A stretch of 32,000 nucleotides of DNA from Methanothermobacter marburgensis str. Marburg (GTDB lineage Archaea; Methanobacteriota; Methanobacteria; Methanobacteriales; Methanothermobacteraceae): contig NC_014408.1 of assembly GCF_000145295.1 (NCBI RefSeq), positions 1,140,001 through 1,172,000 on the forward strand. Direction: 5' to 3'. Of the stretch, positions 1 through 32,000 are shown one piece after another. Every line of letters begins with the position of its first letter. Within the stretch, counting starts at the first letter, position 1. The translations under genes were made by a program, and so were the position numbers. Under the pieces are notes generated by a model. The model had not been told where the DNA came from and ran no database searches. It saw only the letters and a list, made by a program, of their open reading frames with translations.

Positions 1-589
1 TTTCGTCCCCCTGAAACTCTGAGAGGATATCTGATTTCTTTGATGCTATTTCAATATTCCTGAGGCAGGCGTCAACAACCGTGTTTCCGGTTACAAATAC
101 TGCCTCTGGATCAGCACCCTCCATGAGGAGGTTAATGGCAGATTCCTCAGTGGGTACATAGTAGAGTTTTGAGCATGCATCTGCCACCATCCTGTTTATT
201 TCCTCCGGCATGGTCCTGTCAAAGGATCTGAGTCCAGCCTCCACATGTCCCACGGGTATGTGGAGCTTCACCGCTGCAAGGGCCCCTGCAAGGACAGCGT
301 TTGTGTCTCCCTGTACCATAACGATATCAGGTTCCTCCCTCATGAGGACATCCTCTATGCCCCTTAGCATTTCCGCAGTCATTGCACCATGACTCCCCGA
401 CCCTGCACCTATATTGTGGTCCGGTGAGGGGAGTTCCAGGTCAATGAAGAACTGGTCTGACATTTCATGGTCGTAGTGCTGACCTGTGTGTATGAGCGTG
501 AAGTCAAGGTTGCGCCTTTCTATCTCATCTATGACAGGGGCCATCTTTATTATCTCTGGCCGCGTTCCCAAAACAACTGCAATCTTCAT
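1..589 (-). CDS. wecB: UDP-N-acetylglucosamine 2-epimerase (non-hydrolysing). N-terminal part only; the C-terminus runs off the left window edge.
   Basis: My own translation of the minus strand from the ATG at 587-589 gives [56 protein letters not shown]. This is the characteristic N-terminus of the WecB/MnaA family (GTRPExIKM, HTGQHYD). The frame stays open to position 1, so it is missing from the ORF track. Confidence 0.85.
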
Positions 590-611
590 TTTAACCACTT
601 GAAAAGTCTCA

Positions 612-1970
612 TTAATGATTTCTTCTTCTCTGAGCCCTGTATTCAGTTATTACCCTCAGAAGCTCCTCTTCTTCTCTTTTCTTTCTCTTTTCATTTAATC
701 TGTGTTTCCATTTTTTAATTTCTCTATTTAAATCTTGAGTTTTAACTGAGCCGAAATCATCATGTATCTGAATATCAAGGGATTCCCTGGATATGACGGG
801 CACTTCGGCCTCCTCGAAAACCTCAAGGGCCTGGTGGGACATTCTGTCCTCTGTTATAATGGCACAGGGTTTCAGGTCCCTTAATATCCTTGCGGTCTGT
901 GAGCCCCCGCCCTCGGAACTTCTGAGTAGAAGCACGTCACCCCTCTTTATCTTCCACCGGGAACATGCGCTCCTTATACCCTCCCTTGTGAAGCTATCAA
1001 TTATCTTCACAGGTGATGTGTTTTCCGATGACTCCATGTCCTTTATCTGAAGCAGTGCGTCAAGGTCCCTCTCAAGGGATTCCCTGCGTTCCCGCTCCCT
1101 CGTGTATTTCCTCTGAAGCTTTTCAATGACCTTGAGTTTATGTGATAACTCCCGGTTGAGTAAAAGGTCCCTTGAATATTCATACTGTAACCTTTCAAGC
1201 TTTGACTCCAGCTTTGACTTCTCCTTCTCGAGTTTCCTTATCCTTTCCTTAAGGGACCTCCCCTCCCTTTTGAGTTTTTCAATTGTCAACCGCTGGTGCC
1301 TTATAGTTGAACGCTGAGTCCTTATGGTCCTCCTGAGTTTTTCAACGTCTCCGTGGGATTCTTCATCAGCAGCTGAAAATTTGGAGGTTTCTATCTCAGA
1401 ACCCCCCTCCATAGGTCCAGAAGAGATTTTATCTACCTCTTCCAGTTCTTTAAGTGATCTTATTGCTTCTGCAACTGGTTTTCCCATTATAACCAGGCCC
1501 TTGACCTCAAGGGTTTCCCCTGCTGTGAGGCCAGTACCCTCAACCTTCCTCTCAATTTGTCTCAGTTTCTTTTCATAATGCCTGTAGGCCCTCAAAGCCG
1601 CTGCAAGGGCGTCCCTTTCATGGGAGTTTTCCGGTGCATTCTCAGATTCCCTTAGAAATTCTGATACCAGTTCATTCTTGAATGATACCGTTAAAACCTT
1701 CTCCGGAGTATATAATTTAGCGTTGAGCATTGAAGCGATCCTTTTAACCGCTCCGGGAGGGGGGTATACGTCCGATGCAACAACTACGGGTTTTCCATAT
1801 TCTATTATCTCCTCTATTATGCTGGACCTTGAGGCCTCCTTCATGCTTCCAAGGTAGAGAAGTCTCCCCTCCAGGTCTAGGACTGCCAGGCCAACCGTGA
1901 GGCCGGGATCAACACCAACTATCGTTAGGGGTTTCGCAGCACCCCTATCAGGATTTCTATTCTGCTGCAG
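612..1970 (-). CDS. DUF460/COG2433-type protein: predicted RNase H-fold (RuvC/YqgF-like) N-terminal domain followed by a long coiled coil. The start codon is uncertain.
   Basis: The track ORF 612..1844 begins [31 protein letters not shown]. It continues into a K/E/R-rich heptad region ([49 protein letters not shown]). The same frame stays open upstream to a TAG at 2007-2009 and encodes ...[30 protein letters not shown], the acidic first strand of the fold. No ATG/GTG/TTG occurs in that stretch. GGAGGA (1978-1983) lies 7 nt before an in-frame CTG at 1968-1970. The minimal ATG-initiated version is 612..1844. Confidence 0.6.
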
Positions 1971-2014
1971 ATTATGATCCTCCAGAATTATCGCTTCCCT
2001 GGTTACCTATATTC

Positions 2015-2023
2015 TATAATAAA
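2015..2023 (-). promoter_or_regulatory. Candidate TATA box (TTTATTATA on the minus strand) for the DUF460-wecB transcription unit
   Basis: An A/T-rich block (minus strand CTAAATAATTTATTATAGAATATAGG) lies between the truA stop (2057) and the DUF460 ORF. A transcript starting about 25 nt downstream would begin near 1990, just upstream of the GGAGGA at 1978-1983. Confidence 0.3.
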
Positions 2024-2056
2024 TTATTTAGAGTTTTGGATAAACCAGAGAGGAAC

Positions 2057-2878
2057 CTAGTCAGAGTCGCCTATATCTTTCAGGGAATCTCCCATGACCC
2101 TCCTTACCATTGACATATCACGGTACCTCCTGAATTCCTCCTCAAGTAGGGATCTGAAACGTTCAATGGCATATTCATCATGCCTGAGTTTTATCTTAAC
2201 CCCATATTTGAGGTCCATGAGGATGAGGTTCTCAGGGGGTGCCGGGTCTATGAAAACCCTTTCGTCTGTATCCAGAAGTCTTGGAACATCATCTGGAGAT
2301 AGTTCCCCCTCTGAAACCAGCAGGAGGACCCTCACCATTTTGCGTACCATCTGCCAGAGGAAGCTTTCACCGTAGACGTCCACCAGGATGGAGTTATCAT
2401 CTTCTGATACCCTGACATCATTTATTTTTCTTATGGGATTCCTGTCCCTCCTCCTTGAGAAGTTGCTGAAGTCGTGGGTGCCTCTGAAGTGTTCAGCTGC
2501 CTTGGCCATTGCATCAATGTCCATGGACTCCCCCCTGTGGAGAATGTAGCGGTAGTGTCTCTCAAGGGGGTAGCGCACCTTGAATGGGTACATTACAGAT
2601 GCCCAGGCAAGGACCTTTATGTCATGGGGGAGGAGGTCATTTATCTGGTTCACATGGATCTCCTCCTCTGTGAAGAAGCTCACAAAATTTCCCAGTGCAT
2701 GGACACCCCTGTCAGTCCTGCCGGCTATCTGGAAGCGGGAATCTCCAGGACTTCTGATTACGCCGGCCTCCTTCAGGGCATCAAGGAGTTTTCCCTCCAC
2801 AGTGGGGACATCAGGCTGTCTCTGAAACCCGTGATAGTTGGTACCGATATATGCAACCTTAAGTGCTATCTTCCTCAT
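2057..2878 (-). CDS. truA: tRNA pseudouridine(38-40) synthase TruA
   Basis: 273-aa ORF starting MRKIALKVAYIGTNYHGFQRQP, with the catalytic-Asp motif GRTDRGVHALGN. SD GGGGGAT lies 5 nt upstream of the ATG. Confidence 0.9.
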   Translation of the reverse strand: MRKIALKVAYIGTNYHGFQRQPDVPTVEGKLLDALKEAGVIRSPGDSRFQIAGRTDRGVHALGNFVSFFTEEEIHVNQINDLLPHDIKVLAWASVMYPFKVRYPLERHYRYILHRGESMDIDAMAKAAEHFRGTHDFSNFSRRRDRNPIRKINDVRVSEDDNSILVDVYGESFLWQMVRKMVRVLLLVSEGELSPDDVPRLLDTDERVFIDPAPPENLILMDLKYGVKIKLRHDEYAIERFRSLLEEEFRRYRDMSMVRRVMGDSLKDIGDSD

Positions 2879-3025
2879 ATTAGATCCCCCTGAACAATGT
2901 TACAGAGCAATGGATGCTTTAATTCTTTATTGATGAACATTTGACTAAGAAGCATGACTCCTGAAATAACATACACTCCTTTTATAGTCTGGTCAGAGAT
3001 ATCTGAACCATGATATCATGCCATG

Positions 3026-3034
3026 TTTTATATG
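3026..3034 (+). promoter_or_regulatory. Candidate TATA box (TTTTATATG) for the EamA-family transporter gene
   Basis: Located about 49 nt upstream of the SD-supported ATG at 3083, in the divergent truA/transporter intergenic region. Confidence 0.35.
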
Positions 3035-3082
3035 TGATCCGCAAGTTATATTTTGATGATTCACTCACTCTGGGGTGCAGGT

Positions 3083-4000
3083 ATGCGAAAGGTCTGGGGT
3101 TATCTAAGTATCATAACTGCAACGGTTTTCTTTGGTATGTCAGCAACCCTTGACAAGATAATGTTATCTGAGATGCACCCCATAACCATCGGGGCCTACA
3201 CATACCTCATTGCAGGCATTTTTCTTTTCATGGTGAGGCAGTCACCCCTAAAAGAGAATATACTTGACGTGTTAAACAGAACAGGTGGGATAGAGAGCAG
3301 AATAACCGGAAGGGATTACCTTTTACTCCTGCTCACAGCACTCCTCAGTACGGTTATTGCACCTGTACTTTTCCTTACAGGTCTTGGTGAGACAACAGCC
3401 GTTAATGCATCCCTCCTTTTAAACATTGAGGTCCTCTTCATTATTATCTTAGGTTACCTGATTTTCAGGGAGACGCTTAAATTTAAGGACCTCCTTGGAA
3501 TAATGCTTCTCATAGGTGGCGCCGCCTACCTCGTCAGTGAGGGTGAGTTTCAGAGCCTCTTCAACAATGTGGCGCTGAGCGGCAACCTCCTTGTTATCTT
3601 GGCGGCCTTCTTCTGGAGCCTTGACACAGTCCTCAGTAAATTTTTAAGCAAAAAAAGAGACCTCATCCTTCTTTCAGGTATCAAAAGTTCGGTGGGGGGC
3701 TTTCTGCTCCTGATTATCATGCTGATTCTCGGTTTGAGCACAGCTCTTCCAACTGAAATGCTCCCCTATGCACTCATGGTTTCGATTTTCAGTATAGGCT
3801 GCTCATTCATCCTTATCTACATTGCAGTAAGGGAGATAGGCGCGGCGATGGTGGGGTCCCTGTTCCCCCTATCGTCACTCTTTGGGGCCATATTTGCGTT
3901 TTTAATCCTGAATGAACCCTTTTCAGCCATGCAGGTGGTTTCTGGAATTGTGATGCTCACCGGGGTTATAATTCTCTACTGGAACGGCATGAAAAAATAG
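3083..4000 (+). CDS. EamA/DMT-superfamily integral membrane transporter
   Basis: About 10 hydrophobic segments with a two-fold internal EamA-like organisation. The track ORF opens at a TTG (3053), but GGGGTG sits 5 nt before the ATG at 3083 (MRKVWGYLSIITATVFFG...). Confidence 0.75.
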   Translation: MRKVWGYLSIITATVFFGMSATLDKIMLSEMHPITIGAYTYLIAGIFLFMVRQSPLKENILDVLNRTGGIESRITGRDYLLLLLTALLSTVIAPVLFLTGLGETTAVNASLLLNIEVLFIIILGYLIFRETLKFKDLLGIMLLIGGAAYLVSEGEFQSLFNNVALSGNLLVILAAFFWSLDTVLSKFLSKKRDLILLSGIKSSVGGFLLLIIMLILGLSTALPTEMLPYALMVSIFSIGCSFILIYIAVREIGAAMVGSLFPLSSLFGAIFAFLILNEPFSAMQVVSGIVMLTGVIILYWNGMKK

Positions 4001-4031
4001 TTTGGAGTTATAATCCTCTACTGAAACAGCA
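3965..4031 (+). repeat. In-frame 42-nt-period duplication of the transporter gene's 3' end (25-nt copies at 3965-3989 and 4007-4031, 22/25 identical)
   Basis: GTTATAATTCTCTACTGGAACGGCA versus GTTATAATCCTCTACTGAAACAGCA. The second copy lies just after the TAG stop and reads FGVIILY-stop, mirroring the genuine C-terminus TGVIILYWNGMKK. Confidence 0.7.
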
Positions 4032-4037
4032 CATTGA

Positions 4038-4628
4038 TCAGATTCTGGCCCTCACATCAAACTGGCAGAAGGAGTAGCCATTGGTCCAGCAGCGCCTCTC
4101 ATATGCATCAACCCTTCCCCCAAGTATCTCAGAGAGGGCCCCTGCTATTATGCCTGCCTCAAAGAAGCAGATGGGACGTCCGATGTTTGGAAGGCCCGAA
4201 CACTCGATGCACTCATAGACCCTTATATCCATCGTGAGGTGCCTTCCATTCCCTTCTTCAGATATCACGTCAAGTATCCCGAGTTTATGCTCCAGCATTA
4301 ACTCCCCCAGTGATCTCGTGTCATCTGCAAGGCCCTCCTTTATGAGCGCCCTTCCAAGGTTCATGCCCCCAATGTATGAGACACCTGCAGCTGACCCCGC
4401 GATTATATCAGGGATATTGAAGTGGCCTAGGCGGAAGCTGGATACATACTTATCATCCTCTTTGAAAGCTGAAAAATACCTTCTACTTGGATTCAGGAGG
4501 TCTCTGAACTCTATACTCTCCTTCAAGGGGCCCCTTGGACCCATAAGAGTTCCATTTCCTGTTTCAGATTTGATTTCATTGTCTGTGATCTTCCTGTATT
4601 CCCTGATGAGGGCCCTTAAACCGCTCAT
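4038..4628 (-). CDS. V4R-domain protein (predicted small-molecule/hydrocarbon-binding domain, COG1719-like)
   Basis: The C-terminal half has the V4R cysteine pattern (VYECIECSGLPNIGRPICFFEAGIIAGALSEILGGRVDAYERRCWTNGYSFCQFDV). AGGTG lies 6 nt before the ATG at 4626-4628. The track start (GTG, 4637) is less likely. Confidence 0.7.
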   Translation of the reverse strand: MSGLRALIREYRKITDNEIKSETGNGTLMGPRGPLKESIEFRDLLNPSRRYFSAFKEDDKYVSSFRLGHFNIPDIIAGSAAGVSYIGGMNLGRALIKEGLADDTRSLGELMLEHKLGILDVISEEGNGRHLTMDIRVYECIECSGLPNIGRPICFFEAGIIAGALSEILGGRVDAYERRCWTNGYSFCQFDVRARI

Positions 4629-4716
4629 TGCAAACACCTATCTATGTCCTAATATATGTTGGTGAAATTCTTAAATATTTTCAGTGAAAAGTGGGTATCA
4701 TATGGAGAAGATAATT

Positions 4717-4738
4717 ATTGCAAGGGTATTGCAAGGGT
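4717..4738 (+). repeat. Perfect tandem direct repeat, 2 x ATTGCAAGGGT, upstream of hisA
   Basis: Read directly: ATTGCAAGGGT at 4717-4727 and again at 4728-4738. It lies 48 nt upstream of the hisA ATG and just 5' of an A/T-rich element (CTTTTAAAC, 4753-4761). Confidence 0.6.
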
Positions 4739-4785
4739 TTTTCTTAGAGGCCCTTTTAAACATCGATTAACTTTAAAGTGATAAT

Positions 4786-5526
4786 ATGACCTTCAGAAAG
4801 GATAGGATGCTCATAATTCCGGCTGTTGATATAAGAAACGGTAAATGCGTCCAGCTTGTGCAGGGAAAACCTGGCACCGAGCAGGTTGTGATTGATGACC
4901 CTGCCGGTGTGGCAGAGAGGTGGGAATCCCTGGGGGCTGAGACCATCCATGTGGTTGACCTTGACGGTGCCCTGGGTTCAGAGAGGAATACCGATATCCT
5001 TAAAGAAATCACAGAAAGGGTCTCTGTGCCACTCCAGATAGGTGGGGGAATAAGAAGTAAGGAATATGCCTCTGAACTCCTGGAGATGGGCTTTGAGAGG
5101 ATAATACTCGGCACCATGGCCATCGAGAACCCTGAGGTTATAGGGGATCTTTCAGGGGAATATGGCTCGGACCGTATAATGGTCTCACTCGATAGCAGAA
5201 ACTCAAAGGTGGTGATAAGGGGATGGACAGAGAATATAGAACATACAGCAGTGGAAATGGGCAGAAAACTCCAGGAAAAGGGGGCTGGAAGTATACTCTT
5301 TACAAATGTGGACTTTGAGGGCCTTCTCTCCGGATTTGATCCAGAACCTGTGGTTGAACTTGTGAACGCCGTTGATGTGCCCGTTATTTACTCAGGGGGT
5401 ATCAGCAGCATTCAGGACATCGAGGATCTCCAGAAAACAGGTGCCGCTGGGGTTGTTATTGGCTCAGCGATTTATAAGGGCAGGATAGACTTCAGGGAGG
5501 CCTTAAAATATCAGGAATTGAAATGA
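4786..5526 (+). CDS. hisA: ProFAR isomerase HisA (1-(5-phosphoribosyl)-5-[(5-phosphoribosylamino)methylideneamino]imidazole-4-carboxamide isomerase)
   Basis: [19 protein letters not shown] near the N-terminus, GGGIRS, and [13 protein letters not shown]...GVVIGSAIY at the C-terminus. This is the (beta/alpha)8 HisA signature. SD AAGTGAT precedes the ATG. Confidence 0.9.
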
Positions 5527-6008
5527 AAAGATTCTCTGATAAGCGAACTCAAATTAAAACCGTCATGGCAACAGGCACATTTGACATAATCCACCCGGGA
5601 CACGGATTTTTCCTTGAGGAGGCAAAGAAACTTGGGGGAGAAAACGCCAGACTGGTGGTTGTACTTGCAAGGGACTCCACGGTAAGGGCACGTAAGAGGA
5701 CACCAATCATAGGTGAGAAGCAGAGACTTGAAGTTGTAATGATGCTCAAACCCGTTGATGAGGCCTACCTTGGCAGTGAAACAGATATGTTTGAAATAGT
5801 TCACAGATTGAAGCCTGATATAATTGCCATAGGCCCTGATCAGAAGTTCGATATCGATGAACTGCGTGATGAACTCAGGAGAAGGGGCCTTGAGTGTGAG
5901 GTTAAAAGGGTGGGTAAATACAGAAGATCCGAACTTGACAGTACCTGTAAGATAATAAAAAAGATACGGAAGATGGAATTTGATGAGGACGCCCTGAAAA
6001 ACTGCTAA
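5523..6008 (+). CDS. ribL: Archaeal FAD synthetase (FMN adenylyltransferase) RibL, cytidylyltransferase-like fold
   Basis: [26 protein letters not shown] carries the nucleotidyltransferase (T/H)xGH motif. The size is about 160 aa. The ATG overlaps the hisA stop (ATGA at 5523-5526). Confidence 0.8.
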
Positions 6009-6019
6009 AAAATAAAAAA
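6007..6019 (-). terminator. Oligo-T tract (two T6 runs on the minus strand) downstream of the transglutaminase-like gene
   Basis: The plus strand reads AAAAAATAAAAAA at 6007-6019, which is TTTTTTATTTTTT on the minus strand. It lies 17 nt after the minus-strand TAG at 6036-6038. Archaeal terminators are typically oligo-T. Confidence 0.4.
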
Positions 6020-6035
6020 TTGAATATTTGAGATT

Positions 6036-6947
6036 CTAGAATGGTAATTCAGCGTAAACACCATTTATGAATGCGCTGGAGGTGTCCCAGTTTTTTATTG
6101 TGCCGAGCGTGTTTGAGAAGCTTGTTGCGTCTGCGTCATACCATTTTCCGTTGATATATAACTGTCCCCAGACGTGTCCATAGGTGTTTCCGCTTCTAAA
6201 TACGCATTTACCGTGCATGTACCTTGCTGGTATGTTTGCAGCCCTTGCAAGAGCAACCAGAAGATGTGTGTGGTCACAGCAGTTGGCTGACCTCTTGTGG
6301 AGTGTCTCAACCGCACCGTTTTTTGTGTTGTAGTAGAAGCTGTAGTCTATATTATCCCTGACCCAGTTGAATATGCGGACAGCTTTCTCATAGGTTGAAG
6401 TGCATCCTGCAGTCAGGTTAGAACTTAGAGAAGAAATTTCAGGATCCGAAACCTGGCAGTTTTCTGTTTCCCTGAGGTAATCGCCCATCTCAGCATACCC
6501 GATCCGCGTAACCTTTCTGTAGCGTGTCTCTGTAACCCATCTGTAGGTTTTGCGGTACTTGGTCACATAGGTGTAGCTGTAGACGTACCTCACCCTGTAC
6601 TTTCCCTTCCTGTAGTAGTACCTCTTTATGGGAGTCTTAATCTTCACCTTGTATGGTTTCATGTAGGAAACCTTCACCCTCACGGTATACGGGACATACT
6701 CGTGGTAGGTGTAGTTCACTGTTGTCGATGAAGATACCTTTGTGTACGCAGAGGTGCTGGCTGCTGTGCTGTTAACCGTTGCATTGGATGTTATGTTTGA
6801 ATCAGTTGCACTCACATACCCTGCAGGCAACACTGCCACCCCGAGAAGTAGCAGCACTGCAAATATCGAGTGACGCTTAATTTTACCGCCTCCATTGTGG
6901 GGGTAACTCCTCCCCCGTGGACATTCAAGAATTCTATGCCACTCCAT
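6036..6947 (-). CDS. Secreted transglutaminase-like cysteine protease-fold protein with a Tyr/Lys/Arg-rich segment. The true start is probably internal (ATT 6879-6881 or GTG 6855-6857).
   Basis: The C-terminal domain has a transglutaminase-core-like Cys/His/Asp arrangement ([25 protein letters not shown] ... [19 protein letters not shown]). A signal-peptide-like stretch is present ([26 protein letters not shown]). N-X-S/T sequons follow (NIT, NAT, NST, NYT). The first ATG (6945-6947) lies inside a BRE/TATA-like element, so it is unlikely to be translated. Confidence 0.7.
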
Positions 6948-6959
6948 TTATAAGTTTTT
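6946..6959 (-). promoter_or_regulatory. BRE/TATA element AAAAACTTATAAAT (minus strand) for the transglutaminase-like gene
   Basis: The same 14-mer occurs upstream of hemC at 31871-31884. It has the purine-rich BRE plus TATA arrangement typical of methanogen promoters. Confidence 0.45.
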
Positions 6960-7035
6960 GGTCCATTTAAGCAGAATACAACCTTATTTAAATGCATTCC
7001 ACCAAATTAGTAATAAATTAGCAAAGGTGATTGAC

Positions 7036-8037
7036 GTGATCAGTGCGGGTATTATTGGAGCCAGCGGATATACAGGTGGTGAACTCCTCAGATTACTTGA
7101 TAACCACAGTAGAGTGGAGGTGGTGGCTGCAACCTCAAGGCAGTACAGTGGTCTTCCTGTATCGCGGGTACATCCCCATCTCCAGGACACTGACCTGAAA
7201 TTTGAGGAGTCCATGGAAAAGATGGACGCGGATATAGTTTTCACGGCCACCCCCCATGGAGCCTCCATGAAGATCGTTCCTGATCTGCTAGAGAGGGGTA
7301 TGCGGGTTGTGGATCTCAGCGGGGACTACAGGTTTCAGAACATCAGGACATATGAGGAGTGGTATGGGATCAAACATGAAAAACCCCTTGAAGCGGTCTA
7401 TGGTCTTCCCGAGATTCACCGGGAGGAGATAGCATCTGCAGATCTTGTGGCGAATCCTGGATGTTTTCCCACAGGTGCAATACTTGCATGTCTCCCACTG
7501 GTTTATGAGAAGCTTGCCGACACATTCATAATTGATTCAAAGACAGGTGTGAGTGGTGCCGGTGTGAAGCCAACCCCCCTCACCCATTACCCTGAATGCA
7601 GTGACAATGTTACCGCCTACAACGTGACAAGACACAGACATACGCCTGAAATAAGGCAGGAACTTTCAAGGTTCAACCCTGTGAGGCTCAGCTTCACCCC
7701 ACACCTTGTCCCGGTAACAAGGGGCATCCTCACAACCGCACACGCCTTCCTCAATGAGGACCTCCGTCAGGATGAACTCAGGGAGATATTCCGGGGCTTC
7801 TACGATGGAGAACCCTTTGTCAGGGTTGTTGATGGGATGCCTGTGCTCAGTGCTGTGAGGGGTTCAAACTTCTGCCACATAGGATGCTTTGAGGTGGATG
7901 ATAACCAGAGGGCCGTTATAGTCTCTGCCATAGACAACCTTGTGAAGGGTGCCTCAGGTCAGGCCATACAGAACATGAACATAATGTGTGGATTCAGTGA
8001 GGTGGAGGGCCTTGACTTTCCTGGAATGCATCCATGA
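7036..8037 (+). CDS. argC: N-acetyl-gamma-glutamyl-phosphate reductase ArgC
   Basis: (M)[20 protein letters not shown] is a Rossmann N-terminus, and ANPGCFPTG holds the catalytic Cys. AGGTGA lies 5 nt before the GTG at 7036. The track ORF's TTG at 6958 adds 26 non-conserved residues. Confidence 0.9.
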
Positions 8038-8132
8038 CATTCTGGATTCAAGGGAAATATTAAGTGAACAGAAAATTATATTATAAATAGATGGATCAGA
8101 TTATCTGTTAGGTGATGAAGCTGAGTGATACG

Positions 8133-8630
8133 ATGAAGACATGTGTGATCTACTATTCACGCACAGGAAACACTGCAATGGTGGCAAAGACACTTGCAGA
8201 GGAATTGAATGCTGATCTAATTGAAATCAAGGATCTTAAGGATAGAAGAGGATTTTTAAGTAGTTTTAAGTCCTCAATAGATGCTTTGAGAGAATCAAAG
8301 ACCCCAATCAGTCCAGAAAGGGTTGAACTCTCAGAATATGACCTCATATACATTGGCACCCCAACCTGGGCCGGGAAGCCTGCACCTGCAGTGATAACCT
8401 TCATTGACAGGGCCGACTTCCTTGGGAAGGATGTGATACCCTTTACAACCATGAGCAGACAGGGTGGTGAAGGTGCGATAGAGCGCATGTCTGAAAAGAT
8501 AAGGGCCCGCGGGGGCCGTATAGTGAATTTCTTCATGCAGAAAACCGGTGGAAAGGAGCTTATCCAGGTGAGGGAGGATACACTCAAGCTTATGGCAGAA
8601 AAGGACCTGAAGATATACAGCTCCAGGTGA
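8133..8630 (+). CDS. Flavodoxin-family protein
   Basis: MKTCVIYYSRTGNTAMVAKTLAEEL is the flavodoxin FMN phosphate-binding loop (SxTGNT). The downstream YIGTPTWAG matches the family. The ATG at 8133 is preceded by GAGTGAT. Confidence 0.7.
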   Translation: MKTCVIYYSRTGNTAMVAKTLAEELNADLIEIKDLKDRRGFLSSFKSSIDALRESKTPISPERVELSEYDLIYIGTPTWAGKPAPAVITFIDRADFLGKDVIPFTTMSRQGGEGAIERMSEKIRARGGRIVNFFMQKTGGKELIQVREDTLKLMAEKDLKIYSSR

Positions 8631-8663
8631 TGAACTGCCAAAGAGATTTCACAGGTGATAACA

Positions 8664-9500
8664 TTGTTTGATAGGATGTTCAGATCATACAAGCCGCTCA
8701 TAGCAATACCTGCAGCCATAACACTGCTGGCCCTTCTCCTTGTGGTTTTCCATGGTCTCAATGAAAGCGTGGACCTCAGGGGCGGGGCTCTCGCAGAGCT
8801 AACCCTTGAGAAGAGCATCAGTGGTCCGGAACTGGAATCACTCCTCAAGGGTGAACTGGGCCTGGATGATGTGAAGGTGCTCTCGGTGACAGGTAAAAGG
8901 GCGACGGTACAGTTCGGTACCGATGTGGATGTTGTCAGGGTGAGTGATGCCCTTAAGGGAACCGCGACCATAAACAGTTACAAGTCAGTAGGACCTGTAC
9001 TGAGCAAGCAGGCACTGAATCAGATATACTGGGCCGTTGGATTCGCATTCCTCTTCATGTCGATCACCGTTTTCATAGTATTCAGGGACCCGATACCCTC
9101 CATCGCTATTATCCTTGCAGCAGCGTCCGACATAATAATAGCGGTTGGTGGTATGTCACTCTTCGGCATACCCCTCTCCCTTGCCTCAGTGGGGGCCATA
9201 CTCATGCTCATAGGTTACAGTGTGGACACGGATATTCTCCTCACAACCAGGATCCTGAAACAGAGGAAGGGTGACATCAACCAGAGGGCTCTTGGGGCCA
9301 TGAAGACGGGGCTCACCATGTCCATATCGGCCATAGCCTCAATGACAGCCCTGTACCTGGTCACTGTCTTCCTCATGCCGGAGGCACAGGTCCTCAGTAA
9401 CATAGCCGCTGTACTCATAATAGGGCTCCTTGCAGACATCATAACCACCTGGCTCATGAACCTTGGAATTCTGAGGTGGTACCTGGAGGTTAAAGCATGA
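8664..9500 (+). CDS. secF: Protein-export membrane protein SecF
   Basis: An N-terminal TM helix, a periplasmic-type loop, then 5 TM segments with the SecD/F motif ([14 protein letters not shown]). The start is ambiguous. AGGTGA (8653-8658) lies 5 nt before the TTG at 8664. Alternatives are GTG 8655 and ATG 8676. Confidence 0.85.
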
Positions 9501-10705
9501 ACAGGAAGGTTTCAAAATTCCTCAAAGATTACAGGGTTATACTCCTCCTTGTCCTCGTTGCAGGCAGTATAGCTGCGGTGTCAACCCTGGGGATCCAGCA
9601 GGGTCTTGACCTCAAGGGGGGTTCGCTCATACAGATAAAGCTTGAAAAGCCGGTGGATGCTGCCACAATGAATACAGTGACAAGCGTGCTGGACAAGAGG
9701 CTCAACATATTCGGTGTCAAGGACGTGAAGGTGCGTGCCAGTGGCGATCAGAACGTTATAGTTGAAATTGCAGGGGTCCAGCCAGATCAGGTTGCAGACA
9801 TAGTTGGTAAACCAGGTAAATTTGAGGCCAGGATAGGAAACGAGACCGTCCTCACAGGGGCGGACATTGTGAGTGTTCAGGCACCCATAATCACAGCCAA
9901 TGAATGGGAGGTGCCCTTCAAGCTTTCAACTGCAGGGGCGCAGAGGTTCGCTGAGGCTGCCAGGGGCAAAGCAGGGCAGCCAGTCAACATGTACCTGGAT
10001 GACCGTCTGATCACCTCCCCTGAGATTTCACCGGAGGTTGCAACAGGAAAACCGACCACTGATGTCAGTATAACCGGGGCTGAGAACAGCAAGGAAGAGG
10101 CTGAGGCTCAGGCCAAGGAGATAGAGACACTCCTGAAATCAGGGTCTCTTCCTGTGAAGGTTAAAATTGTTGGTGTGAGCAGTGTATCTGCAGAACTTGG
10201 AAAACAGTTTGTGGAGGGTGCACTCATCGCAGGGCTTCTTGCTGTCCTTGCAATTGCCGTCATACTCATAATACGCTACAGGACACCCATCCTTGTTGTG
10301 CCCATCTTCATGACGACACTTGCGGAACTCATAATCATCCTTGGTGCTGCTGCTGTTATAAGGTGGAACATTGACCTTGCGGCAATAGCAGGTATGCTGG
10401 CAGCCATAGGTACCGGTGTGGATGACCAGATCATCATAACAGACGAGGTACTGGCAGGTGAGGGCAGGAGAACCAGACGTAAGTTCAGGATAAAGGATGC
10501 CTTCTTCATAATATTCGCATCTGCAGGTACCCTTATAGCTGCAATGCTTCCGCTGGCCTACGTTGGCTTTGCAAGGGGTGCCACCGGTATAGGTCTCCTT
10601 GCAGGTTTCGCATTCACCACCGTCCTTGGTGTGCTCATAGGTGTATTTATAACAAGGCCAGTGTATGCAAAGTTCATTGAAACCTTCAATCTGGGTAGAA
10701 GGTGA
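9497..10705 (+). CDS. secD: Protein-export membrane protein SecD
   Basis: 402 aa, with an N-terminal TM helix, a large extracytoplasmic domain and a C-terminal 5-TM SecD/F block ([15 protein letters not shown]). The ATG overlaps the secF stop (ATGA at 9497-9500). SD GGAGGT lies 6 nt upstream. Confidence 0.85.
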
Positions 10706-10723
10706 TCTGAAGGTGGGTATGAG

Positions 10724-11188
10724 ATGAAGAAACCCTTTGAACTGCGGGTCAAGCCGATAAAGAACGGGACGGTTATAGACCATATAACCGCCAACAGGGC
10801 CCTCAATGTACTCAATATCCTTGGATTGCCCGATGGAAGGAGCAAGGTGACGGTTGCCATGAACATGGATTCATCCCAGCTTGGCTCCAAGGACATTGTT
10901 AAGATAGAGAACAGGGAACTTGAGTCATCAGAGGTGGATCAGATAGCCCTGATAGCCCCGCGGGCCACCATAAACATCATAAGGGATTACAAGATTGTTG
11001 AAAAGGCCAAGGTGAGGCTTCTGGATGAGGTTAGGGGCATCCTGAGGTGTCCCAACCCCAACTGTATCACCAACAGCGATGAGGGCGTTGAGAACAGGTT
11101 CTATGTAATATCAAAGGAACCTGTGATGCTGCGATGCTATTACTGTGAGCGCCTCATTGAGACCGAGGAGATAGAATCCCAGTTTTAG
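10724..11188 (+). CDS. pyrI: Aspartate carbamoyltransferase regulatory chain PyrI
   Basis: [15 protein letters not shown] in the N-terminal allosteric domain. A C-terminal zinc domain is present (CPNPNCIT...CYYCERL). Confidence 0.9.
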
Positions 11189-11198
11189 GAGTGATTGC

Positions 11199-12869
11199 AT
11201 GAGAGAGATTAATGTATCTGTACTGGTCATCATGTTCCTGTTTCTTGTATCGCCGGCAGCCGGTGCTGTTTTTGTAACCGATTCATCCCATACCATTATA
11301 ACGGCACCTGCGGCAGCCCATACAAAAAGTGGTCTTGTGGTGAGCAGTTACACTCCAGAGAAGTCCGTCCTCAAGTATGTTAAGGGGATGGACACAGTTG
11401 TTGTTGGTGATGTTAAGGTTAATGGGACCCGTATCCCTGCAAGGACATCCTCACTTGCACGTTACTGGAGCAGGAGCAACGTGGTTGTCCTTGGAACCGG
11501 GTCAGATATCTCAGCAGCATATGCTGCAATAAAAAATGATGCCCCCCTCCTTATAAGTGGAAAGACGCTGCCATCAGCCACAAAAACAGAGATAAAGCGT
11601 TTGAAGCCCAAGAAGATAATCATATGCGCCCCTGCATCAGCCATACCCTCATCATCACTGAAGGGCCTTGGCATACCCTACCAGAGGGTGTGGTATGGCA
11701 GTGATTCAGCCACACTGAGCGCCCTCCAGCCAAAATCGGGACCTGTTATCATGGCACCCAGGTCGCTTCTCCCCGTGGCGATGACACTCTGGAGATCAGG
11801 CGTATTCTCCACATCCACATCAGTCAGAGTCAATGGAACCGTTCTCTGGTCATCATGCTATCCAACCACATCTGTTATAATGAACCGCTACGCTTCAGGT
11901 ACGCCAGAGACCATATACTTGAGTTCAGACAGGTTGAATGGTGTTAATGGAAGAACACTCATGGAATCCATAAAGGCAGAGATAGCAGGGTCAGCCAGGG
12001 TTATAATAGATGAGAGGTCACCGGCCCCCGGGGAAGCCGACCGTGCCATTAAGAATGCCCCCCCAGGATCCCTTGCTGTTTACATAGCAGCCGCATGTCC
12101 CGGGACGATGTACAGTACCATCTCAGGAATAAAATCAGGTTACCTCAGATCATACGCCTCCAGTCTCGACGGGGTGGCCTATGTGAACTACGGTAGCCTC
12201 AACCTTGAGAAGACCAGCTACCTATCCAGGGCCTGGGATGATAACTTCTCAAATGTCTACTTTGCAGGGATCAATAAACCCTCAGAGTACCTCAGGAGTG
12301 CAGGTATTCTCCTCCTGGAACCAAAGGTTTTACCCCAGAGCCAGCAGGTCCACTTCACAGCAATGAATCTCATCGACTACGCCTACTCTGCAGATGGCGA
12401 GCACCTTAGGGCCGTCAATTCATCAGTTTACATCGCAAGGCATGAGATCGATCCAACCACACTCTCAGCAGATGCCCGCCGTATAGTCAGTGGTAACACA
12501 ACCGAAATGGCTAGGGAGGAGTGGGTCTACCTTGCATCCCAGTACATAGCAGGGCTTCCCATCAGAAAGAACACAACTGCAATATCCGGCGCCAGTTCAT
12601 CAAGCAACACCTATACAGGGACACTCACAAGGGCCGAATACCGTGACGCCGCAAGGAGGGTCTATGAATTCGCAAAGACCAACAGGAGGCTTCCAGCCTA
12701 TGTCTCAGTGGGTGATAAGAAGCTTGGGAGGGACGAGTACACACTGATGTTTGCACAGATAATTCAGAACCACACAGATAAGAGCAAGATGGTGTTCCCA
12801 TCATCTGTTAAGGTGGGTGAAAGCCTCATTGACACTGTGGTCCAGTTCATAAAGGACCTCATAACATAG
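11199..12869 (+). CDS. Secreted cell-envelope protein: signal peptide, a CWB2-like (cell wall binding repeat 2) module, an unassigned central region, and a C-terminal pseudomurein-binding repeat (PMBR)
   Basis: Signal peptide MREINVSVLVIMFLFLVSPAAGA. VVVLGTGSDISAAYAAIKNDAPLLISGKTLPSATKTEIKRLKPKKIIICAPASAIPSSSLKGL resembles CW_binding_2. The C-terminal YRDAARRVYEFAKTNRRLPAYVSVGDKKLGRDEYTLMFAQIIQN matches the PMBR pattern (A..V..y....n.rLP.yV...g..l....y..l.a..i). SD GGAGTGAT precedes the ATG. Confidence 0.6.
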   Translation: MREINVSVLVIMFLFLVSPAAGAVFVTDSSHTIITAPAAAHTKSGLVVSSYTPEKSVLKYVKGMDTVVVGDVKVNGTRIPARTSSLARYWSRSNVVVLGTGSDISAAYAAIKNDAPLLISGKTLPSATKTEIKRLKPKKIIICAPASAIPSSSLKGLGIPYQRVWYGSDSATLSALQPKSGPVIMAPRSLLPVAMTLWRSGVFSTSTSVRVNGTVLWSSCYPTTSVIMNRYASGTPETIYLSSDRLNGVNGRTLMESIKAEIAGSARVIIDERSPAPGEADRAIKNAPPGSLAVYIAAACPGTMYSTISGIKSGYLRSYASSLDGVAYVNYGSLNLEKTSYLSRAWDDNFSNVYFAGINKPSEYLRSAGILLLEPKVLPQSQQVHFTAMNLIDYAYSADGEHLRAVNSSVYIARHEIDPTTLSADARRIVSGNTTEMAREEWVYLASQYIAGLPIRKNTTAISGASSSSNTYTGTLTRAEYRDAARRVYEFAKTNRRLPAYVSVGDKKLGRDEYTLMFAQIIQNHTDKSKMVFPSSVKVGESLIDTVVQFIKDLIT

Positions 12870-12885
12870 ATGTGTCAAAAATCTC

Positions 12886-12936
12886 TTTTTTAATTTAATA
12901 TACCTCTTCATCTCTTTTAATTTGATATGTTTTTCT
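12886..12936 (+). terminator. Oligo-T terminator region (T6 at 12886-12891, further T-runs to about 12936) after the PMBR-protein gene
   Basis: CTCTTTTTTAATTT...CTCTTTTAATTT...TGTTTTTCTGC lies directly after the TAG at 12867-12869. Confidence 0.45.
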
Positions 12937-13088
12937 GCAAAAAACGAATACAGATAATGTTCCATTAAAAAGGAAGGAATAGGTTTATTCCCTAGATGCC
13001 TTTGTACTAAGACTTCGGCTCTGGAAGTTCCCGATAATTACCTCTTTCAGAAGCCCTTGAACACCGATATTTTCCCTGCATGACCTCA

Positions 13089-13673
13089 TCAGATGATGCC
13101 GTTGTACTTCAGGAAGGCTATCATCTGGGTGTAGGATTTTGTAACACTCCCCGATGCAACCGAACCATGGGGGGACCGGACCTCAGCTGTAACTGCAGGG
13201 ATACCTGCAAGGTTGCAGACATCCTCAAGGGCTCCTGGATAATCCTTACCTGCCACCTGTGATGGTATGAGGGCTGATCCGCTGTAACGGCTCATATAGG
13301 ATGCCATCCTGTAGCTCTCATAGGTGGGTATCCTTGTGCAGAGAATCGATGTTTTCCCGGGCACTCCACCAGGCCTTGTTGAGTGGAAGTCCCCCACGGC
13401 ACACACACCCCTTGAAGCAGCCAGCTGAACTATTCTGTTGGATGGTGTGCCCCTCACATTTGCAATGCTGTTGGGGTTCTTACCATTCCAGTACCTGTAA
13501 CTCCTGGCAGTGGATGATGGTATGAGGAACGGTACAACGTAGACCGTCCCCTTTATCCTTTTACCTGAAAGATAATTTATGAGTTTAACAGCGGCAATTG
13601 AAGCTGGAAGTTCATTTCCGTGGACCCCTGCGACTATTATAACCTTTCTGTCACCATTACCAAATGTGAACAT
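13089..13673 (-). CDS. M14-like zinc peptidase / succinylglutamate desuccinylase-aspartoacylase (AstE/AspA) family protein. Possibly the 3' part of a longer ORF interrupted by TGA.
   Basis: VIIVAGVHGNELPASIAA carries the HxxE zinc motif. VGDFHSTRPGG holds the third-ligand His, and AVTAEVRSPHG the catalytic Glu. The same frame continues upstream for 38 sense codons to a single TGA (13788-13790). It then continues into the 63-aa ORF 13788..13979 (see findings). Confidence 0.6.
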   Translation of the reverse strand: MFTFGNGDRKVIIVAGVHGNELPASIAAVKLINYLSGKRIKGTVYVVPFLIPSSTARSYRYWNGKNPNSIANVRGTPSNRIVQLAASRGVCAVGDFHSTRPGGVPGKTSILCTRIPTYESYRMASYMSRYSGSALIPSQVAGKDYPGALEDVCNLAGIPAVTAEVRSPHGSVASGSVTKSYTQMIAFLKYNGII

Positions 13674-14015
13674 TGGAGTGCCCTTTTTTGCAGCCTGAAA
13701 AACCTCTGATGTTACCGATGTGTGGGGGGAGTAGTGCCTGATGTAATAGTTCTTTGATACATCCCCCCTGTACCAGTATAGATAATCTCAGTTTTGAGTG
13801 CCGAAGCCACGGGTACAGATGAAAGGAAAAGTGCTACTGTAATAAGAATCGTTAGAAACTTCAACTGTGCTTTTCTCATAATCCTCACCTGCCATATCTA
13901 TATTCAGCATCATATATTGGTTTTTGGTTCCAGGAAAGGACTTGAAAATTCTGTCTCCTCCATCACATCCAGAGAGCATTGAAATGATGGCTGCTATTAA
14001 AAAAGGTTGAAAATG

Positions 14016-15194
14016 TTATATATCAGATGTCAGATGCCTTGCGAGGCGCCTTGCAAGTGCCATGAGGGTGAGGATTGGTGGAGCCCCTGGTGCCTCAGGC
14101 AGGACACTTGCATCGGCCACAAAGAGGCCCTGAATGGATGTTTCAAGGTTCGCGTCTACAACATCCCCTATTGCAGCTGTGCCCCCGGGGTGGGCTCCAC
14201 GGGGGCGTGTGGATCGTAGGGTATCCGCCCTTACACCTGCCTCAGATAGAACCGCCCCTGCAAGGGCAGCGCCCTCAGCGAGATACCTCACATCCCTCTG
14301 GGTGTGGTGCTTCACAACCCTATTAGCCTCCACACGGCCGCAGGCCTCATCCCTTATCTTGACCATGAGCCCCAGGACGTCACTCCTATTCCTCTCAGGA
14401 AAGAGGAGAGTTGAGAAGTGGGGTGAAAGTATGAAGCCGTCCATTTCAATGAGGGCATTCATCTGGACCTCATCACAGAACCCGATCCCATCAAGTATGC
14501 CCCCCACCGTAACGAAGGTGTCCATGAAGAACTTTCTCCCTGCATCAATACCTGCCCTCATCAGGATTCTTGGGGTTTCAACTGCCCCTGCTGCCAGGAC
14601 AACGGTTTCATCATGGAAACTGCCTGCTGATGTTTCAAGACCCCTGACCTTCCCCCCTTCCAGAATCAGATCCCTTGCCTCTGTCTCCTTAACCAGCACC
14701 GCGCCGTGTTCAATGGCCTCATCCATGAATTCCCTGGCAGACCATTTGGCACTCCTGGGGCAGCCAAAGGAGCATTTACCGCATGGTCTGCATTTTTCGG
14801 GTCTTATGAACTTCGGCATCCTCCTTATTTCAAGCCCAAGGGACTCTGCCGCATCCATGATGAGTGCAGTCCCCCTCCCGATGTGTGTATCCGGGAGTTC
14901 CCGCACATCAAGTTCCCTCTCAATGGCATCAAGATCATCTGTTATATCAACACCATAATCCTTCAGCGTGTCCTCAAGGACTCTAACGGCATTACCCGCT
15001 GCCACGAGGGTTGATCCACCCACACAGCTTGTTTTAAGGATGTCAGGGTCGTCTGAACTTTCATCATAGCACAGAAATGCATCCCTGTCCTGAACGTAGG
15101 GGCCCCTTTCTATTACGGTAACATCAAATCCTCCCACTGCAAGTTCCCTTGCAAGGGTTGCCCCTGAGGCCCCGGAACCGACTATGAGAACCAT
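14016..15194 (-). CDS. GMC-family FAD-dependent oxidoreductase with an internal CxxCxxCxxxC motif
   Basis: MVLIVGSGASGATLARELAVGGFDVTVIERGP is a dinucleotide-binding GxGxxG fold. The C-terminal GMC signature is HPGGTAAIG...GLFVADASVLPEAPGAPPILTLMALARRLA. The motif CRPCGKCSFGC lies mid-protein. AGAGGTGA sits 4-5 nt before the ATG at 15192-15194. The track TTG at 15245 would overlap the upstream gene by 8 nt. Confidence 0.7.
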   Translation of the reverse strand: MVLIVGSGASGATLARELAVGGFDVTVIERGPYVQDRDAFLCYDESSDDPDILKTSCVGGSTLVAAGNAVRVLEDTLKDYGVDITDDLDAIERELDVRELPDTHIGRGTALIMDAAESLGLEIRRMPKFIRPEKCRPCGKCSFGCPRSAKWSAREFMDEAIEHGAVLVKETEARDLILEGGKVRGLETSAGSFHDETVVLAAGAVETPRILMRAGIDAGRKFFMDTFVTVGGILDGIGFCDEVQMNALIEMDGFILSPHFSTLLFPERNRSDVLGLMVKIRDEACGRVEANRVVKHHTQRDVRYLAEGAALAGAVLSEAGVRADTLRSTRPRGAHPGGTAAIGDVVDANLETSIQGLFVADASVLPEAPGAPPILTLMALARRLARHLTSDI

Positions 15195-15237
15195 CAATTC
15201 ACCTCTTTTTCTCAGGATCTGAAAACCGGATCTGGTT

Positions 15238-15624
15238 TCATTCAAATAGCATTATGGCCCCTGTAGGGCATGAGTTCACACAGAAGCTGCATCCTATGCA
15301 CTTCTGGTCGTCAATCCTGATCTCCCAGTCATCCTCGATGCATATGGCGCTCACAGGACAGAGCGAGACGCAGGCTCCACAGTCCACGCACTTCTCCCTG
15401 TCCTTCTTTACCACCCTCATTGCAGGGTGAACCTCAATTCCAGCGTCCTCGATGAAGTCTATTCCCTCCTTCTCCTCCGGACCGCTTATCTCAACAAGCA
15501 TCTTACCCCCACGTGGGGTGATGTTGGCACGGAGTATGTTGAAATCAATGTCGTACCTCTTTATTGCCTCTGAGATTATGGATTTATTAACGATATTAGG
15601 TGAGAATTTAAGCCAGGCCTTCAT
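15238..15624 (-). CDS. NIL-domain / 2x[4Fe-4S] ferredoxin, the homocysteine-biosynthesis partner protein (MA1822-type)
   Basis: The N-terminal NIL domain contains DFNILRANI. Two canonical clusters are present, [12 protein letters not shown] and [12 protein letters not shown]. The ATG overlaps the stop of the upstream DUF39 gene (ATGA at 15621-15624). Confidence 0.85.
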
Positions 15625-17168
15625 ATTGACTCTCCCCTATTCTCCAGTTTTCCTATCAGCCTTGAAATATCCTCTGCTGTGATTATACCCTTCACCCGGT
15701 TTTCCTCATCCACTATCGGTAAACCTGATATGTTATATTTATCTATACGTCTTGCAACAACGTCAACGGGTTCATTTTCCCGTGCTACGATTACTCTGCG
15801 GGTCATTACATCCTTCAGACTTTTCTTGCCCCTTGCAACTGCATCTGCGATGTCCCATGATGTCACAATACCCCTGAGGATGCCCTGGCTGTCAACAACA
15901 GGTATATGGTTTATGTTGTTATCAACCATCTTCCTCGCCACCTCCCTGAGGTCGTCATCCTCGTGGGTTATTATGACGGGTTTGCTCTCGAGTTCCCTCA
16001 CCATGATGGAGGGCCTTCGTATTTCAAGTGGCTTTGTGGAATGGCCCCTTGATGGTAGGGGTTTTAGGGGTTCTGTGAGGAGGAAATCTCCCCCTTCAAT
16101 CCATGATTTCAGTTCCACTGCAATCTCCGTCGCCTTTTTAAGTGATGAAAGTGGAGACGTTGGGACCTCAACACCATTTATTTCAATTTTACCTGATTTG
16201 AGCTCCTTATAGTTTGTTTCCATGATAACTGGTCTTGATCTTCTTGGAACACCGTAGTCTATCACCCTGCAGACTATTTCCTCATCTGATATTCCTGTTG
16301 CAGCTGCTATATCCTCATTGAGCACTGGTATGGGTATTCCCGCCCCAACATAGAGTGTGGGGCCATACCTTGGCATGGTCGCCCCCCTCACGTATTGGGG
16401 ATCCATCTCCTTCATATCACCCCTGACCATGAGGGTCCCTGCGGCTGAAACAGGAACACCATTCTTTCTATCCACATCCGTTGAGTGCTGTGTTCCCTCC
16501 CCGATTATATAGCCCTCTGAACCGCAGAGGAATATCTTTGTGCCCACCCCTATCGTCTGGAAGTAGGGGTCGTTGAGGAGGGGGCTCAGTTCCCCTGCAC
16601 TTGAATATGTCACATTACCGTAATTTGGAAGGAGTGTTCCCATGTAGGTGTAGAGGGTCTCCTGGGTTGAATTGACGGCAACTGCATAGTTCTGGTAGCA
16701 GTTTCTGGGGTTTACCATCACCGCCTGGTTTATTGTATCAAGACTTATGAGGGTCTCCACGCTCTTTAATGGGTAGCAGTCTGTACCGTAGGCCTCTGCA
16801 ACCAGTTCTATCTCCTTTCCCCTTATGAGGTCCTCTATAACATGTGAACCTCCATAGCTGAGGCCTATCTCAGGGTCCCTGTTTGGTTGTGTTGCCCCTA
16901 TGTAGGCGTCCACAGCTGCAAGCCCTGAATATGCTTCCACACCATTCAGGTACGTTTTCGACATCTTTATTGGTGGATCAGAGTGTCCGAAGTTGAGGAA
17001 AGCTCCTGATGAACACATAGCACCAAATGTACCGGTTGTAACAACATCAACTTCTCTTGCAGCAGCTTCTGGTCCGGTTTCAGCCACAATTGCTGTCATC
17101 TCAGCTGCAGTTACGACGACAGCATCCCCATCCCTGATCTTCTGGTTTATTTCTTCAATTGTTTTCAA
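15621..17168 (-). CDS. DUF39 (COG1900a) + tandem CBS-domain protein: L-aspartate-semialdehyde sulfurtransferase for homocysteine biosynthesis (MJ0100/MA1821-type)
   Basis: 515 aa. The N-terminus [24 protein letters not shown] and the large DUF39 body match the family. The C-terminal CBS pair is [19 protein letters not shown] ... [19 protein letters not shown]. The start is TTG at 17166-17168. Confidence 0.85.
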
Positions 17169-17390
17169 TATACCACATCCGGTGCTATCTGTAAAATGAA
17201 CTGATTAGTTGGTATATGGGTGTTCATTTAAATAATTTATCTAATCCACTGAATCCCACCATCTGAAGATTTGCCTACCTACAGTAGCATTCTACAAACC
17301 TTAATGATACCATCCAACTAAACATGCAAAAGAATCATAAGGCTCCACTTACAGATAAACCTAAAGAAACTTCTTGAAGGCTGATGGGAA

Positions 17391-18755
17391 ATGGATATCG
17401 ATATGGATCATCTGGAGAGGGTAATCAGCAGTATAGCTGAAAAGGTAGAATACGCAGATTTAAGGGCAGGGACCTCATCTTCAGGTTCAATTATACTCAA
17501 GGACGGCAAAATACAGGAGGTCAAGTCAGGAGAGGCTGCAGGTTTCAGAGTAAGGGTGCTTAAAAAGGGTTCATGGGGATTCGCCTTCACCGATGAACCA
17601 GAAGAGCTGGAGGGAATGGCACTCCATGCTGTTAAGATGGCTGAATCCCTCAGGGGCGATGTTGAGGTTGGTTCACTGCAGCCCCAACACGATAAGACCT
17701 CAGTTAAATCATCAAGGACCCCCTCAGATGTTCCAGCAGATGAGAAACGGGAGCTTGTATTTGAGGCTCACCATGCGGCATCGGTTGATGGAGTTGTGAG
17801 CACCACCGTGAGTTACGTTGATATGGAGAGTTCAACCGTTTTCCTCAACTCTGAGGGATCCTTCATAGAGATGAACGATTCAAAGGTTGCCCTCTTCCTC
17901 AATGCCGTTGCATCCGACGGTACAGGCATCCAGTTTGGCCATGGCAGCTGCGGCGGCACAGGAGGATTTGAGATACTTGAAAGGGAGGACATCGAAGAAT
18001 TCGGGCGCATAGCAGGTGAGAAGGCGGTGAGACTCCTATCAGCAGATTCACCCCCATCAGGTCGCTTCCATGTAATAACAGACCCTGAACTTACAGGTGT
18101 CTTCATACATGAGGCCCTGGGGCATGCCGCAGAGGCTGACCTCATACTTCAGGGTGACTCAATCCTTGAGGGAAGGCTCGGTGAGAGGATCGCCTCAGAG
18201 TCTGTGACCATAGTCGATGATCCAACCATTGATGGTTTTGGTAGTTACAGCTACGATGCAGAGGGTGTGGAGGCATCAAGGACTGTTCTTGTGGAGGATG
18301 GAGCTCTCAGATCACTTCTGAATTCCAGGGAAACGGCCTTCAAGCTTGGGCTTGAACCATCAGGAAACGCACGTTCAGCCATAGGGGACCAGCCCATTGT
18401 CAGGATGAGCAACACATTCCTTGAACCGGGAGACCTATCATTTGATGAACTCGTTGAGGATGTGCGTGATGGCATCTACCTCAGGGGTTCAAGGGGAGGT
18501 CAGGTTGATACAGGTAAGGGTATATTCCAGTTCAATGCGGCTGAATCATTCAGGATAAGGGATGGTGAGATATGTGAGCCCCTCAGGGATGTTTCACTTT
18601 CAGGGAACGTTCTTGAGACCCTCATGAACGTTGATGGTGTTGGGTCAGACTTCAAGCTTGGGATTGGCTTCTGCGGTAAATCAGGACAGAGCGTCCCTGT
18701 GGGTGATGGGGGGCCCCATGTGAGGATACTGAATGCAATGGTTGGTGGAACATGA
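17391..18755 (+). CDS. tldD: TldD-family metalloprotease
   Basis: 454 aa with the HExxxH zinc motif ([12 protein letters not shown]) and the C-terminal TldD/PmbA beta-rich region (GDGGPHVRI). Confidence 0.85.
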
Positions 18756-19330
18756 AATCCATATCAAGAGAGGAGGGAAGGCTTCTTATTGAAACTGCAA
18801 GGAGTGCTATTGAGGAGCACCTGCGTGGCTCCGAAACATTCAGATTACCAGGAGATCTTCCTGATAAATTCAGGGAGAACAGGGGTGTATTCGTTACACT
18901 GGAGAAGAATGGTGAGCTCAGGGGATGCATAGGTTACCCTGAACCGGTAAGGCCCCTCATAGATGCTCTCATCGACGCCGCCATATCAGCGGCCACACGT
19001 GACCCCAGGTTCCCGCCTGTTGAACCTGATGAACTTGATGAGATAGAGGTTGAGGTCAGCGTCCTCACACCACCCACCCCCATCAGGGTTGAGAATCCTT
19101 CTGATTATCCCCAGAGAATAAGGGTTGGTGTTGATGGCCTCATCGTTGAGAGGGGATGGGCCAGGGGCCTTCTACTGCCACAGGTTGCAACAGAGTGGGG
19201 ATGGGATGCTGAGGAGTTCCTCTGCAACACCTGTATGAAGGCCGGACTCCCCCCTGACTGCTTCTATGACCCCCAGACAAGGGTTTACAGGTTCCAGGCC
19301 CAGATATTCAGTGAAAGGGACTACAGATAA
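18752..19330 (+). CDS. AMMECR1-domain protein
   Basis: [22 protein letters not shown] carries the LRGCIG motif. [16 protein letters not shown] matches the C-terminal conserved block. The ATG overlaps the tldD stop (ATGA at 18752-18755). Confidence 0.85.
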
Positions 19331-19406
19331 AACTCAGAATCATACCTTTGAGGTTCACCACACATAAATACATATCCAAAGTTATTAATAGAGAAGAGTG
19401 ATTTTC

Positions 19407-20417
19407 ATGATAATACCAACAGTTCCAACAGCAGATGAACTCCTTGATAAGGGGTTCAGGAGGGCCAGAAAGGCCGCATCCCTCAAAAGGAGTTCAAAGA
19501 TCCCTGGACAGAGGAAGGCCAAGATAATTGAATCCACGCGCATCCAGACAGCATGCCATGTTATAGGGGACCGTCTGAAGATGATCATCCAGCGCATACC
19601 TGATATAGAGTCACTGCCAGAGTTCTATCAGGACTACATCGATGTAACCGTGGGTGTGGATGACCTCAAAAAGTCCCTCGGCGCGCTTAACTGGGCTGTC
19701 GGAATACTCAATCAGCTTGAATCCGATTACATGAAAAAAATCAAACGTTCAAAGCCATCAGATGCATCAAATCTGAGAAGGGAGGCCTTCGGGAGGATAT
19801 CATCAGTTGTGAGAAGAATTGAAGGGGACCTTGACTTCCTTGACTTTGCAAAGAACAAACTCAGGAACATGCCAACCGTGGATTTCGATGCATTCACGGT
19901 TGTTATAGCGGGCTTCCCAAATGTGGGAAAATCCACACTCCTCAGGACACTGACAGGTGCAGAACCAGAGGTTGCTGATTACCCCTTCACCACCAAGGGT
20001 ATACAGATAGGCCACCTTGAACGTAAATGGAGGAAAATTCAGGTAATAGATACTCCAGGTCTCCTTGACCGGCCGGTTGAGGATATGAACAACATCGAAC
20101 TCCAGGCCATGGTTGCCCTTGAGAACATAGCCGATGTCATACTCTTCATATTTGACGCCTCAGAGACCTGCGGATACACGCTCGAAAACCAGTACAGCCT
20201 CTACCTGGGCATAAAGGGTGTCTTTGACACCCCAATCATCACGGTTTTCAACAAGATGGACCTTGCAGAAAATGTTAAGTATCTGGAAGAATATATTAAT
20301 ATGGTTGAGGAACCACTGATGGTGTCTGCATTCCAGGGCAGAGGGGTCTCCGAGATAGTGAAAAAACTGGAGGGTTTATATGAAAAAGAAACTGGAAAAA
20401 CCCATGACAATGTTTGA
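19407..20417 (+). CDS. NOG1-family GTP-binding protein
   Basis: N-terminal [19 protein letters not shown]1 is [12 protein letters not shown]3 is DTPGLLDRP and G4 is NKMDL. AGAGTGAT lies 4 nt before the ATG at 19407. The track start (GTG 19398) adds 3 residues. Confidence 0.8.
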
Positions 20418-20847
20418 GAAGAGAAGGCTGATGGCCGAGAAGATGATGGAAGATATGATAAAGAACATGAGGGAGATGCAGAAGGAGTTCGAGAAGAAGA
20501 TATCAGAGTACACCGAGAACATACCTGAAAAACTGAACATGGACGTCATAGAAACAGATGATCAGATAATCATAAAGACGGATCTTCCCGGTGTTAAGAA
20601 GGAAGATATAAACATAGAACTCACAGAGAATACCATATCCATATCTGCAGTCTTTGAAGAGGAAGTCGAGGTCCAGGAGGCCAATTTCGTCAAAAAGGAA
20701 AGGAAATACGGTGAGGCAAGAAGGGAGATGAGGCTCCCTGAAAAGATAAAGGTCGAGGAGGCCAGGGCCAAATTTGAAAATGGTGTCCTTACAGTTGAAC
20801 TCCCAAAGGTGGAAGTCAAAAAGAAACAGGTCCTCAAGGTGGAATGA
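20380..20847 (+). CDS. hsp20: Small heat-shock protein (Hsp20/alpha-crystallin domain)
   Basis: The alpha-crystallin core runs [28 protein letters not shown] ... [18 protein letters not shown] (20369-20374) lies 5 nt before the ATG at 20380. This start lies 38 nt inside the NOG1 gene. Confidence 0.85.
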
Positions 20848-20859
20848 ACCACCCCATTA

Positions 20860-20866
20860 TTTTTTT
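20860..20866 (+). terminator. T7 run downstream of hsp20
   Basis: CCATTATTTTTTTGTTG lies 13 nt after the TGA at 20845-20847. Confidence 0.45.
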
Positions 20867-20936
20867 GTTGTAAGAGAACCCCAGATTAAAACAATTTCAC
20901 CGCCAAACTAATCTGTACCGAACAAAAGAGGGATTT

Positions 20937-21941
20937 TTAGTATCTGACCTTGCCAATATGCCTCGTGCTTCCAGGATCCTCACCATTGAAGTGCGCGAGG
21001 TAGTATACGAACCACTCAAGGGGAACCGCAAGCACAAATGGTGAGAGCAGTGAATTGAGGTCAGAGTAATCAGACATCCTGAATACTATATTCCGGGTTT
21101 CAAGACTCTCACAGAACCTCAGGGCCCTCTCTGTAAGCTCATCACCCGGAAAGCCTGACTCAAGGAATATCACCGGCACCCCCTTCTCCACCCTCTCAAT
21201 GAGACCATGCCTGAATTCGCCTGAATACAGGGGACAGGCATGTTTCAGGGCGCCCTCCATGAGCATGGTCATGGCAAGCTTGTATGCCAGTCCATAGTTT
21301 GGACCGCTACCCATACAGTAGAATATATCCTCCCCTGCATGCTCCTCTGCAAGACCTCTGCAGTCATCCTCTGTGTCACTCAGGAGCCTCCCGATCTCAT
21401 CAGGTAGCTCCTCCAGTTCTGAGAGCATCCCATCAGATACCTCATCGGTGTGCATACCAAAGAGTATCATGTAGAGGGCCAGGAGCTGTGTCATGTAGGT
21501 CTTGGTGCCAAGTATGGCCTCCTCCCTGCCACAGCGAGTTATTATGGTGCTCCGGGACTCAGAGGCCATGGTGCTTTCAGGCTCGTTTGTGATCGTCACC
21601 GTTTTAAGTCCAAGGTCAGTGGCCCTCCTGAGTGCTGCGAGGGTATCTGCCGTCTCCCCGGACTGGGAGGTGAATATAACCACAGAGTCCCCTTCCTCAA
21701 TCTTTCTGTGGTAGTAGAATTCATAGCCGGTCATGACATCAATGTTAAGTTCATAGTTCATTGCAACTGCGTCCCTTGCACTGTAGCATGTGGATAGTGA
21801 ACTTCCACATCCAACAAGGTATATTCGTCTGCAGTCAGCAATATCATTTGATATCTGGGACATTCTGTCCCCTTCAGCTTTAAGGGTCCTTTTAAGTGAT
21901 TCTGGCTGTTCCATTAGTTCTTTGTACATCCGGTACTTCAT
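20937..21941 (-). CDS. Double SIS-domain sugar-phosphate isomerase/aminotransferase-like protein (GlmS isomerase-domain-like, with no glutaminase domain)
   Basis: [12 protein letters not shown] is an N-terminus typical of GlmS C-domain/AgaS-like proteins. [11 protein letters not shown] and [15 protein letters not shown] are SIS phosphosugar-binding motifs. GGGGAGA lies 5 nt before the ATG at 21939-21941. The track ATG at 21965 has only a poorly spaced SD. Confidence 0.75.
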
Positions 21942-21942
21942 T

Positions 21943-22500
21943 TCATCTCCCCAAAAGTTTTTCATAATCCTCAGCTATTCTAAGGGCCGCCTCTGCAACT
22001 TCAACTGCGTCCTCCCCGGTGAGTACGATCATTGGTTCCTTGCCCCATGCACCTCTGTGGTATATGACATCAGGAGTTGATTCTGAATTTCTTATGGCCT
22101 CCTCAACACCCCAGGGTATGGTGCCGCCCTCAACCTCCCGCACCTCTGGGGGTTCCCGGCTACGGTCATATGATGAGACCACCATTCCATGGTCCCCACA
22201 GATATCAATTATACTCTCATCAAATTTAATATTAAGTGCGCTTCTCTTCCAGGGAAAGTGCCTGTTGAGGGCTATTATAAAACGGGCCATGTGGGACGAT
22301 GCCCCGAACTCAGGCTCCCTGCATGCGAAGGCCCTCCCACGGAACTCTGTGATTCGGCCGGGTACCGCCACAACATCCTCGATGCCACGGGGGTTTTCCC
22401 GTGCCATTACCAGGTTGGACCTCACCTCGGGTATGAGAACCCCAAAGCATTCAGAGGATGATAGCATATCAAGGGCCATCTTAACGTTCTCTATTTCCAT
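21943..22500 (-). CDS. thiN: ThiN-type thiamine-phosphate synthase domain protein
   Basis: [11 protein letters not shown]...VPGRI...[14 protein letters not shown]...[10 protein letters not shown] matches my recollection of the ThiN family pattern. GAGTGAT lies 3 nt before the ATG at 22498-22500. The stop is 1 nt from the SIS-gene ATG. Confidence 0.65.
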
Positions 22501-22581
22501 GATATCACTCAAAGAGAATATTCCAGTAAAATAGTTATAGGGAGACCATTAATTTATAACTATAAGTTTTGAGGTGTCAGT

Positions 22582-23726
<1,145 letters not shown>

Positions 23727-23769
23727 TCAGCCTCTGATACCTTCAGAACAGAAAAGCAGGGCCCAATCA

Positions 23770-25383
23770 TCACCCAACAATAACATCTACGAACCGGAAT
23801 TCATCCACACTGAAAAGTCCCCTATCACCTATTTTCAATTCAGGTATAACAAGAAGCGAGAGGAAGGACATCGTCATGAATGGCGCGCTCAGAGTGCAGC
23901 CAAGTTCACGCACAAAATCGTTGAGGTCCTCCATTCTGGATGCGACCTCCCCTGCATTTCCATCTGACATTAAACCTGCAACCGGGAGATCAAGGATCCT
24001 CTGATCATCATCCGAAACAGCCACAAGGCCCCCGCCTGTTTTTTTGAGGATATCGACCGCCCTCTTCATGAGTTCTGAATCCATGCCCACTGTTATGACA
24101 TTGTGTGAGTCATGGGCCACAGTTGAGGCAATGGCCCCTCCCTTAAGTCCGAAGCCATGAACGAATCCGTTGGAGATGTTTCCCTTACCATAACGATCTA
24201 TAACTGATACTTTAAGTACATCCAGGGAGGGATCGGGTTTTACAATGCCATCGTTTACCTCAAGTCTTTTTTGCAGCTCCCCTGTCACTATCTGGCCATC
24301 GAATACATCAATTACCCTGGCAGTGACCTCATCATCATCTGATTCCACCTCAAGATCCTCTGCAGTGAAATCAATGATTTCAAGGCGGTTCATATTCCTG
24401 CGACTGGTTTTAGGGGCTCCCAAGTATCTTCCATTCTCTGCAACGACCCTTCCATCAATGTACACCCTCTTAACATTGAAGTCCCTTAGGTTATCAACCA
24501 CCACCATGTCGGCTGCCCTTCCAGGTGCTATGGCCCCTGTGTTGAGGTTGTAGTGATCTGCAGGGTTCACGGTGGCCATCTGCACGGCTTTAACAGGGTC
24601 AACACCGTATTCAACAGCCCTTCGGAGTATCCGATCCATGTGACCCCCCAGGAGGTCTGCTGGGTGGATATCATCCGATACCAGGAAGTCACAGTCAACG
24701 GCTGCAAGGTCCCTGAGGTTCCTTGCACTGGAGCCCTCACGTGCCATTATCTTCATTCCAAGTTCCCTCTTCTCAAGGGCCTCAGCGGGACTCACACATT
24801 CATGTTCGGTGGATATACCAGCCCCTGTGTATGCACACAGTTCATCGCCTGATAGTAGGGGTGCGTGGCCGTCCACCGGCTTATTGAGTTTTTTTGCAGC
24901 ATCTATCTTCTCCATTACTTTCTCATCACCGGATATCACACCGGGAAAGTTCATCATTTCACCCAGCGCCACCACAGAGTCCCTTGAAAGGAGATCCTCT
25001 ATCTCCCTGGCCGAGAGCTCTGCGCCTGATGTCTCAAAGGGTGTTGCAGGTACGCAGGATGGTGCCGTGAAGTAAAATTTTAGGGGTGTGTGTGAAGCAT
25101 CCTCCAGCATGAATTCAACACCCTCAACACCCATAACATTGGCTATCTCGTGTGGATCAGAAACAACAGCGGTGGTGCCATGGGGGATTGCAGCAGCTGC
25201 AAAGGATGAAGGGGTGAGCATTGAGCTTTCGATGTGGACATGGGCATCCACAAACCCCGGGAGGATTAAATCTGTGAAATTCCCCTCCACCCTCCGAACA
25301 CATGTTATCAAGCCGCCAGAAACCTCAACCTCCGCAGGGTATATGTCCCCTGTGAAGACGTTAAGGATGTTACCCCTTATCAT
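23770..25383 (-). CDS. ade: Adenine deaminase (amidohydrolase superfamily)
   Basis: LILPGFVDAHVHIESSML carries the metal-binding HxH. The size is about 540 aa, and HGF/GGG blocks occur in the C-terminal domain. GGAGGA lies 5 nt before the ATG. Confidence 0.85.
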   Translation of the reverse strand: MIRGNILNVFTGDIYPAEVEVSGGLITCVRRVEGNFTDLILPGFVDAHVHIESSMLTPSSFAAAAIPHGTTAVVSDPHEIANVMGVEGVEFMLEDASHTPLKFYFTAPSCVPATPFETSGAELSAREIEDLLSRDSVVALGEMMNFPGVISGDEKVMEKIDAAKKLNKPVDGHAPLLSGDELCAYTGAGISTEHECVSPAEALEKRELGMKIMAREGSSARNLRDLAAVDCDFLVSDDIHPADLLGGHMDRILRRAVEYGVDPVKAVQMATVNPADHYNLNTGAIAPGRAADMVVVDNLRDFNVKRVYIDGRVVAENGRYLGAPKTSRRNMNRLEIIDFTAEDLEVESDDDEVTARVIDVFDGQIVTGELQKRLEVNDGIVKPDPSLDVLKVSVIDRYGKGNISNGFVHGFGLKGGAIASTVAHDSHNVITVGMDSELMKRAVDILKKTGGGLVAVSDDDQRILDLPVAGLMSDGNAGEVASRMEDLNDFVRELGCTLSAPFMTMSFLSLLVIPELKIGDRGLFSVDEFRFVDVIVG

Positions 25384-26619
25384 CTAATCCTCCAGATTGT
25401 TCATCTTTTTGAGTTCATGGAGGAGTATGGGGATGAACGCACCCACATCTGTAACCACGCTTACAGCCTGTGAACTGCCCCTGTCAGAGAGCTTCGTGAC
25501 TGTTGCCGGGTTTATATCAACGCATATTGTTTTTACGCGTGATGGGAGTATGTTGCCAGTGGCTATTGAGTGGAGCATGGTGGCTATCATTATGACCATG
25601 TCGAGGTCCTGAACGTACTTCCTCATCTCATTCTGGGCCTCCATGACATCCGTTATTACGTCGGGAAGCGGCCCATCATCCCTTATTGAACCTGCAAGGA
25701 CAAATGGCACATCATTCTTTATGCACTCATACATTATCCCTGACCTGAGGACCCCCTTCTCCACTGCATCCCTTATTGAACCGGCGCGGTTTATTTCGTT
25801 TATTGCGTTGATATGGTGTCTGTGACCCCTGCTTACGGCCTCACCCCTCTCAAGGTTAACCCCAAGTGAAGTGCCGTACAGGGCTGACTCTATATCATGT
25901 GTGGCAAGGGCGTTGCCTGCAAAGAGCACATCTATAAAGCCATTGCGTATCATCTCTGCAATCACAGGTGCAGAACCTGTGTGCACAATTGCCGGGCCCC
26001 CAACCAGGCCTATCTTACCGCCCCTCCTTTTAATATCGGTTATCTCAGAGGCTATCTTCTTTATGGTGGTCACAAGGGGTTTTTCACTTGAAACGTCGCT
26101 ACCCATGAATTCAAATACTCCCTGCTTTCCCCTGGGCCTCTCGGGTGGGACGACCTTTATGCCCTCCCTTCCGACAACAACCAGATCCCCCTTCCTTATA
26201 TCCCTGATGGGTTTGCACCGGGCAGTTTTTGACTTGGGGTCAACGACTATCATGCAGTCCATCTCTATCCCCTCAACCTCCAGCCATTCGCCTCCATGGT
26301 AAATGAAGGTCTGATGGTTGGTTGTGGAGTAGAAGTCATCAGGGAGAACCCTGTCCATCGGGGCCCTTTTCAGTTCAACCTCCCTTATCTCTGCTATGGA
26401 CGCCCCTATCTCACTGAGTTCATCCAGGATCTGGTTGAGGAGTGATGGTGTCTCCGCCTCCACCAGTATCCTCGCATGGCTTGGATCAGATTTTCTCTTT
26501 CCTATTTCGATTTCAAGTATCTGGAAATCCCCGCCCATATCCATTATTATGTCAAGGGCCCTGGGGAGTATGAGACTGTCAATTATGTGACCCCTGAGTT
26601 CCACCTCTCGAGTATTCAT
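25384..26619 (-). CDS. TIGR00300 / LOR-SDH-like family protein (candidate alternative ornithine cyclodeaminase)
   Basis: The N-terminal [30 protein letters not shown] and the central Rossmann-like [16 protein letters not shown] are as I recall for the family. That family is also found as the C-terminal domain of cyanobacterial ArgZ/AgrE. GGTGGTG lies 6 nt before the ATG at 26617-26619. The TAG stop abuts the ade ATG with no spacer. Confidence 0.65.
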
Positions 26620-26664
26620 GATTAACACCACCGGGATTGATAATTAAATGGTTGGCCAACAAAG

Positions 26665-26673
26665 TATATAAAA
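26665..26673 (-). promoter_or_regulatory. TATA box TTTTATATA (minus strand) for the TIGR00300-ade unit
   Basis: Located 46 nt upstream of the ATG at 26619, in the 90-nt gap after the agmatinase gene. Confidence 0.4.
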
Positions 26674-26721
26674 TCTGCTGGGATCAGAAAGGGAATCCGG
26701 GCTTTTAGATGCTTTAAAGAA

Positions 26722-27585
26722 TTATAAAAGTGTCAGAAGGTCATAAATTATCTTGGCCGCATTCACAGATGTCTGATCCCCAAAGCCGGTTGATGCAACC
26801 TCCACCACATCAAAACCAACCACATCCTTCCTGGAGAGAACTTCAGCCATGTCCTCGAGAACCCATGGCGTGAGACCGCAGGGTGTGGGGTTACCAACCG
26901 ATGGTGCATATGCAGGGTCAAGCACATCCATGTCAACCGAGATATATACAGGGTCCCTGATACCCCTGAGGGCTTCAGATACAGCCTCAGGGTTCTGCAT
27001 TACCTCATGGGCCATTATGCATCTTATACCATTCTCCCTTGCAAATTCAGCCTCATGGGCTGATGCTGAGCGAACCCCGATCTGAATGACATCTACCCCA
27101 AGTTCATGAACGCGCCTCATGACTGTTGCATGGGAGTACCTCTCGCCTGCATAGCGATCCGCCATATCCATATGGGCGTCGAGGTGGATAACCACAGGCG
27201 CTCTGTCGCGGGATATGAGTTCCCCGATCACGGGTAGTGTAACCGTGTGTTCACCGCCCAGGGTGATGGGTTTGAGGTCCAGGTCCAGCAATCCGCCTAT
27301 GGAGTCACCTATGAACTCCGCGGTTCTCTGGAAATTACCCGGCACCACATCCACGTCACCGAAGTCAAAGCATTTAACACCTGGCTCTCCTGAAAACCTT
27401 AGGTTATATGATTCAAAGCTGTAGGATGCCTCCCTAACTGCCAGGGGTCCGAAGCGTGTCCCTGGAACATAGGTGGTTGTGGAATCAAAGGGGACCCCCA
27501 CTATTCCAAATGAAAGTTCAGGTATCCTCTCAGGGTCCGTTGTTGAAAAAGCAAATTTTAGGGGGTCTTCTGTATGTAAAAGCAT
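26722..27585 (-). CDS. speB: Agmatinase (ureohydrolase/arginase family)
   Basis: Mn-binding motifs GGEHTVT, IHLDAHMDM and SVDMDVLDPAYAP. Confidence 0.85.
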   Translation of the reverse strand: MLLHTEDPLKFAFSTTDPERIPELSFGIVGVPFDSTTTYVPGTRFGPLAVREASYSFESYNLRFSGEPGVKCFDFGDVDVVPGNFQRTAEFIGDSIGGLLDLDLKPITLGGEHTVTLPVIGELISRDRAPVVIHLDAHMDMADRYAGERYSHATVMRRVHELGVDVIQIGVRSASAHEAEFARENGIRCIMAHEVMQNPEAVSEALRGIRDPVYISVDMDVLDPAYAPSVGNPTPCGLTPWVLEDMAEVLSRKDVVGFDVVEVASTGFGDQTSVNAAKIIYDLLTLL

Positions 27586-27635
27586 TCAGATCAAAAACCT
27601 GATTTTATCAGATTGTAAAAAAGGAGTTTGTGGGA

Positions 27636-28028
27636 TTATCCCTTGGTCCTCATGAGTTTCCTCTGACCGAGGGCCTCTATGTACTCCACCTCAATACCCT
27701 CAACCAGATTGTCCCTCAGTTCATCAGGTATGGGTGTTTCAAAGGTCTCATAGGTTTCAAGGTCCATCAGCTGGACGTCTCCGCCCATTATTGCAAGGAC
27801 CTGGGCTGTCCTCTTGTCGATTATGGGTATGTCGACCTTTGAGTCAACAGGCTTAACAAAGCTTCTCTTCTGGTTGTCAAAAATCCCAACAGCCTCAACA
27901 CGGGCCTTTGCTGATCCATGCTTGCCCGGAGATGATGTTGAGATGTTTGTAATCTTTGATGCCTCACCATCAATGATCACGTACTTTCCAACCTTAAGTG
28001 TCTTAACTTCAACCACTTTCTTTGACAT
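27636..28028 (-). CDS. eif5a: Translation initiation factor 5A (aIF5A)
   Basis: [15 protein letters not shown] contains the hypusine-site Lys in GKHG. AGGAGGT lies 7 nt before the ATG at 28026-28028. Confidence 0.9.
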
Positions 28029-28090
28029 CAATCTTACCTCCTGTTAGAATGAGTGATATGAGACAGATGTATATCTATTAATCTGGTGCA

Positions 28091-28102
28091 CATATATAAA
28101 AG
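28091..28102. promoter_or_regulatory. Near-palindromic TATA element (CATATATAAAAG / CTTTTATATATG), possibly serving both divergent genes (aIF5A and pdaD)
   Basis: It is the only strong A/T element in the 136-nt divergent gap. It lies about 63 nt from each start codon (28028 on minus, 28165 on plus). Confidence 0.35.
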
Positions 28103-28164
28103 CTTTATAGAATCAGTGCCTCTGAATTGTGTGATTGAATTGAATCTGATAAGAAGTGATTGAA

Positions 28165-28608
28165 ATGAAGGTTGCTATAACATCAGGTAGCTCTGAAGGA
28201 CCCACCAGGCTCAATGCCTTTGACAATGCACTCCTTGAAGCTGGAATAGGTGACGTGAACCTCATAAAGGTTTCAAGCATACTCCCCCATGGCACGAAAA
28301 TAGTTGAACTTCCACCCCTTGAACCGGGGTCCATGGTGAACTGTGTGCTCTCATATAAAATATCAGATACCCCCGGTGACCTCATATCCGCCGCCATAGC
28401 AGCTGCAACTTCAGATGAGTTCGGATGTGTCGTTGAGAACTCTGCGGTTAACAGAAAACCTGAAGATGTGAGGGAAAAGGCCATCTCAATGGTCAGATAC
28501 ATGATGTCTGTGAGGGGACTTGAAATAAATGAATTAATAGTAGAAGAAACAAACCATGTTGTTGAAGAGTGTGGGGCTGCTGTATCAGCGCTCATCTACC
28601 TTGATTGA
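28165..28608 (+). CDS. pdaD: Pyruvoyl-dependent arginine decarboxylase PdaD
   Basis: [30 protein letters not shown] contains the Ser-Ser self-cleavage/pyruvoyl site. AAGTGAT lies 4 nt before the ATG at 28165. Confidence 0.9.
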
Positions 28609-28626
28609 ACTCAAGAAGGGGGTTGA

Positions 28627-29472
28627 ATGGAAGAATCAGACATCTACTACTGGAAGAGCATCGCAGTTAAAATGGCCGAGCAGGTTGAAAAGGCTGTTGC
28701 TCCCCTTGTAGGAACTCCAGATGCCGGGGAGATAATCAAAATGGGAGCCGACGGAACACCCACAAAACTCATAGACCTCGTTGCAGAGGATGAGGCCATA
28801 GGTGTGCTTGAGAACACAGATAGGCCCGTCACGATAATAAGTGAGGAGATAGGTATTCTCCACATAAACCAGGAGCCCCCGGATGAACCCAGAATAATCT
28901 TCGTTGTGGACCCCCTCGATGGTACAAGCAATGCAATAAGAAACATACCATTCTACGGTATCTCAGTGGCTGTTGCGGAATATATCCCTGGAGGCGACCT
29001 CCCCTCCCTCAACAATGTCGTCATGGGTTTCGTGAAGAACTTTGCAACGGGAGACCTTTACTGGGCAATAAGAGATCAGGGAGCCTTTCTGAATGATAAA
29101 AAAATCTGCGCATCAAGCCAGAACTCCCTGGATAGGACCTCCCTCGGTGCATTCATCTACGGCACGAGATTCCGGAGGGTTGATAGCATCTGCAGGGTGA
29201 TCCGCCGGATGCGCATTCTGGGCTCCGTGGCCCTTGAACTCGCATACGTTGCAAGCGGCTCATATGACGCCTTCATGGACCTGAGGGAGAATCTGCGAAT
29301 AGTCGACATAGCCGCATCCAAGCTAATCGTGGAGGAGGCAGGTGGAGTGGTGACAAATGAGCGGGGCGAATCAATAGACGGCCTGCTAAATGTCAAGGCG
29401 AGGACCTCACTTATCGCGGCGGGAAACATGGAACTCCACAAAAAGATAATGCAGACCCTGGAGGCCATATGA
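28627..29472 (+). CDS. suhB: Inositol monophosphatase/fructose-1,6-bisphosphatase family phosphatase (candidate NADP phosphatase)
   Basis: VVDPLDGTSNA carries the DPxDGT metal motif. The downstream WAIRDQGAF and GSVALELAYVASG match the IMPase fold. Confidence 0.85.
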   Translation: MEESDIYYWKSIAVKMAEQVEKAVAPLVGTPDAGEIIKMGADGTPTKLIDLVAEDEAIGVLENTDRPVTIISEEIGILHINQEPPDEPRIIFVVDPLDGTSNAIRNIPFYGISVAVAEYIPGGDLPSLNNVVMGFVKNFATGDLYWAIRDQGAFLNDKKICASSQNSLDRTSLGAFIYGTRFRRVDSICRVIRRMRILGSVALELAYVASGSYDAFMDLRENLRIVDIAASKLIVEEAGGVVTNERGESIDGLLNVKARTSLIAAGNMELHKKIMQTLEAI

Positions 29473-30320
29473 TGCGTATAGGTATAATAGCCCGCTTTGA
29501 TGTGCCCGAAGCCGTTGAACTTGCAGGTAAGGTGGCCTCATTCCTTCTGAACAGGGGTGTTGAACTGAGTGTTGACCTGAAGGTCGCAGAGAAGCTACCG
29601 GAACTCCTTGAATACGGAAAGGACATCAGGGACATGGATGTCGACATGATACTGACCATTGGGGGGGATGGGACAATACTCCGGACCCAGAGCCTCATAG
29701 AGGGTAAGGAGATACCCATACTTGGAATAAACATGGGCACTGTCGGTTTCCTCACAGAGGTCGACCCTGAGAACGTCTTCTCGGCCCTGGAGGATGTTCT
29801 TATTGGCAACTATGCTGTTGAGAGGAGAACACTCCTCAGCGTATACCATAACGGTGAACTTCCATCAGCCCTCAATGAGGTTGTTATGATGACCAGGAAG
29901 CCCGCCAAGATGCTCCATATAGAGATATCCGTTGACGATGAGGTGGTCGAGGAGCTCAGGGCGGATGGTATAATCATAGCAACACCCAGCGGTTCAACAG
30001 CGTATTCCATGTCTGCGGGGGGTCCAATAGTGGATCCCCGTGTGGAGGCCTTTCTTATAGTCCCCATCTGCCCCTTCAAGCTTAGCGCCAGACCACTGGT
30101 TGTCTCCAATAAAAGTGTCATCAGGGTCAAGCTCTTGAGGAAGGGTAAGAAGGCCATCGCGGTGATTGATGGGCAGTACGAGGAGGAGATCAACCACATG
30201 GAAGAGGTTGTATTCAAAAAGTCAGATCACTGCGCCCACTTTGTAAGGCTCAGTAAGGACTTCTACAGGAAGGTGCGTGAGAAGCTCATAGAGGGGGGTA
30301 TAGACTCAATAAAGAGTTAA
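29469..30320 (+). CDS. ppnK: NAD kinase
   Basis: Family motifs GGDGTILR, NMGTVGFLTE and ATPSGSTAYSMSAGGPIV. The ATG overlaps the phosphatase stop (ATGA at 29469-29472). Confidence 0.9.
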   Translation: MMRIGIIARFDVPEAVELAGKVASFLLNRGVELSVDLKVAEKLPELLEYGKDIRDMDVDMILTIGGDGTILRTQSLIEGKEIPILGINMGTVGFLTEVDPENVFSALEDVLIGNYAVERRTLLSVYHNGELPSALNEVVMMTRKPAKMLHIEISVDDEVVEELRADGIIIATPSGSTAYSMSAGGPIVDPRVEAFLIVPICPFKLSARPLVVSNKSVIRVKLLRKGKKAIAVIDGQYEEEINHMEEVVFKKSDHCAHFVRLSKDFYRKVREKLIEGGIDSIKS

Positions 30321-30389
30321 AGCTGATTCTAAGGGCCTTGTGGTCTCAATGGTTAACCAAAGCCATTTAACTGGACTAATGTTATACAG

Positions 30390-30443
30390 ATGCCCAAAGA
30401 CCTCAAAACCATCTCAAAACCCCCAAAAAGGTTATACAGATGA
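30390..30443 (+). CDS. Putative uORF1, 17 codons (MPKDLKTISKPPKRLYR)
   Basis: ATG at 30390 and TGA at 30441-30443, which overlaps the next ATG (ATGA). There is no evident SD. Its coding status is untested. Confidence 0.25.
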   Translation: MPKDLKTISKPPKRLYR

Positions 30444-30493
30444 CCAATATCTCTAATAGTATTCCAAAACCCCCTAAAAGGTTATACAGATGA
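30440..30493 (+). CDS. Putative uORF2, 17 codons (MTNISNSIPKPPKRLYR)
   Basis: ATG at 30440 and TGA at 30491-30493, which overlaps the main-ORF ATG (ATGA). It is preceded by the same AAGGT-N7-ATG arrangement as the main ORF. Confidence 0.3.
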   Translation: MTNISNSIPKPPKRLYR

Positions 30494-31812
30494 CCAAAGA
30501 TCTGAAAAATGTTTCAAAACCCCTTGTTGTTGACCTCACACATGGTGGAGTTACCATTGCCCGTGAACTGAAAAAAATAGCGGACCATGTCCTGGCATGG
30601 GACATATACGGGACACTGAAGGGCTCTGACCATGAAATGCTCCTTGAAATGGGCATCGATGAGGTCGATGGTCCCGTTACTGGATCCACTGTAATAGCAC
30701 CTGTTCACTGCCCGGTTAAAGCAGATATAACCCACCATGAGATAACAGGCCTTCTGCTGGGCCCCTGGAAGGAAGCACGTGGGATACCTGTGGTTGAGGT
30801 TACAGGCGTAAAGGGTAAGACCAGCGCGGTATGGATACTCAGAAAGATCATGGAGAACCTGAATCCTCTCATCCTGAGCAGCCTGGGGTCCTATGCGGGT
30901 TCTGAACTCCTGAGGAGGGATATAAGCATAACCCCCGCCAGTATGATTGAGACCGTGAAGCTTGCAGGTCCCCGTGATTATGGTTCAGCCATCTTTGAGG
31001 TCTCCCTTGGTGGCACGGGCCTTGCAGATGTGGGTGTGCTGACAAATATAGCCGAGGACTACACCATAAGAAGGGGCACATCAAGGGCCAGTTCCGCCAA
31101 GAGGCAGATATTCAAAAGCAGAATGGTCTGCTGCGACCTTCAGGCATTCAACAGGTACTACCGGAATTTTGGGGATAAAACAAACACATTCTCGGTTGAT
31201 GCTGGTGCCAGTGTCCATGCCACCGATATCAGGTACGGCCTTGATTCCACGGTGGCCAGTGTCAGTGTGGAGGACCTTAAGACCATTGATGGTGACCGGA
31301 TCAACACAGAGTTTGGAATTGAAACATTTGCACCGGCAGAGCACCATCTATCAAACGTCCTTGCCGCGGTCAGCGCCGCTCTCACACTTAACCTGGATGT
31401 GAGGGACATCCGGAGGAGGGTTAAGGGCTTCCAGGGGATACCTGGCCGCACATCAATCAGAAAACTGGATGGCTCAAGCATAATAGAGGAGGTGAACCCT
31501 GGTCTGAATGTGAAGGCCGTCGAGTACACACTGAAAATGGCAGAGGACCTCCCTGATCCTGCCGTGATCATAGGTGGAAGGTACGGGGTTACCTGTGAGG
31601 ATATAGATGAGGACAGACTCTCTGGAGTTCTCAGAGAATTCAGTGACCTCAACATCATGTTCACCGATGAACTGGGGTACAGTATAATGAGAAAAACCCG
31701 TAAAAACAGCCCCTACTTTAAGTCCCCTGATGATGCACTGAAGGCTGCCCTTGAACATGAAACCGTGATCCTGATTTACAGGTCAGAGTACCGTGACCTC
31801 TCAAGAAGATGA
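30490..31812 (+). CDS. cfbE: Mur-ligase-family protein, most likely coenzyme F430 synthetase CfbE-like (alternatively a pseudomurein peptide ligase)
   Basis: VEVTGVKGKTSAVWIL is a Mur-ligase P-loop variant. An N-terminal Rossmann-like domain and a C-terminal domain are present, total 440 aa. The gene sits immediately upstream of hemC. The CfbE assignment is from memory of the family, not from a search. Confidence 0.5.
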   Translation: MTKDLKNVSKPLVVDLTHGGVTIARELKKIADHVLAWDIYGTLKGSDHEMLLEMGIDEVDGPVTGSTVIAPVHCPVKADITHHEITGLLLGPWKEARGIPVVEVTGVKGKTSAVWILRKIMENLNPLILSSLGSYAGSELLRRDISITPASMIETVKLAGPRDYGSAIFEVSLGGTGLADVGVLTNIAEDYTIRRGTSRASSAKRQIFKSRMVCCDLQAFNRYYRNFGDKTNTFSVDAGASVHATDIRYGLDSTVASVSVEDLKTIDGDRINTEFGIETFAPAEHHLSNVLAAVSAALTLNLDVRDIRRRVKGFQGIPGRTSIRKLDGSSIIEEVNPGLNVKAVEYTLKMAEDLPDPAVIIGGRYGVTCEDIDEDRLSGVLREFSDLNIMFTDELGYSIMRKTRKNSPYFKSPDDALKAALEHETVILIYRSEYRDLSRR

Positions 31813-31846
31813 TGAGTAACGCAGGCGTATGTAGTCAGAAATTGGG

Positions 31847-31853
31847 TTTTTTT
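31847..31853 (+). terminator. T7 run downstream of the Mur-ligase-like gene
   Basis: ATTGGGTTTTTTTAATAAC lies about 35 nt after the TGA at 31810-31812. Confidence 0.45.
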
Positions 31854-31870
31854 AATAACCGTGACTTTTT

Positions 31871-31884
31871 AAAAACTTATAAAT
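31871..31884 (+). promoter_or_regulatory. BRE/TATA element AAAAACTTATAAAT for hemC
   Basis: Located 49 nt upstream of the TTG at 31934. It is the same 14-mer as at 6946-6959 (minus strand). Confidence 0.45.
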
Positions 31885-31933
31885 AGGATGCCATAAATTT
31901 TTCAAGTGATTAACGTTTACTGGAGATGATTCA

Positions 31934-32000
31934 TTGATAGCTGGAACAAGGGGGAGTCGCCTGGCACTGGTGCAGACCGACCACGTCATTGATATGCTCA
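31934..32000 (+). CDS. hemC: Porphobilinogen deaminase (hydroxymethylbilane synthase). First 22 codons only; the gene runs off the right edge.
   Basis: My translation from the TTG at 31934 gives (M)IAGTRGSRLALVQTDHVIDML, which contains the HemC N-terminal GTRGSxLAL motif. GGAGATGA lies 4 nt upstream. Confidence 0.7.
   Translation, partial: MIAGTRGSRLALVQTDHVIDML

Follow-up and report, generated by a model that had tools for sequence, protein, structure and literature searches.

We read the flavoprotein encoded beside the homocysteine enzyme L-ASST (L-aspartate-semialdehyde sulfurtransferase) of Methanothermobacter marburgensis as a general FAD/Fe-S module that carries electrons in sulfur trafficking, of which L-ASST would be a possible client in this organism; we give this reading a probability of roughly 45%. 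The genes lie in a 32,000-nucleotide stretch of DNA (the window), to which all positions refer.

The three-gene unit

Three open reading frames described in the original prediction were confirmed on the minus strand (Table 1). The first two had been taken for an L-ASST pair, and the domain matches agree. The larger product matches HcyBio along the whole profile (PF01837, positions 1-349 of 349, 6.6e-157) and CBS in two C-terminal stretches (2.3e-29), whereas it scores only 145 bits against methan_mark_16 (cut-off 364); the tandem CBS set L-ASST apart from the MMP16/ComF type. Homologues of L-ASST share the N-terminus MKTIEEIN, and Cys52 (GAMCSSG) and Cys131 (GTDCYP) are invariant in the L-ASST alignment. 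By sequence, these residues correspond to the conserved Cys54, which is essential, and Cys131 of the Methanosarcina acetivorans enzyme (PMC12068725). The smaller product matches NIL (1.4e-12) and, in two stretches, Fer4 (3.8e-15), with eight Cys invariant in the family alignment. Judged from these features the two genes are the L-ASST pair, with a predicted homocysteine-forming function, and their predicted translational coupling is borne out by a 4-nt overlap (ATGA, 15621-15624) in which the ferredoxin ATG overlaps the L-ASST stop. The pair shows no material difference from MA1821/MA1822 of M. acetivorans and the MJ0100 type, being alike in the full-length COG1900a/HcyBio domain with two C-terminal CBS, in both conserved Cys, and in the adjoining, translationally coupled NIL + 2x[4Fe-4S] ferredoxin. 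The common third gene at L-ASST loci elsewhere is an ApbE-like gene, which we take to be of the COG2122, MA1715 type; in M. marburgensis the ApbE-like gene is ~115 kb distant.

Table 1. Features of the three-gene unit and its upstream region in the window
Feature	Position	Strand	Basis
L-ASST catalytic subunit, 515 aa, TTG start	15621..17168	-	COG1900a/HcyBio + two CBS
NIL-domain ferredoxin subunit with 2x[4Fe-4S], 128 aa, ATG start	15238..15624	-	Pfam
43-nt spacer with Shine-Dalgarno-like AGAGGTGA	15195..15237	-	sequence, RNA fold, pattern matches
Short GMC-fold FAD protein with predicted Fe-S site, 392 aa (GMC-1 orthologue group)	14016..15194	-	Pfam, AF2, Foldseek
C135-x2-C138-G-x-C141-x2-G-C145 then Pro146, predicted Fe-S ligands	14760..14792	-	translation
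AHPGGTAA, GMC signature with active-site His335	14172..14195	-	translation
Divergent intergenic region, common to TldD gene and unit	17169..17390	.	sequence, pattern matches

Counting from a TTG, the flavoprotein frame spans 14016-15245. Two starts had been considered, this TTG, which would give an 8-nt overlap with the ferredoxin gene, and the ATG at 15194. The TTG was dropped and the ATG retained because the 120 closest homologues (389-416 aa) begin with an MV(I/L)(V/I)VG-type N-terminus that coincides with residue 1 of the 392-aa form. The AGAGGTGA element lies 5 nt 5' of this ATG.

A promoter or terminator in the resulting 43-nt spacer had been named in advance as evidence against the original prediction, and none is evident there. 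A pattern search gave no TATA-like match on the minus strand of 15195-15237, and the minus-strand RNA folds no better than its shuffles (z-score 0.38). The hairpin at 15215-15233 belongs to the plus strand only and was rejected as a terminator. The short spacer with neither sign makes co-transcription of the flavoprotein gene with the L-ASST pair plausible, as originally proposed. In the divergent region upstream of L-ASST, the pattern search found the TATA-like TTTAAATA/TTTATCTA at 17227-17243, and this region is the probable promoter region of the unit.

Fold, predicted Fe-S site and active site of the flavoprotein

The third gene had been called a GMC flavoprotein, and its product exceeds the cut-offs of both Pfam domains of that family, GMC_oxred_N (4.2e-19, 69.7 bits, cut-off 23) and GMC_oxred_C (6.6e-11, 43.4 bits, cut-off 24.6). 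The GxGxxG of the N-terminal FAD fold is present as VGSGASG. Sequence and an AF2 model (pLDDT 97.1) identify the protein as a GMC-fold FAD protein. The top Foldseek matches were the fructose dehydrogenase large subunit (FdhL; 9jqa_A and 8jej_A, TMq 0.86-0.87), and the alpha subunit of the Burkholderia cepacia FAD-glucose dehydrogenase (BcGDH alpha; 8grj_B, 6a2u_B). Target-normalised TM-scores were 0.54-0.67, and at 392 aa the protein is short of a full GMC substrate-binding domain (about 500-600 aa).

The unusual CRPCGKCSFGC motif to which the original prediction drew attention was confirmed at 14760-14792. The pattern C-x2-C-G-x-C-x2-G-C is found in all 120 closest homologues and in 62/113 full-length cluster representatives, and its four Cys are invariant in the GMC family alignment. 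Profile alignment pairs C135, C138, C141 and C145 with C212, C213, C218 and C222 of BcGDH alpha, in which C212, C218 and C222 are the ligands of a surface 3Fe-4S cluster that takes electrons out of FAD (PMC6719666). Two ANME-1 members of the family contain C-x5-C-x3-C-P, the spacing of these three ligands. By these alignments the motif is an electron-transfer site and a homologue of the BcGDH alpha 3Fe-4S site, the cluster itself being predicted.

BcGDH alpha (6A2U, 8GRJ) and FdhL of Gluconobacter japonicus (7W2J, 8JEJ) are the best structural matches (TMq 0.80-0.87), sharing with the flavoprotein the GMC-type FAD domain and a Cys-rich loop in which the 3Fe-4S ligands pair position by position; by analogy, FAD may hand its electrons on, by way of the cluster, to a partner protein. 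In contrast to these enzymes, the flavoprotein is about 150 residues shorter (TMt 0.61-0.64, 15-17% identity) and has a four-Cys, ferredoxin-like C-x2-C-x2-C-x3-C-P in place of C-C-x4-C-x3-C-P. Its gene has the NIL-ferredoxin, L-ASST and M14-like peptidase genes as neighbours instead of the cytochrome c or Tat 'hitch-hiker' subunit genes of the BcGDH/FdhL complexes, and no multi-haem cytochrome c or small Tat-signal subunit gene was found among the annotated neighbours at the surveyed GMC loci. M. marburgensis is a strict anaerobe and does not have the respiratory context of those complexes.

Apart from the four motif Cys, no Cys is conserved in the GMC family alignment, and the protein therefore lacks the two redox-active Cys with which flavoproteins act on sulfide or disulfides, a point against a sulfur role. 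His335, in AHPGGTA, and P336 are at least 90% conserved, and the segment lines up with the HPCGT motif in pyridoxine 4-oxidase (4HA6). This His suggests ordinary GMC hydride-transfer chemistry on an alcohol-type substrate, which likewise counts against a sulfur role. GMC enzymes have a second catalytic His or Asn about 40 residues downstream. An HMM alignment, made from sequence profiles only, sets the C-terminal-helix Asn of BcGDH alpha, presumably a catalytic residue, opposite the first Pro of a nearly invariant P372-P373.

These residues bear on a redox-neutral scheme that we infer from the chemistry and consider very improbable. Here the flavoprotein would oxidise L-homoserine to aspartate semialdehyde, and the two electrons would return through the Fe-S site and the NIL-ferredoxin to the reductive thiolation (net, homoserine + sulfide -> homocysteine + water). 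GMC enzymes turn alcohols into aldehydes, the catalytic His is conserved, the aldehyde so formed would be what L-ASST acts on, and the electrons balance; however, Pro appears to stand at the canonical second catalytic position, the ThiS, ThiF, HdrBC and NifU neighbourhoods described below are left unexplained, and the scheme shares the distribution problem of a flavoprotein dedicated to L-ASST.

Distribution of the flavoprotein and L-ASST

The original prediction put the flavoprotein forward as a candidate electron-input module, or persulfide/disulfide reductase, for homocysteine synthesis, acting through the NIL-ferredoxin. Several features favour such a dedicated role. The reductant of L-ASST was regarded as unsettled in that prediction, and in 2025 the electron supply and number and the sulfur species were still described as unclear (PMC12068725). 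The predicted Fe-S relay site lies beside FAD, and the genes share a strand and are separated by spacers of 7-43 nt in Methanothermobacter (17-43 nt), in one family, f3 (7-11 nt), and in genus g9. Synteny extends beyond the genus, as had been asked, to at least 8 genera: the flavoprotein and L-ASST genes adjoin in 24 Methanobacteriales genomes from 8 genera, and an independent L-ASST-NIL-ferredoxin-GMC juxtaposition is present in one ANME-1 MAG (L090).

The distribution of the two proteins speaks against this role. Among 151 sampled Methanobacteriales genomes, 150 encode the flavoprotein and 75 L-ASST; where both are present, they adjoin in 24/75 genomes and are apart in 50/75. A scan of genome contigs from the L-ASST side yielded 80 L-ASST loci, 69 of them outside Methanobacteria. 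The flavoprotein gene follows L-ASST in 4/80, compared with 45/80 for the ApbE-like gene, and accompanies 1/69 of those outside Methanobacteria. Conversely, 19 of 20 ANME-1 GMC loci, including that of a 90%-identical relative, have no adjoining L-ASST. Of five further genomes with L-ASST, the three that were searched (G302 Methanomethylovorans, G304 Hadarchaeota, G305 Archaeoglobaceae) gave no member of the family, and GMC_oxred_C has no match in M. jannaschii or M. acetivorans, in which L-ASST was studied. The flavoprotein belongs to an archaeal family that almost all Methanobacteria and many ANME-1 have; it is neither a subunit of L-ASST nor an accessory dedicated to it, and a dedicated electron-input role in the homocysteine pathway is improbable.

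Another explanation, which we consider somewhat unlikely, is that the flavoprotein is an unrelated neighbour, an alcohol/aldehyde-type dehydrogenase of another pathway (for example envelope or lipid) held in place by inherited gene order and co-transcribed through genome compactness alone. The unit lies in a conserved block (SecD/PyrI ... M14 peptidase, GMC, NIL-ferredoxin, L-ASST / TldD-AMMECR1-NOG1-Hsp20) whose flanks are syntenic too, and the M14-like peptidase gene stays beside the flavoprotein gene as faithfully as the ferredoxin gene does. In genera without L-ASST the flavoprotein gene is retained in the same chromosomal slot and still adjoins TldD (loci L038, L040, L041), and L-ASST still adjoins TldD where the GMC gene has been relocated (L033, L035, L037, L045, L047). 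The spacer between ferredoxin and GMC genes is 90-239 nt long and AT-rich, with T-runs, in five other genera (g4, g14, g17, g18, g23). A PMBR envelope protein gene lies 3' of the GMC gene in a Methanothermus-like genome, and bacterial relatives occur in lipid-type clusters with acyltransferase, ACP and Polyketide_cyc genes, which also counts against a sulfur role. Against mere inherited order stand the separate juxtaposition in ANME-1 MAG L090 and the sulfur-carrier, HdrBC-like and Fe-S assembly neighbours that recur in several arrangements and in two archaeal classes.

Sulfur-gene neighbours and a proposed electron route

These sulfur-gene neighbours are raw observations among related genomes and are not independent of one another. 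The paralogue GMC-2, absent from the M. marburgensis genome, lies at its 30 best loci in a same-strand cysS-GMC2-(ThiF-like)-HdrC-like unit, as far as the 1.5-kb flank shows, with the ThiF-like gene missing in one genus; an HdrB-like gene comes next in all five of these loci with a long enough flank. The whole unit, including HdrB-like, occurs in three further genera, and a fourth has a different arrangement, GMC2-ThiS(-ThiI). Genes for TusA, a DsrE-like protein, cysteine desulfurase and a MetY-type enzyme are found near GMC-2 in one genome (G029). In a quick tree of the GMC family, for which SH-aLRT is the only support and the midpoint root serves to draw it, an ANME-1 clade is sister to the M. 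marburgensis orthologue group (SH-aLRT 99). The neighbours of this clade include a NifU-like gene directly 3', and others encode IscS-type and PP-loop ATPase proteins, Thi4, ThiF-YcaO-TfuA and a radical-SAM-ThiS fusion. ThiI adjoins the GMC-1 orthologue in genus g10 and a duplicate in g15. On two contigs, genes for a TPP enzyme, a TiaS-like protein and a GMC protein were found together, with no evident connection to coenzyme B.

This context fits a flavoprotein that feeds a ferredoxin-type partner in sulfur chemistry. Against a sulfur role, many GMC-1 orthologues have other neighbours, such as a DUF5518 membrane protein (five genera), HxlR, TldD, PyrI, SecD and the M14-like peptidase, and the same sulfur chemistry takes place in Methanococcales and Methanosarcina, which do not have the family. 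A literature search found no paper on the family, either in methanogens or with sulfur carriers.

The GMC-2 unit resembles Hdr-type modules, which consist of an HdrA flavoprotein, an HdrC ferredoxin and an HdrB CCG subunit and, in bacterial sHdr, occur with TusA/DsrE. The GMC-2 gene shares a unit with those for HdrC-like and HdrB-like proteins, joined in G029 by TusA, DsrE-like and cysteine desulfurase genes, which suggests the logic flavoprotein -> dicluster ferredoxin -> sulfur-active subunit, and the M. marburgensis unit has the same layout. The flavoproteins differ in fold, GMC in one case and HdrA in the other, and the likeness, known from genes alone, makes Hdr a model of working rather than of membership.

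We favour the general sulfur electron module because the family recurs beside ThiS, ThiF, ThiI, HdrC/HdrB-like, TusA, DsrE-like, IscS-type, NifU-like, Thi4 and YcaO-TfuA genes. In such a module FAD would adjoin an Fe-S cluster with C135, C141, C145 and possibly C138 as its ligands, and this cluster would relay electrons between flavin and a separate redox partner, as in the closest solved relatives. The flavoprotein would exchange electrons with small dicluster ferredoxin-type proteins, which in turn would serve enzymes that insert sulfur or resolve persulfides/disulfides; one client in Methanothermobacter may be the NIL-ferredoxin of L-ASST. We infer the type of cluster, the direction in which electrons flow and any contact between flavoprotein and NIL-ferredoxin. 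A complex prediction for the flavoprotein with the NIL-ferredoxin scored 0.00, which, as a run without controls, weighs neither way on binding.

A more far-reaching proposal, which we regard as unlikely, is that sulfide-based sulfur assimilation in Methanobacteria and ANME-1 has its missing redox module in the short GMC-fold FAD/Fe-S proteins of these archaea. Through small dicluster ferredoxins, NIL-ferredoxin or HdrC-like, they would feed or withdraw electrons for L-ASST, HdrB-like and ThiS/ThiF/ThiI proteins in sulfur insertion and persulfide or acyl-disulfide resolution, and the M. marburgensis protein would be the physiological electron partner of homocysteine synthesis.

The survey discards a too narrow answer, the flavoprotein as part of the homocysteine enzyme, for a broader testable one. 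It bears on how sulfide-living methanogens make thiols, thiocarboxylates and Fe-S clusters, and on the electron source for the aldehyde-to-thiol step in making homocysteine and coenzyme M, and probably coenzyme B. The result is an uncharacterised archaeal FAD/Fe-S family whose build is that of the subunit by which bacterial sugar dehydrogenases export electrons, and whose genes recur with those for sulfur carriers and HdrBC-like proteins. Should the sulfur link hold, a candidate for the missing redox component has been named; should it fail, the family is still a new version of the 3Fe-4S GMC dehydrogenases, compact and free of cytochrome.

Genes of the locus and the predicted Fe-S site

In the 1.64-Mb genome (two contigs), three consecutive ORFs on the minus strand encode L-ASST, the L-aspartate-semialdehyde sulfurtransferase of homocysteine synthesis, its NIL-ferredoxin partner and a 392-aa GMC-fold FAD protein with a CRPCGKCSFGC motif (hereafter, the flavoprotein). 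This arrangement was borne out as originally described, including the ORF coordinates, Pfam domains, a 4-nt overlap between the L-ASST and NIL-ferredoxin genes and the 43-nt spacer ahead of the flavoprotein gene.

Features of the window, with Pfam evidence
Feature	Coordinates	Strand	Evidence
L-ASST catalytic ORF	15621-17168	minus	PF01837 HcyBio/COG1900, complete (6.6e-157); two CBS domains
NIL-ferredoxin ORF	15238-15624	minus	NIL domain; two 4Fe-4S motifs
Flavoprotein ORF	14016-15245	minus	GMC_oxred_N (4.2e-19), GMC_oxred_C (6.6e-11), both above Pfam cut-offs
M14-like peptidase gene	13089-13673	minus	PF24827 (7.7e-09)

The flavoprotein starts at the ATG at 15194, 43 nt past the ferredoxin stop and 5 nt past AGAGGTGA, because its 120 closest homologues carry a short N-terminus, which rules out the TTG at 15245. 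Since the spacer is short and a search of it revealed neither a minus-strand TATA-like match nor significant structure, the flavoprotein gene is probably co-transcribed with L-ASST in Methanothermobacter. The M14-like peptidase gene lies downstream of the flavoprotein gene, and synteny between the two extends to many genera, one of them without L-ASST.

Pfam also gives a weak ferredoxin-type match to flavoprotein residues 147-177, and NCBIfam yields no equivalog assignment for this protein, with the best models (mycofactocin MftG and choline dehydrogenase) far below threshold. With a pLDDT of 97.1, the AlphaFold2 model built from a 53-sequence alignment has very high confidence, and the fructose dehydrogenase large subunit and the Burkholderia cepacia FAD-glucose dehydrogenase catalytic subunit outrank pyranose, pyridoxine and cholesterol oxidases as its structural matches. 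Profile alignment with the Burkholderia enzyme places C135, C138, C141 and C145 against Cys212, Cys213, Cys218 and Cys222; the crystal structure of that enzyme contains a surface 3Fe-4S cluster, held by Cys212, Cys218 and Cys222, which relays electrons from FAD to the partner subunit (PMC6719666). The four cysteines are invariant in an alignment whose members were selected for the motif, and they are present in 120/120 closest homologues and 62 of the 113 full-length cluster representatives. Two ANME-1 members have C-x5-C-x3-C-P, the exact spacing of the three cluster ligands. The GMC histidine is conserved (His335 in AHPGGTA), and the profile alignment shows a Pro where GMC enzymes presumably have their second catalytic His/Asn. 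Compared with classical GMC enzymes, the flavoprotein is about 150 residues shorter. We conclude that it is a compact dehydrogenase-type protein with FAD and a predicted Fe-S site, and infer that this site acts as a gate through which electrons reach a partner.

Distribution of the flavoprotein and L-ASST

According to the original prediction, the flavoprotein was a candidate for the electron-input module, or for a persulfide/disulfide reductase, of the homocysteine pathway. The genome counts speak against this: among 151 Methanobacteriales genomes from 27 genera, the flavoprotein is present in 150 genomes and all 27 genera (298/301 across the class), whereas an L-ASST orthologue is found in only 75 genomes and 15 genera. 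Genera without L-ASST yield only the shorter MMP16-type COG1900 protein in the family search. One apparently complete genome (G047, genus g13; a single 2.9-Mb contig, 99% complete) has zero PF01837 matches, of either the L-ASST or the MMP16/ComF type.

For the 75 genomes with both genes, coordinates were compared and loci checked by tblastn. The genes are adjacent in 24 genomes (8 genera) and apart in 50, either 60-340 kb from each other on the same contig or on separate contigs; a contig break leaves one genome unresolved. The synteny is not confined to the genus and reaches at least 8 genera. No GMC gene was detected in the L-ASST flanks of one locus in each of the six genes-apart genera and of seven further Methanobacterium-type loci. 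Adjacent genes are separated by 7-43 nt in Methanothermobacter, family f3 and genus g9, and by 90-239 nt of AT-rich sequence with T-runs in five other genera. The data suggest an ancestral block of SecD/PyrI, M14-like peptidase, GMC, NIL-ferredoxin and L-ASST followed by divergent TldD-AMMECR1-NOG1-Hsp20; on gene maps, L-ASST-less genera retain the GMC gene next to TldD, and genera with a relocated GMC gene retain L-ASST there. A Methanothermus-like genome has 326 kb between the two.

Viewed from the L-ASST side (80 loci, many archaeal phyla), a GMC gene following the pair proved rare, occurring within three genes downstream in four loci (three Methanobacteria and the ANME-1 MAG L090), compared to 45 loci with an ApbE-like gene (~240 aa), often accompanied by ThiS, ThiF and a SepCysS-like gene. 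In most lineages other than Methanosarcina the ApbE-like gene is immediately 3' of NIL-ferredoxin; Methanosarcina loci L115, L116, L126, L127 and L132 encode a DUF166 protein (PF02593, 4.3e-63) 2-3 genes past it. Hadarchaeota loci L070, L072 and L079 have a compact sulfur-assimilation cluster, with L-ASST, NIL-ferredoxin, ApbE-like, ThiS, ThiF and SepCysS-like genes in a same-strand row.

The flavoprotein family is absent from three of five L-ASST-bearing genomes of other lineages searched, and the Pfam GMC C-terminal domain has no match in the M. jannaschii and M. acetivorans control genomes, where PF01837 does match. ANME-1 has the family in 37/61 MAGs; L-ASST adjoins only one of 20 family loci, and in a 90%-identical relative that site is without the pair. 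Thus, from the distribution, adjacency, L-ASST-side and ANME-1 counts, the flavoprotein is neither a component nor a dedicated accessory of L-ASST. Despite the adjacent loci, a dedicated L-ASST module is very improbable, and a redox-neutral homoserine-to-homocysteine couple even more so.

Sulfur-related neighbours and the GMC-2 paralogue

A quick ML tree places the main ANME-1 clade as the sister of the orthologue group to which the window protein belongs (SH-aLRT 99). Neighbours of the ANME-1 clade include CutA, an IscS-type desulfurase with a PP-loop ATPase, Thi4, ThiF with YcaO and TfuA, and a radical-SAM-ThiS fusion, and a NifU-like gene is immediately downstream of the GMC gene. In ANME-1 and on a related metagenome contig (L162-L166 and L172), the GMC-like gene is preceded by a small Cys-rich protein (63-67 aa) and followed by NifU-like (73-86 aa), CutA and AP endonuclease genes. 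Two unrelated archaeal contigs (L051:679-4427 and L174:319-4106) encode a TPP-dependent enzyme, a TiaS-like protein (TCKD domain, 318-324 aa) and the GMC-like protein, the last two genes overlapping by 4-17 nt; an Iso_dh gene precedes this row in L051.

GMC-2, a paralogue with 44-49% identity to the window protein, is absent from Methanothermobacter and present in 46/151 genomes at E<=1e-128. The best 30 GMC-2 loci show same-strand cysS-GMC2-(ThiF-like)-HdrC-like wherever the 1.5-kb flank extends, with the ThiF-like gene missing in one genus and an HdrB-like (CCG) gene next in five loci with a long enough flank. The whole unit, cysS-GMC2-ThiF-like-HdrC-like-HdrB-like, occurs in three further genera. 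Conserved on one strand in Methanobacteriales genomes (L180-L209 and L214-L217), this unit has a MetY-type gene, TusA, a DsrE-like gene and a cysteine desulfurase on its flanks in genome G029. It resembles an HdrBC-type sulfur module, apparently undescribed, in which a GMC-fold flavoprotein stands in for HdrA. A fourth genus, g6 (L210, L211, L218), has GMC2-ThiS(-ThiI) with 17-30-nt gaps, or a divergent ThiF, and GMC-2 is patchy there (8/35 genomes). The window-type duplicate of genus g15 lies beside ThiI, ThiS, ThiF, HdrC/B-like genes, an MMP16-type COG1900 gene and, judged by eye, a sulfonate-type ABC transporter; the genus g10 orthologue also adjoins ThiI.

This sulfur theme, seen in raw counts from related genomes that are not independent observations, is suggestive rather than proven. 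Other family members have non-sulfur neighbours: in five genera a DUF5518 membrane protein, and also HxlR, PyrI/SecD and the M14-like peptidase. Bacterial members reside in lipid-type gene clusters. The main alternative, less likely than the reading below, is that the flavoprotein's position is simply inherited and that it acts on an unrelated substrate of alcohol type.

A candidate electron module for sulfur trafficking

Our leading, still tentative reading (probability roughly 0.45) is that the flavoprotein may be a stand-alone FAD/Fe-S electron module of a sulfur-trafficking network, exchanging electrons with small dicluster ferredoxin-type proteins. Its predicted cluster would pass electrons to or from these proteins, which would serve enzymes inserting sulfur or resolving persulfide or disulfide, and the NIL-ferredoxin of L-ASST would be one possible client in Methanothermobacter. 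Such a general module would explain why the gene is kept where L-ASST is missing; the logic of electron supply is retained from the original prediction, with a scope wider than the homocysteine pathway.

The L-ASST pair is already known; in a 2025 paper (PMC12068725) its sulfur species and electron count are still described as unclear, and the ferredoxin subunit is given the role of supplying electrons. GMC-fold 3Fe-4S dehydrogenases have been described in membrane complexes of bacteria, where they have cytochrome c partners, and the literature searched contained no version like the archaeal one encoded with sulfur-trafficking genes. What appears to be new is a short, cytochrome-free archaeal variant of these dehydrogenases, found beside genes of sulfur trafficking.

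What the first reader, a model, noticed from the sequence alone, without database searches (positions are those of the whole stretch)
30381..30530. Triplicated 50-bp translation-initiation module builds a chain of two 17-codon uORFs joined by ATGA overlaps to a CfbE-like Mur-ligase gene
Three head-to-tail 50-bp units begin at 30381, 30431 and 30481, each opening with GTTATACAGATG and each carrying its own ATG (30390, 30440, 30490). Units 1 and 2 encode ORFs of exactly 17 codons, MPKDLKTISKPPKRLYR and MTNISNSIPKPPKRLYR. Their TGA stops overlap the next ATG (cagATGAcc). The result is uORF1, then uORF2, then the 440-aa main ORF, linked by two identical stop/start overlaps. Unit 3 is the genuine 5' end of the main gene (MTKDLKNVSKPLVV...), so the gene's own initiation region plus its first ~13 codons was duplicated twice. 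Divergence is mosaic. The 5' half of unit 1 still resembles unit 3 (MPKDLKTIS versus MTKDLKNVS). The 3' halves of units 1 and 2 (CAAAACCCCC[A/T]AAAAG followed by GTTATACAGATGAC) are almost identical. That preserved part both encodes KPPKRLYR and supplies the AAGGT-N7-ATG initiation context for the next cistron. No oligo-T terminator lies between the NAD kinase stop (30320) and 30390, so read-through transcripts would carry both uORFs. Equal uORF length, preserved frame and preserved overlap geometry look like selection for termination-reinitiation coupling or a leader-peptide mechanism rather than a decaying duplication. I know of no described uORF cascade on F430/Mur-ligase-type genes in methanogens. 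An alternative reading is three phased (5 helical turns) copies of an operator or weak TATA-like site (AAAAGGTTATACA).
Basis: seen in the sequence. Interest (0 to 1): 0.8.

Follow-up and report, generated by a model that had tools for sequence, protein, structure and literature searches.

The report
Variable tandem duplication at cfbE start
The start region of the coenzyme F430 synthase gene (cfbE) of Methanothermobacter marburgensis is present in three tandem copies, but related strains show this is a fast-changing, roughly neutrally evolving tandem repeat rather than a conserved chain of regulatory mini-genes.

Summary
Three head-to-tail 50-bp units lie at 30381-30530. Two 17-codon upstream ORFs each end in an ATGA overlap with the next ATG, and the third ATG (30490) starts cfbE.

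- All ten distinct alleles from the M. marburgensis clade (cfbE DNA 89-100% identical) carry extra copies of the cfbE start region. Unit period varies (46, 48, 49, 50, ~53, 59, 69 bp) and copy number is 2-4.
- All three frame relations occur. Some alleles have ATGA overlaps. Some have a 14-codon ORF stopping 14-24 nt short of the next ATG. One has in-frame copies with no stop. Some have 29-32-codon ORFs running 44 nt into cfbE out of frame.
- One allele has lost the unit ATG (ATT).
- The orthologue of uORF2 diverges at about the neutral rate: 22%, against 12-20% at four-fold sites.
- Two strains differing by 5 SNPs in 4.3 kb differ by 49 bp inside the array.
- M. thermautotrophicus and M. wolfeii have no repeat and only 11 or 19 nt between ppnK and cfbE.
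- The duplicated codons encode a non-conserved N-terminal tail. The AGGU Shine-Dalgarno (SD) match is no better than background, and no RNA structure or Rfam family was found.

Best reading: a lineage-specific, tolerated tandem repeat, resembling mycobacterial MIRU-VNTRs in appearance. A role as a promoter or expression tuner is not excluded.

The parts
29469..30320 (+). ppnK (NAD kinase), the gene upstream of the array. In M. thermautotrophicus and M. wolfeii its stop lies only 11 or 19 nt from the cfbE start.
   Evidence: NCBIfam NF002984, 447 bits. Orthologous loci L009-L015.
30321..30380 (+). 60-nt spacer specific to the M. marburgensis clade. It contains the GGTTAACC palindrome (30351-30358) and ATTTAACT (30366-30373). 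No oligo-T run is present.
   Evidence: Alignment of 10 alleles. The spacer is absent from M. thermautotrophicus and M. wolfeii. It shows 13-17% divergence between Marburg and L039, which is about neutral. THM-2 lacks 17 nt of it.
30381..30430 (+). Repeat unit 1, of 'type A' body, the body that forms the real cfbE start in most other strains. It carries the uORF1 ATG at 30390. It has no AGGT motif upstream.
   Evidence: SD duplex energy -3.0 kcal/mol.
30390..30443 (+). uORF1: 17 codons, MPKDLKTISKPPKRLYR. Its TGA stop overlaps the uORF2 ATG (ATGA at 30440-30443).
30431..30480 (+). Repeat unit 2, of 'type B' body. It is an old, diverged copy, orthologous to the upstream unit of L039/L040, where the ATG has become ATT.
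30440..30493 (+). uORF2: 17 codons, MTNISNSIPKPPKRLYR. Its TGA stop overlaps the cfbE ATG (ATGA at 30490-30493).
   Evidence: A near-identical metagenomic contig (L037, 8 differences in 4.3 kb) carries a nonsynonymous N-to-S change here.
30481..30530 (+). Repeat unit 3, the genuine 5' end of cfbE: a weak AGGT motif, the ATG at 30490 and 11 non-conserved codons. Homology with the other units ends at about 30523.
   Evidence: The NCBIfam CfbE profile starts at residue 12. The N-terminal tail is not conserved in homologues.
30490..31812 (+). cfbE, coenzyme F430 synthase, 440 aa.
   Evidence: NF033197 equivalog, 431.6 bits against a cutoff of 250. 100% identical to WP_013296078.
31847..31853 (+). 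T7 run after the cfbE stop, of the kind that serves as an archaeal terminator. It shows what is missing between ppnK and cfbE.
   Evidence: Sequence read.

Best explanation
The array is a lineage-specific tandem duplication, a minisatellite or VNTR, of cfbE's own start region. Each unit holds a weak AGGT motif, the ATG and the first ~11 codons, which encode a dispensable N-terminal tail.

Inferred origin: in the ancestor of the M. marburgensis clade, ppnK and cfbE, previously 11-19 nt apart, were separated by a ~60-nt spacer. Since then the array has turned over by slippage or unequal recombination.

Shown: copy number, unit length and unit type differ between close strains. Copies are homogenised within a genome in some lineages. 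In others, including strain Marburg, they have diverged and become stable.

The two 17-codon uORFs of strain Marburg follow automatically from a 50-bp period. That period is 2 modulo 3, and each unit reads ...AGATGA at its ATG, so the frame from the previous ATG meets the TGA of the ATGA.

Inferred mechanism in strain Marburg: no terminator lies after ppnK, so read-through transcripts would carry the uORFs. Ribosomes that start on them, inefficiently because the SD match is no better than background, stop on the AUGA and can restart on the next AUG. The extra copies would therefore be tolerated. They would not be regulatory.
For: 1. Clade restriction. M. thermautotrophicus (L009-L012) and M. 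wolfeii (L013-L015) have 11- and 19-nt gaps and no repeat.
2. Variable geometry. Ten alleles at 89-100% cfbE DNA identity show periods of 46, 48, 49, 50, ~53, 59 and 69 bp, with 2-4 copies. Upstream ORFs may end at ATGA, end 14-24 nt before the next ATG, be fused in frame, or run 44 nt into cfbE out of frame.
3. Fast turnover. KEPCO-1 (L005) and CP166185 (L006) differ by 5 SNPs in 4.3 kb yet by 49 bp in the array.
4. Homogenisation within genomes, including lineage-specific substitutions shared by all copies in Kamch and in L035.
5. Neutral rate. Marburg unit 2 and its orthologue in L039 differ by 11 substitutions and 1 indel in 50 nt (22%). Four-fold sites of cfbE and ppnK differ by 11.6% and 19.7% between the same genomes. 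The L039 copy has ATT in place of ATG.
6. Dispensable codons. The duplicated codons lie outside the CfbE profile, which starts at residue 12. M. wolfeii CfbE starts directly at VDLTHGG. In 92 of 169 homologues the DLTHGG-type motif starts after only six residues, against fourteen in the M. marburgensis clade.
7. Weak SD. Duplex energy is -3.8 kcal/mol for uORF2 and cfbE and -3.0 for uORF1. The window background mean is -4.6, and ppnK and suhB score -9.3 and -10.7.
8. No RNA structure (z = -0.03), no Rfam match, and no terminator or inverted repeat.
Against: None of the ten alleles is single-copy, even though contraction should be easy where copies are identical. This could mean that at least one upstream copy is useful, or simply that re-duplication is frequent.

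In the Marburg allele the junction CAAAACCCCC[A/T]AAAAGGTTATACAGATGACC is almost unchanged while the unit cores differ at 11 of 18 positions. This could reflect constraint on the junction. It could also reflect partial gene conversion or a mosaic of old unit types.

The ATGA geometry occurs in four alleles, including deeply separated ones (K4 and Marburg, 90.7% cfbE identity), so it may be ancestral.

No transcript or translation data exist for this locus. Copy numbers in metagenome-assembled genomes may be under-assembled.
Confidence: 0.6

Rival explanations
1. Promoter or 5'-UTR provision. The unit junction AAAAAGGTTATACAG would act as a weak archaeal BRE/TATA element. In a tandem array the junction of one unit sits 46-69 bp upstream of the next unit's ATG. 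Transcription would then start about 24-47 nt before the real ATG. The duplication would have given cfbE its own promoter after the spacer separated it from ppnK. The upstream ATGs would lie outside that transcript, so their frames would be irrelevant.
For: GTTATACA matches TTTATATA at 6 of 8 positions. Two likely real promoters in the same window score the same: CTTATAAA before hemC and GTTATAAA before the gene ending at 22512. Its distance to the real start codon (59 nt) lies within the 26-75 nt range of the best TATA-like matches upstream of other genes in the window. An A-rich BRE-like tract precedes it. The model is frame-independent, which fits the observed loss of frame conservation and the absence of single-copy alleles. 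THM-2 has AATATTAT at the equivalent position.
Against: The TATA-like motif is not conserved. It reads GTTATGCAG in L039/L040 and GGTACACAG at the internal junctions of the Kamch allele. The upstream copy and the spacer evolve at about the neutral rate. No transcription start data for Methanothermobacter were found. TATA boxes are easy to match by chance in AT-rich spacers.
Confidence: 0.2
2. The uORF chain would be a selected translational device: ribosomes loaded on uORF1 and uORF2 are passed to cfbE by termination-reinitiation at the ATGA overlaps, or the leader peptides regulate cfbE.
For: The geometry exists in Marburg, L037, K4 and THM-2 (17-18 codons, ATGA overlap). ATGA overlaps support tight coupling in archaea (PMC6728339). 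No terminator lies between ppnK and the array. cfbE itself has only a weak SD, and its relatives sit 11-19 nt from the ppnK stop, so coupling may matter for this gene.
Against: Six of ten alleles lack the geometry. Four of them have a 14-24-nt gap, and gaps of about 20 nt nearly abolish reinitiation (PMC10666635). One is an in-frame fusion. Three have 29-32-codon ORFs that overrun the cfbE ATG out of frame, and in one of these the unit ATG is ATT. Peptide sequences and tails are not conserved, and the single SNP in L037 uORF2 is nonsynonymous. The uORF2 orthologue diverges at a neutral rate. uORF1 has no SD, and uORF2's SD is no better than background. There are no alternative hairpins.
Confidence: 0.1
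3. Expression-tuning (contingency-type) locus. Slippage would change copy number and period, switching cfbE between coupled, gapped, N-terminally extended and uORF-occluded states. That would give heritable variation in F430 synthase level, on which selection acts.
For: The array mutates much faster than point mutation. The different alleles have different predicted translational consequences. No single-copy allele was seen.
Against: No evidence that expression differs between alleles. Diverged alleles (Marburg, THM-2) are stable: L016 and L017 are identical to the window and L037 differs in the array by a single substitution. There is no known need for phase-variable F430 synthesis. The model adds nothing beyond a neutral VNTR without expression data.
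Confidence: 0.07
4. An array of phased operator sites for a DNA-binding regulator.
For: Direct repeats at 50-bp spacing in strain Marburg, and a GGTTAACC palindrome in the spacer.
Against: The period ranges from 46 to 69 bp, so helical phasing is not kept. There are no inverted repeats inside the units. The spacer evolves about neutrally, and THM-2 lacks 17 nt of it.
Confidence: 0.03

Closest known systems
Mycobacterial interspersed repetitive units (MIRU-VNTR)
   Same: Both are tandem units tens of bp long, lying inside operons next to a start codon, with copy number that varies between strains. A short ORF inside the repeat ends with a -4 nt (ATGA-type) overlap on the downstream gene, so translation of that gene is little disturbed (PMC12548453, section 11). 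The Marburg, K4 and THM-2 alleles have this layout.
   Different: MIRUs are a dispersed, apparently mobile family found at many loci. This unit is a local copy of the gene's own 5' end. No other copy was found in the 32-kb window. The -4 coupling geometry is kept in only 4 of 10 alleles. The host is an archaeon.
Translational coupling by termination-reinitiation at ATGA overlaps
   Same: The stop/start overlap is identical (ATGA, -4 nt). This type of overlap has been shown to couple translation in Haloferax volcanii and E. coli (PMC6728339).
   Different: The documented cases are conserved pairs of real genes, often subunits of complexes (PMC10666635). Here the upstream ORFs are pseudo-copies of the downstream gene's N-terminus. 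They have weak or absent SD and their geometry is not conserved.
Leader-peptide attenuation and regulatory uORFs
   Same: Short ORFs lie upstream of a biosynthetic gene on the same strand.
   Different: There are no alternative hairpins (z = -0.03), no terminator, no regulatory codon run, no peptide conservation and no Rfam leader family.
Bacterial contingency loci (repeat-mediated phase variation)
   Same: A repeat tract at the 5' end of a gene changes length and reading frame between close strains.
   Different: Known contingency repeats have 1-7 nt units and switch surface or restriction genes on and off. Here the units are 46-69 bp, the real ORF is never disrupted, and the gene is a core cofactor-biosynthesis enzyme.

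Membership tests
CfbE (coenzyme F430 synthase), for the downstream gene | Full-length match to the NCBIfam equivalog model NF033197 above its curated cutoff | tested here: met
   431.6 bits against a cutoff of 250, covering residues 12-434. The Mur_ligase_M domain is present.
Termination-reinitiation coupled uORF cascade | Stop/start overlap (-4 or -1 nt) between each uORF and the next cistron | tested here: met
   ATGA at 30440-30443 and 30490-30493 in the window.
Termination-reinitiation coupled uORF cascade | Geometry (overlap, frame, length) conserved in orthologous loci | tested here: not met
   Only 4 of 10 alleles keep an ATGA overlap. The others have 14-24-nt gaps, in-frame fusion, a 44-nt out-of-frame overrun, or a lost unit ATG.
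Termination-reinitiation coupled uORF cascade | The first uORF has its own efficient initiation signal | tested here: not met
   The uORF1 upstream region gives -3.0 kcal/mol against the anti-SD, and uORF2 gives -3.8. The window background mean is -4.6. The anti-SD sequence was taken from general knowledge.
Termination-reinitiation coupled uORF cascade | The uORFs lie on the mRNA and are occupied by ribosomes | not testable with these tools
   No transcription start or ribosome profiling data for Methanothermobacter were found.
Leader-peptide attenuator | Mutually exclusive RNA hairpins and a terminator downstream of the leader ORF | tested here: not met
   Fold z-score -0.03. No terminator-like site and no inverted repeats.
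VNTR / minisatellite | Head-to-tail units of 10-100 bp | tested here: met
   TRF period 50, 2.9 copies. Periods of 48 and 59 in relatives.
VNTR / minisatellite | Copy number or length polymorphism between closely related strains | tested here: met
   2-4 copies across alleles. A 49-bp difference separates strains with 5 SNPs in 4.3 kb.
VNTR / minisatellite | Homogenisation of copies within a genome (concerted evolution) | tested here: met
   0-1 differences per 33 nt between copies in KEPCO-1, DP, K4, L035, L036 and L038, and 0-3 in Kamch. Lineage-specific substitutions are shared by all copies in Kamch and L035. This does not hold for Marburg, THM-2 or L039, whose copies have diverged.
MIRU-type dispersed repeat | The same unit is present at many loci in the genome | tested here: inconclusive
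   No other copy in the 32-kb window. The rest of the genome could not be searched.
Archaeal BRE/TATA promoter | An A/T-rich 8-bp TATA box with a purine-rich BRE immediately upstream | tested here: inconclusive
   AAAAAG + GTTATACA matches at 6 of 8 positions, equal to the hemC and 22512 candidates in the window. It is degraded in L039 (GTTATGCA) and Kamch (GGTACACA).
Archaeal BRE/TATA promoter | A transcription start about 23-27 nt downstream of the TATA box | not testable with these tools
   No transcription start data.

The most novel reading that the evidence does not exclude
The array is kept by selection as a promoter or leader cassette, or as an expression-tuning repeat. At least one upstream copy would be needed to express cfbE once the spacer separated it from ppnK. 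Slippage-driven changes in period and copy number would then set different F430 synthase levels in different M. marburgensis-clade strains, including those used for biomethanation.
Probability: 0.2. Interest if true: 0.55.

Novelty: new member of a known kind. Interest (0 to 1): 0.3.

Why it matters
CfbE catalyses the last step of coenzyme F430 synthesis, and F430 is the cofactor methyl-coenzyme M reductase needs to make methane (general knowledge). M. marburgensis and its relatives KEPCO-1, THM-2, DP and K4 are laboratory or cultured isolates.

- The start region of this core gene is one of the fastest-changing stretches near it. It is a ready-made strain-typing marker.
- It also warns against start-codon annotation errors. 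The in-frame Kamch allele could be called 32 residues longer.
- Equal length and tidy ATGA overlaps in one genome look like design. Here they are by-products of the repeat period.
- If the minority reading is right, this would be an archaeal case of repeat-driven tuning of a cofactor-biosynthesis gene. That would be modestly interesting, not transformative.

Tried and rejected
- **Metagenome scan.** Searching for the spacer motif CAATGGTTAACCAAAGCC gave 17 loci, all chance matches with no cfbE context. The scan was wasted.
- **Genome-collection scan.** Searching with the CfbE protein returned only one locus. Orthologues were obtained instead through protein cluster members and exact-protein look-ups.
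- **Literature.** Searches for Methanothermobacter transcription start maps or cfbE expression data found nothing usable. One query was rejected for syntax.
- **Rfam.** No match at E <= 1.
- **RNA folding.** No structure beyond shuffled controls, so riboswitch and attenuator ideas were rejected.
- **Bacterial-type scan.** It found no terminator and only one promoter-like match, inside cfbE and at chance level. It is not informative for archaeal promoters.
- **Leaderless cfbE mRNA.** I considered one driven by the AT-rich core of unit 2 (TAATAGTA, about 32 nt upstream of the ATG). That core is absent from most alleles, so I dropped the idea.
- **Conserved spacer operator or promoter.** I considered the ~45-nt spacer element. 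Its divergence is about neutral and THM-2 lacks 17 nt of it.
- **Relic ppnK stop.** The 59-bp units might retain a relic of the ppnK stop (AAGGTTAA compared with M. thermautotrophicus AAGGGTTAA). A 10-nt AAAAAAGGTT micro-duplication explains this equally well, and that micro-repeat is present three times in L006. The question is left open.
Full report
**1. The observation**

The window comes from Methanothermobacter marburgensis. The 440-aa ORF at 30490-31812 is 100% identical to WP_013296078.

- Tandem Repeats Finder reports one array at 30381-30523: period 50, 2.9 copies, 80% matches. It is the only repeat with a period above 15 bp in the 32 kb.
- The repeat finder places three copies at exact 50-nt spacing.
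- GTTATACAGATG occurs three times, against 0.05 expected.
- The sequence and its translation confirm two 17-codon ORFs at 30390-30443 and 30440-30493. Their TGA stops overlap the next ATG as ATGA.
- The downstream ORF is CfbE (NF033197, 431.6 bits, cutoff 250). The upstream ORF is NAD kinase.
- There is no T-run and no hairpin terminator between 30321 and 30390.

One refinement: the AAGGT motif precedes uORF2 and cfbE but not uORF1.

**2. Orthologous loci**

I retrieved orthologous ppnK-cfbE junctions through one genome scan and through exact-protein look-ups of members of the CfbE 90% cluster and neighbouring clusters.

Outside the M. marburgensis clade there is no repeat. In M. thermautotrophicus the ppnK stop lies 11 nt from the cfbE ATG (TAA-AGGTTGTGTCC-ATG, protein MKFNISRPLVTDLTHGG). 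In M. wolfeii the gap is 19 nt, and the gene starts with GTG directly at VDLTHGG.

Inside the clade (cfbE DNA 89-100% identical), every genome has a ~60-nt spacer after ppnK and then two or more copies of the cfbE start region. The copies are arranged differently in each allele:

| Allele (locus) | Period x copies | Upstream ORF outcome |
|---|---|---|
| Marburg (window; L016 and L017 identical; L037 has one SNP) | 50 x 3 | Two 17-codon uORFs, ATGA overlaps |
| K4 (L007) | 50 x 2 | One 17-codon uORF, ATGA overlap |
| THM-2 (L002-L004) | ~53 x 2, upstream copy diverged | 18-codon uORF, ATGA overlap |
| KEPCO-1 (L005), L038 | 59 x 3 | 14-codon uORFs (MTKDLKTISKPKKG), TAA stop 14 nt before the next ATG |
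| DP (L008) | 59 x 4 | Three 14-codon uORFs, same 14-nt gap |
| CP166185 (L006) | 69 x 2, AAAAAAGGTT micro-repeat x 3 | 14-codon uORF, 24-nt gap |
| Kamchatka MAG (L001) | 48 x 3 | In frame with cfbE, no stop |
| L035 | 46 x 2 | 29-codon ORF running 44 nt into cfbE out of frame |
| L036 | 49 x 2 | 30-codon ORF running 44 nt into cfbE out of frame |
| L039/L040 (two independent assemblies) | 49 x 2 | Unit ATG is ATT; a nearby ATG gives a 32-codon ORF overrunning cfbE by 44 nt |

Period, copy number, uORF length, frame relation, overlap and even the upstream start codon all vary. The peptide tails also vary (KRLYR*, KG*, KGTQM..., KGYTDDQ...).

**3. Tempo and mode**

- KEPCO-1 and CP166185 differ by 5 SNPs in 4.3 kb, yet by a net 49 bp inside the array. 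Where copies are identical, length changes are far faster than point mutation.
- Where copies have diverged, as in Marburg, the array is stable. Two independent read-set assemblies are identical to the window. L037 differs in the array by a single substitution, a nonsynonymous change in uORF2.
- Unit bodies are homogenised within genomes. Copies in KEPCO-1, DP, K4, L035, L036 and L038 differ at 0-1 of 33 positions, and those of Kamch at 0-3. In Kamch and L035 all copies share lineage-specific substitutions. This indicates re-duplication or gene conversion.
- At least three old unit types exist. Type A (AAAGACCTCAAAACCATCTC) is unit 1 in Marburg and is the real cfbE start in most other strains. 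Type C (AAAGATCTGAAAAATGTTTC) is the real start in Marburg and THM-2. Type B (AATATCTCTAATAGTATTCC) is Marburg unit 2 and has an orthologue in L039/L040. Unit shuffling has therefore even changed the real N-terminus of CfbE (MTKDLKTISKP, MTKDLKNVSKP, MTRDLKNISKP, MTKNLKTITKP).

**4. Constraint**

Marburg unit 2 and its L039 orthologue differ by 11 substitutions and one indel in 50 nt (22%). Four-fold degenerate sites differ by 11.6% in cfbE and 19.7% in ppnK between the same two genomes. The spacer differs by about 13-17%. The upstream copy therefore evolves at about the neutral rate and has lost its ATG in one lineage.

The duplicated codons encode a tail that is not part of the conserved enzyme:

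- The family profile starts at residue 12.
- In 92 of 169 homologues the DLTHGG-type motif starts after only six residues, against fourteen in the M. marburgensis clade.
- M. wolfeii lacks the tail altogether.

The mosaic divergence in the Marburg allele is statistically real. It is explained at least in part by unit 2 being a different, old unit type, not a recently decayed copy of unit 1.

**5. Initiation signals and RNA**

- Against the 16S 3' end GAUCACCUCCU (taken from general knowledge), the region before uORF2 and cfbE pairs with only -3.8 kcal/mol (AGGU), and the region before uORF1 with -3.0.
- The background mean for the window is -4.6. ppnK scores -9.3, suhB -10.7 and pdaD -7.4.
- The array therefore does not multiply a strong ribosome-binding site.
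- The weak cfbE SD, together with the 11-19-nt gaps in sister species, suggests (inference) that cfbE was ancestrally translated in close succession to ppnK.
- The leader has no significant fold (z = -0.03), no Rfam match and no inverted repeats. It is A/C-rich (GC skew -0.46).

**6. Mechanism**

Most likely (about 0.6), this is a tolerated tandem duplication that turns over by slippage or unequal recombination. In strain Marburg the 50-bp period is 2 modulo 3. Because each unit reads AGATGA at its ATG, the frame from the previous ATG meets the TGA there. The neat 17-codon ATGA chain is an automatic consequence of the period, not a selected design. On ppnK read-through transcripts, ribosomes that happen to start upstream can restart at the overlaps. 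ATGA coupling is documented in archaea (PMC6728339) and falls off sharply with gaps of about 20 nt (PMC10666635). That makes this allele harmless. The steps shown are the repeat itself, its polymorphism, its neutral rate and the weak SD. The steps inferred are read-through transcription and reinitiation.

Two facts keep functional rivals alive.

- No allele is single-copy.
- The junction GTTATACA, preceded by an A-tract, matches the archaeal TATA consensus as well as likely real promoters in this window (6 of 8 positions). It lies 46-69 bp upstream of the real ATG in every allele. That would place a transcription start 24-47 nt before cfbE and downstream of the upstream ATG. This promoter model (about 0.2) is frame-independent, which fits the data. 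It is weakened by GTTATGCA in L039 and GGTACACA in Kamch, and by the neutral divergence.

**7. Comparison with known systems**

The closest analogue is the mycobacterial MIRU-VNTR. These are tandem units inside operons whose internal ORF couples at -4 nt to the downstream gene, so that insertion is tolerated (PMC12548453). The present array shares the appearance and the polymorphism. It differs in being a local copy of the gene's own start, not a member of a dispersed family, and no other copy was found in the window. Its coupling geometry is not conserved. It also fails the tests for a leader-peptide attenuator. I file it as a new member of a known kind, an intergenic or 5'-end VNTR.

**8. 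Verdict**

Interest is modest at 0.3. The practical outcomes are a strain-typing marker, a start-codon annotation caveat for cfbE in this clade, and a set of natural alleles ready for reporter tests.

Noticed in passing
L001 2688-2843: In the Kamchatka Methanothermobacter MAG the 3' end of ppnK (its last ~8 codons plus ~38 nt downstream) is itself tandemly duplicated: period 62, 2.5 copies, 98% identical. It lies just upstream of the cfbE array, so this intergenic region seems generally prone to 50-60-bp tandem duplication.
   Followed up: partly
L006 ~1440-1470 (CP166185), compared with L005: A 10-nt micro-repeat AAAAAAGGTT is present 3 times in L006, 2 times per unit in the 59-bp alleles and once in the 50-bp alleles. 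It accounts for the 50-to-59-to-69 bp period changes and creates the TAA stop of the 14-codon uORFs.
   Followed up: partly
L009-L015 around position 1480-1501; window 30468-30492: cfbE has only a weak AGGT motif or no SD at all across Methanothermobacter. In M. thermautotrophicus and M. wolfeii it lies 11 or 19 nt from the ppnK stop, which suggests ancestral dependence on close succession to ppnK. M. wolfeii uses a GTG start directly at VDLTHGG. Alternative database annotations of 439 aa (M. thermautotrophicus) and 442 aa (M. wolfeii clade) start further upstream.
   Followed up: partly
window 30351-30373: The clade-specific spacer contains a perfect 8-bp palindrome GGTTAACC (30351-30358) and ATTTAACT (30366-30373). 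It looked conserved across most alleles. However, it diverges at about the neutral rate between Marburg and L039, and THM-2 lacks 17 nt of it.
   Followed up: partly
window 31847-31885: A T7 run (31847-31853) follows the cfbE stop. It is followed by AAAAAC-TTATAAATA (31871-31885), a good BRE/TATA candidate for the downstream hemC gene, whose apparent start is a TTG near 31925 after GGAGATGA.
   Followed up: no
window 28080-28115: The divergent intergenic region before pdaD carries two back-to-back strong TATA-like elements: TTTATATA on the minus strand and AAAGC-TTTATAGA on the plus strand. These are probably the promoters of the pdaD-suhB-ppnK(-cfbE) unit and of the divergent gene ending at 28031.
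   Followed up: no
window 30490-30522 compared with L005, L007, L008, L035 and L001 at 1501 or 3001: The real N-terminus of CfbE switches between repeat-unit types among strains (MTKDLKNVSKP, MTKDLKTISKP, MTRDLKNISKP, MTKNLKTITKP, MTKDLKTISKL). Recombination within the array apparently rewrites the first 11 residues of the enzyme.
   Followed up: partly
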